Positions 1-64,000 of a stretch of DNA of 64,000 bases are shown here, piece after piece (within the stretch, counting starts at the first letter, position 1; each line of letters starts with the position of its first letter). The stretch lies in the sequence record PV611058.1; one strand, 5' to 3'. Made by a program: the position numbers and the translations under genes. Below the pieces are notes generated by a model, which ran no database searches, had not been told where the DNA came from, and was given only the letters and a program-made list of their open reading frames with translations.

Positions 1-591
1 ACAGTTATCAATAACATCTTCAATCTTATGTGGTAGAATTGTACTCTTATAACCTACTGACATACTATCGTTACCAAACAAAGATAGTGGGATAATAGGT
101 AAAAAGAAACTTGGTTCCATTGTAGTACCATCATAGTTCTCTTTCATTGGAATAATGTCAGAGTCACGCAGTACTAACATTTCAGTACTTTTATTCTTTT
201 TAACATAAGTATAACGAGCAGAAGCTGGAGTACTGTTTACTTGTGTACCAAAACCACCACGTTTACCAATGAGTGGGTAGTTGTTTACGACTGGTGATGC
301 TAGGTTCTGAAGAGTACCAGATGCAGATGTATCACCGTGTAGATAGATACCATCACTAATCATTTTACCAGCACATGATACAGTTTTGATTTCACCACTA
401 ACTTTTGATAGGGTGAAGATTGCTTTACGCTGTGAACTCTTAAGGCCATCAATCCCAGGGATTGCACGGTCTAGTGTGTACATTGAATATTCTAGTGATG
501 TGGTATTCACATAATCAGAACTGTTATAATCTAGTAGAGTTAGTGTTTGGTTATCGATGCTTTGATTTTCGGTTTTTTTACTTTTAGCCAT
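1..591 (-). CDS. gp52: DNA topoisomerase II medium subunit (gp52/GyrA-like), 3' end truncated by window edge
   Basis: Manual translation from ATG at 591: MAKSKKTENQ...RAIPGIDGLKSSQRKAIFT...YLHGDTS...GGFG...PASARYTY (catalytic Tyr motif); open to the window edge. Confidence 0.93.
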   Translation of the reverse strand, partial: MAKSKKTENQSIDNQTLTLLDYNSSDYVNTTSLEYSMYTLDRAIPGIDGLKSSQRKAIFTLSKVSGEIKTVSCAGKMISDGIYLHGDTSASGTLQNLASPVVNNYPLIGKRGGFGTQVNSTPASARYTYVKKNKSTEMLVLRDSDIIPMKENYDGTTMEPSFFLPIIPLSLFGNDSMSVGYKSTILPHKIEDVIDNC

Positions 592-611
592 TCCATTGTC
601 TCTTTGTAAAA

Positions 612-630
612 GGGGAACACCATGTTCCCC
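612..630 (-). terminator. Intrinsic terminator between the topoisomerase subunit genes
   Basis: GGGGAAC-5nt-GTTCCCC hairpin followed by a T-tract on the minus strand. Confidence 0.6.
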
Positions 631-641
631 ATTAATCTATA

Positions 642-2606
642 TTATTCCATCCAGTTCTTACGATCATCTGCACGTTTCTTGTTGAAAATCAAATCAAGTG
701 TTTCACCAAGACGTCCATCATCAGTAATCGCTACTGCAACACTGTTAGTGAATGCATCACGGAAGTTTGCTTTTTCTAACGTACCCAATCCTTTCGCACG
801 GGTTGCTTTCCAACCTTTCCAATCATCTGGGTTGTATTCATGTACATCATGACCATAGTAGTACTTGGATTCCTTACCTTTCTCTAGAATGATGAATGGT
901 GTTTTGAATATATACACAAATGGATTCTCTGGGTCTTGGAATAGTTCAGGCCAGAATTTGTATAGGAAGTTACATACTAAAGCACCAATGTTCTTTCCAT
1001 CCTCATCTTCGTCGGCACAGATATAAAGCTTACCATAGTTAAGGTCTGCTCTTTCCGCTTTCACACCAGGAATCAGGTTGATACTCGCCATTATATCATG
1101 CAATGCCATTGAATCCATTAATTCTTTGGTTTTCTCATTACCACTGACGTTCATAATTTTACCACGCAATGGTAGAATACCATGAACTTTAGGATCACGA
1201 GCACTCGCCATGTTGGAAATAGCAGAATCACCCTCAGCAATTAGTAGGATGCATTTGGAACGATCCGTACCTGTACTGTCCAGTAGTTTTGCAACTTTAC
1301 CTTTCAGTAGTTTTTTAGCTAGACGGCGATCTTCTTCTGCATCTTTCTTGTTGGTACGAGCAGCACAGCGTTCAAAAATTTCATCAATCCACTCTTTGTT
1401 CTTCTTGACTAATTCATCGAACCATTCAGAATTCATCGCTTGTTGAATTGGACGAATAACGTTTTCGTTGGTTAGTTTTGATTTAATCTGTGAGTTGAAT
1501 GATGGTGCTTTCATCGTTGTTACGTTATAAATCAACAGACCTTCTTCAATATCAGAGCGGTTAGGTTTCATCTTGCGTTTCTTTGATTCTTTCTCTAGAG
1601 CAGTCCCGACTCCTAATGAGAAGAATTTCTTGAATGTATCAAGATGTGTACCGCCATCAAATGCTGGGGCATTGTTAACCAAACCATGCATATGGAAGTT
1701 AGTGTTCATACCCGATACTGCATTAGGAACAATGTAGAAAGTACTGTTAAAGTTGAATGATTCATCTTTAACGTTCAATTGCATCAGTTTAGATGCGTTG
1801 AATAGTGCTTTTTCAGTAGTTCCTTTAATTGCAATACGCTTACCGTTAAGGAAAATCTTATAGGTAGGGTTAGCAGCAGACATTTCTTTCAAAATACTGT
1901 ATAGCAATTCAGTTGGTAGTTTACGGTTAGGAAATACCTCAGAACTCAGAGTGAAGCGAATTGTTGTTCCAGTCTTATCTGCTTGAACCTTACGAATAGT
2001 TGGTTCATGTACATGAAGTTCAGGAAACATAATAGTTCCTTCTTCGAACTTCTGATTGAACTTATAAAAACCGTCATATCCGTCATTGCTACTTTGTGTT
2101 TTATACGGGCGACCTTGGCGATGGATTTCAAGTTCAGCTTTAGAACTTACAATCATTGCAACTGAACCACCCAAACCATTCTGACCGATTGTTTCATCAC
2201 GCTTCGAGTCATCAAAGTTGCGACCAGTTTTAGTTTCAGTCATTACCATTGTACATAGATTTTTCTGATACTCAGGAACATAGTCAATTGGAATACCACG
2301 ACCATTATCACTGATCTCAAAGGATAACTCTTCTTCATTGAAATCAACTTTGAGTACTGGCTCTTTTGTTCCAGCTTTTTTAAATTCATCTAAGCTGTTA
2401 TCGATAATTTCACGAGTAGCAGTTAGAATTGCAGGAACCCACTCAACGTTTTTAACTTCATATCCAGACTCACCAAAGATCAGTACTTGACTTTCGTGAA
2501 CAGAACGTGAACCCAGATACATCTCAGTACGTAAGCGAGCATGTTGATAATCGTTTAGACGTTGTACATCATGTTCCTGAAGAACAGCACTTTCTTTCTT
2601 AGCCAT
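642..2606 (-). CDS. gp39: DNA topoisomerase II large subunit (ATPase + TOPRIM, fused gp39+60 type)
   Basis: GHKL motifs EIIDNSLDE, DNGRGIP, GQNGLGG; TOPRIM motifs IAEGDSA, PLRGKIMN, ADEDEDG, KGLG. Confidence 0.96.
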   Translation of the reverse strand: MAKKESAVLQEHDVQRLNDYQHARLRTEMYLGSRSVHESQVLIFGESGYEVKNVEWVPAILTATREIIDNSLDEFKKAGTKEPVLKVDFNEEELSFEISDNGRGIPIDYVPEYQKNLCTMVMTETKTGRNFDDSKRDETIGQNGLGGSVAMIVSSKAELEIHRQGRPYKTQSSNDGYDGFYKFNQKFEEGTIMFPELHVHEPTIRKVQADKTGTTIRFTLSSEVFPNRKLPTELLYSILKEMSAANPTYKIFLNGKRIAIKGTTEKALFNASKLMQLNVKDESFNFNSTFYIVPNAVSGMNTNFHMHGLVNNAPAFDGGTHLDTFKKFFSLGVGTALEKESKKRKMKPNRSDIEEGLLIYNVTTMKAPSFNSQIKSKLTNENVIRPIQQAMNSEWFDELVKKNKEWIDEIFERCAARTNKKDAEEDRRLAKKLLKGKVAKLLDSTGTDRSKCILLIAEGDSAISNMASARDPKVHGILPLRGKIMNVSGNEKTKELMDSMALHDIMASINLIPGVKAERADLNYGKLYICADEDEDGKNIGALVCNFLYKFWPELFQDPENPFVYIFKTPFIILEKGKESKYYYGHDVHEYNPDDWKGWKATRAKGLGTLEKANFRDAFTNSVAVAITDDGRLGETLDLIFNKKRADDRKNWME

Positions 2607-2641
2607 TTGAATTCCTTTTTAATGTCTCTTTGTCATGCAAC

Positions 2642-2670
2642 ATTGTATCATCAATGCTTTGTTTGTCTCA
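2642..2670 (-). promoter_or_regulatory. Phage promoter, TGAGAC-N17-TACAAT class, upstream of the topoisomerase genes
   Basis: Minus strand TGAGACAAACAAAGCATTGATGATACAAT; same spacing recurs at 26197, 45297 and 63629. Confidence 0.65.
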
Positions 2671-2705
2671 AAAAAATATCGGGACATTAAATGCCCCGAC
2701 AATTA

Positions 2706-3499
2706 TTATTTTACCAGAAGTAATTGTAATTCAGCACTAGGACTAAATTCATCATCACTCCAGTACTTGTGAACCTTCTCTGGACTAGCCTTAGCCAGTA
2801 CTTCACCACCACCCACAATGTAGACTTGGTGTGAACCAATCAATCGGGTCCAGAATTTAATTGCATCATCTGTGTGAAGACTGTCACTTAGTACTTTAAT
2901 ACCATGAGAAACCATATCCATAAAGATATTATAGATGATACCTTTAGTACCAGTTTTAGAGGCTGTAGCAGAAATCTCAAACACTTGTGGTACACCAACC
3001 ACTGCATCATTCGACAAATGTCCACTAACGATAGCAAGCTGTTTACCCGCTTTATCATAGGCAATAAACCCAGTACCATTCTTATTCATAAACACATCAT
3101 AATCTTTGTGTTCTGCGAACTTAACCATGTTGTGCTTACCTGTCATCTCGGCAGTTTTGTCAACGAACTCGTCACGGTCTTGGCCTTGGAAACTATCGAA
3201 ACGTTGTGGCATTTCTTCCAATTTCTCTTTATGGTCTTCTTCACATGAATCCATTATATCACTAGTTCTGTCTTCTGTATCAGCTAATTCTGCATCTTGT
3301 ACAATATCAACCAAACCACGCATACTAGATTCTTTTACTTTATTAGGGAGTTTTGAACCTTTCTTAAGATTTCCCTCTTTTTCATCGGCTGCATTCCACT
3401 CTTTTGCTGCACTTTGTGAAATCCCTGCTTTTTTGGCGAATTCAGGATTATGGGCAGCAGCAGCGAAGAATTTCGCTTGGCTTTTACTTTTACTTGGCA

Positions 3500-3500
<1 letters not shown>
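2706..3500 (-). CDS. Putative head-packaged protein with a C-terminal GNAT-like domain
   Basis: N-terminal MPSKSKSQAKFFAAAAHNPEFAKK motif typical of phage virion proteins; VKE-S candidate processing site; C-terminal VLSDSLHTDDAIKFW resembles GNAT-fold motifs. Confidence 0.5.
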
Positions 3501-5667
<2,167 letters not shown>

Positions 5668-5680
5668 AGGTTATATACTG

Positions 5681-6743
<1,063 letters not shown>

Positions 6744-6787
6744 GTAATAAAAGCTCCGATATGGTTTTAATGTTCAATTCGATAGTA

Positions 6788-6816
6788 ATTATAGTTAAGA
6801 ACTAATGTTCTGTCAA
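6788..6816 (-). promoter_or_regulatory. Canonical sigma70 promoter upstream of infC
   Basis: Minus strand TTGACA-17-TATAAT (ttgacagaacattagttcttaactataat). Confidence 0.75.
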
Positions 6817-7007
6817 GCACTATCATTATGTTTTTTAATTGCTTCACAGATTGCTTGAACTTGCACTAGATAAGTTTTAGCAAACTCTGCTTGAGTACGC
6901 ACGCGTGGATTTGGTGCGTCTTTGATCATAAGTTCTAAGTCATAAACAACTTTATCGAAAACACCCTTGTCTTCAATAATACGATCATAAAAGGTTTTGT
7001 CAGTCAT
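6813..7007 (-). CDS. Hypothetical protein
   Basis: 64 aa ORF with GGAG RBS, fills intergenic space. Confidence 0.65.
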   Translation of the reverse strand: MTDKTFYDRIIEDKGVFDKVVYDLELMIKDAPNPRVRTQAEFAKTYLVQVQAICEAIKKHNDSA

Positions 7008-7030
7008 GTCAAGAACTCCATGTGGTTAAA

Positions 7031-7597
7031 TTATAATTTTACGTAAGAAACTACAGAAGCATCAGTAATAGAAGGTACGTTTAGGTACACATTCTCGTAC
7101 TCAATGAAATCAACAGTGGTGGTAGATAGTGCATCTTTAACACGTTGGATTGTTTTCTGAACAGAAATTTCTTCATTCTCAATTGCGTTAGTACCGTCAC
7201 CTTTTAGGGATTCGTTTAGCAACTCTTGAATAACTTCTGCTGCTTTAGCAGTTTTAAGATCAACAGTGGTTAGTGCAGCTTGTTCTTCAACACTTAGAGT
7301 GCTTAGGAATGGCTCGTAGCTGATATAACCAACATTGATGGTTGCACCAGTTGGAATAGTTGCTGCTGTGCCTGGGGTAGCAAATTCAACAGTACAATAC
7401 ACTGGAACAGAATATGTTGATAGTAGACGTGTAACCTGTAGGTAACGTAGTAGTGCTACAGACTTGTCAATTGTTTGTTGGTCGGTTGGTGCAGTTGTTG
7501 GGGAAGATGAATCATAATCTTCATACATATAATAAGGAATATTATCTAGATTTGTCCCTGCAACTTCAATTTTGAATACTTGTAGTAAATTGTTCAT
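7031..7597 (-). CDS. Putative virion structural protein
   Basis: Late promoter TAAATA at 7639-7634, GGAG RBS, highly expressed codon bias (CTA/GCA). Confidence 0.55.
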   Translation of the reverse strand: MNNLLQVFKIEVAGTNLDNIPYYMYEDYDSSSPTTAPTDQQTIDKSVALLRYLQVTRLLSTYSVPVYCTVEFATPGTAATIPTGATINVGYISYEPFLSTLSVEEQAALTTVDLKTAKAAEVIQELLNESLKGDGTNAIENEEISVQKTIQRVKDALSTTTVDFIEYENVYLNVPSITDASVVSYVKL

Positions 7598-7680
7598 TGT
7601 ATATTCTTCTCCATAATACAAAACACTTTTGATTATTTATTGTTAAGAATCAAAATTATTTGTGTATATCATTTAGTCTA

Positions 7681-9024
7681 TTAGAATCGTGCATTTTGAC
7701 GCAACATAACATTATAACGCGGTCGTGTCATTGCAGTATATAGGATTCTACATTTTGTATCATTAGTGCCAATACGCTCAATAAAATCAGTATCAAACCA
7801 GATGTTATCGAATGTACTTCCTTGTGATTTGTGAACAGTTGTTGCATAAGGATAGTTGATAATATGTAATTTGTTTTTAATCACATAGTAATCTTGCCAC
7901 ATATATGGTTTCTTTGTCAATGGGTTGATTTCTTTTTTCTCAATGTTTTTAACTAGTTCATCAAGTTTAGTTTCCATTGCAATTCTCGTTTCTGGCCCTA
8001 CACCTAAGATGTAGCTACCATTTGGTAAACGGAATTGCCAACAGTCAATCCCCATGAAACTTTCGGTTTTCACATCAGGACATTGGATGATTTGCTGGAC
8101 CACATATGGACTGTTCTCAGTGATACTTTCAAATACAATCGGTTCACCTTTTGTGAATTCCTCTGGTACTTCAAACAATTGGCTACGAATGTAGATGTTA
8201 GCCAAGTTCACACGGTAGTTAGTGTATGCCAAAATTTTATTTTCATTAACAAAATCAAATATCTTCTTAGCTGAACCTTTGTTCTCCATAATAAATTCAC
8301 GGTAAACTTCCAAGAAAAGATCTTCATCTTCAATTGGTGTAATAGTACTCAAACCATGTGTCTGGTGCATAATATCAAACGGGTTCTTGGATGTACCTAT
8401 GCACTCACGAATTGCAGTTGCAATTGCAAGTATAGGGTTATCCAACGCTTGACGTAAAACTTCTGTTAATTCATATTGTACTGGAACATCAAAAGTAGGG
8501 GAAAGCTTAGTTTCTCCTATTGTTCCTTCTGATTCAACTGGAGGCAACTGACAGCGATCACCGATGAATAAAACCGCTCGGCGAACACGCCACAATTGAT
8601 CCTGAATGTGTTGAAACAGTTCTTCTGAAATCATACTACATTCATCGACAATTAGAATATCAACATTAGTATTACTAACTTTACTTTGTGGGTCATGCTT
8701 CAGTACTTGACGATTCTTTTCATATACTAGTTTTAAACCTAGAAATGAGTGAATAGTACTAACCTGTGCATCTTCTTTAGTTAACCCAGCATTGTTGATT
8801 AGCATATTGCGAATAACAGAGTTTGCCTTGTGTGTTGGCGATGTTACTGCAATATTGTAATTTTTACATAGTGCTTTAACAATCTCAGCAGTAGTGAAAG
8901 TTTTACCTGTACCCGCTGGTGCTGACAGTACAGATATAGTTTTACCTGCATAATTATAAACACGATCTACAAAATTATCAAAAATTTCTTGTTGCTTATC
9001 CGTAAGCTTGATTTTACTCATCAT
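7681..9024 (-). CDS. dda: Dda-like SF1B DNA helicase
   Basis: APAGTGKT, SPTHKAN, TIHSFL, IVDECSMI, FIGDRCQLPPV, YATTVHKSQGSTF, YTAMTR. Confidence 0.93.
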   Translation of the reverse strand: MMSKIKLTDKQQEIFDNFVDRVYNYAGKTISVLSAPAGTGKTFTTAEIVKALCKNYNIAVTSPTHKANSVIRNMLINNAGLTKEDAQVSTIHSFLGLKLVYEKNRQVLKHDPQSKVSNTNVDILIVDECSMISEELFQHIQDQLWRVRRAVLFIGDRCQLPPVESEGTIGETKLSPTFDVPVQYELTEVLRQALDNPILAIATAIRECIGTSKNPFDIMHQTHGLSTITPIEDEDLFLEVYREFIMENKGSAKKIFDFVNENKILAYTNYRVNLANIYIRSQLFEVPEEFTKGEPIVFESITENSPYVVQQIIQCPDVKTESFMGIDCWQFRLPNGSYILGVGPETRIAMETKLDELVKNIEKKEINPLTKKPYMWQDYYVIKNKLHIINYPYATTVHKSQGSTFDNIWFDTDFIERIGTNDTKCRILYTAMTRPRYNVMLRQNARF

Positions 9025-9046
9025 TCCCTCGACTGATTATTACACT

Positions 9047-10355
<1,309 letters not shown>

Positions 10356-10402
10356 TTATTACTTTAACTCCATATAAACTATCAAAAAAACGTAAATTTG
10401 GG

Positions 10403-10408
10403 TAAATA
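10403..10408 (+). promoter_or_regulatory. T4-type late promoter for the holin-like pair
   Basis: TAAATA about 40 nt upstream of ATG 10449. Confidence 0.55.
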
Positions 10409-10432
10409 CTTTATAAAAATAACAATAAGATT

Positions 10433-11888
<1,456 letters not shown>

Positions 11889-11889
11889 A

Positions 11890-13294
<1,405 letters not shown>

Positions 13295-13329
13295 TCATTA
13301 TAGCACAGTTCTGGTGTTTGTCCTAAATT

Positions 13330-13497
13330 TTATTCGGTTGGTACAAACATGACAATGTGTGCCTGAACGACTCTAGTACCATCTACCAGTACAAGACCAT
13401 TGGGACAAACATCAGATACTGCACCAGTTACCTTAAATCCACCAGTTAGGTAGAAGTCATAGATAACATTACGCTCAATTGTAAAAATATCACTCAT
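13330..13497 (-). CDS. Hfq/Sm-fold-like small protein
   Basis: YDFYLTGGFKVTGAV...VVQAHIVMFVP aligns by eye with Hfq VSIYLVNGIKLQGQI...MVYKHAISTVVP. Confidence 0.5.
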   Translation of the reverse strand: MSDIFTIERNVIYDFYLTGGFKVTGAVSDVCPNGLVLVDGTRVVQAHIVMFVPTE

Positions 13498-13545
13498 ATA
13501 AATTCCATAAGAAAAGGGATTCATAGAATCCCTGTTAGTTTTATT

Positions 13546-14670
13546 TTATAGTTTAAATGGCGAGAATGTATCTCCTTGGATATCATTCACAATACCACCA
13601 ATGATATAAGAACTGATTTCAGTTTCTTGTGGTGCTACCTGTACAGAACTACCACTTACCCAGTGTTCAGTCCACGGTAGTGGGTTACTCTTGGATACAG
13701 TATATGGACATTTGATACCAAGTGCAGTCATACGCTTAGAACCAATCCAGCGAACATACTGTTTAAGAATTTCAGAGTTCAATCCAATAATAGAACCATC
13801 TTTAAAGAGGAAATCTGCCCATGCTTCTTCTTGGCGAATAGCAGACATAAACATTTCCAGTACTTCATCATAGCACTCTTCGGCAATTTTTACCATATCT
13901 GGATCTTCTTTCTTTAGAAGACGTAAAATCATTTGTGTTGCTGCGAGATGAAGGTTTTCATCACGACAAATTAGACGAATAATCTTTGCATTACCTTCCA
14001 TGAGGTTGTTCTCTGCAAATGCCCATGAACAAGCAAAACTAGCATAGAAACGAACACCTTCAAGAATGTTAATACTATTCAAACATAACCATAGTTTTTT
14101 CTTTAGATCATACATATTAATTTCAATAGTTTTACCATTAACAGTATGAGTACCTTCACCTAATGCACGATACAATGTTCCTAGTTCATCAAGGTCATCA
14201 TAGTATTTTGAAACATCAGCAGCACAATCAGTGATTTCTGGAATGTCCAACATAGTATCAAAAACTTCAGATGGATTAGGATAAATGTTACGAATAATAT
14301 GTGTATATGATTTACTATGAATAGCACCTTCAAAGAACGCCCATGTTTCAATAAAGTTTTCAAGTTCAGGTAGAGATGCATATGGCAGTAGCATTAGATT
14401 AGGACCACGACCTTGAACTGAATCAAGAAGGATTTGACGTTTTAAGTTTGATGTAAAGATATGCTTCTCAGAATCATTGAGGTTAGCAAAATCAATTTTA
14501 TCTTTAGATACGTCAACTTCACCTGGTGTCCAGAAGAAACTTTTCTGTTGTTCAGTTAGTTTTTCAAGTGTAGAGTATTTGTTACTTTCAAATCGTTGAA
14601 TATCAACACTTTCATCAAAAAACATATTCTTTTCTAGGTGAGACTTCTCATTAATTTTGAAAACTGACAT
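13546..14670 (-). CDS. nrdB: Ribonucleotide reductase class Ia beta subunit
   Basis: FFWTPGEVD, LKRQILLDSVQGRGP, FEGAIHSKSY, LEGVRFY, DENLH, VAPQETEISSY. Confidence 0.97.
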   Translation of the reverse strand: MSVFKINEKSHLEKNMFFDESVDIQRFESNKYSTLEKLTEQQKSFFWTPGEVDVSKDKIDFANLNDSEKHIFTSNLKRQILLDSVQGRGPNLMLLPYASLPELENFIETWAFFEGAIHSKSYTHIIRNIYPNPSEVFDTMLDIPEITDCAADVSKYYDDLDELGTLYRALGEGTHTVNGKTIEINMYDLKKKLWLCLNSINILEGVRFYASFACSWAFAENNLMEGNAKIIRLICRDENLHLAATQMILRLLKKEDPDMVKIAEECYDEVLEMFMSAIRQEEAWADFLFKDGSIIGLNSEILKQYVRWIGSKRMTALGIKCPYTVSKSNPLPWTEHWVSGSSVQVAPQETEISSYIIGGIVNDIQGDTFSPFKL

Positions 14671-14682
14671 ATATATATTCCT

Positions 14683-15456
14683 TTATGTATTAATTTTATG
14701 ACCCAATTTATATGATAGCCAATGGATATCACTAATTCCTTCTTGTGAACCCAAGTGTAGTGTAAGTAGTTCATTCCATGTCAAAACTGTATTATTGTCC
14801 GGTGTATGAGCATTGTATCGAGCCATACCATCGGCACATGGGTCCAACGCGAGTATTTGATTACCCGTAATAGTTTTTGCTGGTGCTTCTAACCCCATCA
14901 ATGAGCGTATATCATCCGATAGTATTTGAAATGCGGATACTGCTGCAACATTTAATGCAGTAATATTATCTTTGATAAAATCAACCGTTAAAGTTTGATA
15001 ATATGAAATATAGTTCTTATCAATATAATCCCATTTATCTTTAATGAAATCAAGTGTTAGTTTTTGGTATCTGGAAATTTCCGACATTACACCATCTCTA
15101 AATTCAACAAGGTCATTCCATTTGTCTTGAATAAAATCTTGTGTTAGTTTTTGATACTTAGCAACAGTATCCAGAAAGTTATCTTTGAAGTCATTCCATT
15201 TTTCCATAATCAATTCCATTGGCATGACTACATATTGTGCAATAACATTTTTATCAAACCACTCCCACTTTTCTTTAAGAAAATCAGTTGTCATTGTTTG
15301 ATATCGAGCTAACATATTAGGGTTCATTTTATCAAAATGTTTTTTTATAAAGTCTTGTGGGAGTTTTTGATAGCGAACAATCATATCCATATCAAGATCA
15401 TCCCAAAATTCTTCTATGAATCCAATATCTATTGGACTACGATAGTCAACTTTCAT
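14683..15456 (-). CDS. Tandem helical-repeat protein (about seven YQKL.xDFI..W repeats) between nrdA and nrdB
   Basis: Repeats of 23-29 aa such as IVRYQKLPQDFIKKHF, VAKYQKLTQDFIQDKW, ISRYQKLTLDFIKDKW. Confidence 0.75.
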   Translation of the reverse strand: MKVDYRSPIDIGFIEEFWDDLDMDMIVRYQKLPQDFIKKHFDKMNPNMLARYQTMTTDFLKEKWEWFDKNVIAQYVVMPMELIMEKWNDFKDNFLDTVAKYQKLTQDFIQDKWNDLVEFRDGVMSEISRYQKLTLDFIKDKWDYIDKNYISYYQTLTVDFIKDNITALNVAAVSAFQILSDDIRSLMGLEAPAKTITGNQILALDPCADGMARYNAHTPDNNTVLTWNELLTLHLGSQEGISDIHWLSYKLGHKINT

Positions 15457-15501
15457 TATATCACTCCTATGAAATAAATCCCGCCGAAGCGGGATCTTTA
15501 A

Positions 15502-17820
15502 TTAGATCTTACAACTATCACAATCACCTTCATCTAAGTCAGGTAGTGTAGGCAACACAAACTGTCCTGATTCTGGTTTTGCAGCTTCTTTTAGTACTTT
15601 CTCAACATCAACTTCATCAGAACCATCATTAGTATTATGATAGTACAGATTTTTCAAACCAACTTTGTATGCATACATTAATTCAGTTAGTAGTGTTGAC
15701 ATTGGCAACTTACCATCAGGGAAGTGTGCTGGATTGTAACTGGTATTCACACTGATACTTTGGTCAATGTATTTCTGAAGAACACCACAGATTTGTAGAT
15801 AACCGATGTTATCTTTCTGGTCCCACAATAAATCATATTTGTTTTTCAACTTATTGATTTCAGGAACTACTTGTTTCAGAATACCATCTTTAGATAGTTT
15901 CTTAGTTACAAGTGAACGAGGTTTCTCAATACCATTAGTACTGTTACTGATTTGTGCACTAGTTTCTGCTGGCATCAGTGCCATAGTTGTTGCGTTACGA
16001 ATACCATATTGTTTGATATCCTGACGCAATGTTTCCCAATCTTGTTTTAGTTCAGGAGATACCAACGCATCAATATCTTCTTTATAGGTATCAATTGGTA
16101 AAATACCTTTAGCATATTTTAGTGTGTCAAAACCTTCACACTTACCTTTCTCTTTAGCAAGCTGAACAGAAGATTTAATTAGATAATAAGACCATGCTTC
16201 AGCCCACTCGTTAACTGTTTCCAATGCAGCTTCATTGTAACGCAAACCACGTTTAGCAAGGAAGTATGCAAAGTTAATTATACCAACACCTAATGGGCGA
16301 TACATTTTAGTTGCACGGTCAGCATGAACTACTGGGTAGTCTTGATAATCCAATAGAGAATCAAGAGCACGTACAGAAAGATCACAAGCAGTTTCCATAT
16401 CTTCTGGGCGGTCAAAGTTACCCCAGTTGATTGCACTCAAAGTACATAGACTAATCAAACCTTCGCCAGTATTAATATCATCAAATGGCACAGATGGTAG
16501 TGCGATTTCTTGACACAAGTTGGATTGTTCAATTGGTGCAATTGATTCAATAAAGGTTGAGTGTGTGTTTGCATGGTCAATGTTTTGAATATAGATACGA
16601 CCAGTTTCTGCACGCTCAGTCATTAGAGTACTGAATACTTCAACAGCAGATACAGATTTTTTACGAATGCTTGGATCAGCTTCATACTTCTTGTACAGCT
16701 TTTCAAATTCTTTTTGGTTAGAACAGAATGCTTCATATAGCCCAGGAACTTCATTAGGACTAAAGAATGTAATATTCTTGCCATCCACTAAACGTTGATA
16801 TAGTGTTTTGTTCACTTGGAAACAATAGTCAAGTTGTCGAACACGGTTGAACTCAGTACCTTTGTTATTTTTCAGTACTACAAGATTGTCAAATTCCAAA
16901 TGCCACAATGGGAAGTGGACTGTTGCTGCACCACCACGTACACCACCTTGAGAGCAGCTTTTAACGGTCTTAGCAGTTGATGCAATGAAAGGAATCAAAC
17001 CAGTGTGTACTGCATCACCTGAACGAATCTCGGAGTCCAGAGCACGAATGCGGCCCATATTGATACCAAGTCCAGCTTTGCGGGAAATATAACGTAGGAT
17101 AGCGTGGTTAGAAGAACCAATACTATCTAGACTATCCCCAACGTTTAGTACTACACAAGAACTAAACTGACGTGTATTGGTACGTAGACCAGCCATGATA
17201 GGAGTCGGGAGACTGATATCAAAGTTACTAACAGCATCATAAAACTTCTTAACATAAGACATACGTACAGAGCGATCATACTCCATAAAGATGATTGCTG
17301 CAATGGTCATATATGCCATTTGTGGAGTTTCGTAGATTTTCTTAGTTACGCGATTCTTATATAGATACTTTCCTTCCCACTGACGCATAGCAACATAAGT
17401 GAATTTATCATCACGTTTATGTTTGATGTAACGTCCAAGCTCTTCAATTTCTTGAAGTGTGTATTTCTCAAGAATTTCTGGATCATAGATTTTTGTATCT
17501 ACCATTTCTTGTAGATGTGCAGTGTACTTGATAGGGTCATAGTCACCATACACTTGCTTACGGATACTATAATTTAGTAAGCGACCAGCAACGTATTGGT
17601 AGTTTGGTGTATCTTCAGAAATAAGTTCTGCTGCTGATTTAATCAGAATATCATGAATAGTATTTGTTTCAATACCTTCAAAGAATTGAAGTTGTGCACG
17701 AATTTCAATTTCGGAAACAGATACACCACTCAGCCCTTCGGCAGCAAAAAATAAAATTTGATGGATCTTATCCAAAGATAACGGTTCTTTTTTTCCATTA
17801 CGCTTGGTTACGTTAATCAT
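15502..17820 (-). CDS. nrdA: Ribonucleotide reductase class Ia alpha subunit
   Basis: ATP-cone VTKRNG; PTPIMAG, FSSCV, SNLCQEI, LCTLSAIN, LMPAETSAQI, C-terminal CDSCKI. Confidence 0.98.
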   Translation of the reverse strand: MINVTKRNGKKEPLSLDKIHQILFFAAEGLSGVSVSEIEIRAQLQFFEGIETNTIHDILIKSAAELISEDTPNYQYVAGRLLNYSIRKQVYGDYDPIKYTAHLQEMVDTKIYDPEILEKYTLQEIEELGRYIKHKRDDKFTYVAMRQWEGKYLYKNRVTKKIYETPQMAYMTIAAIIFMEYDRSVRMSYVKKFYDAVSNFDISLPTPIMAGLRTNTRQFSSCVVLNVGDSLDSIGSSNHAILRYISRKAGLGINMGRIRALDSEIRSGDAVHTGLIPFIASTAKTVKSCSQGGVRGGAATVHFPLWHLEFDNLVVLKNNKGTEFNRVRQLDYCFQVNKTLYQRLVDGKNITFFSPNEVPGLYEAFCSNQKEFEKLYKKYEADPSIRKKSVSAVEVFSTLMTERAETGRIYIQNIDHANTHSTFIESIAPIEQSNLCQEIALPSVPFDDINTGEGLISLCTLSAINWGNFDRPEDMETACDLSVRALDSLLDYQDYPVVHADRATKMYRPLGVGIINFAYFLAKRGLRYNEAALETVNEWAEAWSYYLIKSSVQLAKEKGKCEGFDTLKYAKGILPIDTYKEDIDALVSPELKQDWETLRQDIKQYGIRNATTMALMPAETSAQISNSTNGIEKPRSLVTKKLSKDGILKQVVPEINKLKNKYDLLWDQKDNIGYLQICGVLQKYIDQSISVNTSYNPAHFPDGKLPMSTLLTELMYAYKVGLKNLYYHNTNDGSDEVDVEKVLKEAAKPESGQFVLPTLPDLDEGDCDSCKI

Positions 17821-17886
17821 GTGTCATCCTTGTTATATTGTTTATACAGTTCTTAAATTTTGTGGAAGAAAAAGGCGGGACGCCTT

Positions 17887-18468
17887 TTAAGGTTTGTCCC
17901 ACCCACGATATACAAATTCTATGTGGTATCCTGAATTTAAATAATCCGCATTAACTATGTCAAATTGCATATTTCCAGTACTTGAATCATAAACTGGATT
18001 ACTAAACAGAATAGATAAAATTGCATCAGTACGGCTTGTGTTATTTGACTGTGCAATCATAGTTGAAGAACCAGCAGCAACAATTTGCACTGTGCCTGAT
18101 TCTAAAATAGTCTCATTGCTATTATACGCGATGTAGTCGATGAATACACGACTTTCACTTTCAATAATAACTTCAACACTCTCTTGGTTTTGTGGAATGT
18201 CTACTTCAAATGGACGGTTGATGATTTTGGATACCGTTCTCCACGGTGAGAATTCGGTAATTATTTCCACGTTCTCTTTACCAGAGTTTGGATCAGTTTC
18301 CCATGTACGCCCAGCAACTAAGCTTGCTGGGTCTGATGAGGAAGGTAGGCCGATGAATACACGACCCACATCAGTACTGAATCCTATCTGGCCTTTTTCC
18401 AACGCGTCTGGTAAGTCACGTTGCTTACCAGTTCTTACTTGCTGTAACGCAATTTGTTGTTGTGCCAT
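17887..18468 (-). CDS. Putative virion (neck/fibre-type) protein
   Basis: N-terminal QVRTGKQRDLP..LEKGQIGFSTDVGRVFIG motif typical of fibre/neck attachment modules. Confidence 0.55.
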   Translation of the reverse strand: MAQQQIALQQVRTGKQRDLPDALEKGQIGFSTDVGRVFIGLPSSSDPASLVAGRTWETDPNSGKENVEIITEFSPWRTVSKIINRPFEVDIPQNQESVEVIIESESRVFIDYIAYNSNETILESGTVQIVAAGSSTMIAQSNNTSRTDAILSILFSNPVYDSSTGNMQFDIVNADYLNSGYHIEFVYRGWDKP

Positions 18469-18496
18469 AAAAACTATCTCCTATAGTATTATAGGA

Positions 18497-19036
18497 TTAT
18501 TTAGCGTTTTCTTTAACTTCAGCAATACGCTCATTGATTAGTTGAGATACAACAGAGCTATCAACGGAAGAAAGAATTGATTCAGGAACTAGGGATTTCA
18601 AGTGTTTTACATAGTTTGCAACACTTTTTAGTTCTTTGGTTTTTAGTGCTTCTTTGATAATATCCAAATCTTCTTTTGAAGCTTCAACACGTTCAATAAC
18701 AACAACGTCTTCTTCTTCAACAACAGGTGCTAGTTCTTCAGCGATTACTTGTACTTCTTCAGATACTTTAATTTGTTCTTCAGTATCTACTACATATGAT
18801 TCGATTACTTCTGGTGCAACATTACGAGATACTTCATCAACACTAATATCTTCAGCAATTTTCTCTTTGATTACTTCTACTGGTTTTGCACCGCGAGATT
18901 TATAATCTTTAATATTAACTAGAAGTTTATTTGAAAGTTGTAGTTTGTCAATTTCTTCATCACTTAGTTTGATTACTTCATCTAAGGAGTAGCCTTTACT
19001 TTCTAGTGCACGAATTGTATATAGGTCTTGTTTCAT
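18497..19036 (-). CDS. Hypothetical acidic protein
   Basis: Start reassigned to MKQDL to avoid overlap with the upstream nuclease. Confidence 0.65.
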   Translation of the reverse strand: MKQDLYTIRALESKGYSLDEVIKLSDEEIDKLQLSNKLLVNIKDYKSRGAKPVEVIKEKIAEDISVDEVSRNVAPEVIESYVVDTEEQIKVSEEVQVIAEELAPVVEEEDVVVIERVEASKEDLDIIKEALKTKELKSVANYVKHLKSLVPESILSSVDSSVVSQLINERIAEVKENAK

Positions 19037-19040
19037 TTGT

Positions 19041-19760
19041 TTATGCTGTTCCATTTGATTCAATTTCTCCACGTAAAATATAGTATTGTTCAACTCTACC
19101 AATCCACATATCAACCGCATCCTTGAAGTCTTGTCCTTCAATAACGAATTCTTGATATTGTAAATTGTTAGGATCTTTTCTTACACAGATGAAAATTACA
19201 CCACGCTCAATATTTGTTCCAAACATTTGATTATGCGATAGTGCATATGCAGCGATTTGCATACGGTAATTTTCGATATGTTCCCATGTCTTTAATTTAC
19301 GGGAATTCTTATAGTCCATGATAGAAGGAATACCATCATGAACTCCAACTAAGTCAGTTGTTCCAGCCCATAATCCTTCATAGAATAATGGAACTTCCTG
19401 ACCCCACACTTCATTGATTCTAGGCCATGCTTCTTCTTGAATTTTGTCAGCCATTCTACGGGCCAGAACTCGTATCGGCATACCACCTTGGTGGTCTGGC
19501 TTTCCATCCAGACGATATTCTAAGTTCTCGTGCATAAAAGTACCAACAGTACATGCTTCTAATGTAATCTCATTAGCTTTCTCTTCACCAACAAATTCTC
19601 TCCATTTTTTCAACCCCTCATTGTCAGAGGTGGCACTAAGAATTGTTGTTACTGACGGCAGATTCCCTGTTGGAGTTGAATAAAGGCGACCTTCGGGGCC
19701 GCCTTCAATTCTTTTGTAATCAACGTATGTATATCTGCTAACAATTGGTGGTGTGTACAT
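19041..19760 (-). CDS. PD-(D/E)XK exonuclease (lambda-exo/Cas4-like fold)
   Basis: LPSVTTIL, GTFMHENLE, AGTTDLVG, IMDYKNS, MQIAAYA. Confidence 0.9.
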   Translation of the reverse strand: MYTPPIVSRYTYVDYKRIEGGPEGRLYSTPTGNLPSVTTILSATSDNEGLKKWREFVGEEKANEITLEACTVGTFMHENLEYRLDGKPDHQGGMPIRVLARRMADKIQEEAWPRINEVWGQEVPLFYEGLWAGTTDLVGVHDGIPSIMDYKNSRKLKTWEHIENYRMQIAAYALSHNQMFGTNIERGVIFICVRKDPNNLQYQEFVIEGQDFKDAVDMWIGRVEQYYILRGEIESNGTA

Positions 19761-19806
19761 CCGTGTACTCCTAATTATAGCATCGTATTTTTGTTTGTCT
19801 CAGTTT

Positions 19807-20136
19807 TTATTGCTTATTTGCTGCAACAGCAGCTTTTGTTGCCCAATCTTCAACTTGGTCTTCAGAGTTCTGTTCAACTTCACCAGTACTTTCTGAATCA
19901 TTACCAGTAAATGTTACAACATCCGAATTCGCATCTTGCACAAATGGCAAAGAGTTTAGAATATCCATCATAACATTATAAGGAACATCAATGTTGGTTC
20001 GCTTTTTGATTTCAGCGATTAAAGATTGTAGGTTCACTTCTTCGCGACCCGATGATACTAAAGACAACGCAATAGTAGTAATCATATTGCGTATGTCTTT
20101 ACCAGGAGCCTCTTCTGTAAGATCTTGAAATCTCAT
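19807..20136 (-). CDS. Hypothetical protein (candidate head protein)
   Basis: RBS; N-terminal MRFQDLTE-E. Confidence 0.65.
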   Translation of the reverse strand: MRFQDLTEEAPGKDIRNMITTIALSLVSSGREEVNLQSLIAEIKKRTNIDVPYNVMMDILNSLPFVQDANSDVVTFTGNDSESTGEVEQNSEDQVEDWATKAAVAANKQ

Positions 20137-20152
20137 TTAGATTCATCCTTAA

Positions 20153-20785
20153 TTATTTTTTAACGTATCCTAGTACACGTTTAACTTTCTTCTCGTTCTC
20201 AGATAGCCAAGTTTTCATTTCTTCTTTGTTTTTGAAGAATTTAGTACCTACAGTACCGCGAACACTTTCCATCTTAATACCAATTTGAGTTGGTTTTACA
20301 GATTCTTTCATTTCACGCTCAGTTGGTACTGGCTCAGAAATAATATCTTCTTCGAAATCAGCATCAGCACCCATGTCGAACGTTGGGGTGTCAGCAGCAA
20401 TGTCGATATCAACATCTTCACTACCAATATCAGAAACTGCTGGACCATCAGTGATATCACCAGTTAGTTTTAAAGTTTCAGTACTGATTTTGTCTTTAAC
20501 ATCCATTAGAGTAGTAACTGCATGTTGAAGTAGGTGGCGAACGCTATCACTAAAGTTCTGTGCAGCATCAAGACCTTGTTCCGCTTTGATACGGTCAAGT
20601 AGTGGACCTAGAACGTCAACGCCCATGTTATTGATTACTTCAGACTGACGTTGTAGTTTGTCAACGATTTCACCTTTAACAGAGAGAACGATTTCAGCTT
20701 TCTCAATATTAGATTCGTTCAATTTGATGAACTTCATTGCTTCAACACGTGAAGCAGATTCCATTAGTTTTTTGTAGTTAGACAT
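20153..20785 (-). CDS. Hypothetical protein (candidate processed head protein)
   Basis: Multiple LME-S, LNE-S, MKE-S motifs. Confidence 0.65.
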   Translation of the reverse strand: MSNYKKLMESASRVEAMKFIKLNESNIEKAEIVLSVKGEIVDKLQRQSEVINNMGVDVLGPLLDRIKAEQGLDAAQNFSDSVRHLLQHAVTTLMDVKDKISTETLKLTGDITDGPAVSDIGSEDVDIDIAADTPTFDMGADADFEEDIISEPVPTEREMKESVKPTQIGIKMESVRGTVGTKFFKNKEEMKTWLSENEKKVKRVLGYVKK

Positions 20786-20818
20786 TTGAATTTCCTTATA
20801 AAATATCACTAAATTTAT

Positions 20819-21496
20819 TTACTTTATATAACCTTCACTCTTTAGAAAGTTCAGTACACGCTCTTTGAGTTTGTATGCTTCAGCTTTCTTTTCAGCGATG
20901 ATGATATCTAAATCTTTTGCTTCATCGTACTTCGACTCATTCAGAACACGTTGACGTTTCTGTGCAGCCTTCAATGCTTCGGTAATTACATTGGTGTATT
21001 GTAAACCGGAACTGATGATACCAAGAACTTTTGCATCTGTCAACATTCTTCCTTCGTTGAGAAGGTTTACTAGTGTTAGTGCAGCTTCATACATCATAAT
21101 ATTATTCATGATAACTTGAGAACTATGATTACATTTAACACTGTATACTTTTGTTGATTTAGTACCTTGAATTTTTTCTTCTACTAAACTCCAGTTAGTT
21201 TTAGGTTTAGCAGGTGCACGTTGTACAACAGGTTGTGCTGGTTGGTGACCAAGCATGTGTTCATTGTATGGGGCGTGGAATGGAACAACATGTGGATGTG
21301 TCTGTTCTGGATCAACACCATAATTCATACCAGCTTCATTTAATGATGTCAAAATGTCGGTCATTGCACCGATATCACCACCTGACTTGTAAGGAACACC
21401 AGACGCATTATGGGTTGCACCAGCTTCAATGTCATTCAAACCGCTTAACAAATCAGCCATCTGATTAACTGATTGTTGATCGTACTCGTAATTCAT
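20819..21496 (-). CDS. Hypothetical protein
   Basis: 225 aa ORF, coupled to upstream gene. Confidence 0.7.
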   Translation of the reverse strand: MNYEYDQQSVNQMADLLSGLNDIEAGATHNASGVPYKSGGDIGAMTDILTSLNEAGMNYGVDPEQTHPHVVPFHAPYNEHMLGHQPAQPVVQRAPAKPKTNWSLVEEKIQGTKSTKVYSVKCNHSSQVIMNNIMMYEAALTLVNLLNEGRMLTDAKVLGIISSGLQYTNVITEALKAAQKRQRVLNESKYDEAKDLDIIIAEKKAEAYKLKERVLNFLKSEGYIK

Positions 21497-21711
21497 TTAT
21501 TACTCCTAACAGTTGAATACTCTTCAGTACCGTCATCTTTCTCAACAATATTTAGGACTCCACGAGATACCATTTTATCCGCTAGTTCCTGATAGTATTC
21601 GTTTACTTTTTCAACTGGCACGGAACCTCGTGCCTTAATTTTCTGTAATAGTCTGTATTCTTCGTTGGAAACCATAGTGTTGTGACCATGAACATTAGGT
21701 ACAGTTCTCAT
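21493..21711 (-). CDS. Hypothetical protein (winged-helix-like size)
   Basis: 72 aa, TAATG/ATGA overlaps on both sides. Confidence 0.65.
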   Translation of the reverse strand: MRTVPNVHGHNTMVSNEEYRLLQKIKARGSVPVEKVNEYYQELADKMVSRGVLNIVEKDDGTEEYSTVRSNK

Positions 21712-22673
21712 TATCGGCCTCGCATACGGTGACAGAAATCAATGATTTGATCTACCATCTCATCATTCTCTTGTTGTGCAGAGTTTGCCATTACACTTTC
21801 ATCACCATAGATATCATCTTCTTTTTCGATATCAGCGATTGCATGAATCATTTCACCCATACCTGGTGCGTGTTGTGTTAGTGGAGATGGTGAATTTGGA
21901 TTACCGTCTGGTTCCATACCAGGCTCACCCATCACTTCACTATTAATTTCTTGTGGTGATTTCTCTTCACGAATTGTAGTACTTTGATTTTGATTGTCAA
22001 CTGGAGTTACATCATCCAAAGGGAAAACATTCAATTCGTTTGGCTTAGTGCCACTTTTAGTTACTACTAAAGATTGCTGTGGGTTTTGCCCAGCATCGAT
22101 ACCAACAACAGGTTCAATTGAATCAGTACCGCTTTGATTCCCAGGGACGCTAACTTTAATGTTATTAGCATTACGTTGTAGTTCTGCTTGTTTAAGTTTA
22201 GCTTGGGTTTGTGGGTTCACTTGCTGTTGTTGCTGTGACACATTCATTTTAGCAATCTGTGTAGATTTTAATTGATTTTCTGGATTTTCCAAATTAGAGG
22301 ATAAATCCTCAAACACAATAGTTTTTAATTCTTGAATACTCAACTTAGAAACATCAGAGTATGTGAAGTTACTTTTGTATGCTTCAACTAAGTCTTTCAT
22401 TGTCATAGAATCAACTGTCTTATGCCAATCAGAACTTTCAACAATATGTTTAGTTACATTATCAGTACTGAAGTATGAGAAACTTTCACTCATTTGTGCT
22501 TTGTACTTTTGTAGAATTTGAAAAATTTCACGGTTATCTGAATTATCCATAGCGGCATTTAGTGTGATGAAATCACCCGCATCCATATTATCCAGTACAA
22601 CAGAAACATCAACATTCAAATTATGTGCGTCAGCAAACTTCTGTAGCTCCGCTGCTGTTTGGTTTATATCCAT
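21711..22673 (-). CDS. Hypothetical protein (candidate head protein)
   Basis: Late promoter TAAATA at 22724-22719, GGAG RBS. Confidence 0.7.
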   Translation of the reverse strand: MDINQTAAELQKFADAHNLNVDVSVVLDNMDAGDFITLNAAMDNSDNREIFQILQKYKAQMSESFSYFSTDNVTKHIVESSDWHKTVDSMTMKDLVEAYKSNFTYSDVSKLSIQELKTIVFEDLSSNLENPENQLKSTQIAKMNVSQQQQQVNPQTQAKLKQAELQRNANNIKVSVPGNQSGTDSIEPVVGIDAGQNPQQSLVVTKSGTKPNELNVFPLDDVTPVDNQNQSTTIREEKSPQEINSEVMGEPGMEPDGNPNSPSPLTQHAPGMGEMIHAIADIEKEDDIYGDESVMANSAQQENDEMVDQIIDFCHRMRGR

Positions 22674-22730
22674 AATTACTCCATATAAAATAAAAAAGAC
22701 CTCTGTCTTGCTTTATGATATTTATCACAA

Positions 22731-23123
22731 TTAAGAAAAGGTCTGTTTGCTGATGCTAATATTTGTATCATTACCTGTTGTGATAAATTTTGTAATTCTT
22801 TTACCATTTAATTCTGTAGGTAAAACTAATGGTATTCCATTCAAACGCAAATCAACATCCATTGGTATTGCGAATTTGAAAGTACTAAGAGTACATTTAC
22901 CCCATGAAACTGGAAGATTATAGAAAGATGCGTTGTTATCTTTATATAGATCTATTTCAGTTTTTACTACACTTACCATCATGGGATAATCATGTACCAT
23001 AATAGCCTCCAACAACCTCGACAAATTCATAGCACCTGTGAACTTAGAATCGATGATTGTTGGAGTTGTACCATCACCTATATCTACAACAGTATTAATT
23101 GTGTAGAAAGTATATGGTTTCAT
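22731..23123 (-). CDS. Hypothetical protein
   Basis: 130 aa ORF with RBS. Confidence 0.65.
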   Translation of the reverse strand: MKPYTFYTINTVVDIGDGTTPTIIDSKFTGAMNLSRLLEAIMVHDYPMMVSVVKTEIDLYKDNNASFYNLPVSWGKCTLSTFKFAIPMDVDLRLNGIPLVLPTELNGKRITKFITTGNDTNISISKQTFS

Positions 23124-23287
23124 TCAATATCCTTATTTTTAGTCTCAACAACTTTATATCCAAAGAAATTTGTAGGAGGCATTCTTCGAAGTAATGGGTA
23201 ATTTAATCCAGTACTGACTGATGCTACTGCACCTGCTGATGTTGCACCAGCAGAAGCATTTTCTTTTAGTTTAGTTTTCTTCTTCAT
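23120..23287 (-). CDS. Mini-protein resembling the mature MCP N-terminal arm
   Basis: LKENASAGATSAGAVASVSTGLNYPLLRRMPPT vs MCP LNESATSGATTAGNIATLNKVILPIMRRVMPT. Confidence 0.6.
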   Translation of the reverse strand: MKKKTKLKENASAGATSAGAVASVSTGLNYPLLRRMPPTNFFGYKVVETKNKDIE

Positions 23288-23288
23288 A

Positions 23289-23561
23289 TCAATTCCCTTT
23301 ATTACGTTTTTCATCAAGTGCTATGTTCTCCAAGCCCTTCTGAAACTTTTTATAATCTCGGTTCTTAATACTAAGAAATAAACGTTTCTTCAAATCTTCA
23401 GCATCAGTTTGGTTAAATTCATCTTCGATACTCTCCAATAAATGAATAACAGAGTTGATTGCATGATCTGCACGATTACCAAAACTCTGTAATGTATCTT
23501 TCTCTGGTGTATAGTCAACTATACTATCAAGTAGATTCTTTTTATTGGATTTACTAGACAT
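23289..23561 (-). CDS. Hypothetical protein
   Basis: 90 aa ORF in operon. Confidence 0.65.
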   Translation of the reverse strand: MSSKSNKKNLLDSIVDYTPEKDTLQSFGNRADHAINSVIHLLESIEDEFNQTDAEDLKKRLFLSIKNRDYKKFQKGLENIALDEKRNKGN

Positions 23562-23564
23562 TCA

Positions 23565-25085
23565 TTATTTCCTTTGATTTAACCATTGCTTCATTGCATT
23601 TACACGATCAGTACCAATGTGAGGCTGTTGAGGCTGGGATTCAGTTTGTGTAGAAGTGATTGGATCACTATCTGTATTTAGTGTTACGCTTTCAACACTC
23701 GGTGTAGTGCTTGGTTTAGGAGCACCAGAAAGCGTATGACGCAGTGTTTGCATTGTACTTGGTGGCATTGCCATGTTACCACCGCCGACCTTAGAGATGC
23801 CACTGTGACGGAATCCTGACCCATCAGTTTCGAATTGTTGGATTGTGGTTGCGTGGTCTAGTACACGAAGTGAATCGATATCATATGACATACGCAAACG
23901 TGAACCAACTGCACTACTGTTACGTGTTTTCTGGAAGTCAAACCAAAGTTCGCCAGTTTCTTTACGTGCTTCAATGTAGATAACGTTATCCGCAGTATAG
24001 ATTTTAGAAATACCACCAGCAATCTGACTTTGACTTTTCTTATCTTCATCCATACCACTACGGTTAAACTGTGACGCAGTGAAGACGGTCAAATCCATTT
24101 TGGTTGCTAGTGCACGCAATTCTTCAGATACAAATTTATCTTTTGTAAATGTATTAGATTTATCATTAGGACCAAGACGATTTGATGTTAATAGGTCAAG
24201 GTAGTCCACACAAACATAATCTAATTTGACTTCCATTTTAATTTGCAATTCACGAAGATAACTTTCAATATCATCAGTGGTTGTTACGGATTCTGGTAAA
24301 CGTTTAATACGCAATATACCACTATCCTTGCCTTCCATTTGAACTCGTAGACCAATCTTTTCAGCTTCGTTCTTAACGTTACTTAGCTTAGATTCAGTCA
24401 TCATACCATAGATACGAACGGCTACCAACTCTTCTGCTAGTTCTAGTGAAATGTATGCACCATTCATACCAGCCTTAGCAAAGTTAACTGCTAAGTTCTG
24501 TAGTACTACTGATTTACCACCACCAGACGCGGCTGCAAAGATTTCAAGTTCACGGCGACCAAAACCACCGAATAGTTTATAGTCAAGGGTTTCCCATCCA
24601 CTCTTGAATGAACCTTGCATAGTGCTCAATGAACGAATGGTATCTTCTGGATTTTCAAAGATATCAAGACCCAACTCATTCTGTACAGATACTAACATAG
24701 CTTCACGAATGAGTTCTTCGATGCCACCATATTTTTTCTGATGTACTAATTCCATACCTTTCTCTACTGCTAGAGCTAGAGCTTTGTGACGGCAAAACTC
24801 ACTACAGGTATCCAGTACTGCCTGTTTATGAAGTTCTTGTACTTCATAATGATCATACTGATAACCACCTTTCACTTCGATATCTTTCAGTGTAGGGGAT
24901 GAACTATATTTTGCTGCATAATCATGAACGTACTGAATACTTTCATGAAATGTTTTATCAAAATATTCTGGCTTTAGAATATTTTTACAACGTACAAATA
25001 AATCTGGATTACTGAAAACTTGGGATAGTAAGTATTGTTGTGCATTAATCCCATACTGTTTGACGTCCACTGTGCTTTGAATCAT
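23565..25085 (-). CDS. gp41: Replicative DnaB-like helicase
   Basis: FAAASGGGKS, YISLELAEE, VCVDYLDLL, VSEELRALA, FTASQFNR. Confidence 0.93.
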   Translation of the reverse strand: MIQSTVDVKQYGINAQQYLLSQVFSNPDLFVRCKNILKPEYFDKTFHESIQYVHDYAAKYSSSPTLKDIEVKGGYQYDHYEVQELHKQAVLDTCSEFCRHKALALAVEKGMELVHQKKYGGIEELIREAMLVSVQNELGLDIFENPEDTIRSLSTMQGSFKSGWETLDYKLFGGFGRRELEIFAAASGGGKSVVLQNLAVNFAKAGMNGAYISLELAEELVAVRIYGMMTESKLSNVKNEAEKIGLRVQMEGKDSGILRIKRLPESVTTTDDIESYLRELQIKMEVKLDYVCVDYLDLLTSNRLGPNDKSNTFTKDKFVSEELRALATKMDLTVFTASQFNRSGMDEDKKSQSQIAGGISKIYTADNVIYIEARKETGELWFDFQKTRNSSAVGSRLRMSYDIDSLRVLDHATTIQQFETDGSGFRHSGISKVGGGNMAMPPSTMQTLRHTLSGAPKPSTTPSVESVTLNTDSDPITSTQTESQPQQPHIGTDRVNAMKQWLNQRK

Positions 25086-25111
25086 TTATGTTCCCTCATT
25101 TATATCCTGTG

Positions 25112-26167
25112 TTACATCCACTTATCCGTTTGTGCTTTAATATAGAAAGGCTCGTCAACTATACTATCATGTATCAGTTGTAAACAAAATAATCTTCCAA
25201 ATCTAGCACATGCTTCGTCAAAATCTTTAATGTGACGTATAGTACTTCCAACACGTACTGCCCCAAAATCTGGGAAAGAAACACTAAATCCATATTCTAG
25301 TGCTTGTTCAATTGTTTGTAACCCATCCTTATCACGGTCAGGTACGATAACAATCTTTTTACCTTTTTCTTGTGCAGCTTTAAGTACATCTATTTGTACT
25401 GCTGACAATTTAAAGTTATTTGCAGAAACACCACCCATTAGTGCTGCATCCATTGGACCTTCACAAACTAATATAGTTTTAATTCGTTCATCTTGTAACA
25501 GATCATAATTATATAGAATATTTGTACTGACCTGATTAATAAAACGATAGGTACTTCCTGGGTCTTTAAGTTTGTGTCTAGCAGTATATCCGATAATTTT
25601 ACCGTTCATAACGTATGGTATGATAAATCGGTCATACATTTTATGTTCTTTAGCTGGACTCCAATACAATTCTAAATCTAATAGATATGGATTTCGCTCA
25701 TTCACATGATTCAGAACACTAATAAATTCTTGTGGTATTTGCTCTTCTGGTAACGATGCCCATTCCCAGAATGTTTTTGAGTTCGGTGGTAATTCACGAA
25801 CAGTTACACGTTGATATAGTTTAGATGCAGTAGTTTCTTGTTCTGCAAAGTCTCCACTATCAACCATTTCTTTAATGTAAAATTTAGCTAGTTCTATTTC
25901 CTTATCCTGTGCACCAAAAGAAATGAGCAAAGACTCCATATCTTTGCTCATATATTTTCCAGGTTGCCACCCAGTTTTTAGACTACAGTTAAAACAGTTA
26001 TAAGAAACAGAACCATCTGCATTAAACATATGATTGCCGCGATTTTTAGTATCGGGGCGTGAATGACCACGGAACACACAAGCAGGACAATTGTGATGTG
26101 TCCACATACCAATTCCTGGTACTGGGTCATTCATGATTTGTGCCATGATGTTTTGTACAGCGTTCAT
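25112..26167 (-). CDS. gp61: DNA primase
   Basis: Zn finger CPAC...CFNC; RFIIP, GYTAR, TOPRIM VCEGPMDA, VPDRDKDG. Confidence 0.92.
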   Translation of the reverse strand: MNAVQNIMAQIMNDPVPGIGMWTHHNCPACVFRGHSRPDTKNRGNHMFNADGSVSYNCFNCSLKTGWQPGKYMSKDMESLLISFGAQDKEIELAKFYIKEMVDSGDFAEQETTASKLYQRVTVRELPPNSKTFWEWASLPEEQIPQEFISVLNHVNERNPYLLDLELYWSPAKEHKMYDRFIIPYVMNGKIIGYTARHKLKDPGSTYRFINQVSTNILYNYDLLQDERIKTILVCEGPMDAALMGGVSANNFKLSAVQIDVLKAAQEKGKKIVIVPDRDKDGLQTIEQALEYGFSVSFPDFGAVRVGSTIRHIKDFDEACARFGRLFCLQLIHDSIVDEPFYIKAQTDKWM

Positions 26168-26196
26168 AATTTAATCCTTGTTATTTCTCACAAATG

Positions 26197-26225
26197 ATTA
26201 TAGCACAAACACTTGTTTTGTCTCA
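26197..26225 (-). promoter_or_regulatory. TGAGAC-N17-TATAAT promoter of the primase-helicase operon
   Basis: tgagacaaaacaagtgtttgtgctataat. Confidence 0.7.
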
Positions 26226-27200
26226 CCTGCGAATCAAAATTTTAGGAACTGACAGTAGTGGGTCATAGACTTTTCTTACTGCCGCATAGTCATAAGGAAC
26301 TGGAACGATCTTAGGATGAATACAAACAACCAATCGCAACCACATGTAATTACCTTTAAAATTAAATGCTTGAATCCCATCTAACGCTTTAGGGAATCCA
26401 TTTTCATCAATATCATTTTCGATATATTCTTTACCATCCAATTTAACAATAAACCATTTATAGTTTTCGTTATCAGTTGGTACGTTATTACACAAACATC
26501 CTTGTAATTGAATTCTACCAATAAATTTATCAAAGTACATTGCAATAGTACTAAGACCATCAACTAATCCGTACTGCATTTGTGCAGGAAGGGGAGATGT
26601 TGCCATTATATCAAATTCACCAATAACGCCACGAGCGATTGGTTCATGATACAAGCGTTTGATGGTAGTCCATGCTGGGTTTTTATTAACAGATACTTCA
26701 ATACTTGGCACAAACACAGGAGCAGCTTGGTCGGAAATGATCAATTCAGCAGAGGCTTCATAATCAAGACCAGTGTATAAGTACTGTGTAGGTTCAATCA
26801 AGGAACCATCCATTGTTACTTTAGTAATACTCCATCTATATTTTGAACCAGGACTAGTATCCTGAATTACACCAGCAGGAACAATACATCCATAATATAC
26901 TTTTTTACTATTACCTAATGTTTGTCTTGCTTGTCCACTTTCTGATAGCCATGATGGTTTTTGTTTATCCAGAACTACATCGAATAATTTAGTATTGTTT
27001 CTAGCATCAAAAATCATGAATGTTAGATATTCGTTATCTTTTAGTAATGTATATTTTCCATCAGCGTTATGCACTGTGAATGATAAATTGTTATTTGCAC
27101 CTCTGTATATTGTAAGTTTCTCATTGCTGTATGGCATATTAAAATTGCCCAATGATACTTCTTGGTTATAAGGGTACATAAACACGCCGTGATGAGCCAT
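26223..27200 (-). CDS. Putative structural protein (BppU/Ig-like N-terminus)
   Basis: Late promoter 27247-27242; start MAHHG with GGAAGG RBS; TIYRGANNNLSFTVHNAD motif. Confidence 0.6.
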   Translation of the reverse strand: MAHHGVFMYPYNQEVSLGNFNMPYSNEKLTIYRGANNNLSFTVHNADGKYTLLKDNEYLTFMIFDARNNTKLFDVVLDKQKPSWLSESGQARQTLGNSKKVYYGCIVPAGVIQDTSPGSKYRWSITKVTMDGSLIEPTQYLYTGLDYEASAELIISDQAAPVFVPSIEVSVNKNPAWTTIKRLYHEPIARGVIGEFDIMATSPLPAQMQYGLVDGLSTIAMYFDKFIGRIQLQGCLCNNVPTDNENYKWFIVKLDGKEYIENDIDENGFPKALDGIQAFNFKGNYMWLRLVVCIHPKIVPVPYDYAAVRKVYDPLLSVPKILIRR

Positions 27201-27257
27201 AGTTTTTCCTTCCATAAATAATAGGTATAAATTTATACTAATATTTATGGAACTCAT

Positions 27258-27611
27258 ATGAATCAATATAATACTATTCCACCATTTATCACGGTAGTTC
27301 AGTGTGATGGTAAAACTTTCATTGGTATTATCAAGATAAAAAGTAAACAGTATACTACTCTTTACTGCTTTGATGATATGGATGAACCAATGCAAGATGA
27401 ATTGTTGGGTATAGCACATGATTGGTGGTGGCAAAGCAACAGGTCAATTCCAGTCTGTCTATTCTTCCAAGAAGAGATGGAGAAATTTGAACCTTACACA
27501 CAGAGATTCGATACCCCTGCGGTGAATTTCGTTTGTGGTCCAGTAGTTTCTTTAAGTGATTTGCCACAAAAACGCATCAAGCGTCGTAATGTGGCTCTTA
27601 AGAAGAAGTAA
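27258..27611 (+). CDS. Conserved-type hypothetical protein, divergent late gene
   Basis: TAAATA at 27215-27220; WWWQSNRSIP motif. Confidence 0.7.
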   Translation: MNQYNTIPPFITVVQCDGKTFIGIIKIKSKQYTTLYCFDDMDEPMQDELLGIAHDWWWQSNRSIPVCLFFQEEMEKFEPYTQRFDTPAVNFVCGPVVSLSDLPQKRIKRRNVALKKK

Positions 27612-28236
27612 GATGTTCAACTAAAGCGTTAAGTTGAACTACAATCATTAAGCTGTATGCATACGCATGTGGCTTTTTGAAATATCGTAACTTATTTCCT
27701 GCTTGGTCTGTGCCAATAGTACTGTAATCCCATATAGTGGATTCAACTTCACTCCATGTATTCATACTTTGGCACTGCCTTTTTCCAGGACGAATCATTG
27801 CAATAAACATTGCAAGTTCATCAATGGATTTAGGTTTCCACACATTTAATAAAGTAACGTGTTTTTTAATCTGTGAAAGATGTTCAACTATTTCTGGTTC
27901 TAACAGAAGATCCCAATTAGGTTCCTGATTCATTAGTTCTTTTAAATGTGCTCTATCACGAACATACTGGTAAGCCGATTGTGACAGGATATCTACCTTT
28001 TGATATCCCAAGCGTTCGGCTTCTTTATATTGTATGCTGGCTAAACCAGTGATAGGGTCAATTGGTATATTATCAAAATGAACACCACTGTTATGGGGGA
28101 TTAAACCATCCTCCGTAATTTTTTCTGTACTTCGCACACAAGGAAGCTGTGCAATCACTGACTTACTATCTTTAAAGTCAATGTCGATATCTGTTCGTGC
28201 TTTACGGTACGAATTAGAATTTGTCGAATCCTGCAT
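27598..28236 (-). CDS. Minimal DNA polymerase III alpha (DnaE)-like catalytic core
   Basis: RTDIDIDF, PHNSGV, KVDIL, LAMFIAMIRPG, FKKPHAYAY. Confidence 0.85.
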   Translation of the reverse strand: MQDSTNSNSYRKARTDIDIDFKDSKSVIAQLPCVRSTEKITEDGLIPHNSGVHFDNIPIDPITGLASIQYKEAERLGYQKVDILSQSAYQYVRDRAHLKELMNQEPNWDLLLEPEIVEHLSQIKKHVTLLNVWKPKSIDELAMFIAMIRPGKRQCQSMNTWSEVESTIWDYSTIGTDQAGNKLRYFKKPHAYAYSLMIVVQLNALVEHLTSS

Positions 28237-28543
28237 TTTTGATTTGCTCCTGCAATTTGTTTACAGTGTTAGATAATTTGGTTACCTGATTTTCTAACAT
28301 TGTACACTTTTGTTTGGTCTTTGACAACTCTTGACTTAGACCAAAGAATCTTTCCTCATGTCTTTCAACCATACTGATAATTTTTTCTACACGAACAGGA
28401 TCGTGCACCTGAAAGGTTTTACCATCAAGTGTAATTTCAGTTATAGAACCCTGTCTAAGCAATGATAAAGATTTAGATTTATCTGCTTTAGGCACAGGTA
28501 CATACCCTTCTGGTATTTTATTATATATACTTTTTCCATTCAT
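28214..28543 (-). CDS. Hypothetical coiled-coil protein
   Basis: C-terminal heptads LSQELSKTKQKCTMLENQVTKL. Confidence 0.65.
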   Translation of the reverse strand: MNGKSIYNKIPEGYVPVPKADKSKSLSLLRQGSITEITLDGKTFQVHDPVRVEKIISMVERHEERFFGLSQELSKTKQKCTMLENQVTKLSNTVNKLQEQIKNAGFDKF

Positions 28544-29250
28544 AATCCAGCCTCACGTAGCATACTTTTTATTTCATCACATTCCTTTTTGTACTTTATA
28601 GTTTTAACCTCAAAGTAACTAGGATCAATGTATTTAAGTATATACTCGATTTCAGAGTTAGAGAGATTCTTGAAAAACTTATTAGTACTTTCTTTTGGTG
28701 CTAACCAGATAATCCAAGGTGAAATCTTACCACTCTCAATCCATGCAATTGCACGGGCAGAACTCACATTGGAAAAAAACTTATTCCACTCCAAGTTCAG
28801 ATTCTGACCCCATTCCACCATCGCAACAACACTACGGGAAACCGCAGCATTGGGAGATTCAGAACGAATACAATCTAATATCCATTCATCCTTTGCTTTA
28901 TAAGTACTCCATTCCATAATAGGACGGTTTCTTACAATTAGACTTTTCACAAAACCATCAATATCTAAAATATCACGGTTGTTCAAATAATAAATTGCAA
29001 AATCATAAAAATCACTAAAGTACTTTGATTTTATAAAAGCCATTAATGGTTCAACTCCCTTCTTGAAAGGGAAATGGTTTAACTCCATGAATTGCATATA
29101 AATGCGAAAAGCCTCCCTCATGGGGCGGCTATCACGATCTTCGTAGCGGTCACGTTTAACACACTTATGTGTGTTAACTGTGTCTTCGCGTTTAAATTCT
29201 TTATCACAGAACTTACATTTGTATACGGGACTACTTGATTTCTTTGCCAT
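28540..29250 (-). CDS. Hypothetical protein with an N-terminal C2H2-type Zn finger
   Basis: YKCKFCDKEFKREDTVNTHKC. Confidence 0.7.
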   Translation of the reverse strand: MAKKSSSPVYKCKFCDKEFKREDTVNTHKCVKRDRYEDRDSRPMREAFRIYMQFMELNHFPFKKGVEPLMAFIKSKYFSDFYDFAIYYLNNRDILDIDGFVKSLIVRNRPIMEWSTYKAKDEWILDCIRSESPNAAVSRSVVAMVEWGQNLNLEWNKFFSNVSSARAIAWIESGKISPWIIWLAPKESTNKFFKNLSNSEIEYILKYIDPSYFEVKTIKYKKECDEIKSMLREAGL

Positions 29251-30076
29251 ATTTCTTACATTCTTCTTTAAATAATTTCATCATTGATTTCATTTCTTTC
29301 TCTTGTAAACCTATGTCTTCAAGGAAAGACTCGAATGTTTTTTTGTTATATTGCAACAAAACAATTTTATATTCATCTTCGTTCATTTGAGTTGCGATTG
29401 AATCTGGTTGTGTACTTTTAATGAGTTCAAATAATTCATTATTAGCACGCTTAAAACTCTTGGAAAAGTTTAACCAGTTTCGTGGCAATTCCTTACCACC
29501 CAACATATCATGAACAGAACATAGTAGTTGATATACAAGTTCAGGGTGTTCTTTCATATCCCAGAACCCATCATTAACCATATCATTCAACATAATCAAC
29601 TGATAACGTACAACGTCACTGTCAACCAATGAGATGATCTGTCCACCAGCAATACTAAATTCAGTCATTGCTGCAATCAACTTGTTAGCATCATCATTGC
29701 TTTGTACGGCAAACTTGATACGCCAATCATAGTCACTGTGACAGTACTTAGTAACTGATGTTACATTAACACCAGTACTATTGAGTTCTTTGACAAGTTC
29801 AGTGAGTGCTTCTTTGCCACCAGCTTTCCACTTACCAAATACGTTTTCCACTTTACTACTAGGGAAAGTTACTTGAAGTGAGTCATCAAGTGAACTTACC
29901 CAACGAAGTACTGTATAAGGCGTAAATTCCTTACGCTCATCTTCGGTCATGTCATTATAGTATTTGTAATCTGCACGGTCAATATGTTTTAGAAATTCAG
30001 CAATAGAAAATGTATGCTGGGTTGGTTTATCGTTTTCGTCTACTGACTTAGCTTTAATATTACTGAAATCTAACAC
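29231..30076 (-). CDS. Clamp loader small subunit (gp62-like) with an internal insertion
   Basis: FTPYTVLRWVSS...LNDMVN...HPELVYQLL resembles the gp62 pattern PY..NR.LS...NEMN. Confidence 0.5.
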   Translation of the reverse strand: MLDFSNIKAKSVDENDKPTQHTFSIAEFLKHIDRADYKYYNDMTEDERKEFTPYTVLRWVSSLDDSLQVTFPSSKVENVFGKWKAGGKEALTELVKELNSTGVNVTSVTKYCHSDYDWRIKFAVQSNDDANKLIAAMTEFSIAGGQIISLVDSDVVRYQLIMLNDMVNDGFWDMKEHPELVYQLLCSVHDMLGGKELPRNWLNFSKSFKRANNELFELIKSTQPDSIATQMNEDEYKIVLLQYNKKTFESFLEDIGLQEKEMKSMMKLFKEECKKYGKEIK

Positions 30077-30078
30077 TA

Positions 30079-30576
30079 TTACACTCCTAGATACAAATCT
30101 TGAATTTTCTCGTTCTCATCTGCAAAGTAAACACAAGGTGGATTATCACCACTGTGCAGAGGAACACATAGTAAGTTCTTCTTAGGCAGCATAGGGATCT
30201 GCCACTTAGTAGTGAGTGCGAATACACGCAGTACTTTTACAGGTTCAAACTTAGGATACATCGAACGGATTGGATTGTAAACAAAAGCTTTAGGTTCTTT
30301 CATATTAAGAATGTTTTCAATGGTACACATCTCAACCATACCCGTCTCTTCATCACCCAACATGATTTGCCAACCCAATGGTACTTGGATAATCTTTTCA
30401 CCAATCTGCAAATCAGCACTGATACTATTAAATGATACAGTGTTCAAAATGTGGCGAAAATAAAAGTCAGAGTCACCGTTTGGACTCAAATCTAAAACAC
30501 AATACATTTCTGATGGAATGTGTTCAGTTACTAAATCCATATCAAATGAATTATTTTCTGGGGTTAATACGTTCAT
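30079..30576 (-). CDS. Hypothetical protein
   Basis: 165 aa ORF with RBS. Confidence 0.7.
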   Translation of the reverse strand: MNVLTPENNSFDMDLVTEHIPSEMYCVLDLSPNGDSDFYFRHILNTVSFNSISADLQIGEKIIQVPLGWQIMLGDEETGMVEMCTIENILNMKEPKAFVYNPIRSMYPKFEPVKVLRVFALTTKWQIPMLPKKNLLCVPLHSGDNPPCVYFADENEKIQDLYLGV

Positions 30577-30585
30577 CTCATCTCC

Positions 30586-31014
30586 TTAGTACTGGGAATC
30601 TTCATCTTCATCGTAGTAATCTTCTTCATCTTCATCGGATGTACCATAGAATTCAAGACCATACGTTTCACACATTTCTTGAATCTTATCAACATCGGTA
30701 TCTAAGTAAGAATCAAAATTACCACTAAGACTAACAACATCAATAAACGTTGTAGTATCAGTACTTGCATAGATGATATCATATTTTAATGATTCAACTT
30801 TCGAGTCAATTCTGGTTTGCAATTCATAGATATTAATCCATGAATTAGTGTCAATATTACATCTCCAAACATTAGTATCGTCAGTTTCTAGTTCAGGTAT
30901 ATAGTCAAGTGAAGATACCATGTCATCCATAATACCATCATCATTCAACAATACATCAATTACATCTAACGTTTCTTGGTCACAGATAAAAGCAATACTA
31001 GATCTTAATTCCAT
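30586..31014 (-). CDS. Hypothetical acidic protein
   Basis: 142 aa ORF with AGGAAG RBS and an upstream -10 box. Confidence 0.7.
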   Translation of the reverse strand: MELRSSIAFICDQETLDVIDVLLNDDGIMDDMVSSLDYIPELETDDTNVWRCNIDTNSWINIYELQTRIDSKVESLKYDIIYASTDTTTFIDVVSLSGNFDSYLDTDVDKIQEMCETYGLEFYGTSDEDEEDYYDEDEDSQY

Positions 31015-31070
31015 TTTTATTTTACTTCCTTGTTGTTGTCATACGACACATTATATCATGTACAGCGGGA

Positions 31071-32555
31071 TTATCCCGCTGTATTTTCCCAATCCTTAAC
31101 ATCTATGATACTATGAGGATATTGTGCTTCCTTATAGTATTGTAAACGTTCACGTAAGTGTTTTGCACTATATTTGTTTGTACCACTGATATCAAAGATT
31201 TCCACGTGGTCTTTGTCTTCTGCACGACGCAACCCACGACCAATGGACTGTATTGTACGAACGAAGCTTTTTCCTGGTTCGATTAGAACGACATTATACA
31301 AACGAGAAATACTGATACCAGTACTTGCTACCCCATAGGTTGCAATGAGTATTTTGTTATCAGCCCAGCGAATTTCACCATATGAAGATTCACGGTCTTT
31401 CTTTTTGGTTTCCCCACGAACAAATTCTGACTTAGGAATACCCAAAAATTCACAAAGCAATTCACCAGCTTCAAGTCTATCAACCAGTACTAAAGTGTTT
31501 CCAGATTCTGCTAACGCACCTATCAGTGATGCTACATATGCCATTCTATCACGGTCAGTAACTAAGTACTTCAATTCTTCTGCATATGACGCGAACTTTA
31601 AATTACTTTTAAGTTTAATACAGTTCACATTACATGTGCTTAGTATTTTTTTATCTTGTAATTCTTTAGCTGTGATTTTAAATATCACATCACCAACGTT
31701 ACATTTAATCTTCGCAGCGACAACTTGGTCTTTAGGGATTGTACCAGTTAATCCCCAGCGAAGTGGGACGTTATTCATAACTTTAGAGAGTACTTGAACT
31801 AATGCATCACCACCAGCACCTTGACACTCATCGACAATCACACAAACCACACCATCAATAAAGTCATGAACGTCTTGTTCAGTCAGTTCAATTTCACCTT
31901 TCTTTGTTTTCTTCCACAAAGAGTTGAATGACTGCCAGGTAGTGATTGTGTGTTGGTGACCAAAGTCTTTCTGTGCACCATAGAACACTCCAGTGTCAAG
32001 ACCACACATAACATAGTCATCATATGTTTGCTGCACCAAATCAGTACTAGGTACGATAATCACAGAACGTCCATACTCTTGTACCTTCTTGGATAATGCC
32101 GCTGTGATGAGCGTTTTACCAGCCCCTGTAGCTGCTAATAATAAACCATGTGGGTTTGCAAGGCAAGCATTAACTGCGTTCACCTGATGCTCTCTGAGCT
32201 TGATTGACTTACCTTCCATGTGGTGTCCAGCACCAAACACAACATCACTAAAAATATCTTCATCAATTGGTTCAAAATTGAATCCGTAATTGACACGATG
32301 ATCTTCAAGTTCAATATCAATTTTTGCTTCATCTAAGATTGGCAACAACTTATCCAACATGTGGTAGTAAGTACTGCCACCTAAGTTCATAAACTGTACC
32401 TTACCATCCCAACGACCAATACGACCAGCAGGGGTGAACTTAGCGTATGGAAGTACATATTCTGTTGCACGAATCATCTTCTGACGAATTGAGGGATCTA
32501 GTCCCTCAAATTTACAATTAACCTCGTCCAGTAAGGTTAGCTTACAAGTTTTCAT
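31071..32555 (-). CDS. uvsW: UvsW SF2 helicase
   Basis: LREHQ, AATGAGKT, IVDECQ, GLTGT, TGISISRL, QSIGRGLR. Confidence 0.95.
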   Translation of the reverse strand: MKTCKLTLLDEVNCKFEGLDPSIRQKMIRATEYVLPYAKFTPAGRIGRWDGKVQFMNLGGSTYYHMLDKLLPILDEAKIDIELEDHRVNYGFNFEPIDEDIFSDVVFGAGHHMEGKSIKLREHQVNAVNACLANPHGLLLAATGAGKTLITAALSKKVQEYGRSVIIVPSTDLVQQTYDDYVMCGLDTGVFYGAQKDFGHQHTITTWQSFNSLWKKTKKGEIELTEQDVHDFIDGVVCVIVDECQGAGGDALVQVLSKVMNNVPLRWGLTGTIPKDQVVAAKIKCNVGDVIFKITAKELQDKKILSTCNVNCIKLKSNLKFASYAEELKYLVTDRDRMAYVASLIGALAESGNTLVLVDRLEAGELLCEFLGIPKSEFVRGETKKKDRESSYGEIRWADNKILIATYGVASTGISISRLYNVVLIEPGKSFVRTIQSIGRGLRRAEDKDHVEIFDISGTNKYSAKHLRERLQYYKEAQYPHSIIDVKDWENTAG

Positions 32556-32570
32556 CCATGAATACCTTTA

Positions 32571-33389
32571 TTAATTAGTTCGAGTATTATATTCGTACTC
32601 AAATGTATATACTAAATCTTTATCACAGTTTGGGTTACTTGCATCAAGGATATCACTGTTAGTAATCATCCATTCAATATAGTTCAATGGAACAGTTTCC
32701 ATTGGTTCGCCTTTGTGTTTACCAAATGGCATGAATTTATAACGCATTGGTGTATTACAGAATGTTACGATTTGTTCACCAATGTCACCATTAGGGTCAA
32801 TATGTCCACGTTCAATCGCAACTTCAATCAACTTGATTAGAACTTGATAACACATAAACACGTCATCTTTTGCTGCGTGAGCATTGACTGCACGATGTAC
32901 GTCACGATAGCAACCAAATTTATACCACAAATAACTTAGAGTTAAGTTTTTGAATTCAGTGTCTTCTGCAAACATCTTCTTAGCTAAACGAAGAGTACAA
33001 ATCCATTTATCTTCATCGAGCAAGTACTGTGAAACTGAGTTACGATATTTATATTCGTTATCTACCATCATTCGGCGGTCAAATTGAACGTTGTGTCCAA
33101 TAAAATAATCACGACAGCCCATGAGTGCGTCGATGTTTTCTAAGTCATCTTTATAACCAATGCAGTTTGCTACATCTTCAGTACTGATGAAATGAACTGC
33201 ACTTGCTTCTGGTGGTATATCTTTTAGTGGTTTGTAACGTAAAGTATAGTTATCGATGGTATCAATATTCTCATGAGCATTATGAGGATATGAAATACTA
33301 AATTCGATAATATCATCTTCACTTTCAACTCCAGTTGTTTCTGTGTCTAGTACTGATACGTTTGATAGGAACTCATCTAATTTTGTCAT
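32571..33389 (-). CDS. DEDDh 3'-5' exonuclease (ExoX/DnaQ-like)
   Basis: LDTETTG, GHNVQFD, HAAKDD, C-terminal MPFGKHKG. Confidence 0.92.
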   Translation of the reverse strand: MTKLDEFLSNVSVLDTETTGVESEDDIIEFSISYPHNAHENIDTIDNYTLRYKPLKDIPPEASAVHFISTEDVANCIGYKDDLENIDALMGCRDYFIGHNVQFDRRMMVDNEYKYRNSVSQYLLDEDKWICTLRLAKKMFAEDTEFKNLTLSYLWYKFGCYRDVHRAVNAHAAKDDVFMCYQVLIKLIEVAIERGHIDPNGDIGEQIVTFCNTPMRYKFMPFGKHKGEPMETVPLNYIEWMITNSDILDASNPNCDKDLVYTFEYEYNTRTN

Positions 33390-33436
33390 TTTATTCTCGC
33401 ATAGAAAAAGGACGCGTAATGCGTCCTTATGGATAG

Positions 33437-33898
33437 TTATTCTAAACGTGCATCTTCAATACCAGCAGCACGTAGTCTCACAATATTGTTTAACTGAAAA
33501 GCTTTCATCTCTAAGGATTTAACAATACTGGAAAACGTATTACGGATATATGATACTTCATTTATTAGTTCTGATAATTCACAAACTTCTTTATCACCTT
33601 CAACATACTTTTTACAGTCAGAAGATGATAGTGCTCGACGATATGCTTCAAGGAAATATTTAAACTTTTCAGCTTGTAGTTGACGCATTTCAATTTCTAG
33701 CATTTCAAGTACCGCTTCTAGTTCTTGAAGCTGACTGAGACGAGTCTCATGCCAGCCTGGAATCTCCTGAGCAATCTTTTCAATGATGCCAATCTTTTTA
33801 ACTTCACGACGAGCTTCTTCAGTTTCTTTTTCGAAGTGTTCAATCATGTCGATTATTTTAGATTTATCATCTTTGATGATCCAATGCCAAGGTTTCAT
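33437..33898 (-). CDS. uvsY: Recombination mediator UvsY
   Basis: YLEAYRRALSSSDCKKYVEGD; KSLEMKAFQLNNIVRLRAAGIED. Confidence 0.88.
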   Translation of the reverse strand: MKPWHWIIKDDKSKIIDMIEHFEKETEEARREVKKIGIIEKIAQEIPGWHETRLSQLQELEAVLEMLEIEMRQLQAEKFKYFLEAYRRALSSSDCKKYVEGDKEVCELSELINEVSYIRNTFSSIVKSLEMKAFQLNNIVRLRAAGIEDARLE

Positions 33899-35016
33899 TA
33901 TTCCTCACTACTTCCAATATCAGTACCAAATGATTCATCACCTTTTTCTTCTTCTTTGACTTCTTCAATCAAAGGGTGACGTTTGAATTGATTCATAACT
34001 AAATCAAGGCAAGAATCTTCGTTACGCATCCATTCTTTACGATATTTTAGAATCTGTTCACCAGTGTCAATATCAACGTACATTAGACGGTTACCAGATT
34101 TAACGATAAGTTCATATTTCTCGAACATATCTAGTAGACCACTGCGTGGGTCCATACCTTTATCCCAAGGAATTTTAATCTCAACATCTTCAAATGGTTT
34201 GTTGTAACGAGTCTTCATGACTTTACATTTAGAACGAATACCACTTACATCTGAAGTCTTGTTGCCTTCTTCATCTTCTTTAAGTTTTAGTTTACCCATT
34301 GCGATAACCATAGAAGATGCATAAATCAAACCACTACCACCAGATACTTTTGGATCAGGGTTGAACATATCTTGGGATTCATAACTATGGTTTACACAAA
34401 CCATACCAATGTTAAGTGAACCAATCGAGTTTACGCAGTTGGTGATGTAAGCTTTAAGCTGTTTAGGTTTGTGACCCATATCACCTTTCAAGTTACCAGC
34501 TTTCATCTGGTCATTAGCAACTTCAGTATTCAACATACCAATTGAGTCGATAATGAATAATACTTTTTGACGTTCGTCTTTAGGAGTATTTTCGTATTCT
34601 TTACGATACCCTTCGATGAACTCATAGGTAAATTTAGCAACATCACCAATCATACCCATGTTTACTTTTAGTAGTTTTTCTTCTGAAGTGTCTACACCTA
34701 GTGCTTGTAGCCAATCTGAATCCAATGCGTTCTCGGAATCAATCATAACAACAAAGATACCTTGTTGTTGTGCTTCACGGGCGATGTTTCCAGAAACGAT
34801 AAATGATTTACCAGAACCAGATTCACCAGCAAACATTGTTACTTTACCTAGTGGAATACCACGGTCAAAATAACCACTAATACGATAGTTCAAAGCAAAG
34901 TTACCAGTACTAATCCATGTATCAGGATCATGAAAGCCTACGCTAACACCAGTATTCTTTTTAACGCTACCAGTACTATTTTTTAGAATGTTTGCAAAAC
35001 CACTTGTCATTTTCAT
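33898..35016 (-). CDS. uvsX: RecA-like recombinase UvsX
   Basis: WISTGNFALN, FAGESGSGKS, IDSENALD, IIDSIGML, VSGGSG. Confidence 0.95.
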   Translation of the reverse strand: MKMTSGFANILKNSTGSVKKNTGVSVGFHDPDTWISTGNFALNYRISGYFDRGIPLGKVTMFAGESGSGKSFIVSGNIAREAQQQGIFVVMIDSENALDSDWLQALGVDTSEEKLLKVNMGMIGDVAKFTYEFIEGYRKEYENTPKDERQKVLFIIDSIGMLNTEVANDQMKAGNLKGDMGHKPKQLKAYITNCVNSIGSLNIGMVCVNHSYESQDMFNPDPKVSGGSGLIYASSMVIAMGKLKLKEDEEGNKTSDVSGIRSKCKVMKTRYNKPFEDVEIKIPWDKGMDPRSGLLDMFEKYELIVKSGNRLMYVDIDTGEQILKYRKEWMRNEDSCLDLVMNQFKRHPLIEEVKEEEKGDESFGTDIGSSEE

Positions 35017-35085
35017 AATTCGCTCCTTGAATTTTATGAAATAAAACGGGGCAAACTCCGTTGCCCCTTAACTTTTCAAATACTA

Positions 35086-36135
35086 TTACTTACCTTGTTG
35101 TTTCAAACGAGCAACTAGTGCAGATGCAGAAAGTTGTTCTTTTGGAGCTTCAGCTACTGGTGCTGGTGCAGCAGCTACTGGTTCAGCAGCAGGAGTAGGA
35201 GTAGCTACTGGTGCTTGCGGTGCAGGAGTTTGTGCAGGAGCAGGTTGTTGTACTGGAGCTTGTGGAGCAGGTTTGTTTTCACTAATAGTACCAGTTGTTG
35301 GTTTTTGTACACCTGCTGGACGGTAAGCGAAAGCCCAACGTGCAGGGTCATAAGGTTTACCATCAACAGATGCTTCGAACATTTCTTCGATAGCTTTTAG
35401 TTCTTCTGGAGTTGGTTGTTTTGGCATAAAATCATTTAGATTATATAGACCAAACTTTTCAATCGCTGCCAGTTCTTCTTCATTGAGTGGACGCTCGGAC
35501 ATGGAGAATTGAGACATGTCATAGCTATTGTAACCACCACCATTCTTAGTTTTAACAATACCAAAGTCACGACCGTGAATGTAGTGAGTTGGTAGTTCTT
35601 TGATGCCTGGGTTTAACAGGATAGATTTAACTTTATCAAAGATATCTTTGTTAGCTAGGATACGACGGATTGGGTTTTCTGGAGCAATATCGTCTTTTAC
35701 TGCTACGCTATCAGGAGCAACGAAACATTGCATTAGATAGGTTTTCTTTTTCCAGTAACGACCAGCCATTGCTTTCAGTTCTTCGTTTCCAGTTTCATTC
35801 GCACTTTGGAACCATTGACGTACTTCTTTAAGAATTGGACATGATTTAGGAACCCACATTTCGTTACATGGTACTTGAACGGTAACTTTATCGGTGTGCA
35901 TACCAACAATACCTTGGAACGTTAGGTTGATCATATCACGTTCACGCCAGAAGAATGGGTTAGACTCATCAGCATCTGGTAGAAAACGTAGGTTTAGTGG
36001 TTCATTGTAAGGGACATTCCAGAAAGCTAGGAAAGAATCGGCTTTACGTTCACCTGTAAATGTACCATTCTTCTGTGCTTCTGCTTTTTCTTGTTCAGCT
36101 TTTAGTTTTGCACGAATTTCAGCTAGAGTTTGCAT
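35086..36135 (-). CDS. gp32: Single-stranded DNA binding protein
   Basis: LRFLPDAD...NPFFW, CPI, GRDF.IVKT...GGYNSYD; P/A-rich C-terminal linker. Confidence 0.88.
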   Translation of the reverse strand: MQTLAEIRAKLKAEQEKAEAQKNGTFTGERKADSFLAFWNVPYNEPLNLRFLPDADESNPFFWRERDMINLTFQGIVGMHTDKVTVQVPCNEMWVPKSCPILKEVRQWFQSANETGNEELKAMAGRYWKKKTYLMQCFVAPDSVAVKDDIAPENPIRRILANKDIFDKVKSILLNPGIKELPTHYIHGRDFGIVKTKNGGGYNSYDMSQFSMSERPLNEEELAAIEKFGLYNLNDFMPKQPTPEELKAIEEMFEASVDGKPYDPARWAFAYRPAGVQKPTTGTISENKPAPQAPVQQPAPAQTPAPQAPVATPTPAAEPVAAAPAPVAEAPKEQLSASALVARLKQQGK

Positions 36136-36222
36136 ATTGGGCTTCCTTGTCATTAGTTTGTTTGTTAAGTTTTAACGGGCTATTAACGTTGATTTGTCTT
36201 CGTTGACTCATCAACAATTTAC

Positions 36223-41720
<5,498 letters not shown>

Positions 41721-41853
41721 TCACTTTCCCAGATTTGATAAATAATATCATAGAGATCAGGGAATATTGCCTTAAATTTAAATGTGGTTTATATTTTTTG
41801 ATAAATAATATTAAGCAGGGTGTTCCTGCACAAAATTTGACAAGGAGATTTTT

Positions 41854-42453
41854 ATGAGTCTTAATTCTTTTAACCGTAACTATGGTATGTCTGCTACTGC
41901 TCGTGAATACTGGGGTGGTAACAATGGTTTCGTAACCATCGTTGTTGATCTACCAGCAGATGTTGAAGTTGGTACTACCGCTGTTACTTCTGACGGTTCC
42001 GAAATTCAAGATGAAGCACTACAAACTGCAATCAGCAATGCTCAATACAACCAATTCATGATTACCCAACTACTACAACAACGTGCAGTACTAGTTACTA
42101 CTTCCGTACTAGCTCTAGACACCGCTGTTGTTATCCCTGCTGACTTTAAAACCGTTGGTGGTAACGTAATCGCGTTTGGTACTAGTGGTGCTGATGTTAC
42201 AGGTGGTGCTGGTTCTGTTGCTCTAACCTTCATCTGTGAACGTCAAGACGTATTTGACAAACAAGAAGTTCGCCCAGGTGCTGCTTACTCTGTTCCAGTT
42301 GATCCAACTGTTGAACTAGCTAAAGCTATTGCACAAGCTAAATTCTTCCGTACCAAATCTTATGTTGCTCTAGGTACTGATGGTGTTGGTGATGCTGCTG
42401 CCGCTGACGCTGTTGCAATTAAAGTTCGTGCTGCTCTACCAGTACAACTATAA
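41854..42453 (+). CDS. Abundant virion protein (decoration-type), paralog A
   Basis: Late promoter TAAATA 41802-41807, strong codon bias, QQRAVLVTTS and TFICERQDVFDK. Confidence 0.65.
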   Translation: MSLNSFNRNYGMSATAREYWGGNNGFVTIVVDLPADVEVGTTAVTSDGSEIQDEALQTAISNAQYNQFMITQLLQQRAVLVTTSVLALDTAVVIPADFKTVGGNVIAFGTSGADVTGGAGSVALTFICERQDVFDKQEVRPGAAYSVPVDPTVELAKAIAQAKFFRTKSYVALGTDGVGDAAAADAVAIKVRAALPVQL

Positions 42454-42468
42454 TAGGGGGACTACAAT

Positions 42469-43158
42469 ATGTCTAATACTAATACTTCTTTTGAACGTAT
42501 CAATGGTTATTCCTTTGATAAAATTCTAGGTTACTTCTGTGGCAAAAACGCCCTAGCATCTATCGCAATTAGTAAAATTGGTAATGTTAACGTGCGTGTT
42601 ACTGGTGCAGTTGGTTCTTTCGCTGGTCTACAACGTTTCCTAAATACTGACGTAGCTGATGAAATCGTTGCATATCTAAACGAAAAAGGTATCATCCGTA
42701 TCGATGGTACTCCATTTGAAGCAGCAACTCTAGAAGCTGATTATAACGCTGCTTACGCTGCACAAACTAACGTTAAACGTATCGTTGATGTTGTTCAACA
42801 ACGTGCAGTTATCATCGCTACTTCCGAAATCGCTGGCAACGACGTTGAGCCATTTGCAGTTACTGGTTTTACCAACGCTGCTGACGGTATCCTAAGTGTT
42901 GGGTCTGTTGATATCGCTAGTGCTTCAGTAGTTACTTTCCTCGTTGAACGTGCTAACGTATTTGATAAAGATATTCAATCTTTCCAAGGCGTTCCAAGTA
43001 CTGAGATCGAAGAAGGCCGTCTACTAATTGATGACCTAACCGCAGTTCCACTACTCGCTAAAGATGGTGTTACTGAAGTTGTTCTACGTTCCCAAGCTGC
43101 TGATGCTGCTGGTGACTTCGGTATCAAACTATTCAAATTCATCCCAGCGATGGTTTAA
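42469..43158 (+). CDS. Abundant virion protein (decoration-type), paralog B
   Basis: QQRAVIIATS and TFLVERANVFDK shared with paralog A. Confidence 0.65.
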   Translation: MSNTNTSFERINGYSFDKILGYFCGKNALASIAISKIGNVNVRVTGAVGSFAGLQRFLNTDVADEIVAYLNEKGIIRIDGTPFEAATLEADYNAAYAAQTNVKRIVDVVQQRAVIIATSEIAGNDVEPFAVTGFTNAADGILSVGSVDIASASVVTFLVERANVFDKDIQSFQGVPSTEIEEGRLLIDDLTAVPLLAKDGVTEVVLRSQAADAAGDFGIKLFKFIPAMV

Positions 43159-43173
43159 TAAATTAAAGATAAA

Positions 43174-43205
43174 AGAAAAGGAGAGCTTTTGCTCTCCTTT
43201 TTTTA
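43174..43205. terminator. Bidirectional terminator
   Basis: AAAGGAGAGC-TTTT-GCTCTCCTTT with flanking A/T tracts. Confidence 0.8.
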
Positions 43206-43928
43206 TTTGTATGAACGGAACCCTTCAGGTAAACCAGGTAGATTCTCTAACCCTTCGTTCGCATTCACTAGCTTTACGTCATAATCATCACTGAAATCAT
43301 CCGTAGCTAGTTTACGCCCCATGTCTCTAACGAAGTTGTCAATAATTTCTTCTTCGTCATTACCTGGATGACCTTCCGCTTTTAACTTTTTCCAAAAGTA
43401 TTCATTATAATCAAAAACAAATTCAACTTCATTTGTTTCTGGATTAAGTACTACATCCAAATCAATCCAAGGTTCTTTACGTAAAGTAAAGATTTCCTTT
43501 GAATACTCTTGTTGTGTAATCTCTTCATAACGATATGCAAACTCGATAGCTTTAAGTCGTTTGTCATCACCATCAGGCATTAGTTCGATTACTTCCATAT
43601 CATACTCTTTTTGAGTAATTGCACCAGTACTTAATTTAGCATCAAGTAATTTTACATTATACTCATCACGGGTAATCTTGGAATACTTCAATTGTACATC
43701 TGCCTGTGCTATTAGATAATCAAGAGTTTCTAATACATTGTATTTCTTTTTGATATCCAACTGTGCTACATCAACTTCATATGGTGTTAGATATGTAAGT
43801 TCTGCAACTAACATATCAGCTTCATAATCATCGTTATAGTAGTATGCTTTCGCAATCTCTTTCGCTTTACCAGAAAGTCCCCAATGAGCGGGGACCATCC
43901 AGAAAGGAATAAACCTTTTTTTAGCCAT
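43203..43928 (-). CDS. Hypothetical protein with internal helical repeats
   Basis: Repeats ITRDEY, ITQKEY, ITQQEY. Confidence 0.7.
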   Translation of the reverse strand: MAKKRFIPFWMVPAHWGLSGKAKEIAKAYYYNDDYEADMLVAELTYLTPYEVDVAQLDIKKKYNVLETLDYLIAQADVQLKYSKITRDEYNVKLLDAKLSTGAITQKEYDMEVIELMPDGDDKRLKAIEFAYRYEEITQQEYSKEIFTLRKEPWIDLDVVLNPETNEVEFVFDYNEYFWKKLKAEGHPGNDEEEIIDNFVRDMGRKLATDDFSDDYDVKLVNANEGLENLPGLPEGFRSYK

Positions 43929-44223
43929 TTGATTTCTTACCAAAAATTTCTTCAATTTTCATCACATAATATGTGTCTTCACCACCACCAAGATCTTCAG
44001 TGATAGGAGTGTTTAGTGATGAACGACCGAATACAACCATATCACCAACACAAATATTATGTTCTGCAATTTGCCCATTAGGTAGTACTTTACCTTCACC
44101 AACTGAAATCACCATACCAACACATGGTGGTTCCACGTTTCCTAGGATAATACCACCAGTACTTTTATTCTGTGCTTCAATTTGACGAACCAGTACATAA
44201 TCGTTAATCATTTTAATTTTCAT
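43921..44223 (-). CDS. groES: Co-chaperonin GroES
   Basis: INDYVLVR...KSTGGIIL...GMVISVGEG...VGDMVVF. Confidence 0.92.
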   Translation of the reverse strand: MKIKMINDYVLVRQIEAQNKSTGGIILGNVEPPCVGMVISVGEGKVLPNGQIAEHNICVGDMVVFGRSSLNTPITEDLGGGEDTYYVMKIEEIFGKKSNG

Positions 44224-44224
44224 A

Positions 44225-44431
44225 TCAGTAACCTCCAGTGTTTGCAAACCATTTACCACGGAAATAAAGATTTGCACCTTTATCACCTGGGGTAAAAACT
44301 TCCAACTTCATAGTCTTCTCACCATTACATTGAGGACAATCATGAGGTTCTTCACGATTGGCAATTTTTACAATCTTTTCTAAACTGTGTTTACATTCTT
44401 CTTTTTCACAACGATATGTATATAATGGCAT
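44225..44431 (-). CDS. FmdB-family zinc-ribbon protein
   Basis: MPLYTYRCEK..C...CPQCNG...YFRGKWFAN. Confidence 0.85.
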   Translation of the reverse strand: MPLYTYRCEKEECKHSLEKIVKIANREEPHDCPQCNGEKTMKLEVFTPGDKGANLYFRGKWFANTGGY

Positions 44432-44497
44432 TTTTGTCTTCCTTTACTTATTTTTAAATCAAAAATTTGGGGAACTCCATGTTCCCCATTATTTATA

Positions 44498-45229
44498 TTA
44501 GCAACCTGTTACGTAAATCTTGTATACCGCAATACCAGTGTCTAGAGTTACGTTTAGCATACCAGTTTTGGTAATACCAAGGGTAACAGATTCTGCGTTA
44601 GAAACGCGGGATAGAGCTTGTAGAACACGGTCAATGTTATAACCAAAACCAAGACCTAGTTCACCTTCAGTTTTAGAGAATGCTAGTGCACCAACGTGGT
44701 TACTTTTGTTCTTCTCACCAACGTGGAAGTAAAGAGTATCACCTTCAGTGTATGGAGTTACTAGAGAACTGAAAGATTTAAACACACCAGAGAAGCTTTT
44801 TAGTTCCTGAACTTTAGCTGCACTAGGTGTAACCTGTACGTCATATGGTTGTTCGTGGAAACGAGGCTGGGCTGGAATTAGTTTTTCTGGTTGAACCATG
44901 AAAGTAGTGCTTGCATCTTCTGCTTTGAATGCTAGGCTCTTAACTGCACCATCTTTCAAATTAGAAGTGATAGTAGTTCCTTCAGTACTATAAGTTTTTA
45001 GAGACATTAGACCCTGTAGAAGACCTAGGTTACCAAGACCAAAACGACCTTGAACTTCTGGTACGTCTTCTTTAGTGTGAGCACGCATAACTAGGGTGCG
45101 GTCATCGGTGTATGCTTCCATGTAAACACGCTGTCCATCACCACGGTCTTCACTGCTAACTGCGATACAAGAAAAGTCGATGCCGTTGGTAGTGTTAACT
45201 AGGTCACGTAGTACGTTGCGTAGATCCAT
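44498..45229 (-). CDS. gp45: Sliding clamp (gp45-like)
   Basis: 243 aa; GRFGLGNLGLL pattern; position next to the DNA polymerase; strong codon bias. Confidence 0.7.
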   Translation of the reverse strand: MDLRNVLRDLVNTTNGIDFSCIAVSSEDRGDGQRVYMEAYTDDRTLVMRAHTKEDVPEVQGRFGLGNLGLLQGLMSLKTYSTEGTTITSNLKDGAVKSLAFKAEDASTTFMVQPEKLIPAQPRFHEQPYDVQVTPSAAKVQELKSFSGVFKSFSSLVTPYTEGDTLYFHVGEKNKSNHVGALAFSKTEGELGLGFGYNIDRVLQALSRVSNAESVTLGITKTGMLNVTLDTGIAVYKIYVTGC

Positions 45230-45333
45230 TATATAATTCTCCGTTTTATTTGTTAATCAAAAATGTTTTTGTATGCTTCAGATTACTACAAGCACCATTA
45301 TATCTCGTGAATGATGCTTGTCTCAATTTTTTA

Positions 45334-45636
45334 TCAGTATTTTGTGTTCCAACGTTTAAGGTACGGCTTATCAGCGTTTGCACCTGCACCAATGTTGAAT
45401 TTGTAACGTAGATGTTCTAAGTCTTTTAACGTGTTAACATCTTCAACAATGACAACTTTGCGTTTCTTTTCAATAGAATAGACGTCAACAATCTCACCGT
45501 CAATTTCAACAGAACCAGTTCTGGTGAAACCAGCAGACATTAGAACAACTTCATCATCATTATTGTATGCAAGTACTGAATTTACGATAGTACTATCTTC
45601 CAGTACTGCACCAACACGCTTATAGATATTTTCCAT
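45334..45636 (-). CDS. Hypothetical protein
   Basis: Start MENIY with GGAGAG RBS. Confidence 0.6.
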   Translation of the reverse strand: MENIYKRVGAVLEDSTIVNSVLAYNNDDEVVLMSAGFTRTGSVEIDGEIVDVYSIEKKRKVVIVEDVNTLKDLEHLRYKFNIGAGANADKPYLKRWNTKY

Positions 45637-45637
45637 A

Positions 45638-45778
45638 TTACTCTCCTTGGGATGCACTCCATAAAACGTACTGTTCCCACGCCTCGTTAACACTGTCCTC
45701 AGACAGTGCTAGTGATTCATCAGAGAATACGTCATTTACTTCGTCATATTTTAGTTTAGTTTCGTCTGCAATAATCAT
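45638..45778 (-). CDS. Hypothetical small acidic protein
   Basis: MIIADET..., AAGGA RBS. Confidence 0.5.
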   Translation of the reverse strand: MIIADETKLKYDEVNDVFSDESLALSEDSVNEAWEQYVLWSASQGE

Positions 45779-45788
45779 AATATTTTCC

Positions 45789-48700
45789 TTACCAGGTGAA
45801 GAATCCGTTATTAACGGCTGCTGTACTTTTCTCATGAATACCAATATCCATATCCAGAATACCAAAAATGTTTTCTAATTTTTTAGTTAGAACTATTTCT
45901 TCCATTTTCTCTGTATCAAATGGTAGCTCTAAGAACCATTCAGGTAGATATTCCACACAGTCAATTGGGTAACCTACTGCTTTGATACCCATCGGGTTAT
46001 CTTTTAAGTTACATACAATTACTTTTGTACCGTCAGTTACTTCAGGTACAGTTTTGTCATCATATACTTCACGTAGACGGTTCCATTGAATACCTGCTAA
46101 TACGTGACCAACTTTACATTTACCAGAAACTTCATATTCTGCTTCTAAGTTGGTATAGTTCTTAACAGTTTTCGGTGAACCCTTTTCGTGTACAGGCATG
46201 TCTTTAAATACCTCTTTAAAGTCACGTACACGCTGTTTAAGTTGAGCTTCAGACTCACCCACCAGCAATGCAATTAGAGTCTCTTCTAGGAAGTTCTGGA
46301 TGTATTTTGGCGTATCTGAACGTTTAATTTCAAGACCCATCGCTTTAATTTCACCAGGCTTTCCATCAACATCTTTACGGAAACCATCTTCCCAGTACTT
46401 GAGAATTGCATAACGCTTTTTCTTCAGGAATAGACCACGGGAACCGACCATCTCTAGGTCTGCACCAACAATCTTACCTTTCTCAATACCAGTATTGAAC
46501 ATTTCGTTCATGAATGAAGGGAATGATTCACCAACTTCATCACCGATTTTGATATACATGTCAACAATTTCTTCTTTAGAAAGATTATATGGAATACCTT
46601 GTTCTTTCAGGTAATGAGTTACACTGAAGTAAACGGAGTCAGTATCACCGTAAATTACAGAGCCACCTTGGTGATTATAAACACCAGTAGTGATTTCATT
46701 GATACGGCTTGCCATATGTTTAGTCATAGAACGACCAGTTAAGGTAACGGACTGACCTAAACGCTTATCAAAGAAACGTGAACCTTTGTTCAATAGTGCA
46801 CCATATAGACTGTTTAGAAGAATCTTACGAATTTGCTGGTTCTGTTTCCAGAATGCACTTTGCTGTTTGAAGTAATTCTTATCTTCCGTTGCACAGAAAA
46901 TACGACCATCTTTCAGTACTAAACCATTTTCCACAATGAGTTTTGCAACTTCTTCCCATTGACCTTTACCAATAGCAATACGTAATAGATAAACAGGATC
47001 ATTGTCATGTAAGTTTGTACGGAACATTGTACCACTTGTGTAGTTAGATAGCAAAGGTTCAACCTTCTCAGAACCATTGAATTCCCACCCATCACTGTAC
47101 ATGTGTTTGTAGTCGATTACCATTTTTTGTTGTGCTTTACGCTCAGAATACCATTGAGTAAGAATATCTGGAATTACACCATACTTAGACTTATCAAAAA
47201 GTGTTCCGTTAGCACTTAGTACAATAGTACTGTCTTCAGCAAAGATAATATCATACAATTCTTTACCAGTTGCATTGAACGAACTACCATCTTCTAAATC
47301 AACAATCAAAGTTTTGTCAGATTTTTCATGAACCATTGTAAATTCTACAGCAGAAAATAAACCATGCCATGCAGCGGTCCAATCAGGTTCAAACGCTTTC
47401 GATTTGGATTTAGCTTTTTGCTCTTGTACTTTAGCAGCAAGATATGCATCAGTGTAGTCTTGACGAAGTTGTCCAAGAATACATTCAGTACTCATGCCAA
47501 GTGTACGTAGTACAGTTGGATACAATGAGTTAAAGTCTGTACATCCCAAATCGCTAACAAGGCCAAGAACTGGATCTTGAACCCATGCACCAGCAGCTTT
47601 TGCACTGATTTTCTCATCTTCTTCATCACCTTCTTCACCATAGTACTCCATCTCTGGATCTAACTCAATATCATCTTTCGGTGCTTTGTTAAAAACAACT
47701 TCACCGCGACTGTGAGCAAGGTTGATGATAGCAGTGTCGATTAGTGCAACCGAACCCATTGTAGTACTAATTAGTACACATTCTTTATGAGCAAGACGGT
47801 TATGCAGGTTGATAAAGTCACATTTAGCATCAATTTTCTTTAGAAGAATACTATCCTGCTTAGAATAACGCAAGAATGTAATGTAATCTTCACGGTATAG
47901 TTTATCCAATGAACCTTCATAGGATACTTTGTTTTCTTTAGTTACCTTTTCAGCAATATAATCTAGTTTGTACGACTGTTCAACTTGACCAGCATGTTTC
48001 TTATAAAGAGCAAGATAGTCTAAGTGTACACGACCAATAAGATCATATGTTACTACAGTTTTACCAAAGTTATCAGCTTCACGAGCATTTGGTTTTTTAT
48101 TCCACAAACACCAACGAGCAGTAGTTGCTTCGTTGAAGATTTTCTTGGTACGGTTGACCATATATGGAATATCAAAGAATTCACTGTTCCAACCTGAAAT
48201 TACATCAGAGTCATCGATTAGACTAAAGAACTCCATAAACATTTCTTTCTCATCCGTATAAAGGATGACAGTACTGTTAGGGTCGTTAGTTTCTTCGTTT
48301 AACTGACGAACAATATCTTGTGCTTCGTACATTTCCATATCAGTTGGTGGCAAAGTCAGTACATAATCCTTACCAGTCCATGATTGATATAGAGAAATTG
48401 CAGTTACACGGTTGAATGGATCTGATGGTGGAGCATAACCAAACTTCTTATGGAAGTCGGTTTCGATATCGAAAAATGCTACGTTCAAATCCGGCGAACC
48501 TTTACCCATGTATTCTCTAGCCAACGTTTTGAAGGTAATGTTGCAATCACTTTCAAAAATACGTAGACCTTCATTTTTATGTTGCTCAACGCTTTTATTC
48601 ATCTGTGATTGAGTTTCAAACTCCAAATGCTTTGCGTTGGTTCCATAAATTGTTTTGTGTTCACCAGTAGGAGATTCAACATAATATTCATATACTGGGT

Positions 48701-48794
48701 CCAACTGACGTAGAATACGTTTACCGTTTTTACGTTCTGCTACGTGCAAAATATCACCAGTACGTTTACGTTCCATATAAGCATCGATATACAT
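45789..48794 (-). CDS. gp43: Family B DNA polymerase
   Basis: Exo FFDIET, GWNSEFFD; pol DFNSLYP, KILLNSLYG, YGDTDS, KKRYA. Confidence 0.97.
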   Translation of the reverse strand: MYIDAYMERKRTGDILHVAERKNGKRILRQLDPVYEYYVESPTGEHKTIYGTNAKHLEFETQSQMNKSVEQHKNEGLRIFESDCNITFKTLAREYMGKGSPDLNVAFFDIETDFHKKFGYAPPSDPFNRVTAISLYQSWTGKDYVLTLPPTDMEMYEAQDIVRQLNEETNDPNSTVILYTDEKEMFMEFFSLIDDSDVISGWNSEFFDIPYMVNRTKKIFNEATTARWCLWNKKPNAREADNFGKTVVTYDLIGRVHLDYLALYKKHAGQVEQSYKLDYIAEKVTKENKVSYEGSLDKLYREDYITFLRYSKQDSILLKKIDAKCDFINLHNRLAHKECVLISTTMGSVALIDTAIINLAHSRGEVVFNKAPKDDIELDPEMEYYGEEGDEEDEKISAKAAGAWVQDPVLGLVSDLGCTDFNSLYPTVLRTLGMSTECILGQLRQDYTDAYLAAKVQEQKAKSKSKAFEPDWTAAWHGLFSAVEFTMVHEKSDKTLIVDLEDGSSFNATGKELYDIIFAEDSTIVLSANGTLFDKSKYGVIPDILTQWYSERKAQQKMVIDYKHMYSDGWEFNGSEKVEPLLSNYTSGTMFRTNLHDNDPVYLLRIAIGKGQWEEVAKLIVENGLVLKDGRIFCATEDKNYFKQQSAFWKQNQQIRKILLNSLYGALLNKGSRFFDKRLGQSVTLTGRSMTKHMASRINEITTGVYNHQGGSVIYGDTDSVYFSVTHYLKEQGIPYNLSKEEIVDMYIKIGDEVGESFPSFMNEMFNTGIEKGKIVGADLEMVGSRGLFLKKKRYAILKYWEDGFRKDVDGKPGEIKAMGLEIKRSDTPKYIQNFLEETLIALLVGESEAQLKQRVRDFKEVFKDMPVHEKGSPKTVKNYTNLEAEYEVSGKCKVGHVLAGIQWNRLREVYDDKTVPEVTDGTKVIVCNLKDNPMGIKAVGYPIDCVEYLPEWFLELPFDTEKMEEIVLTKKLENIFGILDMDIGIHEKSTAAVNNGFFTW

Positions 48795-48876
48795 CGTTTG
48801 TATTCCTTTACGTTTATTAAGTTAAAAATAAAGCCCCCATTCATTGGAGGCTATAAAGTTTAGTTTTTAGTACTTA

Positions 48877-49182
48877 TTAGTAATCGTCATCTGCTTGTGG
48901 CAAATTGTTAGTAACACTTAGGATAGTTTCGATATTATCGAGTTTGTTTTGTTTATCAAAGTAATCGCCTTTGTAGATACGTTGAGCGGCTTGTTTGATA
49001 TCGGATGCATCAATACCTAGTTCATCAGAGATGGAACTAATGAAATCTGCATAGGATGCTTTGGTGTCGTCAATAAAAGTAAGTTGTACTACTGCGTTGT
49101 TTAGTGCATCACCTAGACGTTTACGTTGTTCATCATTTAGGTCACGAATTTCAACTTTAACTTCTTTTTTAGCTTTTGCCAT
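48877..49182 (-). CDS. DsbA-like dsDNA-binding protein
   Basis: ISDELGIDASDIKQAAQRIYK pattern resembles T4 DsbA. Confidence 0.55.
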   Translation of the reverse strand: MAKAKKEVKVEIRDLNDEQRKRLGDALNNAVVQLTFIDDTKASYADFISSISDELGIDASDIKQAAQRIYKGDYFDKQNKLDNIETILSVTNNLPQADDDY

Positions 49183-49282
49183 TTGTTTGCTTCTCCATGT
49201 GTTTTGAAAAAAATGTCATCTCACAACCTCTGTAAGATGACTACATTGTATCACTACTTACGATTTTGTTCCAAAAAAACTT

Positions 49283-49801
49283 TTAAACAGGTTTAACAGG
49301 GAACGAAAACTTCTTCTTACTAAATTCAGATGTTGTTAGAGATGATAGCTCAAGAACATATGCTTTCAACTTAGGAAACAGTTCTATTTCATAATCAGTT
49401 GCTACCTCAAGATCTATCGCCATCTTAATGTTATTCAACTCATTAATTGCTACGGTTCTTAATTCTTGGTGCTCAGATGATAGACGTTTGATCTTTTCAT
49501 CAGTAGATTCAACATAATCAGAAATTTTACTTCCATCATAGATTTTACCAACTACTTCATCTTCATCTCCATCATGCTCCAACTCAGAAACACTGTATCC
49601 ATACGGTACTAACAATGTTACATCATATGATGCTTGTGCAATATATCCATCGTCAGAGTACTGAACTTTTAAAGTATCTTGTCTGAATTCGTTTTGACAA
49701 TCATACCAGTCAACACCCTCATCTGACAATAGATAAAGAACATTATCTCCATGTTTCTTTTCTACTGGGATATATTTTTTGAAATGTGTATATGTTTTCA
49801 T
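49283..49801 (-). CDS. Tail fibre assembly chaperone (Tfa-like)
   Basis: VLYLLSDEGVDWYDCQ.EF..DTLKV; C-terminal LKAYVLEL...FPVKP. Confidence 0.85.
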   Translation of the reverse strand: MKTYTHFKKYIPVEKKHGDNVLYLLSDEGVDWYDCQNEFRQDTLKVQYSDDGYIAQASYDVTLLVPYGYSVSELEHDGDEDEVVGKIYDGSKISDYVESTDEKIKRLSSEHQELRTVAINELNNIKMAIDLEVATDYEIELFPKLKAYVLELSSLTTSEFSKKKFSFPVKPV

Positions 49802-49802
49802 A

Positions 49803-51431
49803 TTAAGACTCCACTACTACGTTAGTCCATACACCATTGACTAATTTTTGTGTATATCTCCAACTATAACCTTCAACGTGTGTACCAGAACTCCCATTTA
49901 CGGAAATAAACAACCCATCAAGCGTAGCACCTTCTGGTGCATAGATCCAAGAAGAATCAGGAACACTTCGCGTAGATGTTCTTTTACTTAAACGAACATC
50001 TTGTACAGCACCCAGTGTTAAAGTTACGTTACCGCTTGCATCAGCGTTGTTACCGTTAATAGATCTGACGATGTTTTTACTAGCAACAGTTGCTGTGTTT
50101 CCAGAAATAGACAATGATGCACCAGTTACTGATGGAGCATAAAGTACACCAGAAGAGTTAATTGTAACTTCAGAACCACCATTACTTCTCAAACGTAATG
50201 TATTTGTTGATGAACTGTGATAAATTGCTGCACGTTCAGTAGTTCCTGCCGCGTTACGGAAGTAAAGTACTAATGAAGTATCATTCGAACGAATTGTTGC
50301 ACTGTTTGCTATACTCAATGAACCAGACATTGTATCACCAGTTTTAAGTACATAACGGGTGTTTGCAACTTTTTCACTCAATGCAACGTTAGACTCAGCA
50401 ATGTTATATAAGTATGCCACATTAAAGTGTGGTACGTCAATATTGCTAATTCCGTGGGTATGTGCTTGTCCACTACCAACGGTATTGGTTGAACCACTGA
50501 AACTATGCACGTGATCAGGTGCTTCGTTAATGTTATTAATTACAGTTGGGATTCCGTTGTCGTTACTGGATGTTAACGCATTAAGACCACTTCTGTCCAT
50601 ACCTTTTAGTGCTTGACTATGACCATGACGACCAGCAGCACCAGTAGTTCCACTGAAACTAAATGAGTGCGGTGGAAGTTGAGCAATTGATATCGCAGTC
50701 CCACTAATTGATGCACTACTTGCAATCACACTATCAGTTTTAGTTACGCCTGATGTGGTAATGCCTTTCAAGTATGCTTCTTGGTTAAGATTTGGAACTT
50801 GTTTTGTGATTGTACCATTTTCACCAACCCATTGCCACCACATTCCATCAGCAAAACACCAACCATCAGAAGTTTTCCACGGAGAACCTTGTGAACCATT
50901 ACGACCACTTTGACCATTGGTCACACCAGACATCTGTTCACGAATACTAGCAACAGTTTGTCCAGAAGTCAATGAGTACTGGGTAATTGCACCAGGCTTC
51001 ATTGAAGTATAAAGACCTGTTGGGCCAGTACCGCTACTTGATGGAATAGGGAATACGATATTTAAATTCGTACCACTAATGCTCGCACTTGGAACAGCAC
51101 TACTACTATATGTTACAGTTTCAACTTTTAAATTCAGTTTACGGTTCACTTCATCGAGTGAAATACGGATTGGTTCAAGAATTGTATCAGTATCGTATAC
51201 TGCAATCCAACTTGTCCCGTTGTGGTATTTTAACACCAACTCATTTCTATCAAATACCATAGCACCTTGCTCACCTGCTGGCAATGCCTGTACTGGTAAA
51301 ATGACAGAAGATGAATTAAAACGAATAGGTCTTGGATTAGTTGGTGTACCACCAAGCACTATTAGTTCTAAAGATCCATTAGCACCAGTACTAGTCATAG
51401 TATCCAGTGGGTTATTAAAACTTATGCTCAT
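49803..51431 (-). CDS. Tail fibre protein
   Basis: Collar-like GWCFADG...VPNL; HxH repeats; YVLKTGDTMSG; C-terminal VQDVRL...NGVWTNV; followed by Tfa. Confidence 0.85.
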   Translation of the reverse strand: MSISFNNPLDTMTSTGANGSLELIVLGGTPTNPRPIRFNSSSVILPVQALPAGEQGAMVFDRNELVLKYHNGTSWIAVYDTDTILEPIRISLDEVNRKLNLKVETVTYSSSAVPSASISGTNLNIVFPIPSSSGTGPTGLYTSMKPGAITQYSLTSGQTVASIREQMSGVTNGQSGRNGSQGSPWKTSDGWCFADGMWWQWVGENGTITKQVPNLNQEAYLKGITTSGVTKTDSVIASSASISGTAISIAQLPPHSFSFSGTTGAAGRHGHSQALKGMDRSGLNALTSSNDNGIPTVINNINEAPDHVHSFSGSTNTVGSGQAHTHGISNIDVPHFNVAYLYNIAESNVALSEKVANTRYVLKTGDTMSGSLSIANSATIRSNDTSLVLYFRNAAGTTERAAIYHSSSTNTLRLRSNGGSEVTINSSGVLYAPSVTGASLSISGNTATVASKNIVRSINGNNADASGNVTLTLGAVQDVRLSKRTSTRSVPDSSWIYAPEGATLDGLFISVNGSSGTHVEGYSWRYTQKLVNGVWTNVVVES

Positions 51432-51472
51432 GTATAAATCCCTTTAATGATTAATATATACTATATTTATTA

Positions 51473-51781
51473 CTATAGCAAGTCGTTTTCCATATCGTCA
51501 AGAACAGAATCAACGATGTTCGCTGCTATCTTCTTAGGCATCTTGAACCACTCGGTGTTAGGTTGCCTTACTGCGTTCATTTGTTTTAGTCTTTTGTGAA
51601 TTTCTTTCTCTGCTAAACGTGCATCTTCAAAGTGTACTTCATGGTATACCACAAAATCTCTAAAAGGTGTAGCAGTTTGATATGTCCTTAAACGTTCTGT
51701 CATTTCAGATTTACTGGTAAATCCTATCTTAACATAATCAGGCCATGCATCATTTACTATAACATAACATATCTGTGACAT
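51473..51781 (-). CDS. T5orf172/GIY-YIG-like domain protein
   Basis: YVIVNDAWPDYVKIGFT...RLRTYQTATP...EWF. Confidence 0.8.
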   Translation of the reverse strand: MSQICYVIVNDAWPDYVKIGFTSKSEMTERLRTYQTATPFRDFVVYHEVHFEDARLAEKEIHKRLKQMNAVRQPNTEWFKMPKKIAANIVDSVLDDMENDLL

Positions 51782-51820
51782 ATAAAATATCTCCATCAGT
51801 AATATGAAGATATTTATTAA

Positions 51821-52171
51821 TCAAGTAATTCGGAAATTTACACCTGCATCAATTAGGCGTTGGAATGGGTTTTGTGGCTCGAATTCAGAAGGAGTTTTTG
51901 AAATGTTCAGTACTGGAGCATCAGCATGTAACTTTGACATACGTTCTTTGTACTTATCTAAGTATTCTTCATATAACATATCTTCAGTGTTACTATCAAG
52001 TATGTCTTCAATAAATGAATCAATACTATAGTCCAGTCTATCATCATTATAATACAAAGTTTCACTAGCTTCATCATAACCAACTAAAGTTCCGTATGGA
52101 ACATTAATCTCAATTTTTGAGTACTGACTCTTTAAGTACTCTTCTTTCTTAAAAATGTATACAGTTAACAT
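51821..52171 (-). CDS. Hypothetical protein
   Basis: AAGGAG RBS 9 nt before the ATG. Confidence 0.6.
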   Translation of the reverse strand: MLTVYIFKKEEYLKSQYSKIEINVPYGTLVGYDEASETLYYNDDRLDYSIDSFIEDILDSNTEDMLYEEYLDKYKERMSKLHADAPVLNISKTPSEFEPQNPFQRLIDAGVNFRIT

Positions 52172-52194
52172 CCGTGTCAACTCCTTATGGTTGT

Positions 52195-53292
52195 TTACTT
52201 AAAAGTATTTACAATTTCTAAAACACTTTCAAGATACTTAGCATCAAAAGTTTCAGTAAATCCTGATGGCAACTCTTCAGTACTTACCACACCACTTTCA
52301 ATGTATTTCTTTATGAACTTTTCCAACAGTAATGGTTGATTGCCATCTTCAAAGTAGCGTTCTATAAGTACTTCATGCTCGAACTCAGAATTGCGGCTTT
52401 GTTCGTTGACACGGCGTTTCATATCACCAGTGATCCCATATTTGTACACCGTCTTGTTATTGTTAGTTAGTTTTTGTACATAGAAATATCCAGGTTTTGA
52501 TGGTTGGTATCCATATTCACCACATGATGGACATCCTTTACCAGCCATATGTGCTTTTGGTTGTTGGGAGAAAACACCATGCATCGGACATACAATATCA
52601 ACATAATTCTCGCTTATAGTATAATTAACCAAGCTATAATCATACTTATGGTTATGGATAGGAGACACCAGTTCAATGAAACGTTCCGTACTTCTTCCAC
52701 CTTTACCAGAGCATGTACCACAGCCAGTTTTACCGACGATTAGAGTTTTTGGATCTACCGTCCAGTCATGATGTCCTTTTGTGCAATGAACCGTTACTTT
52801 AGTTTTCTGATTGACATAAACAGTATTCGTCAAGTCCAATGCATCACCATAGTTTTCTTTTACTTTTGCAGTGAATGATTCAGTACTATATGCTTCATTT
52901 TTATTACATACGGGGCATCCTTTACCAGAAAGAAATTTATTTGGTGTGATTTCAAAGTAATTGTTGTGCTCTTTATCAGTGCAGAACAGTGTTACTTTTG
53001 TTATAGCGTTAGTGTAATTTAGTTTATCAAATTTGAATTTATCTTTTCCAAATTTAGTTTCTACAGTACTGATGAATGTGTCGTTGTTTGAACGTTGTGA
53101 CATGTTTGAATAACATGATGCACATGTACATGCAATGTGACGAAGTGCAGGTTTGGTGTTTTCTTTTCCACACTTGTTGCATTTCACTGTTGTCTTACTT
53201 GCCTTGAATACTAAAGTACTGAAGTCAAATTCTCCATACTTAGCAGTCATTTGGTTAATAAACTCTTCTTTGTTGATACTTACGTTTGGCAT
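52195..53292 (-). mobile_element. Putative free-standing homing endonuclease (repeated Cys/His Zn modules plus a GIY-YIG-like C-terminus)
   Basis: Four repeats F...Y....KV...C..H.....P...L.G.GCP.C; C-terminal YFYVQ...YKYGIT...RR; own sigma70 promoter. Confidence 0.7.
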
Positions 53293-53324
53293 ATTTTTGT
53301 CTCTTTGATAGCGTGTATGTGCGT

Positions 53325-53353
53325 ATTATATACATACCAGAATATTGTGTCAA
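53325..53353 (-). promoter_or_regulatory. Canonical sigma70 promoter for the endonuclease
   Basis: TTGACA-17-TATAAT (ttgacacaatattctggtatgtatataat). Confidence 0.75.
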
Positions 53354-53370
53354 TGGTTTTTATTAAAAAG

Positions 53371-53395
53371 AAAAGGGACTCCGAAGAGTCCCTAT
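53371..53395 (-). terminator. Terminator after the major capsid gene
   Basis: AGGGACTC-TTCG-GAGTCCCT-TTT on the minus strand. Confidence 0.85.
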
Positions 53396-53436
53396 TGTTT
53401 TTAATTTCTTGATTAAATCTTTTAAATCTATTACAA

Positions 53437-54612
53437 TTACATGAAAGTAACGTTTTTGATAGCGATTTTGCTGTAGTAGTCAGCAGCGTTACCTAGTGAA
53501 CTGGTGCTATCGGTCAATTGAACATACCCGTATCTGGTTAAGAAAGTTGTAACGAGTTCCCCAGTGTTAGGGTCCATTACAGTACCGGAAGCCATTAGTG
53601 GGATGTATGGGCAATAGAACACACCAGCATCAGTTTCAGCATTACCTTTGTAACCAATCAAAATATCTTCTACGTCGCTGGCATACGTGTCTACAAAAAT
53701 ACGCATGGTGCTGTTTAGAGTACCAACAAATTTAACGTTAGTTGGAGCTTCGAAAGTACCTTCAGTAGTACGTGCAAAACTAGAAGTAGTTGCAGACTGT
53801 AGAATGGTTAGAGCGGTTGGAGAAACAACAGCCCAGTTCGCAGCACCACGTTTGGTACGACGAGCAACTTCGTTCGCTTGACGGTTGATTAGGGTAGCTA
53901 GAGCAGCGTGCTCGTCACCAACGAAGGTCGCAACACCAGTAACTTTAGATTGGTCATAAGTTACAGCAGCAGCACCAGGTAGTGCACGTAGACGGCTTAG
54001 TAGCTCTTGGTCGATTTCAACGGTAACTTCTTGAGCGATTGCAGCCATTAGTTCAGCTTCAACGTCGATACCATGTTGGGATTGTGCATCTTGTGCAGAT
54101 TCAACAGTCCAACGTGCAGATAGACGACGAGATTTCGCTTCAACAGTTTCACGTAGGATACGGATGTTAACGCGACGACCCATAGTACCTTCTAGTTGGC
54201 TAGTAGGAGCAGCTTGTGGGTTGCTGTTGTCTGCGTTTAGGTCACCAGTATAAGACTTAGCGATTTTGTATGGAGAAAGCATTTCTTCACCAGCGATAAC
54301 ACCAGGAGCGTTGTCAGCATATTGAACACGTAGGGTGTGGATCTGACCAACTGGGCCAGTCATTGGCTGAACACCGATGATTTCGTTAGCGATTACGGTT
54401 GGCATAACACGACGCATAATTGGTAGAATCACTTTGTTTAGAGTAGCGATGTTACCAGCGGTGGTTGCACCAGAAGTAGCAGATTCGTTTAGCATTAGTT
54501 TACGATGGTTATCAAGTACGGTTTCCATTACGGACTTACGAGTACCTTGTAGACCTTCAACTAGTTTCTCTTTAACTGCTACCCATTTGGATTCATTTAG
54601 TAGTTGTGACAT
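53437..54612 (-). CDS. gp23: Major capsid protein
   Basis: LPIMRRVMP, GVQPMTGPVGQI, VEAKSRRLSARWT, EIDQE, FYCPYIPL, TRYG. Confidence 0.97.
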   Translation of the reverse strand: MSQLLNESKWVAVKEKLVEGLQGTRKSVMETVLDNHRKLMLNESATSGATTAGNIATLNKVILPIMRRVMPTVIANEIIGVQPMTGPVGQIHTLRVQYADNAPGVIAGEEMLSPYKIAKSYTGDLNADNSNPQAAPTSQLEGTMGRRVNIRILRETVEAKSRRLSARWTVESAQDAQSQHGIDVEAELMAAIAQEVTVEIDQELLSRLRALPGAAAVTYDQSKVTGVATFVGDEHAALATLINRQANEVARRTKRGAANWAVVSPTALTILQSATTSSFARTTEGTFEAPTNVKFVGTLNSTMRIFVDTYASDVEDILIGYKGNAETDAGVFYCPYIPLMASGTVMDPNTGELVTTFLTRYGYVQLTDSTSSLGNAADYYSKIAIKNVTFM

Positions 54613-54702
54613 TATTATCTCCTTAAAGATGTTATATTCGTTTTTCAGTATGATATTATTTATAGAACTGAAAAATTTGATTATTAAAATGCTTTAAAAT
54701 GT

Positions 54703-55818
54703 TTATTTTTTATTGATACCAGAAAGAACATCGAGTTCTTTTAGGAATGCCATATCGTCAGCGGTCATTTCTTCGCTTTCAACAATAGCCTGACGGTTGC
54801 CAGTGATTACTTTACCTTCTGCAAGAGTTCTCTTAGCGGAAGACTGAACTGCTTGACGAGTGGTAGCAGATTCATTTACTTTAGTACCGTTAAGTACTGA
54901 CTTATGGTACTTGCTGAAATCGTCTTTAAGCTTTTCTGTAGGAGAAGTAGCTAGAAGGGATTCCATAATTTGTTTCTGTTGTGTAGTTAGTGGCTTAACT
55001 AGTTCAGACATAATCGCATTACGAGCTTGTGAATCTTCCATAATACGTAGTTTGGTTTTAGCAGCTTTAACTTCACTTACAGTTTCATTTAGTTCTTGCT
55101 TAACTTGAGCAATTTCGTCTTCTTTAGACTTGATTGATTCAGTTAGGGAACGTAGTAGTGAATTCTCATTAAATTGTTTGACATTAAACTCTTGAGCAAA
55201 TGCTTCAAAGATTTTACGACCAAACATATTTTGTTTTGCTTCAACAAGATCTTCTTTCAAAGCGTATAGGTTTTTCTGAGTAGTTTCTGCAATGTATTTA
55301 GCAGCACTTTCAGAGGTACGTTTGATGAAGTTGTTACGTGCTTCAGCAATTTGACGGGAGCCTTCAGCTAGTAGTTTAACGCGAGTTTCAACTAGTTGAC
55401 GTTTCTCGATGTGGAATTCTTTTAGCTCTTCTGCTAGGATACCGTTAGAGAAATTAACGAATTTACCCATGCATTCTTGAAGATGCTTACGTTCTTTACG
55501 CATTTGTTTAACTTCTTCAGCCAAAACAGAGTTAGAAAACGCAGAGAAATTACTTAGGGTTTTACGGAGAGTTACACGATCTTCTACAAGACGTTTTTTC
55601 TCTTCATATACTGCACCCATTTCTTCAGCGATAACTTGAGTAACCATAGTATTTAGACCTTCGGTTAGCTCGGACAAATCTTGTTTGTAGCGGCCTTTCA
55701 TTTCTTCACGCATTTCTGCGGCAAGTGTGTTTTTTTCTTCATTCCATGCTTCCTGAATTAGCTGTTTTGCCTCATCAGAAAGAGATGATTCTTTTAGAAG
55801 CTTTTCTAATTTAGACAT
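54703..55818 (-). CDS. gp22: Prohead core scaffolding protein
   Basis: Coiled-coil; GRKIFEAF motif; position between gp21 and gp23. Confidence 0.85.
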   Translation of the reverse strand: MSKLEKLLKESSLSDEAKQLIQEAWNEEKNTLAAEMREEMKGRYKQDLSELTEGLNTMVTQVIAEEMGAVYEEKKRLVEDRVTLRKTLSNFSAFSNSVLAEEVKQMRKERKHLQECMGKFVNFSNGILAEELKEFHIEKRQLVETRVKLLAEGSRQIAEARNNFIKRTSESAAKYIAETTQKNLYALKEDLVEAKQNMFGRKIFEAFAQEFNVKQFNENSLLRSLTESIKSKEDEIAQVKQELNETVSEVKAAKTKLRIMEDSQARNAIMSELVKPLTTQQKQIMESLLATSPTEKLKDDFSKYHKSVLNGTKVNESATTRQAVQSSAKRTLAEGKVITGNRQAIVESEEMTADDMAFLKELDVLSGINKK

Positions 55819-55884
55819 TCGTTCTCTCCTTTAAGTACTGAAATATCTGTACTTCAACATACAAATATTTATATTTTTAAAATG

Positions 55885-56505
55885 TTAACCTTTTAATTTC
55901 TTGAAAAAATCGTAAATTTCAGAATCTACATTATTTACTGTTTTAGATTCTGTGATTTTTTTAGGACTATTACAAGGTGATCCGTACTTACTCATCAGAG
56001 ATTCAAAAACCGCAGTAGGGTATGCCTCTGGAGCACTAGGTTGAGCAACAATATCAATTGTGATAATTTCAAAATCAGAAACTATTCCATTGTAATCCAC
56101 GTTACCGGAACCACGAGAACTTACACCAAGTTTCACACCAGCTTCTAGCATTTTACGAATATTAGTACCATGAGCAGTATCAAGTAGTTTGATTTCTGCC
56201 ATGCCGTTAGCACCTTCCATCCAGACCTTAGTAATCATTGCTGCTACACGGTCAAGGTTAATTGTTAGTGTTTCTGGGTGGTCACATTCAACTAGAATAC
56301 TTTCACCTTTAGCCAAACGTTGAGCCATATTATTAACAGCTTTAGTAATTTCGGCTAAAGGGTAAATTCTCTCATTTAAATTTCTTTGATCGGCTTGAAT
56401 AGCAATACCACGAAGATAGCAATCACGCCCACCAAGTCCATTATCACGATGTTCCAAAACAACTTTAGAATCATTGAATGAAGACCATTCACGAATCATA
56501 CTCAT
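55885..56505 (-). CDS. gp21: Prohead core protease
   Basis: NLNERIYP, ECDHP, LGVSSRGSG, DIVAQPSAPEAYP. Confidence 0.95.
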   Translation of the reverse strand: MSMIREWSSFNDSKVVLEHRDNGLGGRDCYLRGIAIQADQRNLNERIYPLAEITKAVNNMAQRLAKGESILVECDHPETLTINLDRVAAMITKVWMEGANGMAEIKLLDTAHGTNIRKMLEAGVKLGVSSRGSGNVDYNGIVSDFEIITIDIVAQPSAPEAYPTAVFESLMSKYGSPCNSPKKITESKTVNNVDSEIYDFFKKLKG

Positions 56506-56536
56506 AATGATCTCCTTTCCTTTTCTTTATTTAGTG

Positions 56537-57370
56537 TTAGATTTTTGGTTGTGATTTTGGTAGTGGAGAACGAGATTTAGAAGCGGTATTTTTTGGCTTC
56601 GCAACATCTTTCATTTCGCCACGAGCATTTTTACCTAGGTCTTCATCAGTGTGGGACATAGCATCTTCGTTTTCAAAATCATAATCTACTTGTTTTTCGG
56701 AAGCTTTAGCGAATTTCACTGGAGCAACACCTTGAACTGGAGATTTAGCTTCTGGGGCAACTGGAGACTTGGTATTAACGCCAGCTTTTTCTTTCTTATC
56801 AACCGCAGCAACTTGCTTAAGTTTGAAAGACTCACCAACTTTCTCATCACCGAATTGTACATCAGCAAATTCGTCTTCAGATTCTTCACCATCAGCACCG
56901 AATTCTTCTTCCGCACCAACTTCAACTTCTTCGTCGTCAGAACCTAGGTCAACTTCATCACCACCGATTTCGTCAAACATTTGTTGTAGGCCACGGAAAG
57001 CATCTTGAATAGATTCCCATTGGTCTTCAGAAGGAACTTCTGCACCAACTTCTGCTTCAGCGTCAACTTCTTCGCCATCAGCATCAGCAGAGAATTCAAC
57101 TTCTTCTTCTGCACTTTCATCTTCTTCACCTAGGGTGTATTCGATTTCAGCATTTAGACCAGCGTCTGGTTGAACATCAAAGTCTTCGTCAAGTTTTTCT
57201 TCGTCTTTGACTTCAACTTCACATTCTTCTTCGTCCATGCTTTCTTCTAGTTCTTTATTGATTTCTTGAGCTTGCTCAACAAAGTACTTACGCATTTTTT
57301 TATCAGCAACATCTTGTTCGCCGTTTGCAAACGCTTCAATTGCTTCTTGTAGTAGTTTTAAATTCGCCAT
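56537..57370 (-). CDS. Acidic prohead core protein (gp67/68-like position)
   Basis: Very acidic; late promoter 57419-57414; between portal and gp21. Confidence 0.6.
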   Translation of the reverse strand: MANLKLLQEAIEAFANGEQDVADKKMRKYFVEQAQEINKELEESMDEEECEVEVKDEEKLDEDFDVQPDAGLNAEIEYTLGEEDESAEEEVEFSADADGEEVDAEAEVGAEVPSEDQWESIQDAFRGLQQMFDEIGGDEVDLGSDDEEVEVGAEEEFGADGEESEDEFADVQFGDEKVGESFKLKQVAAVDKKEKAGVNTKSPVAPEAKSPVQGVAPVKFAKASEKQVDYDFENEDAMSHTDEDLGKNARGEMKDVAKPKNTASKSRSPLPKSQPKI

Positions 57371-57470
57371 TATATCCTCCATAGATATATTACATTCATA
57401 TAAAGTATGATATTATTTAGTACTGAAAAATTTCGCCATTTTTAAAAGCTTTAAAAAGTGCGATTTTTGT

Positions 57471-57701
57471 TTACATTAATCCTGAACCATCACCGGATGG
57501 TGGTGCTGCTGCATAAACAACAGCGACAACATTTTTGCGTCGTTGTTCTTCATTAGCTTTAAATTCACGGTACTTTCTTAAATTATTAAGTACTTGTAAT
57601 GTTAGTTTTGGTTTTCTGGAATCAGTAATTTTATATACGTTCTGATCATCTTCAGGGTCGTATAAAGAATCACTGCTAGATTCAAAGATGTCCTTTAACA
57701 T
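57471..57701 (-). CDS. Small late protein
   Basis: Late promoter 57771-57766; AAAGGAG RBS. Confidence 0.65.
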   Translation of the reverse strand: MLKDIFESSSDSLYDPEDDQNVYKITDSRKPKLTLQVLNNLRKYREFKANEEQRRKNVVAVVYAAAPPSGDGSGLM

Positions 57702-57774
57702 TTCATCTCCTTTGAATATGCATTATAATGAGGGCAACTAATGTACCCTCATTCTTATACATTGTTATTTATGA

Positions 57775-59511
57775 TTAAAAAGAATCGCCTAAATTATTCG
57801 GGTTAAAACCTGCACTTCCTTGTTGTTCTTGGTATTCAGCATCGGCACTTTCTAAGTTACCGTCACCATCAATACCCAAATCCATACCAGGATCGTTAGG
57901 AGCATCTATACCAACAGATTGCAACCCAGCAGCATCTTCTTCACCACTTGACGGAGCGGAACCATCTTGTGGATTTTCTTGGAGCCACATTTGCTCATTC
58001 TTAACAATATCAGCTTTAGAGAAGCCCATTTTTTCAAGAATAGTTTGTTTTGCCATATATGGCAGATCGTTAAGTGGGAGATAGGTGTTAATTAGTTTAG
58101 CATCTAGTTCCGCTTTACGATAAGAAGCCAAGTTAATAGGTGGATTCATAATTACTTCAAAAGATGAAGTACTAATGTTATATCCATTTTTAACCATAAA
58201 ACGTTTAAATTCTGCATCAAATAGTTTTGCAACTAAACGTTGATAACGCATACATTGGTTATTAAAACGTAATTCACTTGCCATTGCTTGTGTTGCACCA
58301 TCACCGAATAGTGATACACCACCATCATCTGGACCTTGCGGTAGATATGAAGCTGGAATTTGCAATCCACGAATCAATTTATTGTTGAAGTAACGCAAGT
58401 CATCAATCTGACCTAAGTTATCACCACCTGGAAGTGTTTGTACATCTGAACCACGACCTTCAGAAGTTTGTGGGAAGAAGTAATCTTCTAGAATACTTAA
58501 TGGATTATATGCTGCATCCATTAGAGAAGTACTGCCACCTTTATTTGAAGGAATACGNNNNNNNNNNNNNNNNNNNNNNNNNNNNNNNNNNNNNNNNNNN
58601 NNNNNNNNNNNNNNNNNNNNNNNNNNNNNNNNNNNNNNNNNNNNNNNNNNNNNNNNNNNNNNNNNNNNNNNNNNNNNNNNNNNNNNNNNNNNNNNNNNNN
58701 NNNNNNNNNNNNCTTTGAAAACATCTTCAAGTATACTAGTACCAAAAGGCCAAACTCCATCTTGTCCTGTATTTAGGGTTAGATGAATTACGTGTTCTGC
58801 ACCAACTGGAATAACATCAAGACGACCGTTAGTACTGAATGGGTCAGCAGAGTTTCCTTGGTTAGTAAAGCCAGATGCACCACCTGCTGCTACTGAACCA
58901 CCGCCACCTAATGTGGTAGGGATTGCACCAGGATATGCAGTTTTGTCAAAACCAACTTGCAAGTTACTAAACACTTTATCTTTAAGATTCAAAGATACAT
59001 CACGGATATAATAAATTACAGGGGTTTTTCCGGTTGCTTCGTTAACGAATACTTGTTCAACGTTTTTTGGGCTTACCCAGTACCAGTCAAATGTTTCTGG
59101 GTCACGAATGAAGAATTGGTCACCGTATTTTAATAGGCCACGTACAATTTCATACATTCTGGTTTTAAAATCATTTTGTTCAGTCCATGCATCCAAACGG
59201 TCTTCAATAGTAGTTACTTCTGTATCACCAATATCATCTTTATATTTGATTTTATATGGAAGACCAAAATCTTCAGTACTTTGTGTACAGAAGTCAGCAA
59301 TGATATTAAGTGCTGTTCTAATTTCAGGATCTTGGTCCATCTGTTCATACTGACTATAACGTTCAGTACGGTTAGCTAAACCATTGTATACTACTGGAAG
59401 ATAGGAAGCGAAATTTGTTTTCGTTCCTGTTGATTTGTTGCTATTACTGGACTGATTAGGGACGACCGATAACTTCGATCTCCCCATTGTCATATGTCGT
59501 TTCCAACTCAT
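57775..59511 (-). CDS. gp20: Portal protein (spans assembly gap)
   Basis: YEQMDQDPEI, LEDYFFP...GRGSDVQTLPGG.NLG.IDD..YF..KL...L.IP.S. Confidence 0.93.
   Translation of the reverse strand: MSWKRHMTMGRSKLSVVPNQSSNSNKSTGTKTNFASYLPVVYNGLANRTERYSQYEQMDQDPEIRTALNIIADFCTQSTEDFGLPYKIKYKDDIGDTEVTTIEDRLDAWTEQNDFKTRMYEIVRGLLKYGDQFFIRDPETFDWYWVSPKNVEQVFVNEATGKTPVIYYIRDVSLNLKDKVFSNLQVGFDKTAYPGAIPTTLGGGGSVAAGGASGFTNQGNSADPFSTNGRLDVIPVGAEHVIHLTLNTGQDGVWPFGTSILEDVFKXXXXXXXXXXXXXXXXXXXXXXXXXXXXXXXXXXXXXXXXXXXXXXXXXXXXRIPSNKGGSTSLMDAAYNPLSILEDYFFPQTSEGRGSDVQTLPGGDNLGQIDDLRYFNNKLIRGLQIPASYLPQGPDDGGVSLFGDGATQAMASELRFNNQCMRYQRLVAKLFDAEFKRFMVKNGYNISTSSFEVIMNPPINLASYRKAELDAKLINTYLPLNDLPYMAKQTILEKMGFSKADIVKNEQMWLQENPQDGSAPSSGEEDAAGLQSVGIDAPNDPGMDLGIDGDGNLESADAEYQEQQGSAGFNPNNLGDSF
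58558..58712. other. Assembly gap (155 N)
   Basis: Run of N within the portal gene. Confidence 0.99.
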
Positions 59512-59523
59512 TATTGTTCGTCC

Positions 59524-61722
59524 TTAACTGTTTCTCTCACCTTGGGTGTTTTCAGAGATAGTTCTTAGATAATTATTTGTCTGTTGTACAGCAGATAGTG
59601 ATTGTTCATTAACATCGGCAAGCTTTTTGAGTATTTCTTTCATTTCATCAGAAATCGGTGCTGGTGGTCCAGTTCTCGATGTCACTGCACTACCATTATT
59701 TATCATCTTCTTAATTGCCTCTGTATCGTCAGGTTTTGGCGGTACTGGTGGTTCACCTGGTGCCCATGCAGTTTTATCAAAATCTTTACGAGATACAGTT
59801 ATCTCTGGAGCAACGTTATTGGTTTTTTCAATAACAGGACGAATACGTTCTACTCCTGGACGGTTGAATAAACTGTCAGCATAATCAGATGGTAGTGGTT
59901 TTGGTTCTTTGTAGTTACGTGAGGTGTTCCATTTGTTGAACTTATCCCACATCCCTGCAAAATAATCACTAACACTATTTACACCGTTGTCAATGATGTT
60001 GTTTACGCTTTCTGCTGGGGTTTCAGTACTGTTATTGAGTTTTATATCATTATCAGAACCACCACCGAACCAACTTTTAACAGAATTCCATAGGTTACCA
60101 GGTAAATCCATTAAGTTATTCATAAAGGTATCAAATGCTTCTGACACTTTAGAGTAACCTGAACCGAATATATCTGCACCCAATCCATCCAACCAAGCTG
60201 TAAATTCAGCACCAATACGATCAAGGTAAGCAATTGCATCTTTAGCAATAGGTACTAACCCAAATCCATCAAGAGCCAATTCCCCAATAAACTCCCATGC
60301 ACCATCAGTTCTGTCTGCAATGTCAGAAAGATAATCCACAATTGAATTTTGTGTATTAGCATACATTGTATTAAATGGTTCAGTGAATTCTTTACTAATC
60401 CACATATTGAAGCGGTTAGTAAATTGAGTTAATTTATCAGCGGGATTATTTTTAGGTTCATTTACGGTTGCTTCCATATCCAATAGTTGTTGGTAGAAGG
60501 TTGCAGCAGTTGTGTTTCCTAATTGAATCTGGTTAAGCAAATCTTGCTTAATTAATTCTTTATTCTTTTTAACGAATTCTAATTGTTGGCGACGAATTTC
60601 TTGTGAATCAGTTACACCACTACGTACAAGATTTTCACCTAAATCAGCGAACTGGTTCAGTACTGGAGTGAGTAGGTCATCCGGTACGCCACCAATAGAC
60701 AATCTGTGTGATATCAAACGGAGGAAATCTGCACCTGCATCACCCATTGCACCCGCAGCTTCGTTGAACGCCTTAGATGTTGCTACAGCAGCTTTACTGG
60801 ATAGTCCAGAGTAGTTCTGCAATGCAATTTGCATAGAACGAGTATCGAGTGATTTATCTAGGTTTTGTGTTTTGTTTAGTAATGCATCAACGGATTCACC
60901 CATGCTTTTACTGAATTTAGTCATGCTCATGATAAATTGTTCAGTACTTTTAGCTTGGTCCATACTACGAAGAGCTTCACGACCACCATATTGTTTTTGG
61001 AACTTAATGTTTCTTGCAGTTAAATCAGTTAATGTTTTTTGAGAAATACCATAAAGGCCAAGTTCATTTTGAGCTTGTTGAACAGTTCCTAATAATTTAC
61101 CAAAGGTAGCAACACCATCACCATATGCCCCATCCAATTGAGCTACTACAGAACTATGTGTTTGTAGAGCTTCACTGAATGCATCCATACTCAACATAGA
61201 TGCACCTGCACCTTTCAGTACTGAGCCATAACCTTCAGCCAATGCAACACCAGCACTGTTAATTCTGGTATAAACTTCCAATTGTGCATTAAGGGCATTG
61301 TATACCGCAAGACCAGCACCAGTAACGAGTTTAAACGCTGCTGCCGCTGCACCAATTGGACCTGGCATCATTGCTAATGAACCAGCAAATGATGATGCAC
61401 TAACGCCTAATGAGTTTACTACAGTACTTACGTTGGTACTGGAGTTCATCATTGTTTTGCTTACATTAGAAACTTCAGAAGATAGTGATTTGAACAATTT
61501 ACCAAATGCTTTCCCGTCATCGGCTTGTGCACTTCCACGATTTCCACGATTACTGGAAGAACTGGAACTGGAACCATTCTTTTTACTATTTGAACCTGAT
61601 TTTTTCTTATCATTCTTTATATTTTCAGCTAATAACTCACGGATAGCAGTCAAACTATCATTGTTATCTTTAGTTTGATTAACCAACTGCTGTAGTAGGT
61701 AATCACTTGTATTGACAGCCAT
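59524..61722 (-). CDS. Tape measure / baseplate hub-like protein
   Basis: 732 aa, Ala/Gly-rich helical N-half, late promoter 61760-61755, next to tail genes. Confidence 0.65.
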   Translation of the reverse strand: MAVNTSDYLLQQLVNQTKDNNDSLTAIRELLAENIKNDKKKSGSNSKKNGSSSSSSSNRGNRGSAQADDGKAFGKLFKSLSSEVSNVSKTMMNSSTNVSTVVNSLGVSASSFAGSLAMMPGPIGAAAAAFKLVTGAGLAVYNALNAQLEVYTRINSAGVALAEGYGSVLKGAGASMLSMDAFSEALQTHSSVVAQLDGAYGDGVATFGKLLGTVQQAQNELGLYGISQKTLTDLTARNIKFQKQYGGREALRSMDQAKSTEQFIMSMTKFSKSMGESVDALLNKTQNLDKSLDTRSMQIALQNYSGLSSKAAVATSKAFNEAAGAMGDAGADFLRLISHRLSIGGVPDDLLTPVLNQFADLGENLVRSGVTDSQEIRRQQLEFVKKNKELIKQDLLNQIQLGNTTAATFYQQLLDMEATVNEPKNNPADKLTQFTNRFNMWISKEFTEPFNTMYANTQNSIVDYLSDIADRTDGAWEFIGELALDGFGLVPIAKDAIAYLDRIGAEFTAWLDGLGADIFGSGYSKVSEAFDTFMNNLMDLPGNLWNSVKSWFGGGSDNDIKLNNSTETPAESVNNIIDNGVNSVSDYFAGMWDKFNKWNTSRNYKEPKPLPSDYADSLFNRPGVERIRPVIEKTNNVAPEITVSRKDFDKTAWAPGEPPVPPKPDDTEAIKKMINNGSAVTSRTGPPAPISDEMKEILKKLADVNEQSLSAVQQTNNYLRTISENTQGERNS

Positions 61723-61867
61723 AACATTCCCTTTTAATAGATGTATTATAGAAATATTTATGAATCTATAACGAATAAAAAAGACCCATCTATAACATTT
61801 GTCCAATTTGTCCCATTTTTTGGTAATAAATACTACAGAGACATTTATTACATGGAGATTTAATAAA

Positions 61868-62704
61868 ATGGCAATGAACCCACTAGCTAAGTATACTAAA
61901 ATTGAAGAACTTGGTACAAAATTGGTCACAAATGGCGTGATTCCTTATAAAGAAGGAGTTCTTGGCTCTAAAGGTATCAAATGTGGCATTTGTGCTCGTA
62001 GTGCACGTGATGAAATGACACTCAATACACCAGATATGCTTCTAAATGGTGATGCAATTGCTCGTGTTATTGAAAACTGCGTACCTAACGTACTTGATGC
62101 AGATGAACTTTATGTAAATGACGTAGAGCAACTACTTATCGCTATTAAAGTAGCTTCTAAAGAAGAATCATATGATATTAATGTGACATGCCCTGAATGT
62201 AACAAAGAAGGCCGTTTTGAGCGTAGCTTATCATATCTACTAGAAACAGCACAAACTTTCAGTGAAGTTCCTACTGTACAATTGGATAATGGACTAAGTT
62301 TAGAGTTTAGACCACTTACTTGGAAGGAATATTCTAACTTCGCAGAAAGAATGTTTACAGAACAACAAAAAACTAAATTCCTTGAAACTGCCGAAATGGA
62401 GCAGGAAGAAAAAGTTAAAGTGTTTGGTGAAGTATTTGAAAGTATGGCACAACTCAACTTTGATATGATCGCAGGAGTTATTGCTAAGGTAATTACACCT
62501 GAAGGTGATGAAGTAACTGAAAATGAATTCATTTCTGAATGGCTAGGTCAGCAGTCCAAAGGAACACTTAAAATAATTCGTGAAAAAATGGATGAAGTAC
62601 TTGAAATTGGTGTTTCCCATACTATGGAAGTTGAATGCAGTGACTGTAATCATCAATGGGAAATTAATGGACTGAAATATGACCCAAGTCATTTTTTCGC
62701 ATAA
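61868..62704 (+). CDS. gp26: Baseplate hub / tail assembly protein (gp26-like)
   Basis: NPLAKY, DEMTLNTPDMLLNG, CPEC and CSDC, ends HFFA. Confidence 0.7.
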   Translation: MAMNPLAKYTKIEELGTKLVTNGVIPYKEGVLGSKGIKCGICARSARDEMTLNTPDMLLNGDAIARVIENCVPNVLDADELYVNDVEQLLIAIKVASKEESYDINVTCPECNKEGRFERSLSYLLETAQTFSEVPTVQLDNGLSLEFRPLTWKEYSNFAERMFTEQQKTKFLETAEMEQEEKVKVFGEVFESMAQLNFDMIAGVIAKVITPEGDEVTENEFISEWLGQQSKGTLKIIREKMDEVLEIGVSHTMEVECSDCNHQWEINGLKYDPSHFFA

Positions 62705-62913
62705 TGCTTCTCCACTCATCTCCTGAAGAAATACAAGAAGTACTTAAGGAATTTGAGTTGAATAAGTCAGATATTAAAACTGCATTAATGGAGTGTTCTG
62801 TTTATATGGAAAGTGTTGATTACGGAACACTACTTAATATGCCACTAATTGATAGAGACTTATTAGTTAAGTCTTTTAATAAGAAAATTAAAAAACAAAA
62901 CGAGAAGCACTAA
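62704..62913 (+). CDS. gp51-like hub assembly protein / possible -1 frameshift extension of gp26
   Basis: LLNMPLIDRDLLV resembles gp51 ..NM.P.ER...; TAATG overlap; T TTT TTC heptamer upstream. Confidence 0.55.
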   Translation: MLLHSSPEEIQEVLKEFELNKSDIKTALMECSVYMESVDYGTLLNMPLIDRDLLVKSFNKKIKKQNEKH

Positions 62914-62922
62914 CTCACAAGG

Positions 62923-62951
62923 AGCCAGCACATTGTTGCTGGTTTTTTTTG
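62923..62951 (+). terminator. Intrinsic terminator
   Basis: CCAGCA-CATTGT-TGCTGG followed by a T-run. Confidence 0.8.
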
Positions 62952-63622
62952 GTTTTAAACTACAGAATTGATTGAATTGAATTATGAAAGGAATTAATTA
63001 TTTTATAGTGAACTCATCTAACTCATTTCATTCGTTAGCTGAAGAATATTCGTTACTACGTAACTCATATTCATTTCTTATAATTAATTATAAAGAACTT
63101 TAAAAGATTTAATACTTGACGGGATTTGTTGAAGACATTTTCATCCCCCCGCAGGGGAATGAAGACAATAAAAAAGAGACAATTAAGTCTCTTAATTCTT
63201 GACGCTGATGGTTTCAGCATTTATTGTATTGCGAATTTCTTAAAATTCATTAAGAACGAAAGCGGGTTGCTCTGTTTCTCTCTATCGCAGTCATGTGCAA
63301 CGGTCGTCAGTCTTAATCATCCTGACACTCACCTGAAAGTCTATACAATCAAACTTCAGGCTGTTTATTAAATCACTTAATAAACTCCCTTAGCAAATCT
63401 GGTAAGGTGCGATCCTTATACATCTATCGAGGAACTCTCTGTATGCTTATCGGAGTTCTTTATTGAGCCGTGTCGCCGTGAGGGGTTCAAACTATGCCCA
63501 CATCTAACGGGTTTCTTCTGCTCATCGCACTGTTGAACTGCTCATCTGCCATCTACATTTTCGATAGGATCAGGTTCTAATTTATATGCATTTCTGCATT
63601 CAACAGGATTGTCATCACTACA
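62950..63622 (-). ncRNA. Candidate large structured non-coding RNA
   Basis: No credible ORF; at least nine stems including long-range helices; G-U pairs favour the minus strand; own TGAGAC-17-TATAAT promoter at 63657-63629. Confidence 0.55.
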
Positions 63623-63750
63623 ATTAACATTATAGCACCAAATTCAAAAGTGTCTCACTATTATGATAAAAAATTTATAAAAAGTACATAATTCTTGAAC
63701 ATTGAAGTAACGCATAAATATTTTGATAAGAATTAGTTTAGTGGGGATTT

Positions 63751-64000
63751 ATGAAGAAAAGATTAAAAGATAGTAAAGAAGCTGCAAACTATCGAAATGA
63801 ATTACTAAAGAAGCAAAAAGGAATTGATCCTATAATTAAGGAACCAATAACTAAGCCAGTACTTGATCACTATCACTTCGAGAATCAACACTGTCGTGAA
63901 GTTCTCCAGAACGAAGTGAACGCATGGGAAGGTAAAGTACAGAACAGCTTTAATCGCTATATGAAGCACTTAACCGATAAACCCTTATACGAGGTACTAC
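63751..64000 (+). CDS. gp49: Recombination endonuclease VII-like, 3' end truncated by window edge
   Basis: LLKKQKG.DPI...VLDHYH...CREVLQNEVNAWEGKV; late promoter TAAATA 63715-63720. Confidence 0.75.
   Translation, partial: MKKRLKDSKEAANYRNELLKKQKGIDPIIKEPITKPVLDHYHFENQHCREVLQNEVNAWEGKVQNSFNRYMKHLTDKPLYEVL

What the first reader, a model, noticed from the sequence alone, without database searches (positions are those of the whole stretch)
23120..23287. 55-aa mini-protein that copies the processed N-terminal arm of the major capsid protein
LKE-NASAGATSAGAVASVSTGLNYPLLRRMPPT aligns nearly residue by residue with MCP LNE-SATSGATTAGNIATLNKVILPIMRRVMPT, including the candidate gp21 cleavage site. 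It lies about 30 kb from the MCP gene. It could occupy N-arm binding grooves at vertices or the portal, act as an assembly modulator or size determinant, or be a decoy for capsid-sensing defences such as CapRel-type systems.
Basis: partly seen in the sequence, partly recalled or inferred. Interest (0 to 1): 0.65.

Follow-up and report, generated by a model that had tools for sequence, protein, structure and literature searches.

The report
Mini-protein copying the capsid protein's N-terminus
A conserved 55-residue gene of this jumbo coliphage really does copy the cleavage site and first ~30 residues of the mature major capsid protein. Similar copies sit beside the primase/helicase genes of T6 (gene 61.1), an Aeromonas phage and a cyanophage, so this looks like an overlooked head-assembly accessory gene of T4-type phages whose role is still untested.

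Summary
Window 23120-23287 (minus strand) encodes a 55-aa protein. Its residues 2-39 match residues 36-72 of the Gp23-type major capsid protein (MCP, 53437-54612): BLASTP E 3e-7, shuffle z 10.7, profile-profile probability 95% with E 3e-8.

The ORF is a real gene. It has orthologues in the same gene order in at least four genera and in metagenomic contigs. Pairwise dN/dS is 0.07-0.56, mostly 0.36 or lower. It is translationally coupled to both neighbours.

The conserved plan is a short leader ending in hydrophobic-x-Glu (a T4 gp21-type cleavage motif), then a copy of the MCP's mature N-terminus, then a basic, often Lys-rich tail.

The same plan recurs beside the primase/helicase genes in three distant lineages, and each copy matches its own MCP:
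- T6 gene 61.1, whose leader matches that of internal-protein gene Ip6.
- Aeromonas phage phiAS5 ORF0140.
- Cyanophage Syn9 gp190.

Best reading (confidence about 0.45): a prohead-targeted substrate of the prohead protease that uses the contacts of the MCP N-terminus and leaves a basic peptide in or on the head. This is inferred, not shown. Rival readings are an assembly or protease regulator and a host-directed decoy. Novelty: a new variant of a known kind.

The parts
23120..23287 (-). The 55-aa mini-protein gene. Residues 1-9 are a Lys-rich leader ending L-K-E. Residues 10-39 copy the MCP's mature N-terminus. Residues 40-55 hold an aromatic FFGYK motif and a basic tail.
   Evidence: PHROG phrog_17311, function unknown.
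23261..23269 (-). Codons 7-9 (L-K-E). This is the invariant hydrophobic-x-Glu motif, aligned with L-N-E at residues 41-43 of the MCP, and is the candidate prohead-protease cleavage site.
   Evidence: E9 is invariant and position 7 is always L/I/V/F in 26 orthologues. The same holds in more divergent copies. Cleavage itself was not shown.
54394..54507 (-). MCP codons 36-73, the segment that the mini-protein copies: the end of the propeptide, the L-N-E motif and the mature N-terminus. It corresponds to the N-fist/N-arm region of T4 gp23.
   Evidence: MCP 49-72 aligns with T4 gp23 residues 82-105.
53437..54612 (-). Major capsid protein gene (Gp23 family), preceded by a T4-type late promoter motif at 54648-54665.
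55885..56505 (-). Prohead protease (Peptidase_S77, the T4 gp21 family), the presumed processing enzyme.
   Evidence: E 8e-21.
23289..23561 (-). Upstream 90-aa gene. Its stop codon lies 1 nt before the mini-protein's ATG. Its orthologues were found in GAP32 and CBB virions.
22731..23123 (-). Downstream 130-aa gene. Its ATG overlaps the mini-protein's stop codon (ATGA). Its orthologue was found in CBB virions with 4 peptides. Its homologue also follows the mini-like ORF in phage Phosso.
23565..26167 (-). gp41-type helicase (23565-25085) and primase (25112-26167). This is the conserved neighbourhood of the mini-protein in all lineages. A sigma-70-like promoter with an extended -10 lies at 26226-26197.

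Best explanation
The gene encodes a small head-assembly accessory protein that is a partial paralogue of the major capsid protein.

Proposed mechanism:
1. The part copied from the MCP (the maturation site plus the first ~30 mature residues) lets the protein make the contacts that the MCP's N-terminal segment makes. In T4 that segment lies inside the prohead and probably contacts the scaffolding core. After cleavage and expansion it moves out and docks on neighbouring capsomers.
2. The protein is therefore taken into, or onto, the assembling prohead.
3. The Peptidase_S77 prohead protease cuts it after Glu9.
4. A basic peptide of about 46 residues remains, with an N-terminus that looks like that of the mature MCP. 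It could fill N-terminus sockets that no MCP subunit supplies (around the non-MCP pentons or the portal). It could instead stay inside the head, with its basic tail near the DNA or acidic core proteins.

Shown here: homology to the MCP segment, conservation, purifying selection, gene order, the invariant cleavage-type motif, and recurrence of the same plan in distant T4-type phages.

Inferred: targeting to the prohead, cleavage, the binding partner and the final location.
For: 1. Robust homology to MCP 36-73. Reciprocal whole-genome searches find only the mini-protein and the MCP.
2. It is a real gene. Orthologues occur in Asteriusvirus, Mimasvirus, Eneladusvirus, Alcyoneusvirus, Munch-like phages and metagenomic contigs, always after the helicase and the 90-aa gene and before the 130-aa gene. 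Pairwise dN/dS is 0.07-0.56, mostly 0.36 or lower.
3. Hydrophobic-x-Glu is invariant in front of the copied segment in every copy and in every MCP. The phage encodes a gp21-family protease.
4. T6 gene 61.1 has the same plan and neighbourhood. Its first ten codons, M-K-T-Y-x-E-F-I-x-E, occur only twice in T6, the other time in internal-protein gene Ip6. Such leaders target T4 internal proteins into the prohead core and are removed by gp21 (PMC9026906).
5. phiAS5 ORF0140 and Syn9 gp190 repeat the plan beside the primase, and each matches its own MCP. Syn9 gp190 is annotated as a head protein.
6. In T4 the homologous gp23 segment lies inside the prohead and probably contacts the scaffolding core, then docks between capsomers after expansion. 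It also carries the head-size mutations A66D, A94V and G97S (PMC9546572; PMC9958956).
7. In the close relative phAPEC6 the pentons are not MCP, and both the penton protein and an abundant surface protein remain unassigned (PMC7247149).
8. The neighbouring gene products were found in GAP32 and CBB virions.
9. Contigs from RNA libraries span the ORF.
Against: - The protein was not reported in the virion proteomes of phAPEC6 or CBB, and it is not marked as structural in GAP32.
- These absences are weak evidence. In RaK2 the ORF is unannotated, so it was missing from that study's in-house search database, and that search accepted only fully tryptic peptides.
- No late-promoter motif lies near the gene. 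The nearest promoter-like site is a sigma-70-type site upstream of the primase, which suggests earlier expression than the MCP.
- The leader here (MKKKTKLKE) does not resemble the T6 targeting leader.
- Cleavage and binding are untested.
- The RNA evidence consists of contigs and cannot exclude DNA carry-over.
Confidence: 0.45

Rival explanations
1. A regulator of head assembly that acts in the cytoplasm or transiently in the prohead and is not a virion component. As a free copy of the MCP's scaffold-contacting, protease-cut segment, it would compete with the MCP for the scaffolding core or for the protease. That could set the timing of cleavage, or the capsomer angles and hence the head size (T=28).
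For: - The homologous T4 gp23 segment carries head-size mutations and probably contacts the scaffolding core.
- The protein is absent from three virion proteomes.
- The operon has a sigma-70-like promoter and no late motif, so the protein could be present before the MCP.
- Each copy tracks its own MCP, as expected for a competitor.
Against: - A pure competitor does not need the conserved basic tail, nor the internal-protein-type targeting leader of T6 gene 61.1.
- Syn9 gp190 is annotated as a head protein.
- No direct test was possible.
Confidence: 0.2
2. A host-directed decoy or antagonist. The copied segment would bind a host factor that recognises the MCP N-terminal region and so blunt an abortive-infection response. 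The model is the binding of the T4 Gol segment of gp23 to EF-Tu, which activates the Lit protease.
For: - The Gol region is described as the most conserved part of gp23 and binds EF-Tu (PMC3014915).
- The mini-protein keeps the P-L-L-R-R-M-P-P-T stretch, which aligns with the start of that most-conserved stretch of gp23. Gol's exact residue range is from memory only and was not checked.
- Possible early or middle expression.
- Absence from virion proteomes.
Against: - The part conserved across all lineages is the cleavage motif plus the first ~15 mature residues. The R-R-x-x-P-T stretch is lost in the Phosso, Atu_ph07, T6, phiAS5 and Syn9 copies.
- An invariant protease-type motif and a capsid-targeting leader are unexplained by a decoy role.
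- Hosts as different as cyanobacteria, Aeromonas and rhizobia would all need the same kind of sensor.
Confidence: 0.1
3. An evolutionary relic, or merely a spacer ORF that couples translation of the flanking genes, with no function of its own. In this reading the resemblance to the MCP comes from low-complexity Ala/Ser/Gly/Thr composition.
For: - The shared segment is rich in A, S, G and T. A chance low-complexity hit of the profile to an autotransporter-like protein was seen.
- The ORF overlaps or abuts both neighbours.
Against: - Composition-corrected statistics remain strong, and shuffles that keep composition never reach the observed score.
- dN/dS is well below 1.
- Length, motif and gene order are conserved across genera.
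- Independent recurrence in T6, phiAS5 and Syn9, each matching its own MCP at E 1e-8 to 2e-10.
Confidence: 0.04

Closest known systems
T4/T6 gene 61.1 (hypothetical protein gp61.1)
   Same: - A small ORF (62 aa) in the helicase 41 / primase 61 cluster.
- A leader ending in hydrophobic-x-Glu, then a copy of its own MCP's mature N-terminus (gp61.1 2-38 against gp23 57-93, E 1e-8), then a poly-Lys tail.
   Different: - Direct sequence similarity to the window's protein is negligible (hhalign probability 9.7%). Each resembles its own MCP.
- The T6 leader is an internal-protein-type targeting sequence; the window's leader is Lys-rich.
- In T6 the gene lies between 41 and 61; here it lies after 61 and 41.
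- I found no published function for 61.1.
T4 internal proteins (IPI-III, Ip5/Ip6) and core peptides from gp67/gp68
   Same: - Small, often basic proteins with a short N-terminal leader ending in x-x-Glu.
- The leader targets them to the prohead core and gp21 removes it (PMC9026906).
- The leader of T6 gene 61.1 matches that of Ip6.
   Different: - Their mature parts do not resemble the MCP N-terminus.
- They are encoded in the IP locus or the head gene cluster, not beside the primase and helicase.
- Targeting and cleavage of the window's protein are untested.
T4 gp24 vertex protein (full-length paralogue of gp23)
   Same: A paralogue of the MCP with a very short propeptide. (The figure of 10 residues is from memory; the T4 paper read numbers mature gp24* from residue 11.) After expansion its N-terminal region reaches onto neighbouring capsomers.
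   Different: - gp24 has the whole HK97-type fold and forms pentons. The mini-protein has only the N-terminal segment.
- No gp24 homologue is known in this phage group (PMC7247149).
Satellite size-redirecting scaffold mimics (SaPI1 CpmB, P4 Sid); comparison from general knowledge
   Same: A small protein that copies one side of the scaffold-capsid interface could compete for it and change assembly.
   Different: - Those proteins mimic or replace the scaffold side and are encoded by parasites of the phage.
- This protein copies the capsid-protein side and is encoded by the phage itself.
- No size effect has been shown.
T4 Gol peptide of gp23 (Lit / EF-Tu exclusion)
   Same: A short segment in the first quarter of the MCP with a biological activity of its own. 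It partly overlaps the copied region.
   Different: - Gol is part of gp23, not a separate gene.
- The Gol-like stretch is not conserved in most of the mini-protein's counterparts.

Membership tests
PHROG phrog_17311 (unknown function) | Significant match to the family profile over its full length | tested here: met
   E 6.5e-32, residues 1-53 on profile positions 1-52 of 54.
Gp23-type major capsid protein family (PF07068) | Match to the family model; possession of the HK97-type body | tested here: not met
   No Pfam hit for the 55-aa protein. It aligns only with MCP residues 36-73. It is a partial paralogue, not a member.
Substrates of the T4 gp21-type prohead protease | A hydrophobic-x-Glu site, in a phage that encodes a Peptidase_S77 protease | tested here: met
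   L-K-E at residues 7-9. E9 is invariant and position 7 is L/I/V/F in 26 orthologues. Protease at 55885-56505.
Substrates of the T4 gp21-type prohead protease | Cleavage demonstrated at that site in proheads | not testable with these tools
   Needs N-terminal sequencing or semi-tryptic mass spectrometry. Published proteomes did not report the protein.
T4-type internal proteins with a capsid targeting sequence | An N-terminal leader of the M-K-T-Y-x-E-F-I-x-E type that directs the protein into the core | tested here: not met
   The window's leader is MKKKTKLKE. The motif is met by the T6 counterpart, gene 61.1.
T4-type internal proteins with a capsid targeting sequence | Presence in the mature head | tested here: inconclusive
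   Not listed in the phAPEC6 or CBB proteomes and not marked as structural in GAP32. The RaK2 in-house database lacked the ORF, and that search took fully tryptic peptides only.
Proposed class: MCP-N-terminus copies beside primase/helicase (window mini-protein, T6 61.1, phiAS5 ORF0140, Syn9 gp190) | Significant similarity to the cognate MCP's segment around the maturation site | tested here: met
   E 3e-7, 1e-8, 2e-8, 2e-10.
Proposed class: MCP-N-terminus copies beside primase/helicase | Location within a few genes of the gp41 helicase and/or gp61 primase | tested here: met
   The Phosso and Atu_ph07 copies keep the link to the 130-aa gene's homologue instead.
Proposed class: MCP-N-terminus copies beside primase/helicase | A basic, Lys-rich stretch after the copied segment | tested here: met
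   The window's own tail (TKNKDIE) is the least basic; most orthologues end in K-rich runs.
Proposed class: MCP-N-terminus copies beside primase/helicase | Common descent of the four copies, as opposed to repeated partial duplication of the MCP gene | tested here: inconclusive
   T6 61.1 against phiAS5 ORF0140 gives E 1e-10, but T6 61.1 against the window's family gives probability 9.7%.

The most novel reading that the evidence does not exclude
T4-type phages, from T-even phages and cyanophages to Rak2-like jumbo phages, share an unrecognised accessory head gene (61.1 in T4/T6). Its product mimics the mature N-terminus of the phage's own capsid protein and co-evolves with it. After cleavage by the prohead protease it would plug N-terminus sockets that the MCP lattice leaves empty (next to pentons or the portal), or tether DNA to the shell through its Lys-rich tail. 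It would be a trans-acting 'spare N-terminus' that contributes to head size or stability.
Probability: 0.2. Interest if true: 0.8.

Novelty: new variant of a known kind. Interest (0 to 1): 0.62.

Why it matters
- A free-standing, co-evolving copy of a capsid protein's maturation site and N-terminus has, as far as I could find, not been described.
- If it is a head component or assembly modulator, it would add a conserved player to the T4 head pathway, the best-studied model of large-capsid assembly. It would also give T4 gene 61.1 a testable function.
- It could help explain how Rak2-like phages build T=28 heads whose penton and surface proteins are still unassigned.
- The tests are simple and can be run in T4/T6 as well as in the jumbo phages.
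- For annotation, it shows that short ORFs resembling their own MCP are easily missed. The gene is unannotated in RaK2, and its Syn9 counterpart is labelled 'major head protein'.

Tried and rejected
No binding test exists, and none is claimed.
- The AlphaFold2 model of the MCP from a shallow alignment was unusable (pLDDT 41.6).
- The downstream 130-aa protein folded with high confidence (pLDDT 93.6). It is a generic ferredoxin-like alpha+beta fold with no informative match (ESM Atlas leads at 0.90 or below), so it gave no clue to head or tail location.
- The sigma-70 promoter and terminator scan was close to chance (41 sites found, 33.5 expected).
- No parallel substitutions between the mini-protein and the MCP are evident within the Rak2-like group (sequences listed), so there is no sign of gene conversion.
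- Weak profile hits to the photosystem protein PsaE (E 0.03-0.8) and to an autotransporter-like protein of phage Munch were judged chance or low-complexity matches.
- PA5oct gp281 has no homologue in the genomes searched apart from the shared motif.
- The large representative-protein search was not run. The profile is too short and too low in complexity to give significant hits in 1.8 billion proteins, and no claim here rests on absence there.
- The RNA-library data are contigs only and cannot show strand, ends or level.

Full report
**What the window is.** The 64-kb window is 100% identical over the 2.4-kb stretch compared (22700-25100) to Escherichia phage WPEC3, and 99% or more to other roughly 350-386-kb coliphages of the genus Asteriusvirus, the Rak2-like jumbo myoviruses. 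The window contains the T4-type head gene cluster:
- portal, 57775-59511;
- Peptidase_S77 prohead protease, 55885-56505;
- a 371-aa scaffold candidate;
- a Gp23-family major capsid protein (MCP), 53437-54612.

Two runs of N (39436-39771 and 58558-58712) were left untouched.

**Check of the observation.** The ORF lies at 23120-23287 on the minus strand and encodes 55 residues.
- BLASTP against the MCP gives E 3e-7, with 15/38 identities, mini-protein 2-39 against MCP 36-72.
- The Smith-Waterman score is 73, against 27.8 +/- 4.2 for 5000 composition-preserving shuffles. Among 184 small ORFs of the window only a fragment of the MCP itself scores higher.
- A profile of 26 orthologues compared with a profile of 10 MCPs gives hhalign probability 95.1% and E 3e-8 over 34 columns.
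- The mini family profile finds the MCP N-terminus in each of ten related genomes. It is the only other clear hit in eight of them. The reverse search in WPEC3 finds only the mini-protein and the MCP.
- Third-position identity in the aligned codons is at the random level (11/36). The duplication is therefore old.

**It is a real gene.**
- Orthologues of 50-55 residues occur in Asteriusvirus, Mimasvirus (GAP32, CBB), Eneladusvirus (fHe-Yen9-04, BF and Erwinia phages), Munch-like Salmonella phages, Alcyoneusvirus RaK2 (where the ORF is unannotated) and many metagenomic contigs.
- The gene order is always primase, gp41-type helicase, a ~90-aa gene, the mini-protein gene, a ~130-aa gene. RaK2 has one extra ORF between the 90-aa gene and the mini-protein gene.
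- Pairwise dN/dS is 0.07-0.56, and 0.36 or lower in all but one pair.
- The start codon lies 1 nt after the upstream stop codon, and the stop codon overlaps the next ATG.
- Contigs from three RNA libraries span the ORF, one as a 930-nt piece covering 22778-23707. Contigs cannot exclude DNA carry-over.

**Anatomy.** Conserved features, in order:
1. A short Lys-rich leader.
2. An invariant hydrophobic-x-Glu (L-K-E here), aligned with L-N-E at residues 41-43 of the MCP.
3. An Ala/Ser/Gly/Thr-rich stretch, N-A-S-A-G-A-T-S-A-G-A-V-A-S-V, matching the MCP's S-A-T-S-G-A-T-T-A-G-N-I-A-T-L.
4. P-L-L-R-R-M-P-P-T, matching P-I-M-R-R-V-M-P-T.
5. An aromatic F-F-G-Y-K motif.
6. A variable basic tail.

The MCP segment aligns with T4 gp23 residues 82-105. 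In T4 this N-terminal region forms the 'N-fist' and the N-arm. According to the T4 structural papers:
- In the prohead the region is disordered and inside the shell, where it probably contacts the scaffolding core.
- After cleavage at Glu65 and expansion it moves out and docks on subunits of its own and the neighbouring capsomer.
- It carries the head-length mutations A66D, A94V and G97S (PMC9546572; PMC9958956).

**Wider distribution of the module.** In more distant jumbo phages with the same MCP type the module appears in other settings.
- Phage Phosso has a free-standing 65-aa ORF directly upstream of the homologue of the 130-aa gene. Its hhalign match to the mini family is probability 88.8% and E 2.5e-6, and BLASTP to its own MCP gives E 0.001.
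- In Atu_ph07 the module forms the last ~50 residues of a 778-aa protein with a Zeta_toxin/AAA kinase domain. It is again preceded by I-T-E and ends in a Lys-rich run.
- In PA5oct an MS-confirmed acidic 498-aa virion protein carries V-E-E followed by T-A-S-A-G-A-S-S-A-G-G-I-A-S-V-A at residues 40-58.
- The element common to all of these is the cleavage-type motif plus the first ~15 residues after it. The R-R-x-x-P-T part is not shared.

**Control in other T4-type phages.** This was meant as a negative control. I searched three other T4-type genomes with the N-terminal segment of their own MCPs, and each gave one clear second hit close to the primase gene. phiAS5 also gave a weaker third hit that I did not examine.
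- **T6.** The hit is gene 61.1 (62 aa), between 61.2 and primase 61 in the 41-61 cluster.
  - BLASTP to gp23 gives E 1e-8, gp61.1 2-38 against gp23 57-93. The reverse search finds only gp23.
  - Its sequence is a leader M-K-T-Y-K-E-F-I-K-E, then a copy of the gp23 N-terminal segment, then a poly-Lys tail.
  - The leader pattern M-K-T-Y-x-E-F-I-x-E occurs only twice in T6, the other time at the start of internal-protein gene Ip6.
  - Such leaders are the capsid targeting sequences that bring T4 internal proteins into the prohead core and are then removed by gp21 (PMC9026906).
- **Aeromonas phage phiAS5.** The hit is the C-terminus of ORF0140, which lies between helicase and primase: L-I-E, then a copy of MCP 76-105 (E 2e-8), then K-K-K-V-E-K-K. 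It is homologous to T6 gp61.1 (E 1e-10).
- **Cyanophage Syn9.** The hit is the N-terminus of gp190, two genes upstream of the primase: 63% identical to MCP 49-75 (E 2e-10), followed by K-I-K-K-K-D-A-K-K. The gene is annotated 'major head protein'.
- **Each copy matches its own MCP.** T6 gp61.1 scarcely matches the window's family (probability 9.7%). Either selection keeps each copy similar to its cognate MCP N-terminus, or the copy has been re-created several times. Both point to functional mimicry of that segment towards a partner that co-evolves with it.

**Mechanism.** I commit to a head-assembly accessory role. The protein would use the MCP-like segment to enter or attach to the prohead, be cut after Glu9 by the prohead protease, and leave a basic ~46-residue peptide with an MCP-like N-terminus.

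Two placements fit the data.
- It may fill N-terminus sockets that the lattice leaves empty. The 10-Å map of phAPEC6 shows T=28 with pentons that are not MCP, and an unassigned surface protein (PMC7247149).
- It may be an internal peptide whose basic tail lies near the DNA or acidic core proteins.

Shown: homology, conservation, gene order, the motif and the recurrence. Inferred: targeting, cleavage, partner and location.

Points against:
- The virion proteomes of phAPEC6 and CBB do not list the protein, and GAP32 does not mark it as structural. The RaK2 study could not have found it, because the ORF is unannotated and only fully tryptic peptides were searched.
- The late promoter motif found upstream of the MCP and other structural genes is absent near this operon. 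The operon follows a sigma-70-like promoter upstream of the primase.

**Rivals.**
- A non-virion regulator that competes with the MCP for the scaffold or the protease and so affects timing or head size. This fits the missing proteome evidence and the promoter picture, but it does not explain the basic tail or the targeting leader in T6.
- A host-directed decoy modelled on Gol/EF-Tu/Lit (PMC3014915). This is weakened because the Gol-like stretch is not conserved in the other copies.
- A relic, or a chance similarity. This is rejected by the statistics, the purifying selection and the recurrence.

**Comparison with what is known.** The protein works most like the T4 internal proteins and core peptides, which have a short leader, are cleaved by gp21 and are often basic. 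It is not a member of those families: the targeting leader is not met here, and presence in the virion is unresolved. It is a partial paralogue of the MCP, as gp24 is a full one. I found no paper describing such a free-standing MCP N-terminus copy, or a function for T4 gene 61.1. This is a limited search, not proof of absence.

**Verdict.**
- Novelty: a new variant of a known kind.
- Interest is moderate to high, mainly because the feature extends to T4-type phages in general and can be tested directly in T4.

**Limits.** There is no binding or structural test of the peptide. The MCP model was poor. The expression evidence comes from contigs only. The residue range of Gol, the exact T4 internal-protein leader sequence and the length of the gp24 propeptide are partly from memory and are marked as such.

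Noticed in passing
T6 record MH550421.1 17434-17622 (locus L049:1935-2123, minus strand): T6 gene 61.1 (hypothetical, 62 aa) combines an internal-protein-type capsid-targeting leader (the same 10-residue pattern as Ip6), a copy of gp23 residues 57-93 and a poly-Lys tail. This suggests it is a prohead-targeted, gp21-processed protein.
   Followed up: partly
RaK2 record JQ513383.1 120706-120858 (locus L017): The RaK2 orthologue of the mini-protein (51 aa) is not annotated in the GenBank record, so it was missing from the in-house protein database used for the RaK2 virion proteome.
   Followed up: yes
PA5oct record NC_071039.1 127321-128817 (locus L018:1393-2889): The MS-confirmed acidic virion protein gp281 carries the motif V-E-E / T-A-S-A-G-A-S-S-A-G-G-I-A-S-V-A at residues 40-58. 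This is the same cleavage-site-plus-N-terminus module as in the MCP, placed ahead of a 440-residue acidic body.
   Followed up: partly
Atu_ph07 record NC_042013.1 39484-41820 (locus L047:3985-6321, minus strand): A 778-aa protein with a Zeta_toxin/AAA kinase domain ends in the mini-protein-like module (I-T-E, an MCP-like stretch, a Lys-rich end). It may be a cargo enzyme tagged for the head, or a precursor of a released peptide.
   Followed up: partly
window 54592-54603 and 54484-54495 (MCP codons 4-7 and 40-43): The MCP has the motif L-x-E-S twice: L-L-N-E-S at residues 4-8 and M-L-N-E-S at 40-44. L5, E7 and E43 are invariant in the family, so there may be two protease sites in the propeptide.
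   Followed up: no
window 54648-54665, 57405-57422, 37634-37651 (minus strand) and 41736-41753 (plus strand): An extended T4-like late promoter motif (consensus near CTATAAATAATATCATAC) precedes the MCP gene and three other structural genes or gene groups. Four matches were found against 0.22 expected.
   Followed up: partly
window 37646-39290: The large terminase is annotated in two pieces (A and B) in the relative vB_Ec-M-J. The adjoining ORF 39262-40125 contains a masked run of N (39436-39771), which was left untouched.
   Followed up: no
window 52195-53292 and 51473-51796: Endonuclease-like genes lie directly downstream of the MCP gene. The first has treble-clef zinc-finger and T5orf172-type hits, and the second is annotated as a homing endonuclease in relatives. 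T6 has segD in the same position.
   Followed up: no
window 23120-23287, residues 18-45: There is a weak, non-significant profile resemblance to a stretch of photosystem I subunit PsaE (E 0.03-0.8). It is probably chance, but might hint that V-A-S-V / G-L-N-Y-P-L-L forms a hairpin (PsaE's structure in this stretch is from memory).
   Followed up: partly
Syn9 record NC_008296.2 154429-154953: gp190 is labelled 'major head protein' although it is a 174-aa protein that shares only 27 residues with the true MCP (gp133). The label is probably an annotation carry-over from that short match.
   Followed up: partly
phiAS5 record HM452126.1 192460-192522 (minus strand, locus L061): A third, weaker match to the phiAS5 MCP N-terminal segment (E 3.5e-4, 62% identity over 21 residues, within a 142-aa open frame). 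It could be a further copy of the module or a chance hit.
   Followed up: no
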